From positions 1,624-65,623 of the forward strand of contig JAJZBM010000010.1 in the NCBI GenBank assembly GCA_021798915.1: 64,000 nt of DNA. The letters run 5' to 3'. Positions 1 through 64,000 of the stretch are shown in pieces. Numbering within the stretch: position 1 is the first letter of the stretch; each line of letters starts with the position of its first letter. The stretch comes from Pseudomonadota bacterium. Lineage in GTDB: Bacteria; Pseudomonadota; Alphaproteobacteria; Acetobacterales; Acetobacteraceae. The translations under genes and the position numbers were made by a program. The notes beneath the pieces were generated by a model. That model ran no database searches. It saw only the letters and a list, made by a program, of their open reading frames with translations, and had not been told where the DNA came from.

Positions 1-109
1 ACGAAGAGCGGCGGCAAGGCGGCGGCGGCGAAGGCGCCGAGGATCCCGGCCGCGAGCAGCGCCCGCCAGAAACGGCGCGGCACCGCCGCACCTGCCGCCG
101 CGCCGCGTC

Positions 110-1111
110 TCACCGTTCGACCGCTGCCTCCGGCGCGGCAACGACCCGTGCCTCCGGCACGATGACGACCCGTGCCTCCGGCACGATGCCGCCGGTCAGC
201 GCCGCGACGATGCATTCCGCCGCCATCACCCCCATGCGCTCGAACGCAAGTGGCGTCACCCCCGCGACGTGGGGTGTTGCGATCAGGCGTGGATGATCGC
301 GGAGCGCGGCATCGGCCGGCGGCGGCTCGTCCTCGAAAACGTCGAGAGCGGCGCCGGCGAGATGGCCGCGATCGAGCGCCTCACGCAGCGCCACTTCGTC
401 GATCAGCCCGCCGCGCGCGGTGTTGATGATGAAGGCGCCAGCGGGAAGCCGCGCGATCGCCGCTTCGTCGATCAGATGCCGCGTCTCCGGCAGCAACGGG
501 CAATGGAGGGAAAGGATATCGACCCCGGCGAGCAGGCTCGGCAGATCGGCGACCCGCTCGGCCCCATCGAGCGGCGCCGTGCCCGGGGTCTGGGCAAAAA
601 CCCGCATTCCGAAGGCCGCGGCGAGCCGCGCGACCTCGCGCCCGGTCGCCCCGAAGCCGATGAGGCCGAGCCGCTTGCCGGCGAGATCGCCGACCGCGCC
701 CGCCGCTCCCCGCCAGCCGCCCCCGGCGATCACAGCACTGAGCGGTTTCAATGCCTTGACCAGAGCGAGGATGAGGGCGAGCGTGTGCTCGGCAACCGCA
801 CGCGCATTCGAGCCCGGCGCGTTGGTGACCAGGATGCCGCGCGCCCGCGCCGCCGCGACATCGACCTCATCGACGCCGACCCCGTGGCGGGCAATGATCT
901 TGAGCTTCGGCGCCGCCGCCATCACCGTGGCATCGACGCGGCCCTGGCGGCAGAGGATGGCATCGGCGTCGATTTCCCGCGCCAGCGCCGCGATCGCCGC
1001 CGCGTCCGGATAGGGCGGCATCAGATGGACGGCGCAGCCCGCCGCCTCCAAGAGCGCCATTGCCGCCGGCGCGAGGCCGGGTGCGGTCATGATCACCTGA
1101 AAACGCGCCAT
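110..1111 (-). CDS. D-isomer-specific 2-hydroxyacid dehydrogenase family protein (NAD-binding)
   Basis: 333-aa ORF with GC3-rich frame. Rossmann segment GKRLGLIGFGATGREVARLAAAFGMRV and the C-terminal pattern NTARGGLIDE...LDVFEDEP...P.LIATPHVAG are typical of the family. Confidence 0.85.
   Translation of the reverse strand: MARFQVIMTAPGLAPAAMALLEAAGCAVHLMPPYPDAAAIAALAREIDADAILCRQGRVDATVMAAAPKLKIIARHGVGVDEVDVAAARARGILVTNAPGSNARAVAEHTLALILALVKALKPLSAVIAGGGWRGAAGAVGDLAGKRLGLIGFGATGREVARLAAAFGMRVFAQTPGTAPLDGAERVADLPSLLAGVDILSLHCPLLPETRHLIDEAAIARLPAGAFIINTARGGLIDEVALREALDRGHLAGAALDVFEDEPPPADAALRDHPRLIATPHVAGVTPLAFERMGVMAAECIVAALTGGIVPEARVVIVPEARVVAAPEAAVER
141..188. repeat. Perfect 2 x 24-bp tandem duplication inside the 3' end of the dehydrogenase gene
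   Basis: 141-164 and 165-188 are both acgacccgtgcctccggcacgatg. This encodes IVPEARVV twice on the minus strand. Confidence 0.95.
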
Positions 1112-1128
1112 CGCCGGGTTTTTCGCTT

Positions 1129-1959
1129 TCAGGTCAGAGCGTCGCGCAATTGCCGCTCGTAATGGCGGTAATATTTATCGGTGACGAGATCGGTTTTCAC
1201 CAGCACGATGACATCGGTGGTGTTGAATTGGTCGTCGATCACTGCGCCGTCGCCGACGAAGCCGCCGAGGCGCAGATAGCCCTTGATCAGCGGCGGCAAT
1301 TGCGCGGCGATGCGGCGGGAATCGATCTCGCCGGCCGGCTGGCGACGCATCTCGATATGGCGATGGGGCAGGGCGCGCGGGCGCAGGGCCGGTGGCGCGA
1401 GGTGATTGTCATAGAGATAGGTCAGCTCGGCGCTCAGGTCTTCCGGTTCGGTGCCGGGCAGGCTTGCGCAACCGAACATCAGGTCGATCCGGTGAAGAAA
1501 CACGTAAGCGGCGATGCCGCGCCAGAGCAATTGCATCGCGGCGCTGCCGCGATAACCGGCATCGACGCAGGAGCGGCCCAATTCCAGAATATGCCCGGGA
1601 AAGGCGATCAGCCGACTGATATCGAACTCGCCTTCTGAATAGAACCCGCCCGCGGCGGCGGCGGCGGCGCGGGTGATCAGCCGGTAGGTGCCGACCACCC
1701 CCTCCGGCCCCGACCCGATGGCGTGATCGACGACGATGAGGTGATCGGCGACATCGTCGAAACGGTCGCGGTCGCGGTGGCGGGCGGCGATCTCGGGGGC
1801 GGGGCGGGCGCCCATTTCCTGGAAGAAGATACGAAAGCGGAGCGCCTCGACGGCGTCGATCTCGGCCGCGGTGCGGGCCAGCCGGACGCCGAGATGGCCG
1901 CTTCGGAGCTCGCCGAAACCATGAACGGGATCGCCGCGGACGGGGAAGGGCGCGGTCAT
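1129..1959 (-). CDS. olsB: Ornithine-acyl-ACP N-acyltransferase (ornithine lipid synthesis, GNAT/hemolysin-like)
   Basis: 276 aa. LGVRLARTAAEIDAVEALRFRIFFQEMGARP...DRFDDVADHLIVVD...VVGTYRL...GGFYSEGEFDIS...LELGRSCV...LLWRGIAAYV closely follows the rhizobial OlsB pattern as I recall it. Confidence 0.8.
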   Translation of the reverse strand: MTAPFPVRGDPVHGFGELRSGHLGVRLARTAAEIDAVEALRFRIFFQEMGARPAPEIAARHRDRDRFDDVADHLIVVDHAIGSGPEGVVGTYRLITRAAAAAAGGFYSEGEFDISRLIAFPGHILELGRSCVDAGYRGSAAMQLLWRGIAAYVFLHRIDLMFGCASLPGTEPEDLSAELTYLYDNHLAPPALRPRALPHRHIEMRRQPAGEIDSRRIAAQLPPLIKGYLRLGGFVGDGAVIDDQFNTTDVIVLVKTDLVTDKYYRHYERQLRDALT

Positions 1960-2411
1960 CGCCGGCCCTCGGCATCGGCGTGGCCGGCGGCCTCGCCCGG
2001 CCCGGTCGCGGCACGGCGGCCGAACAGTTCGAGACGCATCGAGACGAGATCGAAACCGAGCCGGCCGGCGAGGGCGTGCAGCATGGCCTCCAGAGCGGGA
2101 TCGGTGAACTCGATCACACGGCCGCTATCGGCGTCGATCAGGTGGTAATGGTGGCCATGCGCCGTTGCCTCGTAGCGGGCGCGGCCGCCGCCGAAATCGC
2201 GGCGCTCCAGGATGCCTTTCTCCTCGAGGAGACGCACCGTGCGATAGACGGTGGCGATCGAGATGCGGGCATCGAAAGCACTGGCGCGGCGATAGAGTTC
2301 CTCGACATCCGGATGGTCTTCCGCCTCGGAGAGGACACGCGCGATGATCCGCCTCTGGCCGGTCATTTTAAGGCGACGTTCGATACATAGGCGTTCGATA
2401 CGCGATTCCAT
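1956..2411 (-). CDS. fur: Fur-family metalloregulator (alphaproteobacterial Fur/Mur type)
   Basis: MTGQRRIIARVLSEAEDHPDVEELYRRA...ISIATVYRTVRLLEEKGIL...HHYHLIDADSGRVIEF matches the Fur/Mur pattern. Start set at internal Met (MESRIERL) because the upstream 39 codons look non-conserved. The stop overlaps the olsB start by 4 nt. Confidence 0.8.
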   Translation of the reverse strand: MESRIERLCIERRLKMTGQRRIIARVLSEAEDHPDVEELYRRASAFDARISIATVYRTVRLLEEKGILERRDFGGGRARYEATAHGHHYHLIDADSGRVIEFTDPALEAMLHALAGRLGFDLVSMRLELFGRRAATGPGEAAGHADAEGRR

Positions 2412-2659
2412 CGGTTCCTCGGTCACCCGCCACCTGGAAGCGGCCGCGCGAAACGGGCGGGCCGACCGGGCGCGAAACAGGATGCCGGAGAAGGGCTCCG
2501 GGTGTTCGGCCTTGGGTAGCCGATCCACCCCGCCCCTGTCGACCTCATCCTCGCGCCGGCGGCCTCATGCCCGGCTTGCGCCCCACCGCATGCGTTCGCG
2601 CCTTATGCCGGGACGGGAAGCGGGTCGGCAAGAGGCCTGCGCCACGCAAGACGGGCGTT

Positions 2660-3067
2660 TCAGCCCTGATCGCGCGCCTTGGTGCCGAGGCCGATCTTCT
2701 TGGCGAGGCTGGAGCGATGCTGGGCGTAGTTCGGCGCCACCATCGGGTAATCCTGCGGCAAATTCCAGCGTTCGCGATATTGCTCCGGGGTCATGCCATA
2801 TGAGGTCTTCAGGTGCCGGCGCAACATTTTGAGTTTCTTGCCGTCTTCCAAACAGACGATATAATCCGGCGCAATGGATTTCTTGATCGGCACCGCCGGT
2901 TGCAGCTTCTCGATCTCCGGCTGCTCCTTGCCGATATTGGTCAGCGTTTTATAGACCTCCTGAATCAAATTTGGCAGCATATCAACCGAAACCGAATTGT
3001 TGGTAACATGCGCCGAGACGATTCGCGCTGTCAGCTCCAGAACGCCGGGCTCAATTTTAGAATCCAT
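2660..3067 (-). CDS. mucR: MucR/Ros-family transcriptional regulator
   Basis: 135 aa. C-terminal DYIVCLEDGKKLKMLRRHLKTSYGMTPEQYRERWNLPQDYPMVAPNYA is the Ros/MucR DNA-binding domain signature. The gene sits in a locally lower-GC stretch. Confidence 0.9.
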   Translation of the reverse strand: MDSKIEPGVLELTARIVSAHVTNNSVSVDMLPNLIQEVYKTLTNIGKEQPEIEKLQPAVPIKKSIAPDYIVCLEDGKKLKMLRRHLKTSYGMTPEQYRERWNLPQDYPMVAPNYAQHRSSLAKKIGLGTKARDQG

Positions 3068-3108
3068 GGCAGATTTTCCCCTGGTTTGTAATTCTTTCTC
3101 CTATATAA

Positions 3109-3420
3109 ATGGTTTATCGATACTTCGCAATGGACATATTGGCGATGACTGAACAAAAAACGCCCCAAAACAATCCCACCCCCGATCATACCCTCGATAT
3201 CACGCGGGATCTTTGTCCCATGACGTTCGTCAGGACACGACTGGCGCTCGATCGCATGGCGGAAGGAGAGACGTTATTGGTGTTATTGAAGGGCGCTGAG
3301 CCGATCGCCAATGTTCCCCGCGCTGCGGCCGCGCTCGGGCATGGCATTTTCATCGAAACCGCGGATGAACAGGGAGTCGCGCGCGTTTTCATCAGGAAAG
3401 CCATGGCGTTTGGCGCATGA
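3109..3420 (+). CDS. TusA/SirA-like sulfurtransferase family protein
   Basis: LDITRDLCPMTFVRTRLALDRMAEGETLLVLL is the TusA-type Cys-Pro motif followed by an alpha/beta core. The start is uncertain, with ATGs at 3109, 3130 and 3145. Confidence 0.6.
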   Translation: MVYRYFAMDILAMTEQKTPQNNPTPDHTLDITRDLCPMTFVRTRLALDRMAEGETLLVLLKGAEPIANVPRAAAALGHGIFIETADEQGVARVFIRKAMAFGA

Positions 3421-3444
3421 GTTGGCCGGCTCGTCCCTGACCTC

Positions 3445-3942
3445 TCACCCCGATGCCGTTGCGGGCCGGCTGGCATCGAGCGCCGCCTGCAGGATATAGG
3501 CGGCGGCGGCCCGGTCGACGCTGGCGGCGCGTTTGCGGCGCGAGAGATCGGCCTCATCGATCAGCATCCGGTTGACGGCGGCGCTGGAGAGGCGCTCATC
3601 CCAGAAGGCGAGCGCGAGGGAGGCGGCCGCGGCCAAGGCGCGCGCCCAGTCCCGCGCCGCCTGCGCCGCCGGGCCCAGGCTGCCGTCGCGAGCAAGCGGC
3701 AGACCGGCGACCAGCCCGCCAACGCCCTCGCGCGCCGCGATCGCCGCGATCTCGGCGGCGTTGTCGGCCAGGCGCCGGCGCCGGAGACTGCCATAGGGCG
3801 AGGCGATCCGCAGCGTCACGTCCGAAAGCGCAAGGCCGATGGTTCGGCTGCCGGGATCGATGCCGAGCAACCGCGCGCCGGGCGCGAGGGCCGCGCGCAG
3901 TGCCCGGAGTTCGGCGAGCGGGTTCGGGTTGCTGCGCGCCAT
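3445..3942 (-). CDS. ruvX: Holliday-junction resolvase-like nuclease RuvX (YqgF)
   Basis: LLGIDPGSRTIGLALSD...GLVAGLPL..DGS.GP.AQ..R.WA..L and FWDERLSS match RuvX. Start moved to the internal Met (MARSNPNP) at 3942. Confidence 0.8.
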   Translation of the reverse strand: MARSNPNPLAELRALRAALAPGARLLGIDPGSRTIGLALSDVTLRIASPYGSLRRRRLADNAAEIAAIAAREGVGGLVAGLPLARDGSLGPAAQAARDWARALAAAASLALAFWDERLSSAAVNRMLIDEADLSRRKRAASVDRAAAAYILQAALDASRPATASG

Positions 3943-4008
3943 GGCGGCCGTTATGGTCCGCCACCGCGTTGAGACCAAGCCGGAATTGACCCAGAGAGAA
4001 TTTTTCCC

Positions 4009-4296
4009 ATGCCGCTCGACCCCGCGACCGTCCGTCGCATCGCCCATCTCGCCCGCATGCACATTGAAGACGATGACATCCCGCGTCTGCAAACCGAATT
4101 GAACGGCATCCTCGGCTGGGTCGAACAGCTCGGAGCGGTGAATGTCGAGGGGGTGAAACCGCTCACCGGCGCCGCCGACATGGCGTTGCGGATGCGCGAT
4201 GACGCGGTGACGGACGGCGATATCGCCGAGAAAATCCTCGCCAACGCGCCCGAGCGCGCCGGCGATTATTTCGTGGTGCCGAAGGTGGTGGAATGA
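4009..4296 (+). CDS. gatC: Asp/Glu-tRNA amidotransferase subunit C
   Basis: 95 aa with the [34 protein letters not shown] pattern. It overlaps gatA by 4 nt. Confidence 0.9.
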
Positions 4297-5777
4297 GCCT
4301 CATCGATCTCACCCTCGCGCAAGCGCGCGCCGGCTTGCGCGCGAAGACATTCTCCGCCCGCGATCTGACCGCGGCGCATCTGGAAGCGATCACGGCTCTC
4401 AATCCGACCCTCAACGCCTTCATCACGGTCACGCCCGAGATTGCGCTGGCCGAGGCCGAAGCGGCGGACCGGGCGCTGGCCGCCGGCACGGCCGGCCCGC
4501 TCGCCGGGATTCCGCTGGCGATCAAGGATCTCTTCTGCACCGAGGGCGTGCGCACCACGGCGGCGAGCCTCATGCTGGAGACTTTCGTCCCGCCCTATGA
4601 AAGCACGGTGACGGCGAAGCTGCGCGACGCCGGTGCGGTGTTCGTCGGCAAAACCAATCTCGATGAATTCGCCATGGGGTCATCCAACCTGACCTCGGCC
4701 TATGGCGCGGTGACCAATCCCTGGAGACGCGCGGGCGATGACACGCCGCTGGTTCCCGGCGGCTCCTCCGGTGGCTCGGCCGCCGCGGTTGCGGCGCGGC
4801 TGGCGCTGGGCGCGACCGGCACCGACACCGGTGGCTCGATCCGCCAGCCGGCTTCGTTCTGCGGCATTGTCGGCATGAAGCCGAGCTATGGCCGCTGCTC
4901 ACGCTATGGCATCATCGCCTTTGCCTCGTCTCTCGATCAGGCCGGGCCGATGGCGCGGACGGTCGAGGATTGCGCGATCCTGCTCGGCGCCATGGCTGGC
5001 TTCGACCCGAAAGACAGCACCTCGGCCGACATCCCGGTGCCCGATTTCCAAGCCGCCTGCACGCGCGGCGTCAAAGGCTTACGGATCGGCGTGCCGCGCG
5101 AATACGCTGCCCCTGGTATGCCGGACGAGATCGCCGCCCTCTGGCACTTGGGGCGCGACATCCTCCGCGCCGCCGGCGCCGAGATCATCGACATCTCTCT
5201 TCCGCACACGGAATACGCCCTGCCGACCTATTACATCGTCGCCCCGGCGGAAGCATCCTCCAATCTCGCGCGTTATGACGGGGTGCGCTTCGGCCGGCGC
5301 GAGGACGGCGCCGATCTGATCGAGATGTATGAGCGCACCCGCGCCAAAGGCTTCGGCGATGAGGTCAAGCGGCGCATCCTGATCGGAACCTACGTGCTCT
5401 CGGCCGGGTATTACGACGCTTATTATCTTCGCGCGCAGAAAGTCCGCTCGCTCATTCTCGGCGATTTCACGACAGCCTTCGCCCGCTGTGACGCGATCCT
5501 GACGCCGACCGCACCCTCCGCCGCCTTCGCGCAGGGCGAAAAGATGGATGATCCGATCAAGATGTACCTCAACGACATCTACACCGTTCCGGCCAGCCTC
5601 GCCGGGCTGCCGGCGATGTCGGTGCCGGTCGGACAAAGCCAGGAGGGTCTGCCGCTCGGCTTGCAGATGATCGGCCGGCCGTTCGACGAGGAAACCGTGT
5701 TCGCGGTCGCGGCGGAAATCGAGAGAGCGGCGGGATTTTCGGCGCGGCCGGCGATCCGCGCGGGAGTCTCCGCATGA
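4293..5777 (+). CDS. gatA: Asp/Glu-tRNA amidotransferase subunit A
   Basis: 494 aa with amidase signature [12 protein letters not shown]...[15 protein letters not shown]. It overlaps gatB by 4 nt. Confidence 0.95.
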
Positions 5778-7225
5778 GTTACACGATCGAAGGTAAAACC
5801 GGCCCCTGGGAACTCGTCATCGGGCTCGAAGTTCATGCCCAGGTGATCTCGCGGGCGAAATTATTCAGCGGTGCCGCAACGGTTTTCGGCGCCGCGCCGA
5901 ACCATCAGGTAAGCTTCGTCGATGCCGCCTTTCCTGGCATGCTGCCGGTGATCAATCGCGAATGCGTCGCGCAAGCCATCCGCACCGGGCTCGGCCTCGA
6001 TGCCGAAATCCATCTCGAGAGCCGTTTCGACCGCAAAAATTATTTCTACGCCGATCTCCCGGCCGGCTATCAGATCAGCCAGTATCAGCACCCGATCGTC
6101 GGACGCGGGGTGATCGAGATCGAAGGCGCCGATGGAACGACTCGTACGATCGGCATCACCCGCCTTCACCTCGAACAGGATGCCGGCAAATCGCTGCACG
6201 ATCAGCATCCTGCCAAAACCTATATCGATCTCAACCGCGCCGGCGTCGCGCTGATGGAGATCGTGAGCGAGCCCGATCTCCGCAGCCCCGAGGAGGCCGG
6301 CGCTTATCTGCGCAAGCTTCGCACCATTCTACGCTATCTCGGCACCTGCGACGGCAATATGGACGAGGGCTCGATGCGCGCCGACGTCAATGTCTCGGTG
6401 CGCAAGGCGGGGGAGGCGTTCCGCACCCGTTGCGAGGTCAAAAACGTCAACTCGGTGCGTTTCGTCATGCAGGCGATCGAGGCTGAGGCCAAACGCCAGA
6501 TCGCGGTCTGGGAAGAAGGCGGCGTGGTCTCGCAGGAAACCCGTCTCTTCGAGCCCGGGCGGGGCATTACGCGCAGCATGCGAAGCAAGGAAGACGCGCA
6601 TGACTATCGCTATTTCCCCGACCCTGATCTTCTGCCGCTGATCCTCGATCCCGCCTGGATCGAAACCTTGCGCGCCGATCTGCCGGAATTGCCGGACGCC
6701 AAGAAGCGGCGCTTCATGGCTGAATACGGGCTTCCCGCCTATGATGCCGGGGTGCTCGTCGCCGAGCAGGCGAGCGCCGCGTATTTCGAGGCGGTGGCGC
6801 GTGGACGCGATGGCAAATTCGCCGCCAACTGGGTGATCGGTGATTTGTTCGCGGCGTTGAACCGCACCGGGCGGTCGATCGAGACCTCGCCGGTCTCGCC
6901 CGCCGACCTCGGCGCCTTGCTCGATCTGATCACCGACGGCACGATCAATGGCCGCATCGCGAAAGACGTGTTCGAGGAGATGGTCGCGAGCGGCGAGGCG
7001 CCGGGCGCGATCGTTACGCGCAAAAATCTCCGCCAGGTGACCGATACCGGCGCGATCGAGCAAGCGGTCGCCGATGTGCTCGCCGCCAACCCCGACAAGG
7101 TCGCCGAATACAAGGCGGGGAAGGACAAGCTCTTCGGCTTCTTCGTCGGCCAGGTGATGAAGGCGATGGCCGGGAAAGGCAATCCCGCCCTCGTCAACGA
7201 TGTTTTGCGCCGCCATCTCGCCTGA
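5774..7225 (+). CDS. gatB: Asp/Glu-tRNA amidotransferase subunit B
   Basis: 483 aa. [13 protein letters not shown]...[25 protein letters not shown] and [13 protein letters not shown] match GatB. Confidence 0.95.
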
Positions 7226-7234
7226 CCCCCGAGC

Positions 7235-9049
7235 ATGGCGCGCGCCCCGAGGCTCGCCCTCCGCCTGATCGAGGCCATCGCCGCGGCGCTGGTCATCGCC
7301 GAAGTCGTGATTCTCTTCGCCGGCGTCGTCGCGCGCTATGTGTTCGCGGCGCCGTTATTGTGGTCGGACGAACTCGCCGGGGCGCTCTTTTTGTGGCTGG
7401 CGATGCTCGGCGCCGCGATCGCCCTCTGGCGGGGCGAGCATATGCGGCTTGCGACCCTGGTCAGGCTGGCCCCGGCGGCGTGGCGGGCGCGGCTCGACGC
7501 CTTGGCGAACGCCATCGTCATGGTGTTCGTGCTCGAAATCATCGGCCCCGCCTATGCCTATATGATCACCCAATGGCCGGTCAGCAGCCCGGCGCTGGAG
7601 TTTTCCGACGGGCTCCGCGTCGCCGCCCTCGTCGTCGGGGCAGGGCTGATGCTGCTGATCGCGGCGTTTCGCCTGTTCGATGCGAACGGTTTGCGTGGCG
7701 CCGCCGCCGCCCTTGCCATCACCGCCCTCATCGCCCTCGCGCTGCTTTCGCTGCATCCGCTGTTTGTCGCGCTCGGCAACTGGAATCTGGTGGTCTTCTT
7801 CGTCGGACTGGTGGCTTTCGCGGTCGCGATCGGGGTGCCGATCGCCTTTGCCTTCGGCACCGCAACCCTCAGCTATCTCGCGCTCACCACCCATATCCCG
7901 CTCGGCATCGTGGTCAGCCGGATGGATGGCGGCATGTCGGGGATGGTATTGCTTGCGGTGCCGCTGTTCATTTTTCTCGGGCTGCTGATCGAGATGACCG
8001 GGCTCGCGCGGGCGATGATCGATTTTCTCGCCGGCCTCCTCGGCCATGTTCGCGGCGGCCTCGCTTATGTGCTGATCGTCGCGATGTATCTGGTCTCGGG
8101 TATTTCCGGCTCGAAAGCCGCCGATATGGCAGCGGTGGCGCCGGCTTTGTTTCCGGAAATGCGGGCGCGCGGCGCGGCGCCGGGCCAACTCGTCGCCCTG
8201 CTCGCCGCGTCCGGCGCGATGGCCGAAACCATTCCGCCGAGCCTGGTTCTGATCACCATCGGCTCGGTCACCGGAATTTCCATCGCCGGCCTGTTCAATG
8301 GCGGCGTCCTACCCGCAGCGTTGGGCGCGCTCGGCCTCGCCCTGGTGGTGTTTTTCGAGGCCAGGCGGGCCCCTCTCACCGCCGTTCCCCGGGTGGCGCG
8401 GCGTGAGGTCGCGCGTCGTTTCCTGATCGCCTTGCCGGCGCTGGTGCTGCCATTCCTGATCCGGGCGGCGGTGGTGGACGGGATCGCGACCGCGACCGAG
8501 GTTTCCACCGTCGGCGTCGTCTATGTCGTCCTCGCCGGGCTCTTGTTTTATCGCCAGTTCGATTGGCGCCGGCTGGGCGCGGTGCTCGTCGAAACCGCCT
8601 CGCTCTCCGGGGCGATCCTGTTCATCATCGGCACCGCGACGGCGATGGGCTGGGCGCTGACGCAATCCGGCTTCGCCCGCGCGCTGGTCACCGCGGTGAG
8701 CGCGATGCCGGGCGGGCGGGCGGGATTTTTTGCCGCTTCCATCGCCGCCTTCGCGGTGCTGGGGTCGGTTCTGGAGGGGATTCCGGCGATCATCCTGTTC
8801 GGCCCGTTGCTTTTTCCCGCCGCCCGCGCGCTCCACATCGCTGAAATCCATTACGCCATCGTCGTCGTGCTGGCGATGGGGCTTGGTCTCTTCGCGCCGC
8901 CCTTCGGGGTGGGCTTTTATGCCGCCTGCGCGATTGGGAAAGTGTCTCCGGACGCGGCGCTTGCGCGCATCTGGACCTATCTCGGGGTCCTCCTGGTGGC
9001 GGTGGTTCTGGTCGCGGCGTTTCCGGCCCTCTCGCTCGGCTGGCCTTAG
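7235..9049 (+). CDS. TRAP transporter, fused small (DctQ-like) and large (DctM-like) permease
   Basis: 604-aa polytopic protein. The N-terminal ~160 aa are DctQ-like (LLWSDELAGALFLWLAMLGAAIALWRGEHMRL) and the rest is a DctM-like multi-TM domain. It starts 9 nt after the gatB stop, and no DctP solute-binding gene is adjacent. Confidence 0.8.
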   Translation: MARAPRLALRLIEAIAAALVIAEVVILFAGVVARYVFAAPLLWSDELAGALFLWLAMLGAAIALWRGEHMRLATLVRLAPAAWRARLDALANAIVMVFVLEIIGPAYAYMITQWPVSSPALEFSDGLRVAALVVGAGLMLLIAAFRLFDANGLRGAAAALAITALIALALLSLHPLFVALGNWNLVVFFVGLVAFAVAIGVPIAFAFGTATLSYLALTTHIPLGIVVSRMDGGMSGMVLLAVPLFIFLGLLIEMTGLARAMIDFLAGLLGHVRGGLAYVLIVAMYLVSGISGSKAADMAAVAPALFPEMRARGAAPGQLVALLAASGAMAETIPPSLVLITIGSVTGISIAGLFNGGVLPAALGALGLALVVFFEARRAPLTAVPRVARREVARRFLIALPALVLPFLIRAAVVDGIATATEVSTVGVVYVVLAGLLFYRQFDWRRLGAVLVETASLSGAILFIIGTATAMGWALTQSGFARALVTAVSAMPGGRAGFFAASIAAFAVLGSVLEGIPAIILFGPLLFPAARALHIAEIHYAIVVVLAMGLGLFAPPFGVGFYAACAIGKVSPDAALARIWTYLGVLLVAVVLVAAFPALSLGWP

Positions 9050-9167
9050 CCTGCGCTCATCGCACAGCCCGGCCTTGCCGGGTGGCGGCCTTGCAGGATG
9101 GGTGGTTTGGCGTGAGGATGGCGGCATACGAAGAACGAGGCGCCCATGCGCCGGATGAGGTGAGGAT

Positions 9168-10316
9168 ATGCAGGCGTTCCGTTTCGATGCGATCGATCTG
9201 CCGCCGGAGGCCATCGCGGCGCGGGCACGGGTGCGCGCTTTTCTTGCCGAGGAGCAGAAGCGGCGCGATTTTGTCGCCTATCGCAATTCCTGGAACAGCT
9301 TCGATCCCGATTTCACCCGCCGCGCCGGCGCCGCCGGGTTCATTGGCGTGACCTGGCCCGGCGAATATGGCGGGGCGGCGCAATCGCCGCTGGTGCGTTT
9401 CGTGATCACCGCCGAGATGCTGGCCGCCGGCGCCCCGTGCGGCGCGCATTGGATCGCCGACCGCCAATCCGGGCCGCAGATTCTGCGCAACGGCTCCGAG
9501 CGCGCGCGGCGCGAGATCCTGCCGCGCATCGTCGCCGGGGAATGCTATTTCGCGATCGGCATGAGCGAGCCCAATTCCGGCTCCGATCTCGCCGCGGTGC
9601 GTACCAGCGCGGTCCGCAACGGTGATGAATGGGTGATCAACGGCCAGAAAATCTGGACCTCCAACGCCCATCGCGCCCATTACCTGATCGCGCTCACCCG
9701 CACCGGCGAGGCCGGGCCGGATCGCCATGGCGGGCTCACGCAATTCATCGTCGATCTCGCGCGCCCCGGCGTCACCGTGCGGCCGATCCGTAATCTGGCT
9801 GGCGGGCATGAGTTCAACGAGGTGTTTTTCGACGATTATCGCGTGCCCGACGATAGGCGCGTCGGCGGTGTCGGTGAGGGCTGGCGGATGGTGACCTCCG
9901 AACTCGCCTTCGAGCGTTCGGGGCCGGATCGTTTCCTCTCCGATTACCGGCTGCTGGTCGAACTGATCGAGCGGCTGCGCGACGCCCCCGATCCGCGCCA
10001 TGAAATCGTCATCGGCCGGCTGGTCGCTCACCTCGCGGCCCTTCTGCGCATGTCGACGGCGGTGGCCGGGCTGCTCGATCGCGGCGAAAATCCGGCGGTG
10101 GAAGCGGCCCTGGTCAAAGATGTCGGCACCGCGTTCGAGCGCGAAATTCCCGAACTCGCCCGGCTATTGGTGCCGAGCCAGCCAAGCTTCGACGCCGAGG
10201 ATCCCTTCTCGCAGGCGCTGGCGCAGGTCATGCTGCACGCGCCTTCGTTCACGCTGCGCGGCGGCACGCGCGAGATCCTGCGCGGGATGATCGCCCGCGG
10301 TCTTGGGCTGCGGTGA
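9168..10316 (+). CDS. Acyl-CoA dehydrogenase family protein (first of an adjacent pair)
   Basis: 382 aa. WPGEYGG, FAIGMSEPNSGSDLAAVRT, NGQKIWTSNAH and the C-terminal LRGGTREILRGMIARGL match the family. Confidence 0.85.
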   Translation: MQAFRFDAIDLPPEAIAARARVRAFLAEEQKRRDFVAYRNSWNSFDPDFTRRAGAAGFIGVTWPGEYGGAAQSPLVRFVITAEMLAAGAPCGAHWIADRQSGPQILRNGSERARREILPRIVAGECYFAIGMSEPNSGSDLAAVRTSAVRNGDEWVINGQKIWTSNAHRAHYLIALTRTGEAGPDRHGGLTQFIVDLARPGVTVRPIRNLAGGHEFNEVFFDDYRVPDDRRVGGVGEGWRMVTSELAFERSGPDRFLSDYRLLVELIERLRDAPDPRHEIVIGRLVAHLAALLRMSTAVAGLLDRGENPAVEAALVKDVGTAFEREIPELARLLVPSQPSFDAEDPFSQALAQVMLHAPSFTLRGGTREILRGMIARGLGLR

Positions 10317-10327
10317 GGAGGCAAGCG

Positions 10328-11389
10328 ATGGCAAGCAACGAAATCTCCGCGATCCTCCGCGACCAGACCGACCGCCTGCTCGCCGAGCATGTGACGCGCG
10401 CGGTTTTGGCCGCAGCCGATGGTGGGGCGTGGCCGGAGGCGCTGTGGGCGATGGTGGAGGAGGCGGGTCTGCCGCGCGCGATGATCGCCGAGGAGAAAGG
10501 CGGCGCCGGCCTCGCACCGGCCGAGGCGCTCTCGCTCCTCCGCCGCGCCGGCTATCACGCCCTGCCGCTGCCACTCGGGGAGACCATGCTCGCGAACGGG
10601 CTCTGGGTCGCATCCGGTGGCGAGCCGATCGCGGGGCCGGCGACGCTCGCGCCGACGATGGCGGGGGCGGCGGTCGAAATCACCGCGGCCGGCGGAAAAA
10701 CCGCTTTGCACGGCCGCCTCACCGGCGTTCCCTGGGGTGAACGCGCGACGCTGCTGGTGCTCGCCCGCGATGCCAATGGCAATGATCACCTCGCTTTGCT
10801 GCCGCCCCCGGCCATCCCCCCGGCGCAAAAGCGCAATCTCGCCGGCGAGCCACGGCCGGACCTCCTCCTCGATGGCGCCATCGCGGCCGCGATCCGCCCG
10901 GCGCCGCCACTCGCCAAATCCGGCATGCTCGCGCTCGGCGCCGCCTTGCGGGCGCAGCAGATGGTCGGCGCGATGGAACACGCGCTCGATCATGCCCTCA
11001 CTTACGCCAATGAACGCCAGCAATTCGGCCGCCCGATCGGCCGGTTCCAGGCGGTGCAGCACATGCTCGCCGAGGCCGCCGGGCAATTCGCCGCCGCGAC
11101 CGCCGCCGCCGATGGCGTTCTCGCCGCATTCGCCGAGGGGGACATCCTGATCGCGGCGGCGATGGCCAAGGCGCGGATCGGCGAGGCGGCGGGCAAGGTC
11201 GCCGAAATCACCCATCAGGTACACGGCGCGATGGGCTTCACGCAGGAGCACACGCTCCATTTCCTCACCCGGCGCCTGTGGTCGTGGCGTGACGAATTCG
11301 GCAATGAGGCGGAATGGCAGCGCCTCATCGGCCGCCGCGTCCTCGCGGCGGGTGGCGCGGCGCTGTGGCCGATGCTGGCCGGCGTATGA
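10328..11389 (+). CDS. Acyl-CoA dehydrogenase family protein (second of the pair)
   Basis: ATG at 10328 is preceded by GAGGAGG (10315-10321). ACAD C-terminal-domain pattern: ANERQQFGRPIGRFQAVQHMLAE...HQVHGAMGFTQEH.LHF.TRRLW.WR.EFGNE. A GTG at 10313 overlapping the upstream stop is an alternative start. Confidence 0.8.
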   Translation: MASNEISAILRDQTDRLLAEHVTRAVLAAADGGAWPEALWAMVEEAGLPRAMIAEEKGGAGLAPAEALSLLRRAGYHALPLPLGETMLANGLWVASGGEPIAGPATLAPTMAGAAVEITAAGGKTALHGRLTGVPWGERATLLVLARDANGNDHLALLPPPAIPPAQKRNLAGEPRPDLLLDGAIAAAIRPAPPLAKSGMLALGAALRAQQMVGAMEHALDHALTYANERQQFGRPIGRFQAVQHMLAEAAGQFAAATAAADGVLAAFAEGDILIAAAMAKARIGEAAGKVAEITHQVHGAMGFTQEHTLHFLTRRLWSWRDEFGNEAEWQRLIGRRVLAAGGAALWPMLAGV

Positions 11390-12648
11390 GCGGGGAAGAC
11401 CAGCCGCCGGCGCCAGAAGCGAGGGCGCCGCTCGCCGGGGTGCGGGTTCTCGATCTCACCACCGTCATCATGGGGCCGTTCGCGAGCCACATCCTCGCCG
11501 ATCTCGGCGCCGACGTGATCAAGATCGAGAGCCCGGACGGCGATCTCCTGCGCCAGTACCGCCCCTCGCGCTCGCCGGGGATGAGCGGCGTTTTTCTCAA
11601 TCTCCACCGCAATAAACGAAGCGTTGCACTTGATCTGAAACGAGAATCGCATCACGCAGCACTCGATCGGCTGATCAATGGTGCGGATGTCTTTCTCCAC
11701 AACATCCGCCCGCAGGCGATCGCCCGGCTCGGCTATACCTATGAGCGGGTCAAGGCCCTGAAGCCCGATATCGTCTATTGTGGCGCCTATGGCTTCGCCG
11801 CCACCGGCCCCTATGGCGAGAAGGCCGCCTATGACGATCTGATCCAGGCGGGCTCGGGAATCGCCGGCCTGTTCGCGGCGATCGACGGTGTCCCGCGCTA
11901 TGTGCCGACGGTGATTTGCGACAAGCTCACTGGCCAGGCGATCGCCTATTCCATCCTCGCCGCCCTGTTCGCCCGCGCTCGCGGCGCAGGCGGCCAGGCG
12001 ATCGAGGTGCCGATGTTCGAAACCACGGTCGAATTCAATCTGGTCGAACACATCACCGGCGCCGCTTTCGTGCCACCGCTCGGCCGCGCCGGCTTCGGGC
12101 GCCTCCTGAACGCGCGGCGCAAGCCCTATCGCACCGCCGACGGTTATGCCTGCATCCTCCCCTATTCCGACCGCAACTGGCAGGATTTCTATGATTTCAC
12201 CGGCCGCGGCGAATTCAAGAACGATCCCCGCTTCGCCCGCCTTGCCGAGCGGGTGCAAAACATCGATACCCTCTACGCGATGATCGAGGAGGAAGCGCCC
12301 AAGCGTGGCACCGCCGAATGGGTCGCATTCTGTGATCGGGTTTCGATCCCGTGCATGCCGGTCTTGAGCCTCGATGAGCTGGAGGACGACCCGCAAATCG
12401 TCGCCTCTGGTCTCTTCGCCGAAGCCGAACACCCGAGCGAGGGGCGCTATCGCAGCGTTCGCCGGCCAGTGACGTTCAGCGCCGATCCTTTCGCAATCCG
12501 CCGCCACGCGCCGCGTCTCGGCGAGCACACCGAGGAGGTTCTGGCCGAGGCCGGGCTCGACCGCGCCGCCCGGGCCGCGATCCTTGCCGATCTCGGCGTC
12601 GATGCACGGCCGGATGCCACAACGCCGGTGCCGGCGGGCGAAAGCTGA
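11386..12648 (+). CDS. Family III (CaiB/BaiF-type) CoA-transferase
   Basis: LAGVRVLDLTTVIMGPFASHILADLGADVIKIESPDGD matches family III. The ATG at 11386 forms an ATGA overlap with the preceding stop. Confidence 0.85.
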   Translation: MSGEDQPPAPEARAPLAGVRVLDLTTVIMGPFASHILADLGADVIKIESPDGDLLRQYRPSRSPGMSGVFLNLHRNKRSVALDLKRESHHAALDRLINGADVFLHNIRPQAIARLGYTYERVKALKPDIVYCGAYGFAATGPYGEKAAYDDLIQAGSGIAGLFAAIDGVPRYVPTVICDKLTGQAIAYSILAALFARARGAGGQAIEVPMFETTVEFNLVEHITGAAFVPPLGRAGFGRLLNARRKPYRTADGYACILPYSDRNWQDFYDFTGRGEFKNDPRFARLAERVQNIDTLYAMIEEEAPKRGTAEWVAFCDRVSIPCMPVLSLDELEDDPQIVASGLFAEAEHPSEGRYRSVRRPVTFSADPFAIRRHAPRLGEHTEEVLAEAGLDRAARAAILADLGVDARPDATTPVPAGES

Positions 12649-12650
12649 GC

Positions 12651-13247
12651 ATGGCACGGTATGACCCGATGGCTGGCCGGCCGTTCATCGTCGGCCTCGG
12701 CGGCACGATGCGGCCGGGTTCGGCGACCGAGCGGATCCTGACGATCGCCCTCGATTGCGTCGCCGCCCTCGGCGCCGAAACCGCGTTGATCGGCGGCGCC
12801 GCATTGCAGATGCCGATGTATGATCCGGCCGAGACGGATTTTTCTCCGGCGGCGCGGCATCTGGTCGATCTGATCCGGCGCTGTGACGGGTTGATCATCG
12901 CCTCGCCCGGCTATCACGGCACCATCTCCGGCATGATCAAGAACGCGATCGACCATATCGAAATGCTGCGTGACGATCCCCGGCCCTATCTCGAAGGCCG
13001 CGCCGTCGGCTGTCTGGTTTCCGCCCATGGCTGGCAGGCGACCGGGACGACACTGGTCGCGCTCCGTTCGGTCGTGCATGCGCTACGCGGCTGGCCGACA
13101 CCGTTCGGCGCCGCGATCAATGCCGCACAACCTTTGTTCGACGAATCCGGGGCGTGCACCAACCCCGTGCTGCGCGGGCAGATCGAACTAGTCGGGCGGC
13201 AGGTGCTGGAATTCGCGCGCATGAGGGGTGGGCATGGACACGGGTGA
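12651..13247 (+). CDS. NAD(P)H-dependent FMN reductase family protein
   Basis: 198 aa with IIASPGYHGTISGMIKNAIDH and a flavodoxin-like fold pattern. It starts 2 nt after the CoA-transferase stop. Confidence 0.75.
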   Translation: MARYDPMAGRPFIVGLGGTMRPGSATERILTIALDCVAALGAETALIGGAALQMPMYDPAETDFSPAARHLVDLIRRCDGLIIASPGYHGTISGMIKNAIDHIEMLRDDPRPYLEGRAVGCLVSAHGWQATGTTLVALRSVVHALRGWPTPFGAAINAAQPLFDESGACTNPVLRGQIELVGRQVLEFARMRGGHGHG

Positions 13248-13998
13248 CGAAGCGGCGCTGCCGCGCAGCATCCCGCTCGAAGGGGCGAGCAATGTCCGCG
13301 ATCTCGGCGGCTATCGCGGCGCCGATGGCAGAACGGTGCGTTTCGGCATGGTGTTTCGTTCGGCGAGCCTCGCGCGGCTCACGCCGACCGATCAGAAACG
13401 CCTGGCAACCCTTGGCATTCGCAGTATTTGTGATTTCCGCGGCCGGCGCGAGCGGGCGCATGCGCCGTCACGGCTCAAGGGGCTGCGCGGGATTCAGGTT
13501 CACTCCCTGCCGATCGAGCCACGGGTCGGCGCCTCGCTCGCCGATATCGTCGCGACCGGCCGGGCGAGCGGGGAGGACGTGCTGGCGATCCTGCGCCGTG
13601 CCTATCTCGCCTATGTCGGCGATCACGCGGCGAGTTATCGGGCGCTGTTCCAGCTCCTGCAACAGCCCGGCTTCACGCCGCTCCTGTTTCATTGCTCGGC
13701 CGGGAAGGACCGCACCGGCTTCGGCGCGGCGCTGGTTCTCGCCGCGCTCGGCGTCGGCTGGGAGCAGATCCTCGCGGATTATCTCGCCACCAACCGGCTC
13801 TGGGAAGCCGATAGCGCGCTCGCCCGCGATCTGCCGCCCGAACTCGCCGAGCCCTTGCTGCGCGTCCATCCGGAATTGCTGACCGCTGCGTTCGACGAAA
13901 TTCGCGGCCGTTTCGGCTCGCTCGAACATTATTTCACCGCGATGCTCGGCCTCGACCCGGAAGCGCGGGCGCGGCTTCAGGGGCGGTTTCTGGTCTGA
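13234..13998 (+). CDS. Protein-tyrosine/dual-specificity phosphatase-like protein (CX5R active site)
   Basis: N-terminal SNVRDLGG and active-site motif HCSAGKDRTG. The ATG at 13234 has GAGGGG upstream, and a GTG at 13228 is also possible. It overlaps the FMN reductase 3' end. Confidence 0.75.
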   Translation: MDTGDEAALPRSIPLEGASNVRDLGGYRGADGRTVRFGMVFRSASLARLTPTDQKRLATLGIRSICDFRGRRERAHAPSRLKGLRGIQVHSLPIEPRVGASLADIVATGRASGEDVLAILRRAYLAYVGDHAASYRALFQLLQQPGFTPLLFHCSAGKDRTGFGAALVLAALGVGWEQILADYLATNRLWEADSALARDLPPELAEPLLRVHPELLTAAFDEIRGRFGSLEHYFTAMLGLDPEARARLQGRFLV

Positions 13999-14076
13999 GC
14001 GCCCACCTGCTCACACTTCGATAACGAATTCGTGGTTTCCTCGTTTCCCCGCAGGATCGGAGAGCGAGCGCCGGCC

Positions 14077-15378
14077 ATGAATGCCCATCCCAACGCCCAG
14101 CCCGGCACGCGCCGCCCGTTCGCCGCCATTCTGGAAAACTTCGTCAGCGAGATCGATGCGACGGTCCGCGCCAACGGACTCGCGAACGGGCTTCGCGAGA
14201 GCTTGCGCGAGGCGGTTCTCGATTGCCCGCGGCATTTTTTCGTCCAGCGCTACATCGCCCAGGCCGGGGGCAATGTGCATGATCTCGCGCGCGGCCCGGC
14301 GGAGGCGCATCTCGGCGCGATCTATCGCGATGCCGCGCTCGGCCATGTCGATGCCGCCGGGCGGCCGATGGCGTCCACCAATTCGCAGCCCTCGATCGTG
14401 CTCCATCTCCTCGAACTCCTCGATCTCCAGCCCGGCCAGCGGGTTCTGGAGGTCGGCTCCGGCGGCGGCTGGATGCTCGGGCTGATCGCCCAGGCCGTCG
14501 GGCCGGCGGGTGAGGCGGTCGGGGTCGAGATCATTCCCGAACTCGCGGCCCAAAGCCGGCAATCGCTCGCCGCCGCCGGCATCACCAATGCCCGCGTCCA
14601 CGCCGCTGACGGGCAGGCGGCGCTGGCCGGGCTCGGCCGCTTCGACCGCATCATTTTCACAACCGGGCTGTTCGAACTGCCGGCGCCGTTTTTCGATGCC
14701 GTGGTGCCGGACGGGCTGTTGCTGGCGCCGTTTCAGATCAAGGGTCTCGGCAATGATGTTCTGCTGCTGCGGCGAACCGAGGCGGGCGGATTTCGCGCCG
14801 AGGCCTCGCTCGCCTGCTGCTTCATCTACCCGACCGGGGCACTGGCAGCCGCCGATTACGCGCCGCGCGCCCTCGCCGAGCTGCCGCTTTGGCAGGAGGT
14901 CGCACTCGCCGAGACGGTCCGGATCCCGATGCCGCTCGGGCGCACCCGCTACGCGACGACGCCTTTCGCGCTCGCGACCATTCCGTTCCGCTCCTTCCTC
15001 ACCAAATGCGAGCCGCGTTTCGTGGTGTTCGGTCAAGGTGGAGCGGGGGAGGGGGTGAGCCCGCAAATCGCCGGTGCCGCCGGGGGCAGTTTCGATGTCG
15101 CCGGGATCGGCCTCGTCGATGAAGCGGGTGGCTCGCTCGCGCTCTGCAACGGCGCCGAACTGATCGGCTTCGGTAACCCGGCGGCGGCGGATGCGCTGCT
15201 CTCGGCGTATGGTCAGTGGGCGCGCTGCCTGATGCCGGGGATCGAGGCGTTCGATGCCACGCTCTGGCGGAAAGGGGAGGCGCCGGCCGGCGCGGTTTGG
15301 GCCGAGCCGCGCGGCGAGACGGTGTTTCACTGGTCGCTCAAGCCGGATTGGCCACGCCTCGCCCCTTCTCCCGGCTGA
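14077..15378 (+). CDS. PIMT-like SAM-dependent methyltransferase with a ~200-aa C-terminal extension
   Basis: SAM motif I VLEVGSGGGWMLGLIA and post-I VGVEIIPEL, preceded by a PIMT-like STNSQPSIVLHLLELL segment. The C-terminal half matches no family I recognise. Start alternatives are ATG 14077 and GTG 14032. Confidence 0.65.
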   Translation: MNAHPNAQPGTRRPFAAILENFVSEIDATVRANGLANGLRESLREAVLDCPRHFFVQRYIAQAGGNVHDLARGPAEAHLGAIYRDAALGHVDAAGRPMASTNSQPSIVLHLLELLDLQPGQRVLEVGSGGGWMLGLIAQAVGPAGEAVGVEIIPELAAQSRQSLAAAGITNARVHAADGQAALAGLGRFDRIIFTTGLFELPAPFFDAVVPDGLLLAPFQIKGLGNDVLLLRRTEAGGFRAEASLACCFIYPTGALAAADYAPRALAELPLWQEVALAETVRIPMPLGRTRYATTPFALATIPFRSFLTKCEPRFVVFGQGGAGEGVSPQIAGAAGGSFDVAGIGLVDEAGGSLALCNGAELIGFGNPAAADALLSAYGQWARCLMPGIEAFDATLWRKGEAPAGAVWAEPRGETVFHWSLKPDWPRLAPSPG

Positions 15379-15422
15379 GCTGGCGGGTTAGGCTTCCCTG
15401 ACAACAACACCGGAGGAAGCCG

Positions 15423-16205
15423 ATGAGCGATCTGATCGAAACCGTGGCCGCGGGCATCGCGACCTTCACCCTGAACCGGCCAGACCGGCTGAACGCGCTT
15501 TCGGCGGAGATGCTGGACGGGCTGATCGCGGCGCTGCAGCGGGTTGCCGTCGATCCCGCGATCGCTGCCGTCATCCTCACCGGCGCCGGGCGTGCCTTCT
15601 GCGCCGGCGGCGATGTCAAGGCGATGGCAGCGCGCACCGATGACAGCATGGAGCGCCGCGCGGCCGAGTTGCGGCTCCGTCATCATCTGATCCTGCTGAT
15701 CCGCCAGTCGCCGAAAATCATCATCGGTGCGATCAACGGCCCGGCCTTCGGCGCCGGGCTCGGCATCGCGCTCGCCTGTGATCTCCGCCTCGCCGCCGAG
15801 AGTGCGCGCTTCGGCACCGCTTTCGCCGGGGTCGGATTTTCCGGCGATTTCGGCGGATCCTATCACGTGACCAAGCTTGCCGGCCCGGCCAAGGCGCGCG
15901 AACTCTATCTCCTCGGCGAGCCGATCGACGCGCGCGAGGCCCATCGGCTCGACCTCGTCACGCGCGTCGTCCCCGATGGCGCGCTGCTGGCGGAGGCGGA
16001 AACTCTCGCCCGCCGCTTCGCCGACGGGCCGCGCCTCGCTTACGCCTATATGAAGCGCAACCTGCTCGCCGCCGAGACCGGCAGCCTCGCCGATGTCCTC
16101 GACATGGAAGCATTCCATCAGGCCCGCACCGGCATGACCGAGGACCACCGCGAGGCGCGCGAGGCGTTCGTCGAGAAACGCAAGCCGGTGTTCAAGGGAA
16201 AATAA
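15423..16205 (+). CDS. Enoyl-CoA hydratase/isomerase (crotonase) family protein
   Basis: 260 aa with the patterns TLNRPDRLNAL, VILTGAGRAFCAGGDVK and AINGPAFGAGLGIALACDLRLAAESARFG. Confidence 0.9.
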   Translation: MSDLIETVAAGIATFTLNRPDRLNALSAEMLDGLIAALQRVAVDPAIAAVILTGAGRAFCAGGDVKAMAARTDDSMERRAAELRLRHHLILLIRQSPKIIIGAINGPAFGAGLGIALACDLRLAAESARFGTAFAGVGFSGDFGGSYHVTKLAGPAKARELYLLGEPIDAREAHRLDLVTRVVPDGALLAEAETLARRFADGPRLAYAYMKRNLLAAETGSLADVLDMEAFHQARTGMTEDHREAREAFVEKRKPVFKGK

Positions 16206-16212
16206 GGAAAGC

Positions 16213-16331
16213 GTTCTTTTTTGTAAAAAAGAACCAAAAAACTTTTATCCTGATCTCTCTTCGTCGCAGTGCCGCAGGCACTGCGGCACCGGAGAAAAGT
16301 CTTTTTGCTTCTTTTTCTTCAGAAAAAGAAG
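16213..16331. repeat. AT-rich nested-palindrome intergenic element, copy 1
   Basis: Three hairpins: gttcttttttgtaaaaaagaac (16213-16234), cagtgccgcaggcactg (16267-16283) and cttctttttcttcagaaaaagaag (16308-16331). The linking arms are mutually complementary (caaaaaacttttatcc / ggagaaaagtctttttg). It lies between convergent stops at 16205 and 16354. Confidence 0.9.
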
Positions 16332-16353
16332 ATTATTTTTTAACTTTAATGCT

Positions 16354-18462
16354 TTATATTATAGTTTTCTCACGTTCCAGCGCGCCGGCGATGAGGTCGA
16401 TCTGGCGGGCGATGCGCCCGAGGGCCTCGGCGAGGGCGGGATCGGCGGGCGCGGCGGGCGCGGGGGCGGAAAGCGGGGCGGCGGCGGCGAGCGTATCGAG
16501 GGCCTGCCCGATCCAGTCACGCCACGCCGCCAGCGCCGCGCGATCAGCGGCGTTGAGTGAGACGGACGCGAGGCGCATCGCGATCAGCCGCCCGGCGAGG
16601 CGGCGGAGTGCGGCATCGGCGAGCAACGCGATTTCGAGCCGCGCGCGCTGGCCCCGGTGGGGCTCGTGCAAAGCGCGGGCGAGGGAGGCCTCCAGATTGT
16701 TGCTGGCGATTCCCGCCCCCCGGCGCGCGGCCTCGGCGCGCGGATCGTCACCCTCGGCGAGCAGCAGCGCGAGGATCGCCTCGGCATAGCGGGCATGGGC
16801 GCGAAGCGCCGCGGTGAGTTCGCCGCGCGCCCGCTCCGGCTCCCAGCTCGGCCAGAGAACCACCACTCCGGCGAGCGCCAGCCCCCCCCCGAGCAGCGTG
16901 TAAAGCGCCCGCATGAGCGCGATTTCGAGCCCGCTCACGCCGGCATGGCCGAGTTCCGAAAGCAGCACGATGAGCGGCGTGAGCAGGGTGATGTAAAGCC
17001 CGAAGCTCGCCATTCTGACAGCCATCGCGGCGATGGTGAGCGGAAACAGCGCGCTCGCGAGCTGCCAGGGGGAATGGAGGGCGAGTGCCAGGAGTGACGC
17101 GAGGAAACCGCCGGCGACGGTGCCGGCGATGCGCTCGAGCGCGCGTTGCAGGGTCAGCGCGAAATAGGGCTGCATGGTCAAAATCAGGGTGATAGTCAGC
17201 CAATGCTGATAGGTGCCGTTTTCGCGAAAGGTGATGGCGAGCGCCGGGGCAGCGACCAGGGCGGCGCGCGCGGCATGGCGAAGCGGCGCGGAATTGGCGG
17301 TGAGATTGGCCGAAAGTGGCCCCCGGATGCGTGCCGCAAGCGGCGGCGATGTGCCATCCGGCTGCGTCCCTGGGCTGAGCCCGGCGGGGAGGGTGATGGT
17401 GAGCGCCACCTGGAGGCGGTCGGCGATACCGGCGCTGATGCGGGCGAGCGGATCCTCGGGCGCGATCCCGGCCATCGGTGCCGCGAGCGCGGTGATGGCC
17501 CGCGCAAGGCGGGCGGGCGTGGCGATGCGGTCGCGGACGATGGCGACGGCAAGGGTCGACAATAACGGCGCGAGACGGCGGAGCAGCCGCGACGCCGCCT
17601 CGCGCCGCGCCGGGCTCGCCGCTGATTGCATGGTCTCGTCGAGGGCGATGAGGGATGCGAAAATCTGCTCCGCCGCTTCCAGCCGGATCAGGCTTTGCGC
17701 CGCGCGCGGACTTTGCGCGCCGCGCTGGCGGAGCGTCGTCAGCACCACGTCACGCGCCTGCTCGATCGTCTCCCGCACCGCCCGCCGATGTGCCCGCGCA
17801 TGCGCCTCCCAGACGGCGGTATCTTCGCTCGCCAGAACGCGACGGAGATCGGCGGCGAGAAGCGCGAGGGCACGGTAGGTTTCGGCGACCGCGCGCCGCG
17901 TCGGGCGATAGGGATGAAGCCGCCAGATCACCAGCGTCAGCAGCACCGCCCAGAGGCCACCGGCGACGAACAGGGCGAGGCTGGAGAGGGCGGCGGCGGC
18001 GTCCGGCCATGGGCGATCGAGGGCGAGCACCAGGACGACCGTCGCCAGCGCCCCCACTTGCTGCGCCGCCTGGCCATAGATGCGGGCCATGCTGAGCGCG
18101 AAAATGGCGAGACAGGCGATCGGGATCGCAACATAGCCAAGGGCGCGAAGGAAGCCGAAGACGCAGAAAATCACCGCGCCGAGCAGGGTGAAACTGAGCA
18201 GCGCCGGCACCCGCCGGCTGACCGGCCCGCCGGGGTCGCACATGCAGGTAAAGAGGGACGCCAGCGCCGCCTGCATCAGCCCCGGCCAAGCGAGCCAGCC
18301 GGAGAGGGCGACGATGACGGCAACCGAAAGCGCGGCGCGCACCCCCTCTGCGATGCTGATGGCACGGAGATCGAGCGCGATCGGCAGCCGGCTGAGATCC
18401 GTCCCCGGCAGCGCACCAAACCTGAAGCCGCCCGGGCCAGCAAGGAACCCGGGCGGCCGCAT
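16354..18462 (-). CDS. FUSC/YccS-family integral membrane protein (fusaric-acid-resistance-like)
   Basis: ~700 aa with two multi-TM blocks separated by a long helical soluble region. The N-terminal AISIAEGVRAALSVAVIVALS...ASLFTCMCDPGG pattern is typical of FUSC/YccS. Start set at Met23 (18462), 14 nt after the acnA stop, though 18528 is also possible. Confidence 0.7.
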   Translation of the reverse strand: MRPPGFLAGPGGFRFGALPGTDLSRLPIALDLRAISIAEGVRAALSVAVIVALSGWLAWPGLMQAALASLFTCMCDPGGPVSRRVPALLSFTLLGAVIFCVFGFLRALGYVAIPIACLAIFALSMARIYGQAAQQVGALATVVLVLALDRPWPDAAAALSSLALFVAGGLWAVLLTLVIWRLHPYRPTRRAVAETYRALALLAADLRRVLASEDTAVWEAHARAHRRAVRETIEQARDVVLTTLRQRGAQSPRAAQSLIRLEAAEQIFASLIALDETMQSAASPARREAASRLLRRLAPLLSTLAVAIVRDRIATPARLARAITALAAPMAGIAPEDPLARISAGIADRLQVALTITLPAGLSPGTQPDGTSPPLAARIRGPLSANLTANSAPLRHAARAALVAAPALAITFRENGTYQHWLTITLILTMQPYFALTLQRALERIAGTVAGGFLASLLALALHSPWQLASALFPLTIAAMAVRMASFGLYITLLTPLIVLLSELGHAGVSGLEIALMRALYTLLGGGLALAGVVVLWPSWEPERARGELTAALRAHARYAEAILALLLAEGDDPRAEAARRGAGIASNNLEASLARALHEPHRGQRARLEIALLADAALRRLAGRLIAMRLASVSLNAADRAALAAWRDWIGQALDTLAAAAPLSAPAPAAPADPALAEALGRIARQIDLIAGALEREKTII

Positions 18463-18476
18463 CGCTCTGCGCCGGT

Positions 18477-21164
<2,688 letters not shown>

Positions 21165-21271
21165 GCGTGCGCGCTCCGTCTGCCCAAGCGGCGATCGCGA
21201 TGATCGCCCGCATTGCATGAGACGCGGGCTTAGACCATACCCCGCGCAGCGACAAGCAGGCAGGGCAGGGG

Positions 21272-21892
21272 ATGGCGCAAGCAGCGGCGCATCAGGGGGC
21301 GGATTGGTTTGAGGCGCGCGATCTGGCGGCGTTTCGTGGCGAGCGGCTGGTCTTGGAAGGCGTGTCGTTCCGGCTCGTGGCGGGCGGCGCGCTGTTGCTG
21401 CGGGGGCCGAACGGGGCGGGAAAATCGACGCTGCTCCGCGTGCTCGCCGGCCTCATTCCGCTGGCCGCCGGCGCTCTGCTGTGGCGGGGGGAGGACGCGC
21501 TCGCCGATCTTTCGCATCACGCCCGAAGATTGGCCTATCTCGGCCATCAGGACGCGGTGAAGCCGGGGTTTTCGGTTGCCGAAAACCTGGCCTTCGCCGC
21601 GGGCGGCGGCGATACCGGGGCGGCGCTGGCGGCCGTCAATCTCGGGCCACTCGCCGATTTGCCGGCGCGCTTCCTCTCCGCCGGTCAGCGCCGGCGGCTG
21701 GCGCTGGCGCGCCTGCCCCTGACGCGCGCCCCGCTTTGGCTGCTCGACGAGCCGGGCAACGGGCTCGACGATGCAGCGATCAAAGCCCTCGGGGCGCTTT
21801 CGGACCGGCATCGCGCCGCCGGCGGCATGGTGATCGCGGCGACACATCACGATTTGCCCTTTCCTGGCGCCGCGCAACTTTCCCTGACATGA
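21272..21892 (+). CDS. ccmA: Heme exporter ATP-binding protein CcmA
   Basis: 206 aa with Walker A GPNGAGKSTLLR, the signature LSAGQRRRLALARL and Walker B LWLLDEP. It is divergent from acnA. Confidence 0.9.
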   Translation: MAQAAAHQGADWFEARDLAAFRGERLVLEGVSFRLVAGGALLLRGPNGAGKSTLLRVLAGLIPLAAGALLWRGEDALADLSHHARRLAYLGHQDAVKPGFSVAENLAFAAGGGDTGAALAAVNLGPLADLPARFLSAGQRRRLALARLPLTRAPLWLLDEPGNGLDDAAIKALGALSDRHRAAGGMVIAATHHDLPFPGAAQLSLT

Positions 21893-22554
21893 CATTGTTT
21901 TTTTTACTCATTGCGCGTGAACTTCGGCTTTCGCTGCGTCACGGTGCCGATACCCTCGCTGCCCTGTTGTTCTTTTTTCTCGCCGGCACGCTCTTTCCCC
22001 TCGCCATCGGCCCGGGGCCGGAGGAATTGGCGCGGATCGCGCCGGGCATCGTCTGGGTTGCCGCCCTGCTCGCGGCGTTATTGCCGCTCGACCGGCTGTT
22101 CGGCGCCGATTTCGAGGATGGCGCGCTCGATCAATTGCTGCTCTCCGGCTTGCCGGCCGCCGCCATCGCGCTCGCCAAGGCGTGCGGTCACTGGCTGACG
22201 ACGGGCCTGCCGCTGCTGCTCGCCGCCGGGCCGCTGGCGCTCATGCTCAGGGTGCGGATGGAGATTTTGCCGGTGCTGCTCGGCGGCCTGCTGCCGGGGA
22301 CGCTGGCGCTCTCGCTGCTGGGCACGGCGGGGGCGGCGATCGTGCTCGGGGCGCGGCGGGGCGGCGTTTTGCTGCCGCTCCTGGTCCTGCCGCTCGCGGT
22401 GCCGGTGCTGATTTTCGGCACCACCGCCAGCGCCGCCGCCGCCGTTCACTTGCCGGTCCGGCCGCATCTCCTCCTTTTGCTCGCGGTGCTCGCGGTCTTG
22501 CTGCCGCTCGCGCCGCTCGCCGCCGGGGCGGCCTTGCGCGCCGCCGCCGAGTAG
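21889..22554 (+). CDS. ccmB: Heme exporter membrane protein CcmB
   Basis: The ATG at 21889 overlaps the ccmA stop (ATGA). 221-aa polytopic protein: MTLFFLLIARELRLSLRHG...FEDGALDQLLLSGLP. The longer track ORF from 21481 is an in-frame read-through artefact. Confidence 0.9.
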   Translation: MTLFFLLIARELRLSLRHGADTLAALLFFFLAGTLFPLAIGPGPEELARIAPGIVWVAALLAALLPLDRLFGADFEDGALDQLLLSGLPAAAIALAKACGHWLTTGLPLLLAAGPLALMLRVRMEILPVLLGGLLPGTLALSLLGTAGAAIVLGARRGGVLLPLLVLPLAVPVLIFGTTASAAAAVHLPVRPHLLLLLAVLAVLLPLAPLAAGAALRAAAE

Positions 22555-22598
22555 GGACAATGCGCGCCGCGTAACGCGCCAGACGAAGGGAGGCGGAA

Positions 22599-23381
22599 AT
22601 GGAACTCGGCCTGGCTGGAAAAACGGCGCTGATCACCGGGGCGAGCCGCGGGATCGGCCGCGCCATCGCCGAGGTGTTCGCCGCCGAGGGCTGCGCGCTC
22701 GTGCTCGCAAGCCGCGACCGGGGCGCGCTCGAGGCCGCGGCGGCGGAACTTCGTGCCGCGCATCAAGGCATCGCCATCACCCTTCATCCCGCCGATCTCG
22801 CGCGCGTCGCCGATCAGGAGGCGCTCGCCCGCGCCTGCCCGGCGCCCGACATCCTGGTCAACAACGCCGGCGCCAACCCGCCCGGAACCCTCGCCGAGAT
22901 CGATGACGCCACCTGGCGGGCCGCGTGGGATTTGAAGATGTTCGGCTTCATCAACCTCACCCGCGCCTGTTACGCCGGGATGGCGGCGCGGCGCTCGGGC
23001 GTGATCATCAATGTCATCGGCGCGGCGGGCGAGCGGCTCAACGCCCAGTATATTCTCGGCAGCACCGGCAATGCCGGGCTGATGGCGTTCACCCGGGCGC
23101 TCGGCAGCGCGTCCCCAGCGGATGGGGTGCGCGTCGTCGGCATCAACCCCGGCCTGACCGCGACCGAGCGCGCGACGATGCTGGTGGAGAGCTGGAGCCG
23201 TGCCGCCTTCGGCCGCCCCGATCGCGGGCAGGATCTGCCGCAGATCAAAAACCTCCCGTTCGGACGCATGGCGGCGGCGCGGGAAGTCGCCGATCTCGCC
23301 GCCTTCCTCGCCTCCGAGCGCGCCGGCTATATCAGCGGCACCATCGTCACCATCGATGGTGGCGCCACTAACCGGCACTGA
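22599..23381 (+). CDS. Short-chain dehydrogenase/reductase (SDR)
   Basis: 260 aa with TGASRGIGRAIA, NNAG and the ITG..V.IDGG tail. Confidence 0.9.
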   Translation: MELGLAGKTALITGASRGIGRAIAEVFAAEGCALVLASRDRGALEAAAAELRAAHQGIAITLHPADLARVADQEALARACPAPDILVNNAGANPPGTLAEIDDATWRAAWDLKMFGFINLTRACYAGMAARRSGVIINVIGAAGERLNAQYILGSTGNAGLMAFTRALGSASPADGVRVVGINPGLTATERATMLVESWSRAAFGRPDRGQDLPQIKNLPFGRMAAAREVADLAAFLASERAGYISGTIVTIDGGATNRH

Positions 23382-23386
23382 AACCA

Positions 23387-23430
23387 GACCGGCGGGCAGC
23401 GCTCGGCTGGGAAATTTTAACCCGCCGGTC
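23387..23430. other. Perfect 10-bp inverted repeat (gaccggcggg ... cccgccggtc) with a 24-nt spacer
   Basis: Arms at 23387-23396 and 23421-23430. It lies between the SDR stop (23381) and the start of the first paralogue (23472), with no T-run after it. Confidence 0.5.
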
Positions 23431-23471
23431 ATGTCTTCCTGCCAGAATCGCCGCTTCGGCGCGGAGAGGCG

Positions 23472-24848
23472 ATGGCGCAGGTGATTTCGCAGGCGATGGA
23501 TGAACGGATGGCGGGTGAGGGGATGGCGTCGCTCCCGGCCGAACGCGCGCTGCTGGAGACGGTGCGGCGGGTGATGCGGCGGCCGGCGGGATGGCGGGCT
23601 TTGGCTGTCCATGTCTCGCGCCTGCCCGAGCGCCGCCCCTATCATGGCCGCATCGCCCGCGCCCTGCTCGAAGAAGCGGCGCCCCGCGTCGATGGCCAGA
23701 TCCACGCCCTCGGCAACGGCGATCTCCTGCTCTTCTGCCGCCAGGACGCGCGCGCTCTGCGGGCCCTGGTCGCGGTCCTGGAGCGGCTGTTTCCCGAAAC
23801 CCTGGTCTCGCTCTGGTCGCTCGAAAGCGAGGCCTTGCATCTCATCGCCTATGCCGCGGGCCGGCTGACGGAAGCGACCAACGCCCCGCCACCGGCAGCG
23901 GCTGGAAAAATCCAAAATCTCGACCGGCTGTTCGACCCGCCGGCGGTGTCGGCTGCCGAATCGCCACCGCTCGGCGCCCTGATGCGGCGCGAAAGCGGGA
24001 TCCGCCTGGCGCAAGGACGCATGGAACGCGCATTCCGGGATTGGGGGATCGATCCGGCGCGGCTCATCGCCTGGGACGCGGCGGGGGCGGGGGCCGATCC
24101 GGCGCTGCTCCGCCATCGCCTCGGCGGTCTCGACGGCGATGTTCTGGCGGCCCTCGCCGCCGCCGCCGGAACCGGGCTGCCGCTCGACCCGGTGCCGCAT
24201 CGCGCCAGCCCGCCCGCTTGGCCGGGCGGGACGCCGCCCCCGCTCCATCTCCATCTCTCGCTCGCCGGGGTGATGGCAGCGGATTTTCCCCCGCTCGCGG
24301 CGCTTTTGCAGGAAAGCGGGGTCGGGCTCGCGATCGTCATCGCCTTCGAGGAGGCCTGCGCCGATCCGCCGTTGCTGGCGGCGGCGCGGCGCGTCATCGC
24401 CGCGTCCGGGGCGCTCTTCGGGCTCGATGACATCCATGCCGAGACGTTTTCCTGCGCCGTCCCGGCGGCGCTCGGGCCCGATTTCATGGTGGTCGATTTC
24501 AGCCCGGCGCTCGTCGAACGCACGGCACGCGATAGCACGCGGCTCTTTTATCCGCTCGGCGGCGATCAGGTGGTGCTTCGCGGCGCCGATGACGAGGCGG
24601 CGCTCGCCTGGGGCGTCGGGCGCGGCATAACCCTGTTCCAGGGCCGCCATGTCGCGGCGATGGCCGCGGCGGCGCGTATGTTCGCCTGCCCCTCGGCGCG
24701 GCACTGCACGCTCGGCCAATGCATCGCGCGCGCCGCCGCCGCCGACCCGGAGGGTCGCTTCGGCTGCGCCGAGCCGGCCCTGCTCGACGGCGCCCGCCCG
24801 GCATACGAATCCGAGGGCGGCCAAACCGGGGGGGACCAGGCGGCGTGA
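23472..24848 (+). CDS. Hypothetical protein, paralogue 1: degenerate GGDEF-like N-domain plus degenerate EAL-like C-domain (by-eye assignment)
   Basis: 458 aa in a strongly GC3-biased frame. Clear paralogy to the next gene. EAL-like remnants: LHLSLAGV, ALFGLDDIHAE, PDFMVVDFS, VVLRGADDEAALAWGVGRGITLFQG. GGDEF-like remnant: ALGNGDLLLFC. Confidence 0.75.
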   Translation: MAQVISQAMDERMAGEGMASLPAERALLETVRRVMRRPAGWRALAVHVSRLPERRPYHGRIARALLEEAAPRVDGQIHALGNGDLLLFCRQDARALRALVAVLERLFPETLVSLWSLESEALHLIAYAAGRLTEATNAPPPAAAGKIQNLDRLFDPPAVSAAESPPLGALMRRESGIRLAQGRMERAFRDWGIDPARLIAWDAAGAGADPALLRHRLGGLDGDVLAALAAAAGTGLPLDPVPHRASPPAWPGGTPPPLHLHLSLAGVMAADFPPLAALLQESGVGLAIVIAFEEACADPPLLAAARRVIAASGALFGLDDIHAETFSCAVPAALGPDFMVVDFSPALVERTARDSTRLFYPLGGDQVVLRGADDEAALAWGVGRGITLFQGRHVAAMAAAARMFACPSARHCTLGQCIARAAAADPEGRFGCAEPALLDGARPAYESEGGQTGGDQAA

Positions 24849-26023
24849 GCGCGTTCAATTTCTCCGCCTGGACCAGCACCACGGACGCCGCCGACAGTCT
24901 CGCCGGCGTCGTGCAATCCTGCGTGACCACCGCGACCGAGCGCCACGGCCTCGTTCTCCGGCTCGATCTGCTGCCGCCGTCCTGCGCCAAGCCGCATCAT
25001 TTCCGCCTGTTCCGCGCCGCCCTCGACCCGTTGCTGGAGGCCGATCGCGCCAGCGCCTTCCGCCTCCCGAACGAGGCGGTGGTGGTGATCTGGCGCGGCC
25101 CCGGCGGGCATCATCTGGAGCGCGCCTTGGCCGCCATCCGTCATCTTCTCGCCGATATGCCGGAGCGCCTGCCGGAATGGGAGGCGCTGGCCGAGACGTT
25201 CCGCCTCCCCGAGGCGGCCGATACCCTGCTCGGCCTGATCGCCGCGAGCGAGCCCGCCGCACGCGCCGGGGCGTTGGCCCGGGACGGCGCTAGCGCCCCA
25301 CTCGGCGCGATCGATCCGGCGCTGTTGCCGCTTCTGGAGCGCAACCTGGTGCAGGTCGATCTCTCCTCCTTCATCCGCCGGCGCCCGGTCTCGCGGCTGG
25401 AGGAGAGCGGACGGATGGCGCGGCAATGGGAGGAGCGGGGGCTCGCCTTCGCCGATCTCGCCGCCATGCTGGTGCCGGGGCGAAGCCTGACCGCATCGCC
25501 CTGGCTGCTCCATTATCTGAGCCGAATTCTCGACCGCCGCGTCCTCGCTTTGCTCACCGCGCCGGATGAACTCCGCGAGGCGCCGCCATTCGCGCTCAAT
25601 CTCCGGGTGGAGAGCGTGTTGTCGGCGGAGTTTTTGCGCTTCGACCGGGCTTTGCCGGCGGGGTTGCGCGGTGAATTGCTGATCAATCTCAGGCCGACGG
25701 ATATTCTCGCCGATCCCGCGGCATTTCGCTTCGCGCGTGAATTCGCCCGCGCGCGTGGCTATCGGATCGTGCTCCGCGGCCTCTCCCGCGCCCTACTGGC
25801 GGCTTTTCCGCTCGCTCCGGAGGGGCCCGATCTGCTGCAATTCCGCTTCCAGCCGGGCTATGCCGAGGGCGGACTGCCGCGCGGGATCGACCCGCGGCGC
25901 CTCATTCTCGCCGGCGTCGACGGGCCGGCGGCGCTGAATTGGGGCAGGGCAGGGGGGATCATCTTGTTCAAGGGCAGCCTCGCCCGCCCCCTCGTTGCCG
26001 CTCCGTTCGTCACCGCGATGTGA
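24845..26023 (+). CDS. Hypothetical protein, paralogue 2: degenerate GGDEF-like plus fully degenerate EAL-like domain (by-eye assignment)
   Basis: The GTG at 24845 overlaps the upstream stop (GTGA). 392 aa. FALNLRVESVLSAEF, LLINLRPTDILADP, YRIVLRGLS, PDLLQFRFQP and LILAGVDGPAALNWGRAGGIILFKG align with paralogue 1. The start is uncertain because the track ORF begins at 24719. Confidence 0.7.
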   Translation: MSAFNFSAWTSTTDAADSLAGVVQSCVTTATERHGLVLRLDLLPPSCAKPHHFRLFRAALDPLLEADRASAFRLPNEAVVVIWRGPGGHHLERALAAIRHLLADMPERLPEWEALAETFRLPEAADTLLGLIAASEPAARAGALARDGASAPLGAIDPALLPLLERNLVQVDLSSFIRRRPVSRLEESGRMARQWEERGLAFADLAAMLVPGRSLTASPWLLHYLSRILDRRVLALLTAPDELREAPPFALNLRVESVLSAEFLRFDRALPAGLRGELLINLRPTDILADPAAFRFAREFARARGYRIVLRGLSRALLAAFPLAPEGPDLLQFRFQPGYAEGGLPRGIDPRRLILAGVDGPAALNWGRAGGIILFKGSLARPLVAAPFVTAM

Positions 26024-26038
26024 GGCTTGCTCCCCAAC

Positions 26039-26440
26039 TTATTGTTGGCGGCGGTATTGTGCCTCGGTGACGTGTTCCATCCAGGTGACCGGCGTGCCGT
26101 CCCGCCTTTCCTGGATGGCGATATGGCTCATCGCCGTGGTCGGCGTCGCGCCATGCCAGTGTTTCTCGCCGGGCGCGAACCAGACGACATCACCGGGCCG
26201 GATTTCCTCGACCGCGCCGCCATCACGCTGGACCCAGCCGCAGCCGGCGGTGACGATCAGGGTCTGGCCGAACGGGTGCGTATGCCAAGCGGTGCGGGCA
26301 CCCGGCTCGAAGGTGACGAGGGCACCGCCGGCCCGCGCCGGGTCTGGCGCGGTAAATAGCGGGTCGATCCGCACCGATCCGGTGAAATATTCGGAAACCC
26401 CCTTGGTCGAGGGCTGTGAGCCGGCGCGCCTGATGTCCAT
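26039..26440 (-). CDS. Cupin-domain protein
   Basis: 133 aa with cupin motifs [18 protein letters not shown] and [16 protein letters not shown]. Confidence 0.85.
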
Positions 26441-26636
26441 CGCAAATGTCTTCTTGTGAACCGCCCCATTCTGGGCGGCCCATCATAGGCAGACCCGCAG
26501 CGTGTGTGAACAGATCGGCGTGAACGGATCAATTCGGGCCGCCAGCCCTGGACAGGAGCCCATGCCCGCGCCCACATCTGCCGCGGCAATAACGCGCCGA
26601 GTGGCGCAGGCACTGGCGTAGGAGTGATCGGGCGGC

Positions 26637-27533
26637 ATGAAACGCACGCTTACCATCGTTTTTCTGGTCGCAATCATCGGCGTGATGACTGGGTTGGTCT
26701 CATACTCGGTGACCATTTACCGTCTGTTCTGCCAGGTGACCGGCGCCGGCGGCACCACCCAGCGCGCCAGCGCCGATACCGGGCCGACACTGGCGCGGAC
26801 GGTCACGGTGTATTTCGACACCAACGTCGCGCCCGGCCTGCCGTGGCGCTTCGTTGCGCTCCAGAGATCGATCAAGGTGCATCTCGGGCAGCAGGCTTTG
26901 GTCTATTTCGAGGCGGAAAATCGCTCGGATACCGATATCGTCGGCCACGCCACCTTCAACGTGACGCCGGACAAGGTCGGGGTCTATTTCAAGAAGATCC
27001 AATGCTTCTGCTTCACCGAGGAACGTCTTGAAGCGCATAAGAAAGTCGAGATGCCGGTGACGTTTTTCGTCGATCCGCGCCTCGCCGATGACCGCGGCAC
27101 GGCGGATGTCGATGAGATTACCCTGTCCTATACGTTTTTCCGCTCGGCGCGGCCGGAAGGCGCCGAAGACCTGGCGCGTTTCAGCCAGGGTGCCAGCGCC
27201 GGGGCCGGCAAGGCGCTATTCGAGAGCCAGTGTGCCGGGTGCCACGGCATCATGACCGCCAAAGCCGGCCCGCCGCTCGCCGGCATCGTCGGCCGGGCGG
27301 CGGGGGGCGCGTCGGGCTATCCGTATTCGCTGGCGCTCGCGCAATCGGGGCTGGTGTGGACGGAGACGACGCTCGATCACTGGCTGGCCGGGCCGCAGAC
27401 GCTGGTTCCCGGCGCGTTGATGCCGATGGCGGTTCCCGACGAATCGGCGCGGCGCGACATCATCGCCTATCTCAAGACCCTGGGCGCGGCCCAGCAGAGC
27501 GGGGAGAGCCCGACGAAGCCGCCGCCGGGGTGA
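26637..27533 (+). CDS. ctaG: Cytochrome c oxidase assembly protein CtaG/Cox11 fused to a C-terminal class I cytochrome c domain
   Basis: N-terminal TM anchor, then the Cox11 core (LFCQVTG.GGTTQ, ATFNVTP.KVGVYFKKIQCFCFTEE). About 100 extra residues follow, carrying the heme motif CAGCHG and a distal LMPM Met candidate. Confidence 0.8.
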   Translation: MKRTLTIVFLVAIIGVMTGLVSYSVTIYRLFCQVTGAGGTTQRASADTGPTLARTVTVYFDTNVAPGLPWRFVALQRSIKVHLGQQALVYFEAENRSDTDIVGHATFNVTPDKVGVYFKKIQCFCFTEERLEAHKKVEMPVTFFVDPRLADDRGTADVDEITLSYTFFRSARPEGAEDLARFSQGASAGAGKALFESQCAGCHGIMTAKAGPPLAGIVGRAAGGASGYPYSLALAQSGLVWTETTLDHWLAGPQTLVPGALMPMAVPDESARRDIIAYLKTLGAAQQSGESPTKPPPG

Positions 27534-27569
27534 GGATCGGGCGGGCTGATTTCCGCCATTCCGCGCCGC

Positions 27570-27610
27570 TTAAAATCGTATAATTTATATTATGGAAAGA
27601 ATAGTGTCGG
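27570..27610 (+). promoter_or_regulatory. AT-rich island upstream of nrdB with a perfect TATAAT hexamer (27579-27584)
   Basis: ttaaaatcgtataatttatattatggaaagaatagtgtc is very AT-rich for this genome. It contains the inverted repeat ataat-ttat-attat. No convincing -35 element was seen. Confidence 0.3.
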
Positions 27611-27679
27611 CAGGCTTGACCCGACTGGCCCGGCTGAGGGATGGAATGGCCGAGGTTACCTGGATCGAAAGGACCGCGC

Positions 27680-28696
27680 ATGACCGACCACGCCGCCGAG
27701 ACCCCGATCCGGTTCGATCTCCTGACCGAGAACCCGGTCTATAAGCCATTCCGCTACCCGTGGGCGTATGATGCGTGGCTGACGCAGCAGCGCATCCACT
27801 GGCTGCCCGAGGAAGTGCCACTCGCCGATGACGTCAAGGACTGGCACCGCAACCTCAGCGCGGGCGAGCGCCATCTGCTGACGCAGATTTTCCGCTTTTT
27901 CACGCAAGCGGATGTTGAAGTGAATAATTGCTATATGAAGTACTACGCGCGGGTGTTCAAGCCGACCGAAATTCTGATGATGCTGGCTTCGTTCTCGAAC
28001 ACCGAAACGATCCATATTGCCGCCTATAGTCATCTCCTCGATACCATCGGTATGCCGGAAATAGAGTATCAAGCTTTCTTGAAATACAAAGAAATGAAAG
28101 ACAAATACGATTATATGCAGGGATTTAGCGTCGATAGTAAATACCAGATTGCGCGTACCATGGCGGCTTTCGGCGCTTTTACCGAAGGATTACAGCTTTT
28201 CGCTTCCTTCGCGATTTTGCTCAATTTTCCGCGCTTTGGCAAGATGAAGGGGATGGGCCAGATCATTTCCTGGTCGGTGCGCGACGAGACTTTGCATTGC
28301 CTGTCCATCATCCGCCTATTCCGCGATTTCGTCGCCGAAAACCCCGAAGTCTGGAACGATACGCTGAAGGCGGATCTGACCGAGGTCTGCGCCACCATCG
28401 TCGCGCATGAGGACGCGTTCATCGACCTCGCTTTCGCGGGCGGAGCGGTCGAGGGGCTCGATGCGGCGACGGTCAAGCGCTATATCCGCTACATCGCCGA
28501 TCGCCGGTTGACGCAGCTCGGCCTCGACCCGCTCTATACCGAGGCGACGAACCCCCTGCCCTGGCTCGATGAGATGCTGAATGCGGTCGAACATGCCAAT
28601 TTCTTCGAAAATCGCGCCACCGAATATAGCCGCGCCGCGACCACCGGGAGCTGGGAGGAGGCGTTTGCCGACCAGATCTCGCCCCCGTCGTCATGA
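27680..28696 (+). CDS. nrdB: Class Ia ribonucleotide reductase small (beta, R2) subunit
   Basis: Diiron and radical-site residues are present: FFTQADVEV (Asp ligand), SNTETIHIAAYSHL (Glu/His plus radical Tyr at +7), FTEGLQLF, VRDETLH, and the C-terminal NFFENRATEYSRA radical-transfer Tyr. Start at Met14 (MTDHAAE). No nrdA lies in the window. Confidence 0.9.
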   Translation: MTDHAAETPIRFDLLTENPVYKPFRYPWAYDAWLTQQRIHWLPEEVPLADDVKDWHRNLSAGERHLLTQIFRFFTQADVEVNNCYMKYYARVFKPTEILMMLASFSNTETIHIAAYSHLLDTIGMPEIEYQAFLKYKEMKDKYDYMQGFSVDSKYQIARTMAAFGAFTEGLQLFASFAILLNFPRFGKMKGMGQIISWSVRDETLHCLSIIRLFRDFVAENPEVWNDTLKADLTEVCATIVAHEDAFIDLAFAGGAVEGLDAATVKRYIRYIADRRLTQLGLDPLYTEATNPLPWLDEMLNAVEHANFFENRATEYSRAATTGSWEEAFADQISPPSS

Positions 28697-28720
28697 GGCC
28701 GTCCCGGTGACGGTCCGATC

Positions 28721-29341
28721 ATGAAGGCCCCGCTTCGCCTGGCGTTTTCCGGCGCACTGATCCTGCTGGTGCTCGCCGGCGCGATCCTCTGGCTCACCCG
28801 CCCCGGGCCCGGCGGCGCGCCCGATGCCGCGATCGCGCTGCCCGCCGGCACCCGAATCGGCGGGCCATTCACCCTCATCGACGATCAAAACCGCCCGGTG
28901 ACCGACGAAACCTATCATGGCCGCTGGCTATTGATCTATTTTGGCTATACTTTCTGCCCCGATGTTTGCCCGACGACCTTGCAAACCATCGCCAACGCCC
29001 TTGATAGATTAGGCAAGACCAGCGCCCGGATCACGCCGCTGTTCATCACCGTCGATCCGGCGCGCGATACGCCTTCGGTGATGGCGCGTTATGTTCGCCA
29101 GTTCGATAGCCGAATAGTCGGCCTCACCGGCAGCGAGCCGCAAATCGCCGCAATCGCCAAAGCCTACCGGGTCTATTACGCCAAGGAAACGCCCAAGGAT
29201 GGAACCGCCTACACCATGGACCACTCTTCCTTTCTCTATCTGATGGATCCTAAGGGTGGACTCGCCGCCCTGTTCGGGCCGCAAGTGACGGCGGCCGAAC
29301 TCGCCGCGGCGATTGGACAAAAATTGGGACAAGACAAGTGA
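28721..29341 (+). CDS. SCO1/SenC-family copper chaperone (thioredoxin fold)
   Basis: 206 aa with an N-terminal signal/anchor, LIYFGYTFCPDVCPTTL (CxxxC) and the distal His in MDHSSFLYLMDP. Confidence 0.9.
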   Translation: MKAPLRLAFSGALILLVLAGAILWLTRPGPGGAPDAAIALPAGTRIGGPFTLIDDQNRPVTDETYHGRWLLIYFGYTFCPDVCPTTLQTIANALDRLGKTSARITPLFITVDPARDTPSVMARYVRQFDSRIVGLTGSEPQIAAIAKAYRVYYAKETPKDGTAYTMDHSSFLYLMDPKGGLAALFGPQVTAAELAAAIGQKLGQDK

Positions 29342-29371
29342 CTCCAGACATGGTCTTATCGCCGCCGAGCG

Positions 29372-29683
29372 GTGTGGCGGAAATTTGGCAAGCTTAAAGA
29401 AACAGGCAAGCAAATCGTGAGCGAAAGTGAGAATGACAGCAAATCCGAAATCGGCCCGCCGCGCTATAGCCGCCGGTTATCGGACAAAATCCTGATCGCT
29501 TTCCATCACGCCTGCGATCAGGGCGATTATGAGATCGCGGAAAAGCTCCTCCACGTGCTGGAGCTGATGCTGACCCGTCGCCCTTCCCCGGCGGAGGGGA
29601 ATCGTCGCCGCACCATCGAGAGCCTGGTCGCCGCGCATGAGCGGCTATGGATGCTCCGCCACCCCGAGCATCGGCCGGAATAA
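29372..29683 (+). CDS. Hypothetical small protein (103 aa)
   Basis: GTG start and a coding-like codon pattern. It has a charged N-terminus and then a helical segment (ILIAFHHACDQGDYEIAEKLLHVLELML). I recognise no family. Confidence 0.45.
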   Translation: MWRKFGKLKETGKQIVSESENDSKSEIGPPRYSRRLSDKILIAFHHACDQGDYEIAEKLLHVLELMLTRRPSPAEGNRRRTIESLVAAHERLWMLRHPEHRPE

Positions 29684-29770
29684 CGCGCTCGCTTGCCGCG
29701 CCCGGCTTGCCTGTCCGGGCAGAAAGCCTGACAACACGCGCGCGATGCAACAGAACGGGACGATTCGGTC

Positions 29771-30541
29771 GTGCTGACCCTGCGGGTGATCCCTTGCCTT
29801 GACGTCAAGGATGGCCGGGTGGTGAAGGGCGTCAATTTCGTCGCCCTCCGCGATGCCGGCGACCCGGTGGAACAAGCCGCGCTTTATGATGCGGCCGGCG
29901 CCGATGAACTGACCTTCCTCGACATCACCGCGAGCCACGAGAATCGCGACACACTGCTCGATGTCGTCGCCCGCACCGCGGCACGTGTGTTCCTGCCGCT
30001 CACCGTCGGTGGCGGGGTACGCGGGGTCGAGGATATGCGCCGGCTTTTGCTCGCTGGTGCGGATAAATGCAGCATCAATTCCGCCGCCGTCGCGCGGCCG
30101 GAGCTGGTCGCCGAGGCGGCGCGAAAATTCGGCAGCCAATGTGTCGTCGTCGCGGTGGACGCCAAGGAGGCGGCGCCCGGGCGCTGGGAAGTGTTCACCC
30201 ATGGCGGCCGCCGCGCGACCGGGATCGATGCCATCGGCTGGTGCGAGCGCATGGCGGCGCTCGGCGCCGGCGAGATTCTGCTGACCAGCATGGATCGCGA
30301 CGGCACCGGCAAGGGGTTCGACATCCCGCTCCTGCGCCGGGTCTGCGCCGCCGTGCGGGTGCCGGTGGTGGCGTCCGGCGGGGTTGGCGAACTCGCCCAT
30401 TTCGTTGCTGGCGCCGAGGCTGGAGCGACCGGCCTCCTCGCCGCCAGCGTTTTTCACTTCGGCACTTTCCGCATCGATGACGTCAAGGACGCACTCGCCG
30501 CCGCCGGCTTGCCGGTGCGCAAACCGCGCATGCTCTCCTGA
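29771..30541 (+). CDS. hisF: Imidazole glycerol phosphate synthase cyclase subunit
   Basis: [50 protein letters not shown] and ASGG match HisF. GTG start. Confidence 0.95.
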
Positions 30542-30552
30542 GGGTTTGAAAC

Positions 30553-31062
30553 ATGGCCAAACCGGTCAAGAAGAAATCCGTGAAATCCACGAAAGCGACG
30601 AAAGCCGCGAAAGCCAAGGCGCCGGCCGGCAAGCGCCGCCGCGCGCGCGAGGCCGCGCCGCTCGCGCCGCCGCCGCCGCTCGCCCTCGGCCTCAGCGCAA
30701 GCGTACTCGACCGGCTCTATGCCGTGGTGCAAAGCCGCCGCGACGCGGACCCCGCGGTCAGCCACTCGGCGCGTCTTCTGTCCCGGGGGGTTGCCAAGGT
30801 CGCGCAGAAATTCGGCGAGGAGGCGGTCGAGTGCCTGATCGAGGCGGTGGGCGGCGACCGCGTCGCCCTGATCGCCGAAAGCGCCGATGTGCTCTATCAT
30901 CTCCTGGTTCTGTGGGTCGCGAGCGGGGTGCATCCGGAGCAGGTCTGGGCGGAATTGCAGCGCCGCGAGGGGGTCAGCGGCATCGCCGAAAAGAGCGCGC
31001 GCGGCGCCTCCGGGCGGAGCCTTCCGCTTGCCTTCGGTGTGCAAACGACGAAAATCCCCTGA
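30553..31062 (+). CDS. hisE: Phosphoribosyl-ATP pyrophosphatase with a ~48-aa Lys/Ala/Pro-rich N-terminal extension
   Basis: The core [48 protein letters not shown]...[13 protein letters not shown] is HisE. It is preceded by [42 protein letters not shown]. There is no in-frame alternative start between the ATG and the core. Confidence 0.85.
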
Positions 31063-31102
31063 GCATCTATCCCGGTGGCAACCATTCAGGCGGAGAGAGA
31101 CG

Positions 31103-31495
31103 ATGCCGGTGAGCGGTCTTGGTCCTTATGACGAGCAGAACATCTTCGCCCGCATCCTGCGCGGCGAAATTCCCTGCCGGAAGGTTTTCGAGGACGAATT
31201 CGCCCTCGCCTTTCACGATATCGCGCCCCAGGCGCCGGTACATGTGCTGGTGATCCCCAAGGGTCCCTTCGTCTCCTTCGCCGATTTTTCGGCGCAAGCC
31301 GATACGGCGATGATCGCCGGGTTCTTTCGCGCCGTCGGCACCGTCGCCCGACAATTGGGGCTGGAGGTGGAGGGGTATCGCCTGCTCGCCAATATGGGGA
31401 AGCTGAGCGGCCAGGAAGTGCCGCATTTCCACGTCCACCTCTTTGCCGGAAAGCCGCTCGGGCGGATGCTGGTGGCGCCGGCCGCCGGGGAATAG
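31103..31495 (+). CDS. HIT-family (histidine triad) nucleotide hydrolase
   Basis: 130 aa with IFARILRGEIPCRKVFEDE, HVLVIPK and the triad HFHVHLF. Confidence 0.9.
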   Translation: MPVSGLGPYDEQNIFARILRGEIPCRKVFEDEFALAFHDIAPQAPVHVLVIPKGPFVSFADFSAQADTAMIAGFFRAVGTVARQLGLEVEGYRLLANMGKLSGQEVPHFHVHLFAGKPLGRMLVAPAAGE

Positions 31496-31502
31496 AACCG
31501 GC

Positions 31503-31937
31503 TTGCCGCGTTCCCTCGACACGCTCGCCGCGACGGCGGCGCTCGGCGCCGAACTCGCCGCCTGGCTCGCGCCCGGCCGCGCGCTTTTGCTCGCCGGGCC
31601 GCTCGGTGCCGGCAAGACGGCGCTCGCTCGCGCCATTCTCCGCACCCTGAGTGATGATCCGGCGCTCGACGTGCCGAGCCCGAGCTATACCCTGGTGCAG
31701 AGCTACGATACCGCCCGCGGCCCGGTCCATCATCTCGATCTGTGGCGGCTCGATGGGCCGGGTGGGCTCGTCGAACTCGGCTTTGAGGAGCTGCTCGCGG
31801 ATATGCTGATCATCGAATGGCCGGACCGGCTCGGCCCGCTCGCCCCGGCGCAGGCACTCACCGTCACCTTGACGCCGACCGGGCCGGAAAGCCGCGCCGT
31901 CCAGATCATCGCCCCGTCCGGAACTCCGTTCGCATGA
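31503..31937 (+). CDS. tsaE: tRNA t6A37 biosynthesis protein TsaE (P-loop ATPase)
   Basis: LLAGPLGAGKTALAR, SPSYTLVQSY, HLDLWRL and IEWPDRL match TsaE. The TTG start at 31503 is tentative, with an alternative TTG at 31443. Confidence 0.75.
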   Translation: MPRSLDTLAATAALGAELAAWLAPGRALLLAGPLGAGKTALARAILRTLSDDPALDVPSPSYTLVQSYDTARGPVHHLDLWRLDGPGGLVELGFEELLADMLIIEWPDRLGPLAPAQALTVTLTPTGPESRAVQIIAPSGTPFA

Positions 31938-32923
31938 CGCCCGAATTCACCGGTTTTCTCGCCGCACACGGTTTCGCCACGGCGAAAATCGAAGCGCTTC
32001 CCGGCGATGCCGGGTTTCGCCGCTATTTCCGCCTCCATGGCGGGCCGCGCCCGGCCCTGCTGCTGCACGCCCCGCTCGATCGCGAGGATCTCGGCGGATT
32101 TCTTCGTCTCGCCAGAGTTTTTGCCGAAGCCGGGTTGAGCGTGCCGGCGATCATCGCCGCCGATCCCGGGGCGGGGGTGGCGCTGGTCGAGGATTTCGGG
32201 AAGACCCTTTATGCCGAGACGCTGAACGGCGCGAACACCCTCGCCTATTACGACGCCGCGACCGACGCTTTGCCGACACTTCAGGCGATTCCCGCCCCCA
32301 CCGATCTCCCGGCGTGGGACGGAGCGGCGATGGCGGCGGCGGCGGCCGCGACGTTTCTCGATTGGTGGTGGCCGGCGGCGTTCGGCGCCCGTCCCGCAGC
32401 CGGGGTGCGCGCCGAATTCATGGCGGCGCTCGCGGACCTCCTCGCCCCGCTCGATGCGGCGCCGAAGGGGCTCGTCCATCGCGATTATTTTGCCGGCAAT
32501 CTCTTCTGGCTCGCCGAACGCGACGGGATCCGGCGGGTCGGCATCATCGATTTCCAGGACGCAGCTTACGGCCACCCCGGCTATGACCTCGTCTCCCTGG
32601 TCGAGGATGCGCGGCGCGATCTTCCCGAAGGTCTGGCCGCGCGCGAAATCACGCGGTTTCTCGCCGCCCGCCCCGACCTCGCGCCGGCGCCGTTCCGCGC
32701 CGCCTGTGTCGCGCTGGCCGCCGTGCGCCATGTCCGCGTCGCCGGGCTCTGGGTGCGCCTGGCGCTCCGCGACGCCAAACCCGGCTACCTCGTCCATGGC
32801 GAGCGCACCTGGGCACGTCTCGCGGCGGCGCTCGCCCGCCCCGAGGCGGCGCCACTCGCGGCGTTCTTTGCCCGCCACATCCCGCCCGAGCGATGCGGCA
32901 ACCCGGCGCTGGCCGCGGCATGA
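31934..32923 (+). CDS. amgK: Aminoglycoside-phosphotransferase-fold kinase, AmgK-like (MurNAc/GlcNAc anomeric kinase)
   Basis: The ATG overlaps the tsaE stop (ATGA). GDAGFRRYFRL, VHRDYFAGNL and IIDFQDAAYGHPGYDLVSL match the fold. It has the conserved position before murU. Confidence 0.7.
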   Translation: MTPEFTGFLAAHGFATAKIEALPGDAGFRRYFRLHGGPRPALLLHAPLDREDLGGFLRLARVFAEAGLSVPAIIAADPGAGVALVEDFGKTLYAETLNGANTLAYYDAATDALPTLQAIPAPTDLPAWDGAAMAAAAAATFLDWWWPAAFGARPAAGVRAEFMAALADLLAPLDAAPKGLVHRDYFAGNLFWLAERDGIRRVGIIDFQDAAYGHPGYDLVSLVEDARRDLPEGLAAREITRFLAARPDLAPAPFRAACVALAAVRHVRVAGLWVRLALRDAKPGYLVHGERTWARLAAALARPEAAPLAAFFARHIPPERCGNPALAAA

Positions 32924-33723
32924 CCCCTCCCCTCCCCGGTTCTTCCGCGGAGTCTTCCCCGGGATCCCCTCCTGGTGCCGCGATGCTGCTCGCCGCCGGG
33001 CTTGGGGCACGGATGCGGCCTTTGACGGCGGAGACCGCGAAGCCGCTGCTCCGGCTCGCCGGGCGGACGCTGCTCGATCATGCCCTCGACCGGCTGGCGG
33101 CGGCCGGCGTCGCGCGGGTGGTCGTCAACGGGCATTGGCACGCCGAACGGGTGCGCGCCCATCTCGCCGCGCGCCCAGGCGGGCCGGAGACGGTTTTCCG
33201 CCCCGAATCCACACTGCTCGATACCGGTGGCGCTGTCCGCGCCGCGCTGGCCGAGGGGTTGTTCGGCGGCGCTGTCGCGGCCGGGGCGCCGTTCTTCATC
33301 GTCAATGGCGACGCCTTCTGGCTCGACGGGCCGCACCCGGCCCTGGCCCGCCTTGCCGAAGCCTGGGCCGAGACGGAGATCGATGCGCTGCTTTTATGCC
33401 ATCGCACCTGCCAGGTCGCGGCCGAGGTCGGCGCCGGTGATTTTCTGCTCGACCCCTGGGGGCGGCCACGCCGGCGGGGAGCACGCGACATCGCGCCCTA
33501 TGTCTTCGCCGGTGTGCAACTGGTCTCGCCGCGGCTGTTCGCCGAGGACGACGCGGCGCTGCCGGCGGCGTTCTCGATGAACCGGCTCTGGGACCGGGCG
33601 ATCGCCGCCGGCCGCGCCCGCGCGTTGGTGCATGACGGTCTCTGGTTCCATCTCTCGACCCCGCCCGACCTCGCCGCCGCCGAAATCGCGCTCCGCCATC
33701 CGGCGATCGGCATGACGCGATGA
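32920..33723 (+). CDS. murU: Nucleotidyltransferase, MurU-like (MurNAc-1-P uridylyltransferase)
   Basis: MLLAAGLGARMRPLTAETAKPLL is the NTP-transferase motif. ATGA overlap with amgK. An alternative start at 32983 (MLLAAG) is possible. Confidence 0.7.
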   Translation: MTPPLPGSSAESSPGSPPGAAMLLAAGLGARMRPLTAETAKPLLRLAGRTLLDHALDRLAAAGVARVVVNGHWHAERVRAHLAARPGGPETVFRPESTLLDTGGAVRAALAEGLFGGAVAAGAPFFIVNGDAFWLDGPHPALARLAEAWAETEIDALLLCHRTCQVAAEVGAGDFLLDPWGRPRRRGARDIAPYVFAGVQLVSPRLFAEDDAALPAAFSMNRLWDRAIAAGRARALVHDGLWFHLSTPPDLAAAEIALRHPAIGMTR

Positions 33724-36716
33724 ATCTCTTCACCCTCCCGGCCGACATCCCGTTTCTCGACGCCATCGCCGCCGCCTGGCTCGATGAGAGTCGGGGCGAG
33801 GCTTCGGGCGAGGCGGGAGACATCGCCGCGGGGCTGATCCTCCTCCCGACCCGCCGCGCCGCGCGCGCCCTCGCCGAGGCGTTTCTGCGCCAGAGCGCCG
33901 GCCGGCCGCTGCTCCTGCCGCGGATCATCGCCATCGGCGCGCTCGATGAGGCGCCGCTCGCACTGGCTGGCGCGCTCGATCTCCCGCCTTCGGTCGCGCC
34001 GATGCTGCGGCTCGCCCATCTCACGCGGCTAATCCTCGCGCTCGACGGAGCCTTCGGCGCGCCGCGCGGCGCCGAGCGGGCTTGGCTGCTCGCCGTCGAA
34101 CTCGCCGCCTTGATGGACGAGGCCGAGCGCGAGGGTATCGACATCGCCGCCGCTCTGCCGGGCGCAACAGCGGGGCAATTCCCGCGCCATTGGCAGCAGA
34201 CACTGGAATTTCTCGCGATCGTCACCGCCGCCTGGCCGCGCTGGCTCGCCGATAACGGGCTGATGAACCCTGCCGCACACGCGGTTGCGCTGATCGCGGC
34301 GCAAGCCGCGGCCTGGCGCCGCGCGCCGCCGGAGGCACGGATCTGGGCGGCGGGCAGCACCGGTGGGATCCCGGCGGTGGTGCGGCTGCTCGGGGTCGTC
34401 GCGCGGCTGCCGCGCGGGCGGGTGGTGCTACCTGGATTCGACGGCGATGTCCCGGTCGAGGACGGCGCGGTTTTTCCGCCCGAGACCCATCCCATGGCCG
34501 GGATGCACCGCCTGCTCGCCGCCATCGGCGCAACGCCGGGCGATGTCCGCCCCTGGGAATGGGAAAAAACCCGACCGGCGCCGCTCGCGGCGCTTGCCCC
34601 CGGGCGGGCCCCCGGGCGGGCAGCGATCCTGGCGCGCGCCCTCCTCCCCGCTGGCGGGCTCGACCGCTGGCGGGAGGGAAGCGTCCCCGCCATCCCCGGC
34701 GTCACCCGCCTCGAAACCGCCGATGAGCATCAGGAAGCGCAGGCGATCGCGCTGATCCTGCGTGGCGCCCTGGAGCGCCCGGGGGCGCGGGCGGCGCTGG
34801 TGACACCGGATCGCGATCTCGCCTCCCGGGTCGTCGCCGAACTCGCGCGCTATGACGTCATTGCCGATGACAGCGCCGGCGAGGCGTTGATCGAAACCCC
34901 GCCCGCGGTGTTTCTCCGCCTGCTCGCTGCCGCCTGGGTGGAAGATCTCGCGCCGGTGCCGCTGCTCGCCCTCCTCAAGCACCCCTATGCCGCCGCCGGT
35001 CTGGCGCCGGAGGCCGCCCGCGATCTCGCCCGCCGGCTCGAACTGGCGGCGCTGCGCGGGCCGCGCCCGCCGGGGGGGATCGTCGGGCTGCGCCGTGTTC
35101 TCGCCGAGGTTGCGGACGGCGCGGCGCTGGAGGAGTTCATCCGCCGGATCGAAACCGCCCTCGCCCCGCTTTTGCGCCTCGGCGGGGTGGTCGCCCCACT
35201 TCCCGGCGCCGCCCTGTTCAGCGCCCTGATCGAGGCCGGCGAAGCCCTCGCCGCGACTGACGAGGAAGCCGGCACGGCGCGGCTCTGGGCGTTCGAGGAG
35301 GGGATCGCGCTCGCCGATCTGCTCGCCGAGGCGCTGGCGGCCTTCGCGGTTTTGCCACCGCTTCCGGCCATCTCTCTCCCCGGCCTGCTCGACGCCCTGC
35401 TCGCCGGCGCGGCGGTACGCTCACGCCGCGCCTTGCGCGGACGGAGCGGGGCCGAGCATCCGCGCATCTTCATTTGGGGGTTGTTGGAGGCGCGGCTGCA
35501 AAGCGCCGAGGTGATCGTGCTCGGCGGGCTCGCCGAAGGGGTCTGGCCGCCGAGCGTCGATCCCGGCCCCTGGCTCAGCCGGCCGATGCGCGCCGCGATC
35601 GGCTTGCCGAGCCCGGAAGCGGTGATCGGCCAGAGTGCCCATGATTTCGTCATGGCCGCCTGCGGCGCGCCGGAGGTGGTGCTTTCGTGCCCGCGCCGGC
35701 GCGAACGTGCCCCGGTCGTGCCGGCACGCTGGCTCACCCGGCTCGACGCGATGCTCGAAACCCCGCTCCAGCGCCACAAGGCGGCGGAGTGGGTGGCCGC
35801 GATCGACCAGCCGGTGGGCAAGCCGCGCCCGGTAGAACCGCCGGCGCCATGCCCACCGGTCCCCCTCCGCCCGCGCCGCCTCACCGTCACCGAGATCGAA
35901 ACCCTTTTTGCCGATCCCTACGCCATCTACGCCCGGCATATCCTCGGCCTGAAGCCGCTCGCCGCGCTCGACCCGCCGATCGGGCGGGCTGATTTCGGCG
36001 TCATCGTGCATCGTGCCCTGCGCCGCTTTTGTGACCGCCTGCCGAGCCTCACCAGCGCCGCGGAGATGGCCCGAGTCCTTGAAAACGAGGTCGAAGAGGC
36101 GCTCATCAAGGCAGCGATTCGGCCGGCGCTGGCCGCCTGGTGGCGGCCGCGTCTGCGGCGCATCGCGCACTGGGTCCCGGCGTGGGAAATGGCGCAGGAT
36201 CCGGCGCCACACCGCGCCGCCGAGCGGGCCGGCGAATGGGTGCTGCCGATCGCCGGCGGCTTCACCCTCGCCGGCCGCGCCGACCGGATCGAGCGGCGGG
36301 CCGATGGCGGCATCGTGCTGATCGATTTCAAGACCGGCGCCGTCCCGAGTGGCCATGATGTCGCGCAAGGGTCGGCACCGCAGCTTCCGCTGGAGGCGGC
36401 GATGGCGGAGGCCGGCGCGTTCGGCGAGGCATTCGCGGGGAAGGCAACCGCCCTCCTCTATCTCCATCTGACCGGCGGGGTGACGCCGGGGGCGGAACAT
36501 GCCTTGTTCGCCGCCGAGCCGGAAACGCTCCGCGCGGTCATCGCGGCGACCACGGCGCGGCTTGTCGCCTGTATCACCGCTTTCGCCGACCCGGCGACGC
36601 CGTATCGGGCGACCCCGTCCCCGGATCGCGCCGCCTGGCGTTCGGATTATGCGGCGCTGGCGCGGCAAAGCGAGTGGCAGGTGGCTGCGCCGGAGAGCGA
36701 TGATGACAGCGACTGA
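33720..36716 (+). CDS. addB: Double-strand break repair protein AddB (alphaproteobacterial type)
   Basis: 998 aa. ATGA overlap with murU. C-terminal PD-(D/E)xK nuclease-like GRADRIER..DGGIVLIDFKTG. It lies directly upstream of addA. Confidence 0.85.
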   Translation: MNLFTLPADIPFLDAIAAAWLDESRGEASGEAGDIAAGLILLPTRRAARALAEAFLRQSAGRPLLLPRIIAIGALDEAPLALAGALDLPPSVAPMLRLAHLTRLILALDGAFGAPRGAERAWLLAVELAALMDEAEREGIDIAAALPGATAGQFPRHWQQTLEFLAIVTAAWPRWLADNGLMNPAAHAVALIAAQAAAWRRAPPEARIWAAGSTGGIPAVVRLLGVVARLPRGRVVLPGFDGDVPVEDGAVFPPETHPMAGMHRLLAAIGATPGDVRPWEWEKTRPAPLAALAPGRAPGRAAILARALLPAGGLDRWREGSVPAIPGVTRLETADEHQEAQAIALILRGALERPGARAALVTPDRDLASRVVAELARYDVIADDSAGEALIETPPAVFLRLLAAAWVEDLAPVPLLALLKHPYAAAGLAPEAARDLARRLELAALRGPRPPGGIVGLRRVLAEVADGAALEEFIRRIETALAPLLRLGGVVAPLPGAALFSALIEAGEALAATDEEAGTARLWAFEEGIALADLLAEALAAFAVLPPLPAISLPGLLDALLAGAAVRSRRALRGRSGAEHPRIFIWGLLEARLQSAEVIVLGGLAEGVWPPSVDPGPWLSRPMRAAIGLPSPEAVIGQSAHDFVMAACGAPEVVLSCPRRRERAPVVPARWLTRLDAMLETPLQRHKAAEWVAAIDQPVGKPRPVEPPAPCPPVPLRPRRLTVTEIETLFADPYAIYARHILGLKPLAALDPPIGRADFGVIVHRALRRFCDRLPSLTSAAEMARVLENEVEEALIKAAIRPALAAWWRPRLRRIAHWVPAWEMAQDPAPHRAAERAGEWVLPIAGGFTLAGRADRIERRADGGIVLIDFKTGAVPSGHDVAQGSAPQLPLEAAMAEAGAFGEAFAGKATALLYLHLTGGVTPGAEHALFAAEPETLRAVIAATTARLVACITAFADPATPYRATPSPDRAAWRSDYAALARQSEWQVAAPESDDDSD

Positions 36717-39700
36717 GCCGGCGACGAGGGCGGATGGTAATCAGCGTCTGGCCTCCGACCCGGCGGCCTCGGCGTTCGTCGCCGCCTCGGCCGGGGCGGG
36801 CAAGACCAAGCTCCTGACCGACCGGATTCTGCGCCTGATGCTGGCCGCGACCGATCCCGGCAAGATTCTCTGTCTCACCTATACCCGCGCCGCCGCCGCC
36901 GAGATGGCGATGCGGCTCAACGCCGTGCTCGCCGACTGGGTTCGCCTCGACGACGACGCGCTCGCCGACGCACTGCAACGGTTGGGCGTGCGGGCGACCG
37001 CCGAGACGCGGGCGGCGGCGCGGCGGCTTTTCGCGCGTGTCCTGGAACTCCCCGGCGGGATGCGGATCTCGACCATCCACGCCTTCTGCCAATCGGTGCT
37101 GCGGCGCTTTCCGCTCGAAGCCGGGCTCTCGCCGCATTTCCGCCTGATCGAGGATGGCGACGCGGCGGCGGCGCTGGCGGCCTCGCGCGAGGCGGCGCTG
37201 GCCGGGATCGCGGGGCGGGCGGCGGATGAGGCGGCGCTCGACCATCTCGCGGCCTTCATCGACGAGAACGGGTTTTCCGACCTGATCGAACGGATCGGTG
37301 CCGATAGCGGACGGCTCGCGGCGTTCCATCGTCTCGGCCCGGAAGGACAAATCGCCGCCCTGCGCCGGGTTTTCGGCCTCGCGGTCGCGGACGAGGACAC
37401 GCTGCTGGCCGGCGCTGTCCTTTTGCCTGAGGAGAAAAAATTACGCGCAAGTTTGCGCGCTGTTGCCGAACGTGGCTCGCCTGCCGTCCGCGAGCGAGCC
37501 ATGAAGATGCTGAAATGGCTATCACTTTCCTTACCAGACCGTGCCGCGGAATGGCCTATCTGGCGTGATCTTTTTTGCAATGCCAATGGCTTGCCGACCG
37601 CGCCGAACAGGCTTGTCAATGACAAGCTGCGCGCCGCCGAGCCCGGTCTCGCGGACGCCGTCGATGCCGCGCAAGCGCATGTTCTGGCGATCGAGGATCA
37701 GCGCGCGGCGCTGGCGCAGGTCGCCGCGACCGCCGCCCTGGTCCGCCTCGCCGGCCCGGTCGCCGCGCATTATGCCGCGTTCAAGGAAGAGGCGGGGTTT
37801 CTCGACTATGCCGATCTCATCGACCGCACCGCCGATCTTCTCGCCGCCGAGCGGGTCGGCTGGGTGCTTTACAAGCTCGATGGCGGGCTCGACCATCTGC
37901 TGATCGACGAGGCGCAGGATACCGCCCCGGCGCAATGGCGGATCGTGCAAGCACTCAGCGGTGAGTTCTTCGCCGGTGACGGCGCGCGCGCCGCACGGCG
38001 GACGGTGTTCGCGGTGGGAGACGCCAAGCAGTCGATCTATTCCTTCCAGGGCGCCGATCCGAGCGCCCTCGGCCCCGCCCGCGACGCCTGGCGGGATGCG
38101 GTCCGGCAGGCCGGCGAGACCTGGCGGGATGTGCCGCTCGACGTATCGTTCCGCTCGACGGAGCCGGTCTTGCGTTTGGTGGACGCCGTTTTCGCCGATG
38201 ACGAGGCGCAGCGCGGCGTGGTCGCGAAGGGCACGGCGCTCCACCATTTCGCCGCCCGCCGCGGCGCCGCCGGGCGGGTGGAACTCTGGCCGCTCCTCGG
38301 CGCCGCGGCGGAAGACGGCACCGAACCCGAGGTGAGACCAGCGCCGGAGCGCCTGGCGGCAGCGCTCGCCACCTGGATCGCCGAACGCCTCGCGCAGGCA
38401 ACCCCGCTTCCCTCTCGCGCCCGCGTGCTTCGCGCCGGCGATATCCTGGTGCTGGTGCGCCGGCGCGACGGATTCTCGGCGGCGCTGGTGCGGGCGCTGA
38501 AGGCGAAAGGGGTGAAAATCGCCGGACTCGATCGGCTTTCCCTGACCGAACAACCGGCGGTTGCCGATCTTCTGACCCTCTGCGACGTGCTGCTTCTGCC
38601 CGAGGATGAGCTGTCGCTGGCCGCCTTGCTGGTGAGCCCGCTCGGCGGGCTCAGCGATGAGAGTTTGATGGCGCTCGCGCTCGGGCGGCGGGAGGGGCTA
38701 TGGCCGACCCTGCTCGCCCGCGCCGGGGAACGACCGGAATGGCGGGCAGCGGCGGATTTCCTGCACGCGCTCCGCGCCCGTGTCGATTTCACCCCCCCCT
38801 ACACGCTGCTCGCCGAAGCGTTGGGGCGGCTTGGCGGACGGGCGCGGCTCTATGCCCGGCTCGGCCCGGAAGCAGCCGAGCCGGTCGATGAATTCCTCGC
38901 CGCCTCCCGCGCCTATGCCGCGACCCATCCGCCGTCGCTGCAGGGCTTCGTCCACTGGCTGCGCGGCGCCGGCGCCGAGGTCAAGCGGGCGCCCGAGGCG
39001 GCGGGAGACGCGGTGCGGATCATGACCGTGCACGGCGCCAAGGGCTTGCAGGCGCCACTCGTCATTCTCCCCGATACCACGCGCCTGCCGCCGCCGGACC
39101 GATCACCGCTGTTCTGGACCCGAGATCCGCTCGGCGGCGGCGAGGTGCCGCTCTGGAGCCCGCGCAAGGCGATGCGAGCGAATCTGTTTTCACAAGCCGT
39201 GTTGCGAGAAAAAAAGCTGCGGCAGGAGGAGGATAACCGCCTGCTCTACGTCGCCCTCACCCGCGCCGAGGATTGGCTCGTGGTCTGCGGCTGGCAGGGA
39301 AAGCGGGCACTTTCGGAAGCAAGCTGGTACCGGCTGATTGCGCGCGGAATGGCACGGCTTCCCGGTGTCGCCGAGGAACCCTGCCCCGAACTCGGCCGCG
39401 AGGATGGGATGATACGCCAATTTTTCGCGACCCCGCAGACCGCGCCGGCCGCGCCCCCCGACCGGGAAGCGACCGCCGCCCCGGCGCCGCTCCCCGCCTT
39501 CGTCGGCCGTGCCCCCGATTGGCGGCCGCCGCCGCCGCCATCCGAGCCGAAATTGCCGCAACCGCTCGCGCCGAGCCGCCCGGAGGGGGTGGAGGATGGC
39601 CCGCCGCCTGCCGCCGTCTCACCACTCGTCACTTTCGCCGAGCGGGCGGCGGGACGCGGCAAGCAGGCCGGCATCGCCCGCGGCCGGTTGATCCACGCCC

Positions 39701-40176
39701 TCCTCCAGCACCTTCCCGATCTCCCGCCGGCGGCGCGGGCTTCGGCGGCACGGGATTTCCTCGCCCGCCCGAGCCACGGCCTCGATGCCGCGGCCGTGGC
39801 GAAGCTGGCTGGGGAAACCCTCGCCCTGCTCGATCACCCGATCCTGGCCCCCCTATTCGGCCCCGCCGGCCGCGCCGAGGTGCCGATCACCGGGTGCCTT
39901 GCGACCAAAGCGGGCGGACGCGTGGTCGGCGGCCTCATCGACCGGCTGGCCGTGCTCCCCGATCATGTGCTCATCGCCGATTACAAGACCAACCGCGCCG
40001 TGCCAGCGACGATGGCGGCGACACCGCGCCTCTATCTCCGCCAGCTCGCCGCCTATCGTGCCGTTCTGGCGGCGATCTATCCCGGGCGGGAGGTGGTCTG
40101 TGCCCTGGTCTGGACCGCGGTCGGGCGCGTCGACATCCTACCCGCCGCCCTCCTCGATCCGCTCACCCCGGCATGA
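36700..40176 (+). CDS. addA: Double-strand break repair helicase-nuclease AddA (UvrD/Rep superfamily 1)
   Basis: Walker A SAGAGKTKLLT, LLIDEAQDT, VGDAKQSIYSFQGA, TVHGAKGLQAP, YVALTRAED and the C-terminal nuclease LIADYKTN. The start at 36700 (MMTATEP) overlaps the addB end, and the track ORF from 36499 is an artefactual extension. Confidence 0.9.
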   Translation: MMTATEPATRADGNQRLASDPAASAFVAASAGAGKTKLLTDRILRLMLAATDPGKILCLTYTRAAAAEMAMRLNAVLADWVRLDDDALADALQRLGVRATAETRAAARRLFARVLELPGGMRISTIHAFCQSVLRRFPLEAGLSPHFRLIEDGDAAAALAASREAALAGIAGRAADEAALDHLAAFIDENGFSDLIERIGADSGRLAAFHRLGPEGQIAALRRVFGLAVADEDTLLAGAVLLPEEKKLRASLRAVAERGSPAVRERAMKMLKWLSLSLPDRAAEWPIWRDLFCNANGLPTAPNRLVNDKLRAAEPGLADAVDAAQAHVLAIEDQRAALAQVAATAALVRLAGPVAAHYAAFKEEAGFLDYADLIDRTADLLAAERVGWVLYKLDGGLDHLLIDEAQDTAPAQWRIVQALSGEFFAGDGARAARRTVFAVGDAKQSIYSFQGADPSALGPARDAWRDAVRQAGETWRDVPLDVSFRSTEPVLRLVDAVFADDEAQRGVVAKGTALHHFAARRGAAGRVELWPLLGAAAEDGTEPEVRPAPERLAAALATWIAERLAQATPLPSRARVLRAGDILVLVRRRDGFSAALVRALKAKGVKIAGLDRLSLTEQPAVADLLTLCDVLLLPEDELSLAALLVSPLGGLSDESLMALALGRREGLWPTLLARAGERPEWRAAADFLHALRARVDFTPPYTLLAEALGRLGGRARLYARLGPEAAEPVDEFLAASRAYAATHPPSLQGFVHWLRGAGAEVKRAPEAAGDAVRIMTVHGAKGLQAPLVILPDTTRLPPPDRSPLFWTRDPLGGGEVPLWSPRKAMRANLFSQAVLREKKLRQEEDNRLLYVALTRAEDWLVVCGWQGKRALSEASWYRLIARGMARLPGVAEEPCPELGREDGMIRQFFATPQTAPAAPPDREATAAPAPLPAFVGRAPDWRPPPPPSEPKLPQPLAPSRPEGVEDGPPPAAVSPLVTFAERAAGRGKQAGIARGRLIHALLQHLPDLPPAARASAARDFLARPSHGLDAAAVAKLAGETLALLDHPILAPLFGPAGRAEVPITGCLATKAGGRVVGGLIDRLAVLPDHVLIADYKTNRAVPATMAATPRLYLRQLAAYRAVLAAIYPGREVVCALVWTAVGRVDILPAALLDPLTPA

Positions 40177-40242
40177 GCGGGGCGCTTGATTGGCCGCCCG
40201 CCACGTCCCATTCTGATAGAGGAAACCTTCAGGAGTCTCACG

Positions 40243-40569
40243 ATGAGTGCACATACCAAACCCGTCACCGACGCGAATTTCGCGGCCGAGGTGTTGCAAG
40301 CCCCGGGGCCGGTGCTGGTCGATTTCTGGGCCGAATGGTGCGGCCCGTGCCGCATGGTCGCCTCGGCGCTGGAGGAGATCGGGCAGGAATATGCCGGGCG
40401 GCTGACCGTCGCCAAGGTCAATGTCGATGAAAACCCGATGACGCCGAACCAGTATTCGGTGCGCGGCATTCCGACCATGATCCTGTTCAAGAATGGTAAA
40501 CCGGCGGCAACGCAGGTCGGCGCGCTGCCCAAATCGCGCCTCAAGACCTGGATCGACAGCGCGATTTGA
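40243..40569 (+). CDS. trxA: Thioredoxin
   Basis: 108 aa with [15 protein letters not shown] and [11 protein letters not shown]. Confidence 0.95.
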
Positions 40570-40580
40570 TTTTGTAAGCG

Positions 40581-40699
40581 CTTCTTTTTCTGAAGAAAAA
40601 GAAGCAAAAAGACTTTTATCCTATTGTCCTCGCCCGGGCAGTGCCGCAGGCACTGCCCAAGAGGAAAAATTTTTTGGTTCTTTTTTTTCAAAAAAGAAC
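40581..40699. repeat. AT-rich nested-palindrome intergenic element, copy 2 (inverted relative to copy 1)
   Basis: cttctttttctgaagaaaaagaag (40581-40604), caaaaagacttttatcc, cagtgccgcaggcactg (40639-40655) and gttcttttttttcaaaaaagaac (40677-40699). It lies between convergent stops of trxA (40569) and gltX (40708). Confidence 0.9.
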
Positions 40700-40707
40700 G
40701 ATTTTTC

Positions 40708-42090
40708 TTATCTTTTGCCTACATTTCTACTTCCGCCGGCCGCCGCCCGCAGGCGCGCGCAGGCGCGGGCGTGGCCGATCAGAGGGAGTAGTGCGGCGAG
40801 TTCCGGCCCTTCCTCCTCCCCGGTGAGGGCAAGGCGAAGCGGGTGAAAAAGCGCCCGCCCGCGCCGCCCGCTGGCCACGCGCAAGGCTTCGGTCCAACGC
40901 TTCCACACCGTCTCGTCCCATGGTTCGGGAGGCAGAAGATCGGCGGCGGTGGCAAGGAAATCGGCATCCTCGGGGGGCGCGGGGGGTGTTTCGATGTCAC
41001 CATCGGTCACCGCCCACCATTCCTCCGCCTCGCGCAGAAGATCGAGATTGCCGCGCACCGCCTGCCAGAACGCCTCCGTCGCGCTGGCGGGCAGACGCGC
41101 CGCGACCTCCGCGAACGAAAAACCCTGCAACACACGGCGATTGAGGGCGAGCAACTGGCGGAGATCGAATCGTGCGGCGGAGGCGGAAAACGCGCCGAGA
41201 TCGAAACGCGCGGCCAATTCCGCGAGCGGCAAAGGCTCGGGATCGGCGGAACTGCCGAGCCGGGCGAGATAGGCGGCGAGGGTCGCGGCCTCGATTCCGT
41301 CGCGCCGCAGCGTCCGCAGCGAAAGGCTTTGGAGACGTTTGGAAAGCTTGCCGCCGTCGCTATCGGTGAGAAGCGGCAGATGGGCGAACCGCATCGCCGC
41401 CGCCCCTTCCCCGGCCCCCTCGCGCAAGGCCGCGAACAGATCGATCTGCACGCCGGTATTGGTGATGTGATCCTCGCCGCGAATGATATGGGTGATACCC
41501 TCGGCGAGATCATCGACCACCGAGGTGAAGGTATAGAGTGGCGTGCCATCGGCACGGATGAGGACCGGATCGGATACCGCGCCGAGCTTCACCTGGCGCG
41601 CCCCGAGCACCAGATCCTCCCACGCGACCGCGCCATCGGAAAGCCGAAAGCGCCAATAGGGCCGCTTGCCGCCGGCCTCGGCAGCCACCCTCTGGGCCTC
41701 GGTGAGGCGAAGCATGGCGCGGTCATAGACCGGGGCGAGACCGCGTTTGAGCCGCGCCTCGCGTTTCGCGCGCAATTCCTCCTCGCTCTCGAAACAGGGA
41801 TAGAGCCGGCCAGAGGCACGGAGACGCAGCGCCGCCTCGTGGTAGCGGTCGAGCCGCTCGGACTGGCGGAACGTCGCCTCCCAGGCGAGGCCGAGCCAGT
41901 GCAGATCCTGCATGATCGCCTCGGCGAATTCGGGACGCGAGCGCTCGCGGTCGGTATCGTCGAGGCGAAGCAGGAAATGCCCGCCGGCGCGGCGCGCGAA
42001 GAGGAAATTGGCGAGCGCGATGCGGGCATTGCCGACATGGAGATGCCCGGTCGGGCTCGGGGCGAAGCGGACGCGAACCGGCGCGGTCAT
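40708..42090 (-). CDS. gltX: Glutamyl-tRNA synthetase
   Basis: 460 aa with RFAPSPTGHLHVGNARIAL (HIGH) and GGKLSKRL (KMSKS). Confidence 0.95.
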   Translation of the reverse strand: MTAPVRVRFAPSPTGHLHVGNARIALANFLFARRAGGHFLLRLDDTDRERSRPEFAEAIMQDLHWLGLAWEATFRQSERLDRYHEAALRLRASGRLYPCFESEEELRAKREARLKRGLAPVYDRAMLRLTEAQRVAAEAGGKRPYWRFRLSDGAVAWEDLVLGARQVKLGAVSDPVLIRADGTPLYTFTSVVDDLAEGITHIIRGEDHITNTGVQIDLFAALREGAGEGAAAMRFAHLPLLTDSDGGKLSKRLQSLSLRTLRRDGIEAATLAAYLARLGSSADPEPLPLAELAARFDLGAFSASAARFDLRQLLALNRRVLQGFSFAEVAARLPASATEAFWQAVRGNLDLLREAEEWWAVTDGDIETPPAPPEDADFLATAADLLPPEPWDETVWKRWTEALRVASGRRGRALFHPLRLALTGEEEGPELAALLPLIGHARACARLRAAAGGSRNVGKR

Positions 42091-42485
42091 ATTTCGTCCT
42101 CGCCGTTCTCGCCGTTCTCGTCGTCCTCGGCGGCGAGGCGCGGGTCGAGGGCGCGCCAGTCGCGCTCTTCGGGTGGGGCCGGATTTTCCGCGAAATCAGC
42201 GCATTCCTGCGCGCTACGAAAGCCCCCCTCGCCGGCTGCGATGATTTCGGCATCCTCGCCGAAAGCCCGCCAGGCGGCGAGCACCGCGCCCGCACCCCGG
42301 CCACCGGCGTCGCGGCAGCGCTCGATGCTGTCGCGGACATAGGCGCGGGCGAAGGCGTTGGCGTGCATCAGGGTCGGGAATCCGCCGATCTCCTCGACGA
42401 TGCCGGCTTCGGCGCCGCCGGAATGGTCGATGATGCGCACCCGCCAACCGCCCGGCGGCGCGAAAAGATCGCCAAAATCGCTCAT
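42087..42485 (-). CDS. Hypothetical acidic protein (132 aa)
   Basis: ATGA overlaps at both ends (nadE stop/start at 42482-42485, gltX start at 42087-42090). GC3-rich frame and an acidic tail DDENGENGEDEI. I recognise no family. Confidence 0.6.
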   Translation of the reverse strand: MSDFGDLFAPPGGWRVRIIDHSGGAEAGIVEEIGGFPTLMHANAFARAYVRDSIERCRDAGGRGAGAVLAAWRAFGEDAEIIAAGEGGFRSAQECADFAENPAPPEERDWRALDPRLAAEDDENGENGEDEI

Positions 42486-44146
42486 CGCACGAGGCCGGTA
42501 AATCCGTTGGTGATCGGATAGCGGCGGTCGCGTCCGAAGGCGCGTGAGGTGATCTTCACCCCCGGCGGCGCTTGTCGGCGCTTGTATTCGGCGCGGTCGA
42601 GCATTTTCCAGACCCGCAGCACGGTCTCGCGCGGGAAGCCCCGGGCGACCAGCGCCTCGACCGATTCCTCACCCTCGACGAGGCCGGCGAGAATACCGTC
42701 GAGGAGATCATAGGGCGGCAGGCTGTCCTGGTCGGTCTGGTTCGGTTTCAGCTCGGCCGAAGGCGGTTTTTCGATCACGCGGGCCGGAATGACCACGCCC
42801 GCCGGGCCATGCGCGCCCGCCGGGCGGTGGTCGTTCCGCCAGCGCGAGAGGGCGAATACGGTGGTTTTATAGACATCCTTGAGCACCGAGTAGCCACCGC
42901 ACATATCGCCGTACAACGTCGCGTAACCGACTGACATTTCACTTTTATTGCCGGTGGTCAGTAGCATGTCGCCGCCTTTGTTGGAGAGCGCCATGAGAAT
43001 GAGGCCGCGCGCCCGGGATTGGATATTTTCCTCCGTCGCGTCTGGCGCATACCCAGCGAAAGCCGGCGCCAGGGCCTGCTCGAAGGCCGCCATCGCCGGC
43101 GTGATCGCGATGGTATCGCAGCGAATGCCGAGCCGATTCGCGACCTCGGCGGCATCGTCGAGGCTTTCGGCGCTGGTATAGGGGCTCGGCAGCATCACCG
43201 CGCGCACCCGATCGGACCCCAGCGCATCGACCGCGACGGCGGCGGAGAGCGCACTGTCGATCCCGCCGGAGAGGCCAAGCAGAACGCCGGGAAAGCCGTT
43301 TTTGGTGACGTAATCGGCAAGCCCCAGCATCATGCCGTGATAGGTCTGGGCGAGCACCGAGGGCTCGGGCGCGCGCGCGCCAGGCGCGCAGACCAGCCCG
43401 CCCGCCGTTCGCCGCCAGGTGGTGAGCGTCACCGCTTCCTGAAACCACGGCAGTTGATGCGCGAGACTGCGATCGGCGTTGAGCACGAACGAGGCGCCTT
43501 CGAACACCAGTTCGTCTTGGCCGCCGATTTGGGCGCAAAACACGAAGGGCAGCCCAGTTTCGACGACGCGCGAGACCGCGAGCGCAAGGCGCTGATCCTG
43601 TTTTCCGACCTCGAACGGCGAGGCATTGAGCGAGAGCAGCATCTCCGCCCCGCTTTCGGCCAAGGTTTCAGGAACGGCGGGAAGCCACCAATCCTCGCAC
43701 ACCAGGACGCCGAGGCGAAAGCCGCGAAAGGCGATCGGGCCGGGCGCCGGGCCGGCATCGAACAGACGTTTTTCGTCGAACACGCCATAATTGGGCAATT
43801 CGTGCTTGGCACGGCGGGCGAGAATTTTTCCCTCACCGAGCAGGAAAGCGGCGTTGTGGAGTTTTTCGCCCTCCCGCCACGGCCCACCGACCAGCAGAGC
43901 CGGCCCGCCATCCGCGGTCTCAGCGGCGAGCGCCTCGATCCGCTCGGCACAGGCGGCGACGAAGGCGGGCTTGCGCACCAGATCCTCGGGCGGATAGCCG
44001 CAGATCGAAAATTCCGGCGTGACCACGAGATCGGCACCGAGGCGGGCACCTTCGGCGCGGGCGGCGCGGAGGTTTTGCGCGATCTCATCCAGCGCGCCAA
44101 GTCGCGGGTTGAGCTGGGCGAGGGCGATCGTGAGCGTCTCCGACAT
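42482..44146 (-). CDS. nadE: Glutamine-dependent NAD+ synthetase
   Basis: 554 aa. N-terminal C-N hydrolase domain (LVVTPEFSICGYPPEDL, VLVCEDWW) plus an NAD synthetase domain with the PP-loop GLSGGIDSAL. Confidence 0.95.
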   Translation of the reverse strand: MSETLTIALAQLNPRLGALDEIAQNLRAARAEGARLGADLVVTPEFSICGYPPEDLVRKPAFVAACAERIEALAAETADGGPALLVGGPWREGEKLHNAAFLLGEGKILARRAKHELPNYGVFDEKRLFDAGPAPGPIAFRGFRLGVLVCEDWWLPAVPETLAESGAEMLLSLNASPFEVGKQDQRLALAVSRVVETGLPFVFCAQIGGQDELVFEGASFVLNADRSLAHQLPWFQEAVTLTTWRRTAGGLVCAPGARAPEPSVLAQTYHGMMLGLADYVTKNGFPGVLLGLSGGIDSALSAAVAVDALGSDRVRAVMLPSPYTSAESLDDAAEVANRLGIRCDTIAITPAMAAFEQALAPAFAGYAPDATEENIQSRARGLILMALSNKGGDMLLTTGNKSEMSVGYATLYGDMCGGYSVLKDVYKTTVFALSRWRNDHRPAGAHGPAGVVIPARVIEKPPSAELKPNQTDQDSLPPYDLLDGILAGLVEGEESVEALVARGFPRETVLRVWKMLDRAEYKRRQAPPGVKITSRAFGRDRRYPITNGFTGLVR

Positions 44147-44155
44147 CGCCCGGAC

Positions 44156-45328
44156 TCAGCCCGACCCGCGCGCGGCCTTGCGGCGGAGCAGGAATTCGCG
44201 CCCCAGCTTCACCCGCGGAACCCCATTATAGTCAATGACATCGGCGGTGGCATAAGTCTCGTTCCAGGCTTCGGGGATGAAGCTGCCGGTGCCGACGAGA
44301 TCGATCGGGGCGCGGGCGTCCGCCATGACGCGGCATTTCTCGACCGTGAAGCCCGATGAGACGATGATGCGCACGCGCCCGAAGCCGGCGGCATCCAGCG
44401 CTTCGCGCAGGCGCCAGATGGCGGCGGCGGAAACCCCGGTGCCGATCAGGGCGTGCAGCTCGGCATGGCTGCGATAGCGGCGGATGGCGCCCGGCGCATG
44501 GCGTTCCAAGACGGCATAGCTCTCACCGGGATCGAGCCCCTCGATGAAACGCCCGCCATGGGTGTCGAGCCGTATCGCGAGATCGCCGCGCGCCGCGAGA
44601 TCGGAAAAATGACCGCAGACCTCGAGCGCATCGCTGACCTCGCGGCCGAAATAATCGACGAGAACGGTGAGGTTTTCATCGGGATAGGTCGCGCGGAACA
44701 TCTCGGCGGCGCGGAGCGTCGAGCCAGCATAGCCGATCAGCGCATGCGGCATGGTGCCGAGGCCACGTTTGGCGCCGAACCAATGCGCCGTTCCGTCATT
44801 GGCGTTGCCGATGAAGCCTCGCGCCCCCTCGCGCTTGGCCGCCTCGCTGCCGATGGCGGCGGCATAGGCCATCATCTCCTGCATCTCGGCGCCGGCGCAA
44901 TGCCGCGCCTCCATGGCGAGAAACCCGACTTCCGGCAGGGCGAGGCTCATTTGATAGGCATTATGCGCGGCAACACAGGGCGCGCCGAGTTTTTGGAGGA
45001 ACAGGGTTTCGAGATCGGCGAGCTTGACGAGGCTGCCGCTGAGATAGGCGATCGGCTCGCCGGCGCCGACCCAGGTGCCTTCGGCGTGGAGCAGCTCGAT
45101 CTCGAACCGCGTCGCGCGCGCCCGCTCCACCTCGCGCAGCCAGTCGATCATCAGGCGCGGCGCCGAGATCACCGGGCGGCGCAGAAACAGGGCGTAAGTT
45201 ACCCGGGCATCGCCGAACCGTGCCGCGATCTCACGGGTGCGATTGAAATAGCTGTCGGTGCGGGCGGCGATTTCCTGTTCCAGCTCGGCGTTCTGCTTTG
45301 ATTCCGGGTGCGGCGCGGTCTCGCTCAT
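44156..45328 (-). CDS. Nicotinate phosphoribosyltransferase family protein (short, ~390-aa type)
   Basis: N-terminal TDSYFNRT, the central GTMPHALI motif, and [11 protein letters not shown] late motifs are typical of type II PRTases of the NAPRT family. Confidence 0.7.
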
Positions 45329-46797
45329 TGCGCGGCGACCGCCGAGGCGGGATCGAGGCCGGCACGGCGGGCCTGCAATTCGGCGGCGAGCAGGAAGGCG
45401 AGTTCGAGCGACTGGCCGGCATTGAGCCGCGGGTCACAAAACGTCTCGTAGCGGGCACCGAGATCGGCCTCGGTGAGCTGATGCGCGCCGCCGACGCATT
45501 CGGTGACGTTCTGGCCGGTCATTTCCACATGCACGCCGCCTGGCCGGGTGCCTTCCGCCTGGTGGACATCGAAAAAGCCCCGCACCTCGGCGAGAATGGC
45601 ATCGAAGCGCCGGGTTTTGACGCGGGCAGCGGTGGTGATGGTGTTGCCGTGCATCGGATCGCACACCCAGAGCACGGGGATGCCGGCACTTTTCACGGCG
45701 CGGACGAGCGGCGGCAATTTCGCCGCGATTTTTTCCGCCCCCATGCGCGTGATCAAAGTGAGGCGGCCGGGACTGGCCTCGGGGTTGAGGGTTTCGACCA
45801 GACGCACCAGCTCGTCGGGTGCCATCGAAGGGCCGACCTTGAGGCCGATCGGGTTTCTGACGCCGCGCAGAAATTCGACATGGGCGCCGTCCGGCTGGCG
45901 GGTGCGATCGCCGATCCAGAGGAAATGGGCGGAACAGGCATACCATTCCCCGGTCGTCGAATCGATCCGGGTCAGCGCCTGTTCATACGGGAGCAGCAGC
46001 GCCTCGTGGCTGGTGTAGAAATCGGTTTCACGAATCTGCGGCGTGGTCGCGCTGGTCATGCCGCAAGCGGCCATGAAGCCGAGCGTCTCGTCGATGCGCG
46101 CGGCGAGATCGCGATAACGCGCGGCGAGCGGCGAATGCGCGACGAAATCGAGATTCCAGCGATGCACCTGATGCAGATCGGCATAGCCGCCGGAAGCGAA
46201 GGCGCGCAGCAGGTTGAGCGTGCCGGCTGATTGGAAATAGCCGGATTCCATCCGCGCCGGGTCGGGAATTCGCGCTTCAGCGGTGAAATCCGGGCCGTTG
46301 ATGATATCGCCGCGATAGCTCGGCAGGGTGATGCCGGCCACGGTTTCGGCGTCCGAACTGCGCGGCTTGGCGTATTGCCCGGCCATGCGGCCGAGTTTCA
46401 CCACCGGCACGCGCGCGCCAAAGGTCAGTACCACCGCCATCTGCAAAAGGACGCGGAACGTATCGCGGATGATATTGGCGGTGAAATCGCCGAAGCTTTC
46501 CGCGCAGTCGCCGCCCTGGAGCACGAAGGCGCGGCCCGCGACGGCCTCACCGAGCGCGGCACGGAGCCGGCGCGCCTCGCCCGCGAAGACCAGCGGTGGA
46601 TACTGCGAAAGCCGCCCCTCGACGGCGGCGAGCCGCTCGCGGTCGGGATAGACCGGCGCCTGCCAGATCTGTCGCGTCCGCCACGTCTCGGGCGACCACG
46701 TCTCGGGCGACGACGTCTCGGGTGACCGGGCCTCCGGCAACCGGGGCTCGGGCGACCGGCGAGAAGCGGGAGACGCCGCAGGATTGTCAGTCATCAT
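45325..46797 (-). CDS. Class II 3-deoxy-7-phosphoheptulonate (DAHP) synthase
   Basis: 490 aa with [53 protein letters not shown] and VCDPMHGNT. There is a repeat-containing N-terminal extension. Confidence 0.9.
46681..46755. repeat. Five tandem 15-bp units (two perfect, three diverged) within the 5' end of the DAHP synthase gene
   Basis: ccacgtctcgggcga x2, cgacgtctcgggtga, ccgggcctccggcaa, ccggggctcgggcga. These encode (S/L)PE-x-x pentapeptide repeats ([25 protein letters not shown]). Confidence 0.9.
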
Positions 46798-46866
46798 GCA
46801 CCCAAATCACGAAATACCGCAGTGCGAAGGCGTAACGCCTTTCCCGTGCCGCGGCAACTGGCGCGG

Positions 46867-47775
46867 TTACCCGGCTGGCCGGGCGCGGCGGCGCATGAAG
46901 CGCCGGCCGATACGGACTAGGCGCGGCATGGTGGTGGGCTTGATCAGGCGCGGATCGTAGCCGGAGAGCCGGCGATCGTTTTCGGCGAGGCAGATATCGA
47001 GCAATTCGGCGGGGTCGATTTCCCCGACCACGGCTTCCGAGCCCTTGGCGGTGAAATTGGCGTCCTGCGGGGTGCCGTTGACGTCGCGGGCGATGCCGAT
47101 CCGCTCCCAGATCAGGAACAGCCAGACGGCGGCGGTCTTAAGCAGGAACCAGGGCCGCCGCCAGAACGGCATCCGGCGCTTGTACCAGGTGATCCAATTG
47201 ATGAAAAACAGGATGTGGCGGCCTTCCTCCTGGATCACCGGCTCGAAGGTTTCGACCAGTTCGGGCGGAAAAAAGCCGGAACGGCGGGCGAGTTCGAACA
47301 GGCCGAAGGCGAAGAAACTGTCGATGCACTCGGAATAGCCGGTGACCATGAAGGCCCATTCAGGATCGCGCGGGGCAAGGTATTCAGGCTCCGGGGCGAG
47401 CGCGATGTCATAAGCGGCGACGAGGCGGGACAGCACCTCCTTGTGCCGGTTCTCCTCGAACGCCATGCGCTCCAGAGCCTCGCGCAGCGGCTGCGCGGTG
47501 ACGCGCTCGGCAAAGGCGAGAATCCGGAGCCGCGCCTTCCCCTCGGTCTGGACGGCGATATCCCAGATCGGCAGCGAGATCAGCCGCGTGCGGGCCTCCT
47601 CATCGAGCTTCGGCCATGCGATCACCGCCGGCTTATAGGGATTGAAGGTATCGAGCAGCATGCGGCTCATCATCCGCATGTATTCGTCCCCGCCGCGATC
47701 GAGCCGGCCGGGAACCGGATATTGCCAGTGCCGCGCGGCGTGATCGGCGGCTTCGATGAGAGCGCTATCGGTCAT
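46867..47775 (-). CDS. Ferritin-like diiron-carboxylate protein with a C-terminal hydrophobic segment, function unknown
   Basis: It has two E...ExxH units (VQTEGKA ... EENRHKE, and YSECIDS ... QEEGRHILFF). A hydrophobic helix follows (WFLLKTAAVWLFLIW). Start at Met31 (MTDSALIE), because a longer start would run into tRNA-His. Confidence 0.65.
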   Translation of the reverse strand: MTDSALIEAADHAARHWQYPVPGRLDRGGDEYMRMMSRMLLDTFNPYKPAVIAWPKLDEEARTRLISLPIWDIAVQTEGKARLRILAFAERVTAQPLREALERMAFEENRHKEVLSRLVAAYDIALAPEPEYLAPRDPEWAFMVTGYSECIDSFFAFGLFELARRSGFFPPELVETFEPVIQEEGRHILFFINWITWYKRRMPFWRRPWFLLKTAAVWLFLIWERIGIARDVNGTPQDANFTAKGSEAVVGEIDPAELLDICLAENDRRLSGYDPRLIKPTTMPRLVRIGRRFMRRRARPAG

Positions 47776-47820
47776 GGGAAAAAATCCTCGCTCGGCGAAG
47801 GCGACCCGAGAGGGCGGGAA

Positions 47821-47897
47821 TGGGGCGAGCGATGGGACTCGAACCCACGGCATCCAAGACCACAACCTGGCGCTCTACCAACTGAGCTACGCCCGCC
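47821..47897 (-). tRNA. tRNA-His (anticodon GTG), with encoded G-1 and CCA
   Basis: The reverse complement is GGCGGGCGTAGCTCAGTTGGTAGAGCGCCAGGTTGTGGTCTTGGATGCCGTGGGTTCGAGTCCCATCGCTCGCCCCA. It folds as a cloverleaf by eye with anticodon loop TTGTGGT. Confidence 0.9.
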
Positions 47898-47922
47898 ATC
47901 CCTGCCCCGCCGTTTAGGACGA

Positions 47923-49712
<1,790 letters not shown>

Positions 49713-49829
49713 CGCGCAGGCAGTATCCGGCGACACCGCGATCCGGCTTTGCGTCAGCCTGCGAACGGTCTAAATGCTAGCCCTCCCGGCGTCGGCCGCA
49801 CCGGCGTCCCCGTCCCCATGACTGAGCGT

Positions 49830-49862
49830 CACGACCACAGAATCACGACCACAGAATCACGA
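49830..49862. repeat. Tandem 14-bp direct repeat (cacgaccacagaat x2 plus cacga) in the glnB-glnA spacer
   Basis: 49830-49843 and 49844-57 are identical, and a partial third unit covers 49858-62. Confidence 0.9.
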
Positions 49863-49939
49863 TATTGCCAGGCCGCCGACAAGACCGGCGCGTGGTGAAC
49901 TCGGCTCCAGCAAACCATGAGAAAGGGTTGAAAAAAACT

Positions 49940-51373
49940 ATGGCGAAGAAGGCCCCAGAAGCCGCGAGCGGCGTGGACAAGGTGATGGAGATGCTCAAGG
50001 AGCACTCCGTCGAATACGTCGATCTCCGCTTCACCGATCCGCGCGGTAAGTGGCACCACACGGCGCAGCACGTCTCGACGATCGACGAGGAGGCGTTCCG
50101 CGACGGCATCATGTTCGACGGCTCTTCGATCGCCGGCTGGAAGGCGATCAACGAGAGCGACATGATCCTGATGCCGGATGCCGCCTCCGCGGTGATGGAC
50201 CCGTTCGCGGCCAAGCCGTCATTGATTTTGTTTTGCGACATCCTCGAGCCCTCGACCGGCCAGGCCTATCATCGCGATCCGCGCAGCACGGCGAAGAAAG
50301 CCGAGGCCTATCTCCGCGCGACCGGCATCGGCGATACCGCCTCCTTCGGGCCGGAAGCCGAATTCTTCGTGTTCGACAACGTGAAATTCGGCACCGGCGG
50401 CAATTACGGCTTCTATCAGCTCGATTCGACCGAAGGGCCGCAAGCCTCGATGAAAGACTACCCCGAGGGCAATATGGGCCACCGTCCGGGGATCAAAGGC
50501 GGCTATTTCCCGGTCCCCCCGGTCGATAGCGAAAGCGACCTTCGCGCCGAAATGCTCTCGACCATGGGTGAAATGGGCGTCATCATCGAGAAGCATCATC
50601 ATGAGGTTGCGCAGTCCCAGCATGAATTGGGCATGAAATTCGGCCCGCTCGTGCGCATGGCCGACCATCTGCAGATCTATAAATACTGCATCCACAACGT
50701 CGCCCACAGCTACGGCAAGACCGCGACTTTCATGCCGAAGCCGATCTATGGCGATAACGGCTCCGGCATGCATGTGCATCAGTCGATCTGGAAGGCGGGC
50801 AAGCCGTTGTTCGCCGGCAACAGCTATGCCGATCTCTCGGAGTCCGCGCTCTATTACATCGGCGGCATCATCAAGCACGCCAAGGCGATCAATGCCTTCA
50901 CCAATCCTTCCACCAACAGCTACAAGCGCTTGATTCCGGGCTTCGAGGCGCCGGTGCTGCTCGCCTATTCGGCGCGCAACCGCTCCGCTTCCTGCCGCAT
51001 CCCCTATGCGACCAGCCCCAAGGCCAAGCGCGTCGAGGTGCGTTTCCCCGACCCCGCCGCCAACCCCTATCTCGCCTTCGCAGCGATGCTGATGGCCGGC
51101 CTCGATGGCATCCGTAACAAGATCCATCCTGGCGACCCGATGGACAAGGATCTCTACGACCTGCCGCCCGAGGAGCTGAAGGGCATCCCGACGGTGTGCG
51201 GCTCGCTGCGCGAGGCGCTCGGGGCGCTGGCCGCCGATCACGAGTTCCTGCTCGCCGGTGACGTCTTCAGCAAGGATCAGATCGAGAGCTATATCGAGCT
51301 GAAATGGGGCGAAGTCTATCGTTTCGAGCACACCCCGCACCCGGTCGAATTCGAGATGTATTACTCGGTCTGA
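49940..51373 (+). CDS. glnA: Glutamine synthetase type I
   Basis: 477 aa with [39 protein letters not shown] and the adenylylation-site context [11 protein letters not shown]. Confidence 0.95.
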
Positions 51374-51388
51374 CCACCCCGCGCGGCG

Positions 51389-51424
51389 ATAAAAAAGGCG
51401 CCCCTTCTCGCGGAGGGGCGCCTT
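51389..51424 (-). terminator. Intrinsic terminator (11-bp perfect GC-rich stem plus T-run on the minus strand), shared between the convergent glnA and rpfF-like genes
   Basis: aaggcgcccct (51395-51405) and aggggcgcctt (51414-51424) with an 8-nt loop. On the minus strand the stem is followed by TTTTTTAT. On the plus strand there is no clean U-run. Confidence 0.75.
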
Positions 51425-51451
51425 AGCATTGTTCGTAACCGCGGAAGCGCA

Positions 51452-52396
51452 CTATTCCGCCGCCACGCGCTCCGGCGCCGTGGCCATGCCCCGGCGCCGG
51501 GCCTGTGCCGCGACGAGGCGCGCCATGCGGCGGAGATCGCTCTCCATCAGACGTAGCGCCGCATCGACCCAGAGATCGGTGATGTCGCTCAATTCCTCGA
51601 ACGTCACCGGATTGACCCGCCGGCGGGCTTGGCATAGCGCGTAATGCATGTTGTGGCGGCGCTGGTCGTTGGTGATGTAATCACGCACCGCCTCTTCCCC
51701 GAATCCATCCTCGGCGATGGCATCGACGATGCCCATCGCGTGCATCTCCTCGGCGGTATAGACGCGCCCGGAGAGAATCATCTTCTCTGCCCGCGCCGCA
51801 TCCAGCCGGCGCGAGAGGAAGCTCATCGCGCCCATGCCGGGGAAGAGATTGAACAGCACTTCCGGCAGGCCGAAGCGGGCGCTCCGTTCCGCGATGATCA
51901 CATCCGCCGACAGCGCCGCCTCGAACCCACCACCGAGCGCCTCGCCCTGAACCATGCTGATGGTGATCAGCGGCAGGTGGAACGCCACATGGATGTTATA
52001 GGCGACTTCGATGCAAAGCTGGGCATAGGCGCGCAGCCCCTGGCGATCCTTGGTCCGGATCGCGTTCATGAACAGGGTGAGGTCGCCGCCGAGATTGAAG
52101 ACGCCGGGAATGCGCGAGCCGCTGACGTAATAGCGCAGCGGCGCCTGCCCCGCTTCCTGCCGCGCCGCCTGGAGACCCGGCAGCGCCGCTTGCATCGTCG
52201 CGACGTCATGGAGCAGCGCGGATGAAAAATGCGGGCTGGCATCGGCGCGGATGAAGCACCACAGCGTGGCGTTGGCTTCGTCGATCTCCTGATCGAGCTG
52301 GGTCAGCTTGGTGACCGCGCCGCTCTCGATGCCAGCCGAGGAACGGGCATCGTCGGAGAAAGCACGGATGAAGGCGGATTTGGGCTGGAAGGTCAT
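51452..52396 (-). CDS. rpfF: RpfF-like DSF-family signal synthase (crotonase superfamily, dehydratase/thioesterase type)
   Basis: 314 aa. FNLGGDLTLFMNAIR..DR..L..YA..C, MVQGEALGGGFEAALSADVIIAERSARFGLPEVLFNLFPGMGAMSF and the C-terminal ELSDITDLWVDAALRL.ESDLRRMARLVAAQARR match RpfF/Bcam0581-type proteins as I remember them, including both catalytic Glu contexts. AGGAG sits 8 nt before the ATG. Confidence 0.75.
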   Translation of the reverse strand: MTFQPKSAFIRAFSDDARSSAGIESGAVTKLTQLDQEIDEANATLWCFIRADASPHFSSALLHDVATMQAALPGLQAARQEAGQAPLRYYVSGSRIPGVFNLGGDLTLFMNAIRTKDRQGLRAYAQLCIEVAYNIHVAFHLPLITISMVQGEALGGGFEAALSADVIIAERSARFGLPEVLFNLFPGMGAMSFLSRRLDAARAEKMILSGRVYTAEEMHAMGIVDAIAEDGFGEEAVRDYITNDQRRHNMHYALCQARRRVNPVTFEELSDITDLWVDAALRLMESDLRRMARLVAAQARRRGMATAPERVAAE

Positions 52397-52682
52397 GGTC
52401 GCAACTCCTGATGGGTCCGGGGAATGCCGCGTTTTGGCGTCAGAACAACCCGCCTGCAGCTCTTTGGCGGCGATGTTCCTATTTTGACGCGGTTAACCGG
52501 TCCGTTACCAGAACTTTAAACTATGGGCTCAAAAAAATTTTATCTTACATCTACGATCCGCGATCATGTCGCCACGTAATTCGTCTTAATTGACGAGATT
52601 CGGGATCGTACACGCAAAAAAGCCGACCCGCCGATCGCTCGCCAGACATCGCAGCGCAAATGCCGCGCCGCTCCGCCCGCCG

Positions 52683-53606
52683 TCACTGCTTCCGCGGCGC
52701 TGCCATCCGCGCCGAAGCGGCGGCAATGGTCTCCGGCGACCAGCGCCGATGCAGCCACAGCCAGGCACCGGGATTGGCGAGGATCCAGGCGCCGAATTGG
52801 GCATTGATCGCGCTGGTCAGGGTGCGGATATCGGCCGCACGGTCGCCGGAATCGGGCAGGTCGAGCGGCGCCTCGACGATCAGGCGAAGCCGTGCCGGCG
52901 CCACGCGTTCGATGCGGCCGGGAATGACCGGATAGCGGTAGCGAAGCGCGAAAGCGGCGGCGGCGGGCGCGGTCATCGCCGGCAGACCGAGGAACGGCAC
53001 CGCGATGCCGTCATTGAGTTTCTGATCGAGCAGCATCCCGATCGCGCCGCCATCGGCGAGATGCAGGACGGCGCCGCGCCCCCCGGCCGCCCCCTTGGGA
53101 AACATCGGCACCACGCATCGCAACGCGGCGAGGCGGAGAGACTGGATGAGCGCGTCCACCCTGGTATTCCGCGCCGGGCGATAAAACGACGAGAACACAT
53201 GGCCGCAGCGGGCGACGATCACCGGCAGCGCTTCCCAATTGCCGTAATGCGCGGAGACATAAATCGCCGGCCCGGCGCGAAGATGCTCGGCCCCTTCGAT
53301 CACGAATCCCGGCCCCTCGGCGGTGATTTCGAGGGCGGCGAGATGCGGCAATTCGCCGACCGTGCGGCCGAGATTCTCCCAGACATCGCGGACCAGGCGC
53401 CGGCGTTCGGCGCGGCTCAAGCCCGGCATCACGGCACGGAGATTGCGCTCGGCGACACGCGAGACCGGAAGCAGCGGCCCGAACAGACGCGCCAATCGTC
53501 CGGCGAAATTGCTCGCCGTGACCGGCCGCAGATACCGAAACAACGCAAGCAGCAGGCGGACCCCGGTATATTCAAGAAAATCCAGTAACCTCATCGACCC
53601 AGCCAA
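52683..53606 (-). CDS. LpxL/HtrB-family (lipid A late / lysophospholipid) acyltransferase
   Basis: 307 aa with an N-terminal membrane anchor, RNL...P and the catalytic-region HYGNWE motif (VSAHYGNWEAL). Confidence 0.75.
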   Translation of the reverse strand: MAGSMRLLDFLEYTGVRLLLALFRYLRPVTASNFAGRLARLFGPLLPVSRVAERNLRAVMPGLSRAERRRLVRDVWENLGRTVGELPHLAALEITAEGPGFVIEGAEHLRAGPAIYVSAHYGNWEALPVIVARCGHVFSSFYRPARNTRVDALIQSLRLAALRCVVPMFPKGAAGGRGAVLHLADGGAIGMLLDQKLNDGIAVPFLGLPAMTAPAAAAFALRYRYPVIPGRIERVAPARLRLIVEAPLDLPDSGDRAADIRTLTSAINAQFGAWILANPGAWLWLHRRWSPETIAAASARMAAPRKQ

Positions 53607-53641
53607 GAACCATCACATATCAGGCGCGGCCCGCCGGCAGC

Positions 53642-55045
53642 TCAGTTCCAGCCGCGGGCGAGGCGCCGCACCGAGGTCGAGGCATTGCGCTTGCCCTCCC
53701 CGGCGTAATCCTCGTGATAGGCTTCGATCTTGGCAGGATCGTAGAGATAATTGACCATCAGCGTGGCACTTTCCTTGATGCCCCGCTCCGAGACGTCGCC
53801 GAGCATGTTGATGCGTTCGACGCGGGCGCCATTGGAGAGGTGGAAATGGGCCACCGGATCGAGCGCCCGGCGGGGCAGGCGCGGATTGCTCTCGAGCAGC
53901 AGATAGCGCCCGCAAAGCCGGGTCAACACCGGCTCCAGGGCTTTGGTTACCACCGGATCGCGCTGCCAGCCGCGCCGTTTGAGGGCCGCCGCCAGAGCCG
54001 CCGGAGCGGTTTTCTCGCCCGGCAGCGCTTTGAGCAGATTGGCCGCTTCCTCCTCCGGCAAAAGTGACCCTGCCTCGGGATCGGCAAGCCTGGCATCGAG
54101 CCAGCGACGGAACCCCGGAATTGGAGAAAGCGTCGAGAATGTTTTGATATTTCGAAATTCCTGCGATAAAACCTGGACCACCTGCTTGATCAGGAAATTG
54201 CCGAAACTAATGCCGGCGAGGCCGCGCTGGCAGTTGCTGATCGAATAGAAAATCGCCGTATCCGCAGCCTGAGGATCGGCGCCGGGAGATTTCGGGTCGA
54301 GCAGAATCTGGACATTGCTGGCGAGACCGCTGACTAGAGCGACCTCGACGAAAATCAGCGGCTCCAGCGTCATGCGTGGATGAAAGAAGGCATAGCAGCG
54401 GCGGTCGGAATCGAGCCGGTTCTTGAGATCGCGCCAGGAGCGGATCTCGTGCACCGCCTCGTACCCCGCGAGGCGTTCGAGCAGCAGCGCGGGGCTACTC
54501 CAGTCGATGCGCTGCAATTCCAGAAAAGCAAGATCGAACCAATGTTCGAGCAAATGCTTGAGATCGGTCTCGAGCCCGGCGAGATGCGGGTCGGCGCGGC
54601 CGAGATCGAGGAGCGAGGCACGGAGATCGACGAGAAATTTCATTCCGTCCGGAATGCTCGCGAACTGGGCCAGCAGCCGCGCGCGCGGCGGCTCCAGCGC
54701 CTGGCGGAGATCGGCCCGGGCGCTGACCAGCGCTGCCGGATCGGCAGCGCCGCGCACCCGTTCATAGGCTTTGGCGAGCGCGCCGGAATCGACATCGAAG
54801 CCGGCCAGGGTGCGAAGAAACTCGCGCCGACCGGCGTCATCGAGCAGCAGATAGGTTTGCGCGAGCTTGGCCGCGCGGTTGCGCGCGCTGACCTCGCCGC
54901 CGCGCCCGGTGAGACAGGCCCGCATCTGGCCGGCGATGCTGTCATCCGCCTCGCGCCCGACGCTCGCCCCCATCTCGCGCCAGACATTGGCGATACGCCG
55001 GAGGGCGCGGTCGAACAGCCCAGCCGGGGCGGCGATTTCACTCAT
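53642..55045 (-). CDS. Malonyl-CoA decarboxylase
   Basis: YAFFHPRMTLEPLIFVEVAL, FYSISNCQRGLAGISFGNFLIKQVV, FSTLSPIPGFRRWL and HFHLSNGA match the family. Start at Met37 (MSEIAAP). Confidence 0.85.
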   Translation of the reverse strand: MSEIAAPAGLFDRALRRIANVWREMGASVGREADDSIAGQMRACLTGRGGEVSARNRAAKLAQTYLLLDDAGRREFLRTLAGFDVDSGALAKAYERVRGAADPAALVSARADLRQALEPPRARLLAQFASIPDGMKFLVDLRASLLDLGRADPHLAGLETDLKHLLEHWFDLAFLELQRIDWSSPALLLERLAGYEAVHEIRSWRDLKNRLDSDRRCYAFFHPRMTLEPLIFVEVALVSGLASNVQILLDPKSPGADPQAADTAIFYSISNCQRGLAGISFGNFLIKQVVQVLSQEFRNIKTFSTLSPIPGFRRWLDARLADPEAGSLLPEEEAANLLKALPGEKTAPAALAAALKRRGWQRDPVVTKALEPVLTRLCGRYLLLESNPRLPRRALDPVAHFHLSNGARVERINMLGDVSERGIKESATLMVNYLYDPAKIEAYHEDYAGEGKRNASTSVRRLARGWN

Positions 55046-55109
55046 CGCATGCTCCCTCTCACAGGCTGATCCATCCAAAGCTGGTTCCGCGACATCGGTG
55101 ATCCTCCGG

Positions 55110-56597
55110 CTAAGTGTTTTTATCATAATGCCTGCCGCCGCCAAGCGACACATCCGCGTCAGCCCCGGCGGGCGGGCGCTCGCGCGATTCTGCCTCCGCG
55201 AGCGCCGGCGCGATCGTCGCCAGCAGATCTTCTGCGATCAGCCCCGGCCCGGCCAGCGCGCCGGCGCGGCCATGGAGCCAAACCGCCGCGAGCGCCGCCT
55301 CGAACGCCGCCAGTCCCTGTGCGAGAAGCCCGCCGATCATCCCCGCCAGCACATCGCCGCTGCCGGCGGTCGCCAGCGCCGGCGGGGCGGAGGCATTGAT
55401 CGCCGCCCGCCCGTCCGGCGCCGCGATGATGGTGGCGGCACCTTTGAGCACGACGACGGCGCCACTCAGACACGCCGCCCCGCGCGCCGCGGCGAGCCGG
55501 TCCTCGCCGATCGCGCCGAAAACGCGGGTGAACTCCCCGTCATGCGGGGTGAGCACGGCGGCGCCGCGCAGCGTCTCCGGCCTGCCGGCGCAGGCGGTCA
55601 GGGCATCGGCGTCGGCAACCACGCATCGCCCGGCGCGCAGCACTGCCGGAAGCCGCGCTTGCGCCATCGCGACTCCGAGCCCGGGGCCGCAGACGACGGC
55701 ATCGGCACGAAGTTCGGCGAGTGGCGCGTGGCGAACGATCAAGCCCGGCGGCGCCTGGCTGAGCGGCGCGAGGGACTGGATGGAGACCAGCCCGGCGCCG
55801 ATCCGCCGCGCGGCATGGGCGGCGAGCAAAGCGGCGCCGGTCATTTCGCCGGCCAGAACGGCAACGCTGCCGCGACGATATTTGTGATCCGCTGCCATCG
55901 CCCGCCGCAGCCGCCAGAGGGCGGGCTGATTGAGCAGCGCACTCACGCCGATCGCGCCAAGCACCGAAGCCGGCAGGCCGATATCGGCGAGCATGATCTC
56001 GCCGCACAACGCACGCCCGGGCAGCAGGAGATGGCCGGGTTTCAAGCGAAAGAAGGTGACGGTGAACGCCGCCGACGAAACCGCGCCGCGCGCCGCCCCG
56101 GTCGCCCCGTCGAGCCCGCTCGGCACATCGACGGCGACGATGCGCCGGGCCGCAGCCAAGGTCGCGGCGATGGGCGCGGCGAGCGGGCGCGAGAGGCCGG
56201 CGCCGAACACCGCGTCGATCACGTAATCGGCCGACGCGGCCGCTTCCGGCGTGAACGGCGCCATCGGGCCGGACCAGCGCGCCGCGGCGAGCGCGGCATC
56301 GCCGTCCGCACGCGGCGGCGCGAGGGCGGCCAATCGCACCGGCCAGCCGGCCTGCTGCAACAACCGTGCGGCGACATAGCCATCCCCGCCGTTATTGCCG
56401 GGGCCGGCGAGAACCAGCACCCGTCCGGGGGCAAGACGCCGCCGCATCGCACGCGCAACCGCCCTTCCCGCCGCTTCCATCAGCGCAAGCCCGGACACGC
56501 CGGCGGCGATCGCTGCCCGATCGGCGCGCGCCATCGAAGCCGGGTCGAGCAATTCCGGCGGCGGCAAATGGCGGGGAAGCGCGCGGGCATCGAGCAT
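55110..56597 (-). CDS. nnr: Bifunctional NAD(P)H-hydrate repair enzyme Nnr (epimerase plus ADP-dependent dehydratase)
   Basis: LMEAAGRAV, VLAGPGNNGGDGYVAARLL and DADAL...TPH.GEF...GSGDVLAG match Nnr. Start at Met9. Confidence 0.85.
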   Translation of the reverse strand: MLDARALPRHLPPPELLDPASMARADRAAIAAGVSGLALMEAAGRAVARAMRRRLAPGRVLVLAGPGNNGGDGYVAARLLQQAGWPVRLAALAPPRADGDAALAAARWSGPMAPFTPEAAASADYVIDAVFGAGLSRPLAAPIAATLAAARRIVAVDVPSGLDGATGAARGAVSSAAFTVTFFRLKPGHLLLPGRALCGEIMLADIGLPASVLGAIGVSALLNQPALWRLRRAMAADHKYRRGSVAVLAGEMTGAALLAAHAARRIGAGLVSIQSLAPLSQAPPGLIVRHAPLAELRADAVVCGPGLGVAMAQARLPAVLRAGRCVVADADALTACAGRPETLRGAAVLTPHDGEFTRVFGAIGEDRLAAARGAACLSGAVVVLKGAATIIAAPDGRAAINASAPPALATAGSGDVLAGMIGGLLAQGLAAFEAALAAVWLHGRAGALAGPGLIAEDLLATIAPALAEAESRERPPAGADADVSLGGGRHYDKNT

Positions 56598-56714
56598 GGC
56601 GCCATCTTGGCACCGCCGCACCGGCCGGGGGAGACGATTTGCCGATGTCTGCCATGATCAATGCGCGGATAGCCGCCTCCGCCGCGCAACGATGGCCGCA
56701 AACGGGAGACGGAT

Positions 56715-56800
56715 TGGTGCGGGCGGTCGGACTCGAACCGACATATCCGTAAGGACGGCGGATTTTGAGTCCGCTGCGTCTACCGTTCCGCCACGCCCGC
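56715..56800 (-). tRNA. tRNA-Leu (anticodon CAA), long variable arm, CCA encoded
   Basis: The reverse complement is GCGGGCGTGGCGGAACGGTAGACGCAGCGGACTCAAAATCCGCCGTCCTTACGGATATGTCGGTTCGAGTCCGACCGCCCGCACCA. Confidence 0.9.
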
Positions 56801-56926
56801 AAACCAGACAGACGGCCGCGAAGATACACCATCCGCAACGCAGCGCCAGGGGGCACGATCGCTCCGCGGCGGCCCATAAAAGGGGGTTTGCACCCGCCCT
56901 CCCCTCGGCTATAGGAACCGGGCCGT

Positions 56927-57002
56927 TCCCGGATAGCTCAGTCGGTAGAGCAAGCGGCTGTTAACCGCTGGGTCGTAGGTTCGAGTCCTACTCCGGGAGC
57001 CA
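56927..57002 (+). tRNA. tRNA-Asn (anticodon GTT), CCA encoded
   Basis: TCCCGGATAGCTCAGTCGGTAGAGCAAGCGGCTGTTAACCGCTGGGTCGTAGGTTCGAGTCCTACTCCGGGAGCCA folds as a cloverleaf by eye. Confidence 0.9.
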
Positions 57003-57063
57003 ACTCTCTTCGCCGCAATCATCGCTTTCCCCGCGTGGCCGCCCGGCATCGTGGCGCCCCATC

Positions 57064-58545
57064 TCATTCGTCCTCGCCCCAATCCTCGTGCCAAGTGCGG
57101 CCGTCGCGTTCGATCAGGGCGATCGCCGCCGTCGGCCCCCAGCTTCCCGCGGCATAAGGGCGTGGCGCTTCGGTCGCGTCGGCCCAGGCGTCGATGATCG
57201 GACCGACCCATTGCCACGCCGCCTCGACCTCGTCGCGACGCATGAACAGGGTCGGGTTGCCGCGCACCGCATCCATCAGCAGACGCTCATAGGCTTCCGG
57301 ATAGCGGGTGTTGAACGCCTTCTGAAAGCTGATATCGAGTCGCGCCGGGCGCAGCCGCAACCCACCGGGGCCGGGATCCTTGCTCATCAGTTTGAGCAAC
57401 ATCCCCTCATCGGGCTGCAGGCGAATGACCAGCTTATTGGGCTCCAGCTCGGAAGCACCGGGCGGAAAAATGGACAGCGGCACGGCGCGGAACTGCACGA
57501 CCACTTCCGATACTTTCTGCGGCAGGCGCTTGCCGGTGCGGAGATAGAATGGCACCCCGGCCCAGCGCCAGGCCCGCATCTCGGCTTTCAGCGCAACGAA
57601 GGTTTCGGTCTGGCTCGCCTGGCCCAATTCGGTCGTGTAGCCGGGCACCGGTTTGCCGTCACTGACACCATGGACATATTGGCCGCGCACGGTGTGGGTT
57701 GCGATCTCATGCGCTGAAATCGGCCGCAAGCCGCGCAGGACCTTGAGCTTTTCATCGCGCACCGCGTCCGGGTCGAGCGACACCGGCGGCTCCATGGCCA
57801 GGAGACACAGTAATTGCAGCAAATGATTCTGCACCATGTCGCGCAAGGCGCCGGCCTTGTCGTAATACCCGGCGCGTCCCTCGACGCCGACCGTCTCGGC
57901 AACCGTGATCTGCACATGGTCAATGACATCGGCGTTCCATAAACGCTCGAAAATGGCATTGGCGAAGCGCAGCGCCATCAGGTTCTGCACCGTTTCCTTG
58001 CCGAGAAAATGATCGATCCGATAGATCTGGCTTTCTTCGAAAATATGTCCGACCTCGTCATTGATGGCCCGCGCCGAGGCGAGGTCGTGGCCGATCGGCT
58101 TTTCCAGAACGACGCGTGACGCCGGCGTGACGAGGTGGTTGGTATCGAGATTGCGGCAGATCGGGCCGTAGAGATCGGGCGCCGTCGCCAGATAGAAGAC
58201 CCGGATGCGTTCGGGTTCGGACGCGAGAAGCTTGACCAGCCCCTGCCAGCCTTCGCCGCTGACGCCGTCGAGCATGGTGTAATGCACGGCTTCACAAAAC
58301 CGTCTCGCCAGCGACTCGTCGAAATCGCTGGCCGCGATGTGATCGTGGAGACCCTGCATCACCCGCGCGCGATACTCGTCGGTCGTCGTCTCGGTGCGGG
58401 CGGCGGCGATGATGCGGCTTTCGGGCGGCATCTGGCCATCACGAAACCGCGAGTAGAGCGATGGCATCAGCTTGCGCAGTGTCAGATCGCCGGTTGCGCC
58501 AAAGACCACGGCGTCGAAAATCTGCACTGGAATGATTTGCGCCAT
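57064..58545 (-). CDS. zwf: Glucose-6-phosphate 1-dehydrogenase
   Basis: 493 aa with [12 protein letters not shown], the [10 protein letters not shown] active-site motif, and [19 protein letters not shown]. Confidence 0.95.
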
Positions 58546-59006
58546 TCTATTTCTCCCGCGTGTTATCGGTTGTCATGCCCGTCAGGGTGGCCGCAGACGC
58601 GCGCGGAGGCAACATCAAGCTCTTGTGTACGCCGACGGATACGCAGCGTGCGCGGGCATGGACTGCCAAGCACTATATTGCAGTGCAGCAATTTTATTGC
58701 GCCGCACAATGCGCCCCCGCATAAAAAATGCTTGATCCGGCGTTTAGACGACGAAAAGACGTGACGAGAAGGTCACAAGCAAGTTAAAACCGAGAAAGGC
58801 CCGCGGCGCGAGCCACGGGCCAAGTTTGGGGAGGAAACACCAGTCACACGGCAGGATGAGGACCAATCCTCTTCCTAGCCGTGATGATGGTCTCGCATCC
58901 GTGATCTGTCCACAGAATTCCATGGCATGTGCGCGGTTTTTTTCAGCGCTTTGACAAAATTTAGCTTGTTTTTAGAGCTATTGACTAAATTTTGCTCAGT
59001 AAATGC

Positions 59007-59267
59007 CTAATGATCAGGCATAGCGAGAATGCCATGGCGGAAGCTCAGCCAGTCACTCTCGATCACCGCGACCGCGCCACCCCAAAGCATCGTCGCGATC
59101 ACCGTCGTCGCCAGAATTTTCCGGCCGAGATACGGCCTCTCCGGCGCGCCGCGCCAGCCGGTATGCGGATCGGGATCACCGCTCGCGCGCACCCCGAACG
59201 GCAGCACCGCGAACAGCGTTATCCACCAGATCAACACATAAAGCACCAAACCGGTGAACCAGCCCAT
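59007..59267 (-). CDS. DUF1467-family small membrane protein
   Basis: 86 aa with two TM segments. The pattern WWITLFAVLPFGVR...G....AP..P.L..K is recalled from alphaproteobacterial DUF1467. It has the conserved position downstream of RNase J. Confidence 0.7.
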   Translation of the reverse strand: MGWFTGLVLYVLIWWITLFAVLPFGVRASGDPDPHTGWRGAPERPYLGRKILATTVIATMLWGGAVAVIESDWLSFRHGILAMPDH

Positions 59268-59269
59268 GC

Positions 59270-60919
59270 TTACACCCGCAGCACATGAATTTCGACCGGC
59301 GGGCGCTTTTGCAGCCGCCGCCCGAGCACGCGCCGGAGCGCCGCACGCGCGGCATCGATCAGACCGGTCTCATCCTGGCGGAGAGCGGGCGGCAAATCGG
59401 CGAGCGTCGCCACGAATTCATCAGTCAGGGTCGCCATCTCCTGATCATCGGGCGCCAACAGGCCCGGCGCGCTGATTTGTGCCCGTCCCCGCAGACGCCC
59501 GGCCTGATCGACGGCGATACTCGCGACCACCACCCCCTCCCGCAGCATCTGCCGCCGCGCCGCCATGACCGCGCCGGCGAGCGGCACCAGCCGCTTGCCT
59601 TCGACCGCCAAACGCCCGACCGGGGCACTTTCGATCACCTCGGGCTCGCCGGGCGCGAGGCCAAGTACGTCGCCATCCTCGATCAGGATCGGCCGCGCGC
59701 CCATTTCCCGCGCGAGTTCGGCATGCGCCGTGAGATGCCGCCATTCACCATGCACCGGCACCGCGTAACGCGGCCGCACCAGCCGGTAGAGGCGACGCAA
59801 CTCGTCGCGCGCCGGGTGCCCCGAGACATGCACCATGTGGTCGGCCTCGGTCATCACCCGCACCCCGCGGCGGACGAGGTTATCCTGCACCAGCCCGATC
59901 GCCCGCTCGTTGCCGGGGATGACGCGGCTGGAAAACAGCACCGTGTCACTTTCGCCGAGCGCAATACGAGGATGCGTGTCGGCGGCGATCCGGGCCAGCG
60001 CCGAGCGCGCCTCGCCCTGGCTGCCGGTGACCAGGATGAGGAGATTATCGTCTGGAATCTCCTCCGCCGCGTCCTCGGGGAGAAACGGCGGCAGAGTCGC
60101 GAAATAGCCGGCCGCCCGCGCCGCGGCATCGAGATTGCGGAGCGAACGGCCGACCAGCGCGACGCTCCTGCCCGCCGCCCGCGCCGCCAGCGCGATGCTC
60201 TCGACACGCGCGACGTTGGAGGCAAAGCAGGTCACCGCGATCCGTCCCGTCATGTCGCGGATGAGGGCGGCGAGATTACGCCGGACATCGGCCTCCGAGC
60301 CGGAATGCCCCTCGACCATGGCGTTGGTCGAATCGCAAATCATCGCCAGCACGCCCCGCTCGCCGAGCGCGGCCAGCGCCGCCTCGTCGGTCGGCGGGCC
60401 GACCAGCGGCGTCGGATCGAGCTTCCAGTCCCCGGTGTGCAGGATCAGCCCGGCCGGCGTCTCGATGGCCAGAGCCTGCGCCTCGGGAATGGAATGCGCG
60501 ACCGGGATCAGGCGCAGGCGAAAGGGCGCGAGCGCGATCTCGCCGCCAGGCGGCACGATATGGAGCGTGACCTCGGCGAGAAGCTGCGCCTCGGCGAGTT
60601 TGCGGCGCAGCATGGCGGCGGCGAACGGGGTTGCGTAAACCGGACAGCGCAGCCGCGGCCATAAATGTGCCACCGCTCCGAGATGATCTTCATGCGCGTG
60701 GGTGATGACGAGGCCGAGCAGCGCTTCGCGGCGCGCGGCGATGAAGCCGGGATCGGGCACCAGGATCTCGGCTTCCGGCAACGCGGGGCCGGCGAAGCCG
60801 ATCCCGCAATCGACCGCGAGCCAGCGTTCCCGGCAGCGATAGAGATTGAAGTTCATACCGATCTCGCCCGTGCCGCCGAGCGGCAGGAAGGCGAGATCGT
60901 CAGAGGGGGACTCCGTCAC
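59270..60919 (-). CDS. rnj: Ribonuclease J (metallo-beta-lactamase/beta-CASP)
   Basis: 549 aa with the pattern GG.GEIGMN, ITHAHEDHLGA, DST and H.SGH. Confidence 0.9.
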   Translation of the reverse strand: MTESPSDDLAFLPLGGTGEIGMNFNLYRCRERWLAVDCGIGFAGPALPEAEILVPDPGFIAARREALLGLVITHAHEDHLGAVAHLWPRLRCPVYATPFAAAMLRRKLAEAQLLAEVTLHIVPPGGEIALAPFRLRLIPVAHSIPEAQALAIETPAGLILHTGDWKLDPTPLVGPPTDEAALAALGERGVLAMICDSTNAMVEGHSGSEADVRRNLAALIRDMTGRIAVTCFASNVARVESIALAARAAGRSVALVGRSLRNLDAAARAAGYFATLPPFLPEDAAEEIPDDNLLILVTGSQGEARSALARIAADTHPRIALGESDTVLFSSRVIPGNERAIGLVQDNLVRRGVRVMTEADHMVHVSGHPARDELRRLYRLVRPRYAVPVHGEWRHLTAHAELAREMGARPILIEDGDVLGLAPGEPEVIESAPVGRLAVEGKRLVPLAGAVMAARRQMLREGVVVASIAVDQAGRLRGRAQISAPGLLAPDDQEMATLTDEFVATLADLPPALRQDETGLIDAARAALRRVLGRRLQKRPPVEIHVLRV

Positions 60920-60952
60920 GAGATTTCGTTACACTCCTTGGTCATGTTTGCA

Positions 60953-61753
60953 TCAAATCGGGCGAGAGCGGTCCTGGTCCCAGGGGGGCGCCGGGTTGCG
61001 GGAGGCGAGCAGCCGCAGCCCTTCCAGGGTAAGATCGGGATCGATGCGGGTGATCACCTCCGTGCCCTCGGCGAGCAGCGGCGCGAGGCCGCCTGTCGCG
61101 ATGACCTTGAGCGTCACCTCGAGTTCGCTCTGGATACGCGCGACCAGCCCCTCCACCAATCCAACATAGCCCCAATAAATGCCTGACTGCATGGCGGGGA
61201 CGGTGGCCCGTCCGATCACCCCCTGCGGCCGGCCGATGCCGATGCGCGGCAGCCGCGCCGCCGCCTGATGCAGCGCCTCGATGGAGAGATTGATGCCAGG
61301 CGCGATCGCACCCCCGATATAGGCACCGTCGTGATCGACGACGTCGAAGGTGGTCGCGGTGCCGAAATCGATCACCACCAGCGGGCCCTGATAGCGCTGA
61401 TGCGCCGCCAATGCGTTGACCAACCGGTCCGCCCCGACCTCGGCCGGCTGATCGACGCGAATCTCAAATCCCCAATCGAGATGGGAACGGGCGATCAACG
61501 GCTCGACGCCGAACCAGTCGCGGCAGAGGCGGCGCAAATGATACAACGCCGCCGGCACCACCGTGCCGATCACCGCCGCCCCGATCGCCGCGCGATCGAG
61601 ACCGGTATGGCCGAGCAGCGCCAGTAGCCAGACCGCGTATTGGTCGGATGTATATTGCGGATCGGTTGCGATCCGCCACGTCCCGCGCCAACCGGTGCCG
61701 TCATGCACCGCGAACACGACATTGGTATTGCCGGCATCAATGACGAGCAGCAT
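60953..61753 (-). CDS. coaX: Type III pantothenate kinase
   Basis: [27 protein letters not shown] and GG.I.PG match CoaX. Confidence 0.9.
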
Positions 61754-61815
61754 GGTCTCCGATCCCTACCCCATCGGTTACGTGCGCATCCCGGCTCTCA
61801 CGCGCGCACATCGGG

Positions 61816-62580
61816 TCAGACCGATGCCCCGAGCATGACCTCACCGGTCGGAAACTTCCGTATGCCGCCCCCCGTTTCCAGCAGCAATGCACCGACCTCA
61901 TCGAGCCCGGCAAAATAACCGTGGCACTTCACCCCACCACAATCGACCGACAACGCCGTCCCCAGCGGATGCGCGTAAGCGAGCCACGCCTCACGAATGC
62001 GCGCGAACCCGCTTTGCCGCAACACTGCGCCCCATGCCGCGAGGCCGCCGAGAATCCGCTCCGCGAGCGCGATTGGTGCCGGCGGCGTCATCCGCTCGGC
62101 CAGCGCAATCGTGCGGCGATCGGGAAAGGCGGGCGCGGCGACGAGATTAGCCCCGAACCCCAGCACCAGCCAATCGCTGTGCCCGGCAGCATCGGTCGCC
62201 CCTTCGATCAGAATGCCGGCGAGCTTGGCCCCCGTCAGCATCACGTCATTCGGCCATTTCAACCGCAGTTCAACGGCCAATGCCGGCGCAATCGCAGCCA
62301 GCGCCTCGAACAACGCCACCCCGGCCAGAAGCGCCCATTGCCCAGCGATGGCAAGCGGGGTGCGCGGACGCAGAAGGGCCGAAAGCGCGAGATTACCCGG
62401 CGGTGAGAGCCACACGCGCTGGCCGCGTCCACGCCCCTTGGTTTGCTGGCCGGCGACAATCGCCAGCCCCTCCGCCTCCCCCGCCCGCGCGCGCGCGACG
62501 CAGAGATCGGACGTGGACGGCAGCCGCTCGTAGGTTTCGAGCCGCCACCCCCCGCCGCCCTCGCGGGCGGCAGCCGTCAT
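61816..62580 (-). CDS. birA: Biotin-protein ligase (class I BirA without the N-terminal HTH)
   Basis: 254 aa with GQQTKGRGRGQRVW and KWPNDV...KLAGILIE. The ATG at 62580 overlaps the nuoN stop by 1 nt. The upstream part of the 465-aa track ORF is an out-of-frame shadow of nuoN. Confidence 0.85.
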   Translation of the reverse strand: MTAAAREGGGGWRLETYERLPSTSDLCVARARAGEAEGLAIVAGQQTKGRGRGQRVWLSPPGNLALSALLRPRTPLAIAGQWALLAGVALFEALAAIAPALAVELRLKWPNDVMLTGAKLAGILIEGATDAAGHSDWLVLGFGANLVAAPAFPDRRTIALAERMTPPAPIALAERILGGLAAWGAVLRQSGFARIREAWLAYAHPLGTALSVDCGGVKCHGYFAGLDEVGALLLETGGGIRKFPTGEVMLGASV

Positions 62581-64000
62581 CACCCGAACAACACTTTGGC
62601 CGCCGCCTCGGCGGCGTTCAGCACCGGCGCCGGCAGAAGAAAGAAGAAGGTGGTGAAAACACCGGTCGCCGCCGCCACCACCGAGAGCGACGGCGCCCTC
62701 CGATCGAAGGCGAGGCCAGGTTCGTCGAAATACATCACCTTGATGATGCGGAGATAATAAAACGCGCCGACGACACTGGTCAGCACACCGATGACGGCAA
62801 GCCCCCAGAGGCCGCTCTGCACCGCCGCGAGAAAAACGTAAAGCTTGCCGAAAAATCCCGAAAGCGGCGGAATCCCGGCCATGCTGAACATGAACACCGT
62901 CATCGCCAGCGCGAGCGCCGGATCGTTGCGGCCGAGACCGGCGAGATCGGCGATCGTTTCCACCGCCTCCCCGCGCCGCCGCATCGCCAGAATCACCGCG
63001 AAGGTACCGAGATTCATGAACACATAGACGACGAGATAGATGAGCACGCTGCGCAGGCCAGCGGCGTTGCCACATGCGATGCCGATCAGCACATATCCCA
63101 TATGACCGATCGAGGAATATGCCATCAGACGCTTGATATTCGTCTGTCCGATCGCCGCGAGAGCGCCCAAGACCATCGACGCGATGGAAATGATCTCGAT
63201 CAGTGCCTGCCATTGCCCGTGAGCATGGCCGAAGGGGCCCATCATCACCCGCGCGAACAACACCATCGCCGCGACCTTCGGCGCGGTCGCGAAGAATGCC
63301 GTCACCGGCGTCGGCGCGCCCTCATAGACATCGGGCGTCCACATATGGAACGGCACCGCCGCGACCTTGAAGGCGAGGCCGGTGATGATGAAAACGATGC
63401 CGACGATCACACCCGGCGAAACCGCGGCCGGATCGACGAGCGCATGCGCGATGCCGCCGAAATCCATGCTCCCGGAAAAGCCATAGACCAGTGAAATGCC
63501 GTAAAGAAGCAGCCCCGAAGCCAACGCGCCGAGCACGAAATATTTGAGGCCCGCTTCCGAGGAACGGAGATCGTCGCGCGCGAAGGCTGCGAGAACGTAA
63601 ATGGAAAGAGATTGCAATTCGAGCCCGAGATAAAGGCTCATCATATTCCCGGCCGAGACCATCATCGTCATGCCAAGGATTGCAAACAATACCAATACCG
63701 GGAATTCGAACCGCGCAATATGTCCACGCTCGTTGAAATCGAACGACAGCAGAATAGAAAGCGCCCCCGCGGCCAGGATCAGCAATTTGGCGAAAACGCT
63801 TATTGGATCAGCAAAGAATTGCCCTTCATAAGCGGTACCAAGCGCGCTTCCAGCGATCAGCACACCGCACAGCACGAAGGCGGCAATGGTAAGCATGCTG
63901 CAAATCTGCGTCGCATCGTCTCGTTTAATGACGCCAAGCAGCAAAATGCCCAAGCCACTCAGCGCCAGGACGATTTCAGGAAGAGCGAGAAACCAGTTCA
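62580..64000 (-). CDS. nuoN: NADH-quinone oxidoreductase subunit N (5' end beyond the window)
   Basis: Polytopic antiporter-like subunit. The frame stays open to the window edge (translating ...NWFLALPEIVLALSGLGILLLGV), so the true start is a few codons outside. It has the usual nuoN-birA-coaX-rnj synteny. Confidence 0.9.
   Translation of the reverse strand, partial: NWFLALPEIVLALSGLGILLLGVIKRDDATQICSMLTIAAFVLCGVLIAGSALGTAYEGQFFADPISVFAKLLILAAGALSILLSFDFNERGHIARFEFPVLVLFAILGMTMMVSAGNMMSLYLGLELQSLSIYVLAAFARDDLRSSEAGLKYFVLGALASGLLLYGISLVYGFSGSMDFGGIAHALVDPAAVSPGVIVGIVFIITGLAFKVAAVPFHMWTPDVYEGAPTPVTAFFATAPKVAAMVLFARVMMGPFGHAHGQWQALIEIISIASMVLGALAAIGQTNIKRLMAYSSIGHMGYVLIGIACGNAAGLRSVLIYLVVYVFMNLGTFAVILAMRRRGEAVETIADLAGLGRNDPALALAMTVFMFSMAGIPPLSGFFGKLYVFLAAVQSGLWGLAVIGVLTSVVGAFYYLRIIKVMYFDEPGLAFDRRAPSLSVVAAATGVFTTFFFLLPAPVLNAAEAAAKVLFG

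Follow-up and report, generated by a model that had tools for sequence, protein, structure and literature searches.

Two adjacent genes on the forward strand of the analysed window, a stretch of 64,000 nucleotides, encode paralogous proteins, here called par1 and par2, which we propose to form an obligate heteromeric pseudo-enzyme module, co-translated, cytoplasmic and non-catalytic, with a probability of about 0.6. The genes, their paralogy, the fold, the EAL homology, the loss of catalytic residues, the conservation of the pair and a Cys4 motif in par1 are established by the data presented below. According to the proposed mechanism, each protein would consist of a diverged GGDEF-like domain, a long helix and an EAL-like barrel, both would descend from a duplicated GGDEF-EAL protein, and par1 and par2 would assemble 1:1 as a heteromer, probably via their EAL-like domains. 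Bacterial second-messenger signalling has key nodes in degenerate GGDEF-EAL proteins, for example LapD, FimX, CsrD and YdiV; to our knowledge, those described so far are all single polypeptides recognised by domain databases. The genes described here belong to a large unannotated family of paired proteins with a clear asymmetry between par1 and par2 and, since the family is encoded as such pairs, its members probably act together in a non-enzymatic signalling complex. Should the heteromer indeed respond to a nucleotide as well as to redox or metal signals, c-di-GMP signalling would gain a new architecture. Pfam-based GGDEF/EAL censuses would overlook the genes of this family.

The par1 gene (positions 23,472–24,848, + strand) starts with ATG, is preceded at a distance of 2 nt by a Shine-Dalgarno-like GGAGAGG (23,463–23,469, +), and encodes 458 amino acids comprising the GGDEF-like and EAL-like domains and the Cys4 tail. 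The par2 gene (24,845–26,023, +) starts with GTG and encodes 392 amino acids with the same two domains and without the Cys tail. The stop codon of par1 (TGA, 24,846–24,848) and the start codon of par2 (GTG, 24,845–24,847) overlap in a GTGA tetranucleotide (24,845–24,848, +), indicative of translational coupling. An independent gene prediction for identical metagenome contigs gave this pair of genes again, including the 4-nt overlap, one of the proteins so obtained (P0001) being 100% identical to window par1. The two open reading frames, their lengths and their GTGA overlap had already been described in a previous sequence-only reading, and are thus confirmed; the motifs quoted there were all found in the two protein sequences. 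That reading had also considered the proteins to be paralogues, and BLASTP returned 30% identity over 240 amino acids of the C-terminal halves (E=1e-9), while the par1 and par2 family HMMs each matched the opposite paralogue with 84-88 bits. An in-frame ATG upstream, at 24,719, was considered as a possible start of par2 and is unlikely, since orthologue N-termini start with MSAFNFSAW and the same 4-nt overlap occurs in 60/81 related loci. No convincing transmembrane segment was detected in either protein, and a scan for promoters and terminators was uninformative, its results being at the level expected by chance.

The family comprises at least 1,867 clusters at 50% identity, 914 of which match at E<=1e-30; all source-named members but one are annotated as hypothetical. 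The sequence-only reading knew of no description of such a coupled pair, and our literature search likewise found no account of this par1/par2 family. A genome survey, which used a narrow alignment (A6) and is therefore biased to par2 relatives bearing two specific peptides, showed par1 immediately 5' of par2 in 81 of the 87 loci recovered, mostly from Acetobacteraceae/Rhodospirillales, where the pair is present in nearly all loci of the survey. The remaining six consist of four cut contigs, one fusion (L011) and one locus (L073) without a par1 open reading frame above 200 bits. The overlap in the 60 loci mentioned above reads ATGA in 40 and GTGA in 20; in the 21 loci that lack it, a candidate start lies at most ~22 nt from the stop in about 14, and no closer than ~84 nt in six. 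A natural par1-par2 fusion (P0070) was found in a lineage with 58.7% GC, flanked by the same Metallophos and Ysc84 neighbours, and was the only one counted as fusion evidence because both its architecture and its lineage are distinct. Three other apparent fusions (L011, P0069 and P0124) were set aside, as a 1-nt indel at the ATGA junction would produce them. The strict par1-par2 order, the stop/start overlap and the natural fusion elsewhere suggest a 1:1 heteromer, although coupling and co-occurrence would also fit two proteins acting sequentially.

The structures of both proteins were predicted by AlphaFold2 with a pLDDT of 87.2 for par1 and 89.7 for par2, and the models were compared with the PDB by Foldseek. 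The best 50 matches of each model were, without exception, EAL-containing structures. The par2 model was best matched by PaMorA (4rnf, E=1.2e-13), RbdA, PA0575, LapD and DosP, and the best matches of the par1 model were also GGDEF-EAL proteins, with a lowest E of 8e-10. Tandem GGDEF-EAL structures aligned over ~430 columns with both models, at E values of 1e-13 to 1e-9, against 1e-7 to 1e-5 for EAL-only structures (TMt 0.50-0.59). An EAL barrel fold was thus recovered in both models by Foldseek, in agreement with hhalign. The latter aligned the par1 family with E. coli EAL domains over 217 columns (Prob 72%, E=3.5e-5) in the expected register. The hhalign alignments of the family place RRRPV at QPI, INLRP at ExTE, LRG/LDD at DDFG, AGVD/RGAD at EGVE and FKG/FQG at QG, the same order of motifs that had previously been read by eye in the C-terminal halves. 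The EAL-like domains are thereby placed at 23,964–24,647 (+) in par1, about residues 165-392, and at 25,307–25,984 (+) in par2, about residues 155-380.

In sequence searches with the window proteins themselves, par1 and par2 had zero matches in Pfam, including EAL PF00563, and in NCBIfam, even at E<=10. Support for their EAL homology at the sequence level is provided transitively, via relatives such as the fused orthologue P0070, which is matched by the family profile at 2e-132 and itself clears the Pfam EAL gathering score of 31.3 with 52 bits (E=7.7e-14). A further relative (P0009) matched Pfam EAL at 1.5e-4, and weak matches to this domain, with essentially no other domain, occurred in 11/66 family members. 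Sequence and profile searches of the PDB with both family alignments, the alignment of the Cys4 tail and P0070 returned chance matches only. When the GGDEF-EAL modules of E. coli were used to construct an HMM, it detected neither the family nor a canonical GGDEF or EAL open reading frame in the window or the loci. The PADLOC models of defence proteins gave nothing at E<=1 for the pair. The doubly degenerate GGDEF-EAL architecture put forward by the sequence-only reading is supported by the tandem structural matches and, for its EAL part, also by sequence.

The assignment of the N-terminal domains was made at the level of the fold. The GGDEF-like domains span 23,529–23,876 (+) in par1 (about residues 20-135), a fold-level match only, and 24,872–25,210 (+) in par2 (about residues 10-122). 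The order of elements in the models, beta-alpha-alpha-beta-beta-alpha-beta, fits the GGDEF fold, as read from the secondary structure. At the GGDEF site the par1 model shows a hairpin turn made of G81-N-G-D-L85 between strands 76-79 and 85-90, with NGD as family consensus (N in 89, G in 95 and D in 110 of 127 par1-type proteins), and the par2 model shows P75-N-E-A-V79 between strands 70-73 and 78-83, with PNGD as family consensus. The earlier proposal of a GGDEF core carrying GNGDL or PNEAV agrees with the fold-level match and the turn residues, but was not recovered by sequence, as Pfam GGDEF PF00990 matched none of the 66 family members at E<=0.1 and hhalign against E. coli GGDEF domains gave a non-significant E=0.72. 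The GG(D/E)EF motif of active cyclases is absent from both proteins, and a reading of the alignment located no RxxD I-site at the expected offset. For par2, E values of tandem GGDEF-EAL structures were ~10^6 better than those of EAL-only structures; the BLUF-EAL protein BlrP1 also matched over the full length, and a ferredoxin-like domain could resemble BLUF as well as GGDEF.

The par1 protein carries in addition a C-terminal extension of ~50 amino acids, overlooked in the sequence-only reading, which contains four invariant cysteines arranged as C406-x5-C412-x4-C417-x14-C432 (24,648–24,791, +). The four cysteines were found in 122-123/127 par1-type proteins and in 0/157 par2-type proteins, and the tail was modelled with a pLDDT of 92-97. 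No relative of the tail was detected in the PDB or Pfam. Its spacing and invariance lead us to guess that it might bind a metal or an Fe-S cluster. The earlier statement that the pair bears no sensor, transmembrane or receiver domain agrees with the absence of a convincing membrane segment and of Pfam domains, but is not quite right as far as a sensor is concerned, because par1 bears this conserved tail.

The EAL pockets were scored by residue conservation, a procedure in which the equivalent of the EAL-motif Glu was not confidently mapped. The canonical residues Q, N, E, D, K, E, E and Q correspond to E174, H261, V289, D319, V340, R370, D373 and Q390 in window par1, and the same positions in par2 are occupied by R180, N252, N281, R311, Q332, A356, D359 and K376. 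In terms of the catalytic set, i.e. N, E (of xTE), DD, K, the general-base E (of GVE) and Q, window par1 has H, V, DD, V, R and Q, and par2 has N, N, RG, Q, A and K. The residue tables showed that the general-base Glu is absent from the whole family examined. Apart from this position, a typical par1 pocket retains Q, N, E, D, K, D/E and Q, and par1 keeps 7/7 of these residues in 58/74 genomes, against a median of 2/7 for par2. In the window, retention drops to 3/7 for par1, whose pocket has lost Gln, Asn, Glu and Lys alike, and is 2/7 for par2; most metal ligands of the pair are replaced too. Because the general-base Glu and the GGDEF motif are absent from all members, synthesis or hydrolysis of c-di-GMP by either protein is very unlikely. 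Judging from these residues, decay in the clade of the window extends to the par1 pocket, and c-di-GMP binding by the window copies would therefore be less likely than by typical family members. FimX-type degenerate EAL domains bind c-di-GMP without metal ligands, and loss of canonical residues is therefore no proof of lost binding.

Among characterised systems, LapD of Pseudomonas fluorescens and Vibrio cholerae and FimX of Pseudomonas and Xanthomonas share with the pair the tandem GGDEF-like and EAL-like fold and the loss of catalytic motifs, and structures of this type (6pwj/6pwk, 3pjw, 3pju, 4fok, 4j40) rank among the top Foldseek hits. However, LapD bears transmembrane, periplasmic and HAMP modules and FimX bears REC and PAS domains, none of which occurs in the window proteins, which have no transmembrane segment and no Pfam domain and whose models consist of two domains plus the par1 tail. 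Moreover, LapD and FimX are single genes recognised by Pfam, whereas the par1/par2 family is a Pfam-invisible two-gene pair with Cys4 on one subunit and, in the window copies, most pocket residues lost. The dead EAL-like or 'class 3' EAL proteins YdiV (E. coli/Salmonella), BluF/YcgF and CsrD act without c-di-GMP through protein or RNA contacts. They share with the window pair an EAL fold in which metal-binding and catalytic residues are replaced, and may offer the best functional analogy for its doubly degenerate copies. Unlike the pair, each of them is encoded by one gene and has either different partner domains or no such domain, and we know of no description of any of them as a co-translated paralogous pair or with a Cys4 tail. 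The canonical EAL phosphodiesterases PdeL/YahA, PdeH, RocR, MorA and DosP have a homologous barrel with the same order of motif positions, but the window proteins lack their general base, Lys, metal ligands and Pfam match.

A tandem arrangement of paralogous GGDEF-EAL genes in one operon also occurs in the cdg operons of Komagataeibacter xylinus, from the same bacterial family as the window, the family in which c-di-GMP was discovered; there pdeA lies 5' of dgc and both encode PAS-GGDEF-EAL proteins (PMC6559022). The cdg proteins are active, with opposite activities, have recognisable motifs and sense through PAS domains of the haem or flavin type (PMC6559022), whereas the window proteins have no PAS domain, have lost the catalytic motifs and are much shorter.

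The chromosomal context of the pair consists of housekeeping genes, and a blastn search against plasmids returned no match. Among the neighbours, a PrpA/ApaH-like phosphoesterase is found most consistently, being present in 57/80 genome loci (65 of which have more than 2.5 kb upstream) and also at L092, and an ABC-2 exporter, a generic DrrA/NodI-like system, lies 3' of the pair in most genomes. This ancestral order of Metallophos, pair and ABC-2 exporter is replaced in the window, in line with the synteny break previously suspected after ccmAB. In the clade of the window the pair travels as a unit among three contexts, and sits among the cytochrome-biogenesis genes ccmAB, ctaG and sco1 or beside a PQQ-DH and a cytochrome c. 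We considered whether ccmAB might be linked to the ABC-2 exporter of other loci, an idea that was rejected since ccmA and ccmB pass the NCBIfam equivalog cut-offs, whereas that exporter is of the generic type.

According to the heteromeric model, par1 would be the sensing subunit in most genomes, because it keeps a near-canonical nucleotide pocket along with the Cys4 tail, a likely metal, Fe-S or redox site, and the fully degenerate par2 would serve as scaffold or output subunit. In the clade of the window, the pair would most likely signal by contacting other proteins, the Cys4 site being its only recognisable input. A receptor of the LapD/FimX type, in which at least one EAL-like pocket binds c-di-GMP and thereby shifts the conformation of the heteromer and its interaction with a target, is a rather unlikely alternative. 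Such a receptor is suggested by the fold match to the LapD and FimX EAL domains (TMt 0.54-0.59) and by the pocket retained in typical par1, and an ABC-2 exporter next to most pairs recalls c-di-GMP-controlled secretion. Acetobacteraceae are rich in c-di-GMP signalling. The signalling has been demonstrated for K. xylinus (PMC6559022). However, the low pocket retention in both window proteins, with the four replacements in par1, argues against this receptor role, as does the loss of the ancestral neighbourhood.

In a more speculative formulation, to which we attach low confidence, the family would be a class, so far unrecognised, of GGDEF-EAL pseudo-enzymes that are obligate heterodimers. Here par1 would combine two inputs, c-di-GMP or a related nucleotide on the one hand and a metal, Fe-S or redox signal from the Cys4 site on the other, par2 would provide the output, which in the ancestral state went to the neighbouring ABC-2 exporter or PrpA/ApaH-like phosphoesterase, and the clade of the window would be a 'ligand-blind' derivative with redox or metal input only. 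Typical par1 with its intact pocket, the decayed pocket of the window clade and the fused orthologue form a natural series for comparison.

It is improbable that the pocket has been repurposed for another small ligand unrelated to c-di-GMP, such as another nucleotide, pGpG, a cofactor or a metal. Family-specific conserved residues other than EAL signatures (RRRP, DRR, ADxLAD, ARxFARARGYR and W366), the invariant Cys4 site, the persistence of the phosphoesterase gene and the cytochrome-related surroundings of the window clade would agree with such a change. On the other hand, the neighbours are housekeeping genes whose common order may merely mirror the synteny of relatives, and sequence alone permits no inference of a ligand. 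Residual phosphodiesterase or diguanylate cyclase activity of par1 or par2 by an unorthodox chemistry is highly improbable: par1 keeps LDD at the DDFG position and a typical par1 has His at the general-base position in 35/74 genomes, but the window proteins have other residues in place of the ExTE Glu, the catalytic Lys and the general-base Glu (and of the pocket Asn in par1 only), GG(D/E)EF is absent and neither protein matches Pfam EAL or GGDEF.

Finally, GC-rich DNA abounds in long spurious open reading frames, such as the 792-aa antisense frame at 22,446–24,824, and conserved pocket residues were lost in the window clade, but the idea that the pair consists of chance frames or functionless decaying remnants has a negligible probability in view of the hundreds of homologues, the high-confidence folds, the conserved Cys4 motif, the dN/dS values of 0.16-0.41 across orthologues of the pair and a GC3 of 0.83-0.84 in the called frame, similar to that of neighbouring genes. 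Compared with the closest orthologue (L007), dN/dS was 0.23 for par1 and 0.16 for par2; both genes are under purifying selection.

The pair consists of two plus-strand genes, ORF1 (par1, 23472-24848, 458 aa, ATG start) and ORF2 (par2, 24845-26023, 392 aa, GTG start), joined by a GTGA junction in which the ORF2 GTG (24845-24847) overlaps the ORF1 TGA (24846-24848). The same two genes were called on metagenome contigs of identical sequence, thus confirming the overlapping ORFs proposed by the sequence-only reading, and the ORF1 start codon is preceded by GGAGAGG at a spacing of 2 nt, as read from the sequence. A longer ORF2 starting at ATG 24719 was considered unlikely, because the orthologues begin with MSAFNFSAW and a 4-nt overlap is usual in the family. 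Very long antisense ORFs, one of 792 aa facing the real genes (22446-24824, minus strand) and one of 894 aa opposite aconitase, were rejected as genes, being typical GC-rich artefacts. BLASTP aligned ORF1 and ORF2 over 240 aa with 30% identity (E=1e-9) and the two family HMMs each cross-matched the other paralogue, so that the reported paralogy was verified; every motif quoted in that reading was found in the proteins and, as it had stated, neither contains a TM segment. GC3 values of 0.83-0.84 are similar to those of the adjacent genes.

Pfam and NCBIfam scans of both proteins returned zero matches, even at E<=10, PDB sequence and profile searches detected no relative, and word-indexed searches retrieved only a few dozen unannotated homologues. 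An exhaustive profile search extended the family to at least 1,867 representative clusters with E<=1e-3, 914 of them at E<=1e-30. The named members examined are all "hypothetical protein", save P0009, a homologue labelled "EAL domain-containing protein" in a JGI record.

AlphaFold2 calculations on a 66-sequence alignment yielded confident models (pLDDT 87.2 for par1 and 89.7 for par2), for which the best Foldseek matches were tandem GGDEF-EAL structures aligned over about 430 columns: PaMorA (4rnf; E=8e-10 for par1, 1.2e-13 for par2), PA0861/RbdA, PA0575, V. cholerae and P. fluorescens LapD, and DosP. EAL-only structures (FimX, LapD-EAL, YahA, PdeA) followed with E values around 1e-7 and TMt of 0.5-0.59. 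Whole-chain TM scores were low (0.3-0.4, rmsd 12-20 Å), which we attribute to a differing relative orientation of the two domains.

The EAL half is also tied to EAL by sequence evidence. P0070, a 712-aa homologue matching the family with E=2e-132, exceeds the gathering threshold of Pfam EAL (E=7.7e-14, 52.1 bits), and sub-threshold EAL matches occur in 11 of 66 family members, the next most recurrent Pfam family being Glyoxalase_4 with two members. Moreover, hhalign matched the EAL region of the par1 family to a small E. coli EAL alignment (Prob 72%, E=3.5e-5, 217 columns); the pooled family alignment gave a weaker match in an unchanged register. The proposed EAL-like C-terminal half was thus supported by both approaches. 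The claim of a GGDEF-like N-terminus found some support in the predicted fold but not in the sequence, as none of the 66 members matched Pfam GGDEF and hhalign returned E=0.72, yet in the expected register; this domain appears GGDEF-like by fold only.

A scan of species-representative genomes provided 80 loci, nearly all from Acetobacteraceae/Rhodospirillales MAGs, together with Limobrevibacterium gyesilva; homologues also include Roseomonas proteins. The neighbourhood check suggested earlier revealed a par1-type gene directly upstream of a par2-type gene in 81/87 loci, the exceptions being four cut contigs, L011 with its fused ORF, and L073, which has no par1 ORF above 200 bits. Sixty of the 81 pairs share a 4-nt stop/start overlap (ATGA 40, GTGA 20); among the other 21, about 14 have a candidate start no more than about 22 nt from the stop, and six have none closer than about 84 nt. 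On sequence grounds the pair is asymmetric. With a pocket score of seven positions (Q, N, E, D, K, D/E, Q), par1 retains 7/7 residues in 58/74 genomes, the general-base position usually being His, and par2 a median of two. In addition, a module with four invariant cysteines (Cys4, C-x5-C-x4-C-x14-C; window 24648-24791, par1 aa 393-440) follows the EAL-like domain in 122/127 par1-type versus 0/157 par2-type proteins. It was modelled with a pLDDT of 92-97 and has no relatives in PDB or Pfam; its spacing may loosely resemble that of the cysteines clustered in Rrf2-type Fe-S regulators.

Eight canonical EAL positions, not including the Glu and Arg of the EAL motif itself, were mapped via the hhalign register. 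In window par1 (par2 in brackets) the Gln of QPI is E174 (R180), the Asn of NxS H261 (N252), the Glu of ExTE V289 (N281), the Asp of DDFG D319 (R311), the Lys of KxD V340 (Q332), the general-base Glu of EGVE R370 (A356), its last Glu D373 (D359) and the Gln of QG Q390 (K376). The GGDEF hairpin, NGD(L) family-wide, reads GNGDL in par1 and PNEAV in par2, and both signatures are indeed degenerate as proposed.

The evidence best fits a pair of GGDEF-EAL pseudo-enzymes that are co-translated and probably form a heteromer; metal binding by Cys4 and any ligand are likewise putative. In typical genomes par1 would be the sensing subunit, bearing the nucleotide pocket and the Cys4 site, and par2 its degenerate partner. 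Among the rival readings, a c-di-GMP receptor would suit the pocket of typical par1 proteins, and a receptor of a different ligand is a less likely one; since both window pockets are degenerate, a protein-protein mode seems more likely here than classic c-di-GMP reception, and the window pair may act purely through protein-protein contacts, with Cys4 as its sole recognisable input. As for residual enzyme activity, the general-base Glu is missing from all family members examined, which together with the NGD(L) hairpin makes activity very unlikely. Gene decay would agree with the eroded window pockets, but dN/dS against the related locus L007 is 0.23 for par1 and 0.16 for par2, and purifying selection acts on both genes.

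The usual gene order is hldE-like and PrpA/ApaH-like Metallophos genes on the minus strand, par1, par2, then ABC-2 genes, His_Phos_1 and Ysc84. The calcineurin-type PrpA/ApaH-like phosphoesterase is the most persistent neighbour, occurring on the minus strand at 57/80 genome loci (65 have >2.5 kb of upstream sequence) and recurring in L092, a distant locus; in L003-L005 and the majority of L010-L086 its gene directly precedes par1 in the opposite orientation. This phosphoesterase could act as a functional partner of the pair; its gene is absent from the 64-kb window. A DrrA/NodI-like ABC ATPase, ABC-2 permease and His_Phos_1 follow at about 42/80 loci (71 have >1.8 kb downstream).

This context is lost in the window clade, in line with the synteny break suspected earlier, and par1 pocket decay occurs in the same clade (window 3/7, L007 2/7, L009 3/7). 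The genes ccmA, ccmB and an SDR gene precede the pair in the window, L001/L002, L007 and L008, and a convergent cupin gene follows it in all of these except L008, where the contig ends; L009 instead carries CarD, PQQ dehydrogenase and cytochrome c upstream. From these differing contexts, the pair moves as a unit. In the window ccmA and ccmB (21272-22554) both exceed equivalog cut-offs and are followed, within 21272-23381, by the SDR gene and the pair, not by ccmC. The 133-aa cupin (26039-26440, minus strand), 15 nt from par2, scored 204 bits against the NCBIfam equivalog cut-off of 140 for (R)-mandelonitrile lyase. Downstream lie a single plus-strand ORF fusing CtaG/Cox11, for cytochrome oxidase copper insertion, to a C-terminal cytochrome c domain (26637-27533), the ribonucleotide reductase small subunit (27641-28696) and SCO1 (28721-29341). 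With ccmAB, the Cox11 fusion and SCO1 on its sides, the pair sits among respiratory-chain biogenesis genes. A GC trough (27500-28500, 0.53-0.59 versus 0.62-0.74 over most of the profiled stretch) coincides with the ribonucleotide reductase gene.

Literature searches across 8 million full texts turned up no account of the family. Its nearest known counterparts are LapD/FimX, YdiV/BluF/CsrD and the K. xylinus cdg operons. LapD and FimX, both degenerate GGDEF-EAL receptors, are each the product of one gene and carry additional sensor modules, whereas the window pair is encoded by two genes. YdiV, BluF and CsrD are dead EAL proteins acting via macromolecular contacts. The cdg operons carry tandem paralogous pdeA and dgc, encoding active PAS-GGDEF-EAL enzymes (PMC6559022). 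We rate the family as an obligate two-gene, asymmetric, Cys4-bearing degenerate GGDEF-EAL form missed by domain databases.

P0070 itself (L092, 4406-6544) is a natural fusion of GGDEF-like, EAL-like and EAL-like domains from a lineage of 58.7% GC, both EAL halves retaining Q/N/E/D/K/Q. Its neighbours are typical of the family, with Metallophos in divergent orientation and Ysc84 downstream, and it is also flanked by sugar-nucleotide genes (epimerase, CTP_transf_3, NTP_transf_3). Apparent par1-par2 read-through fusions were also observed in MAG and metagenome data (L011 4354-7134, P0069 and P0124); as a single 1-nt indel at the ATGA junction yields such a fusion, these may be assembly errors.
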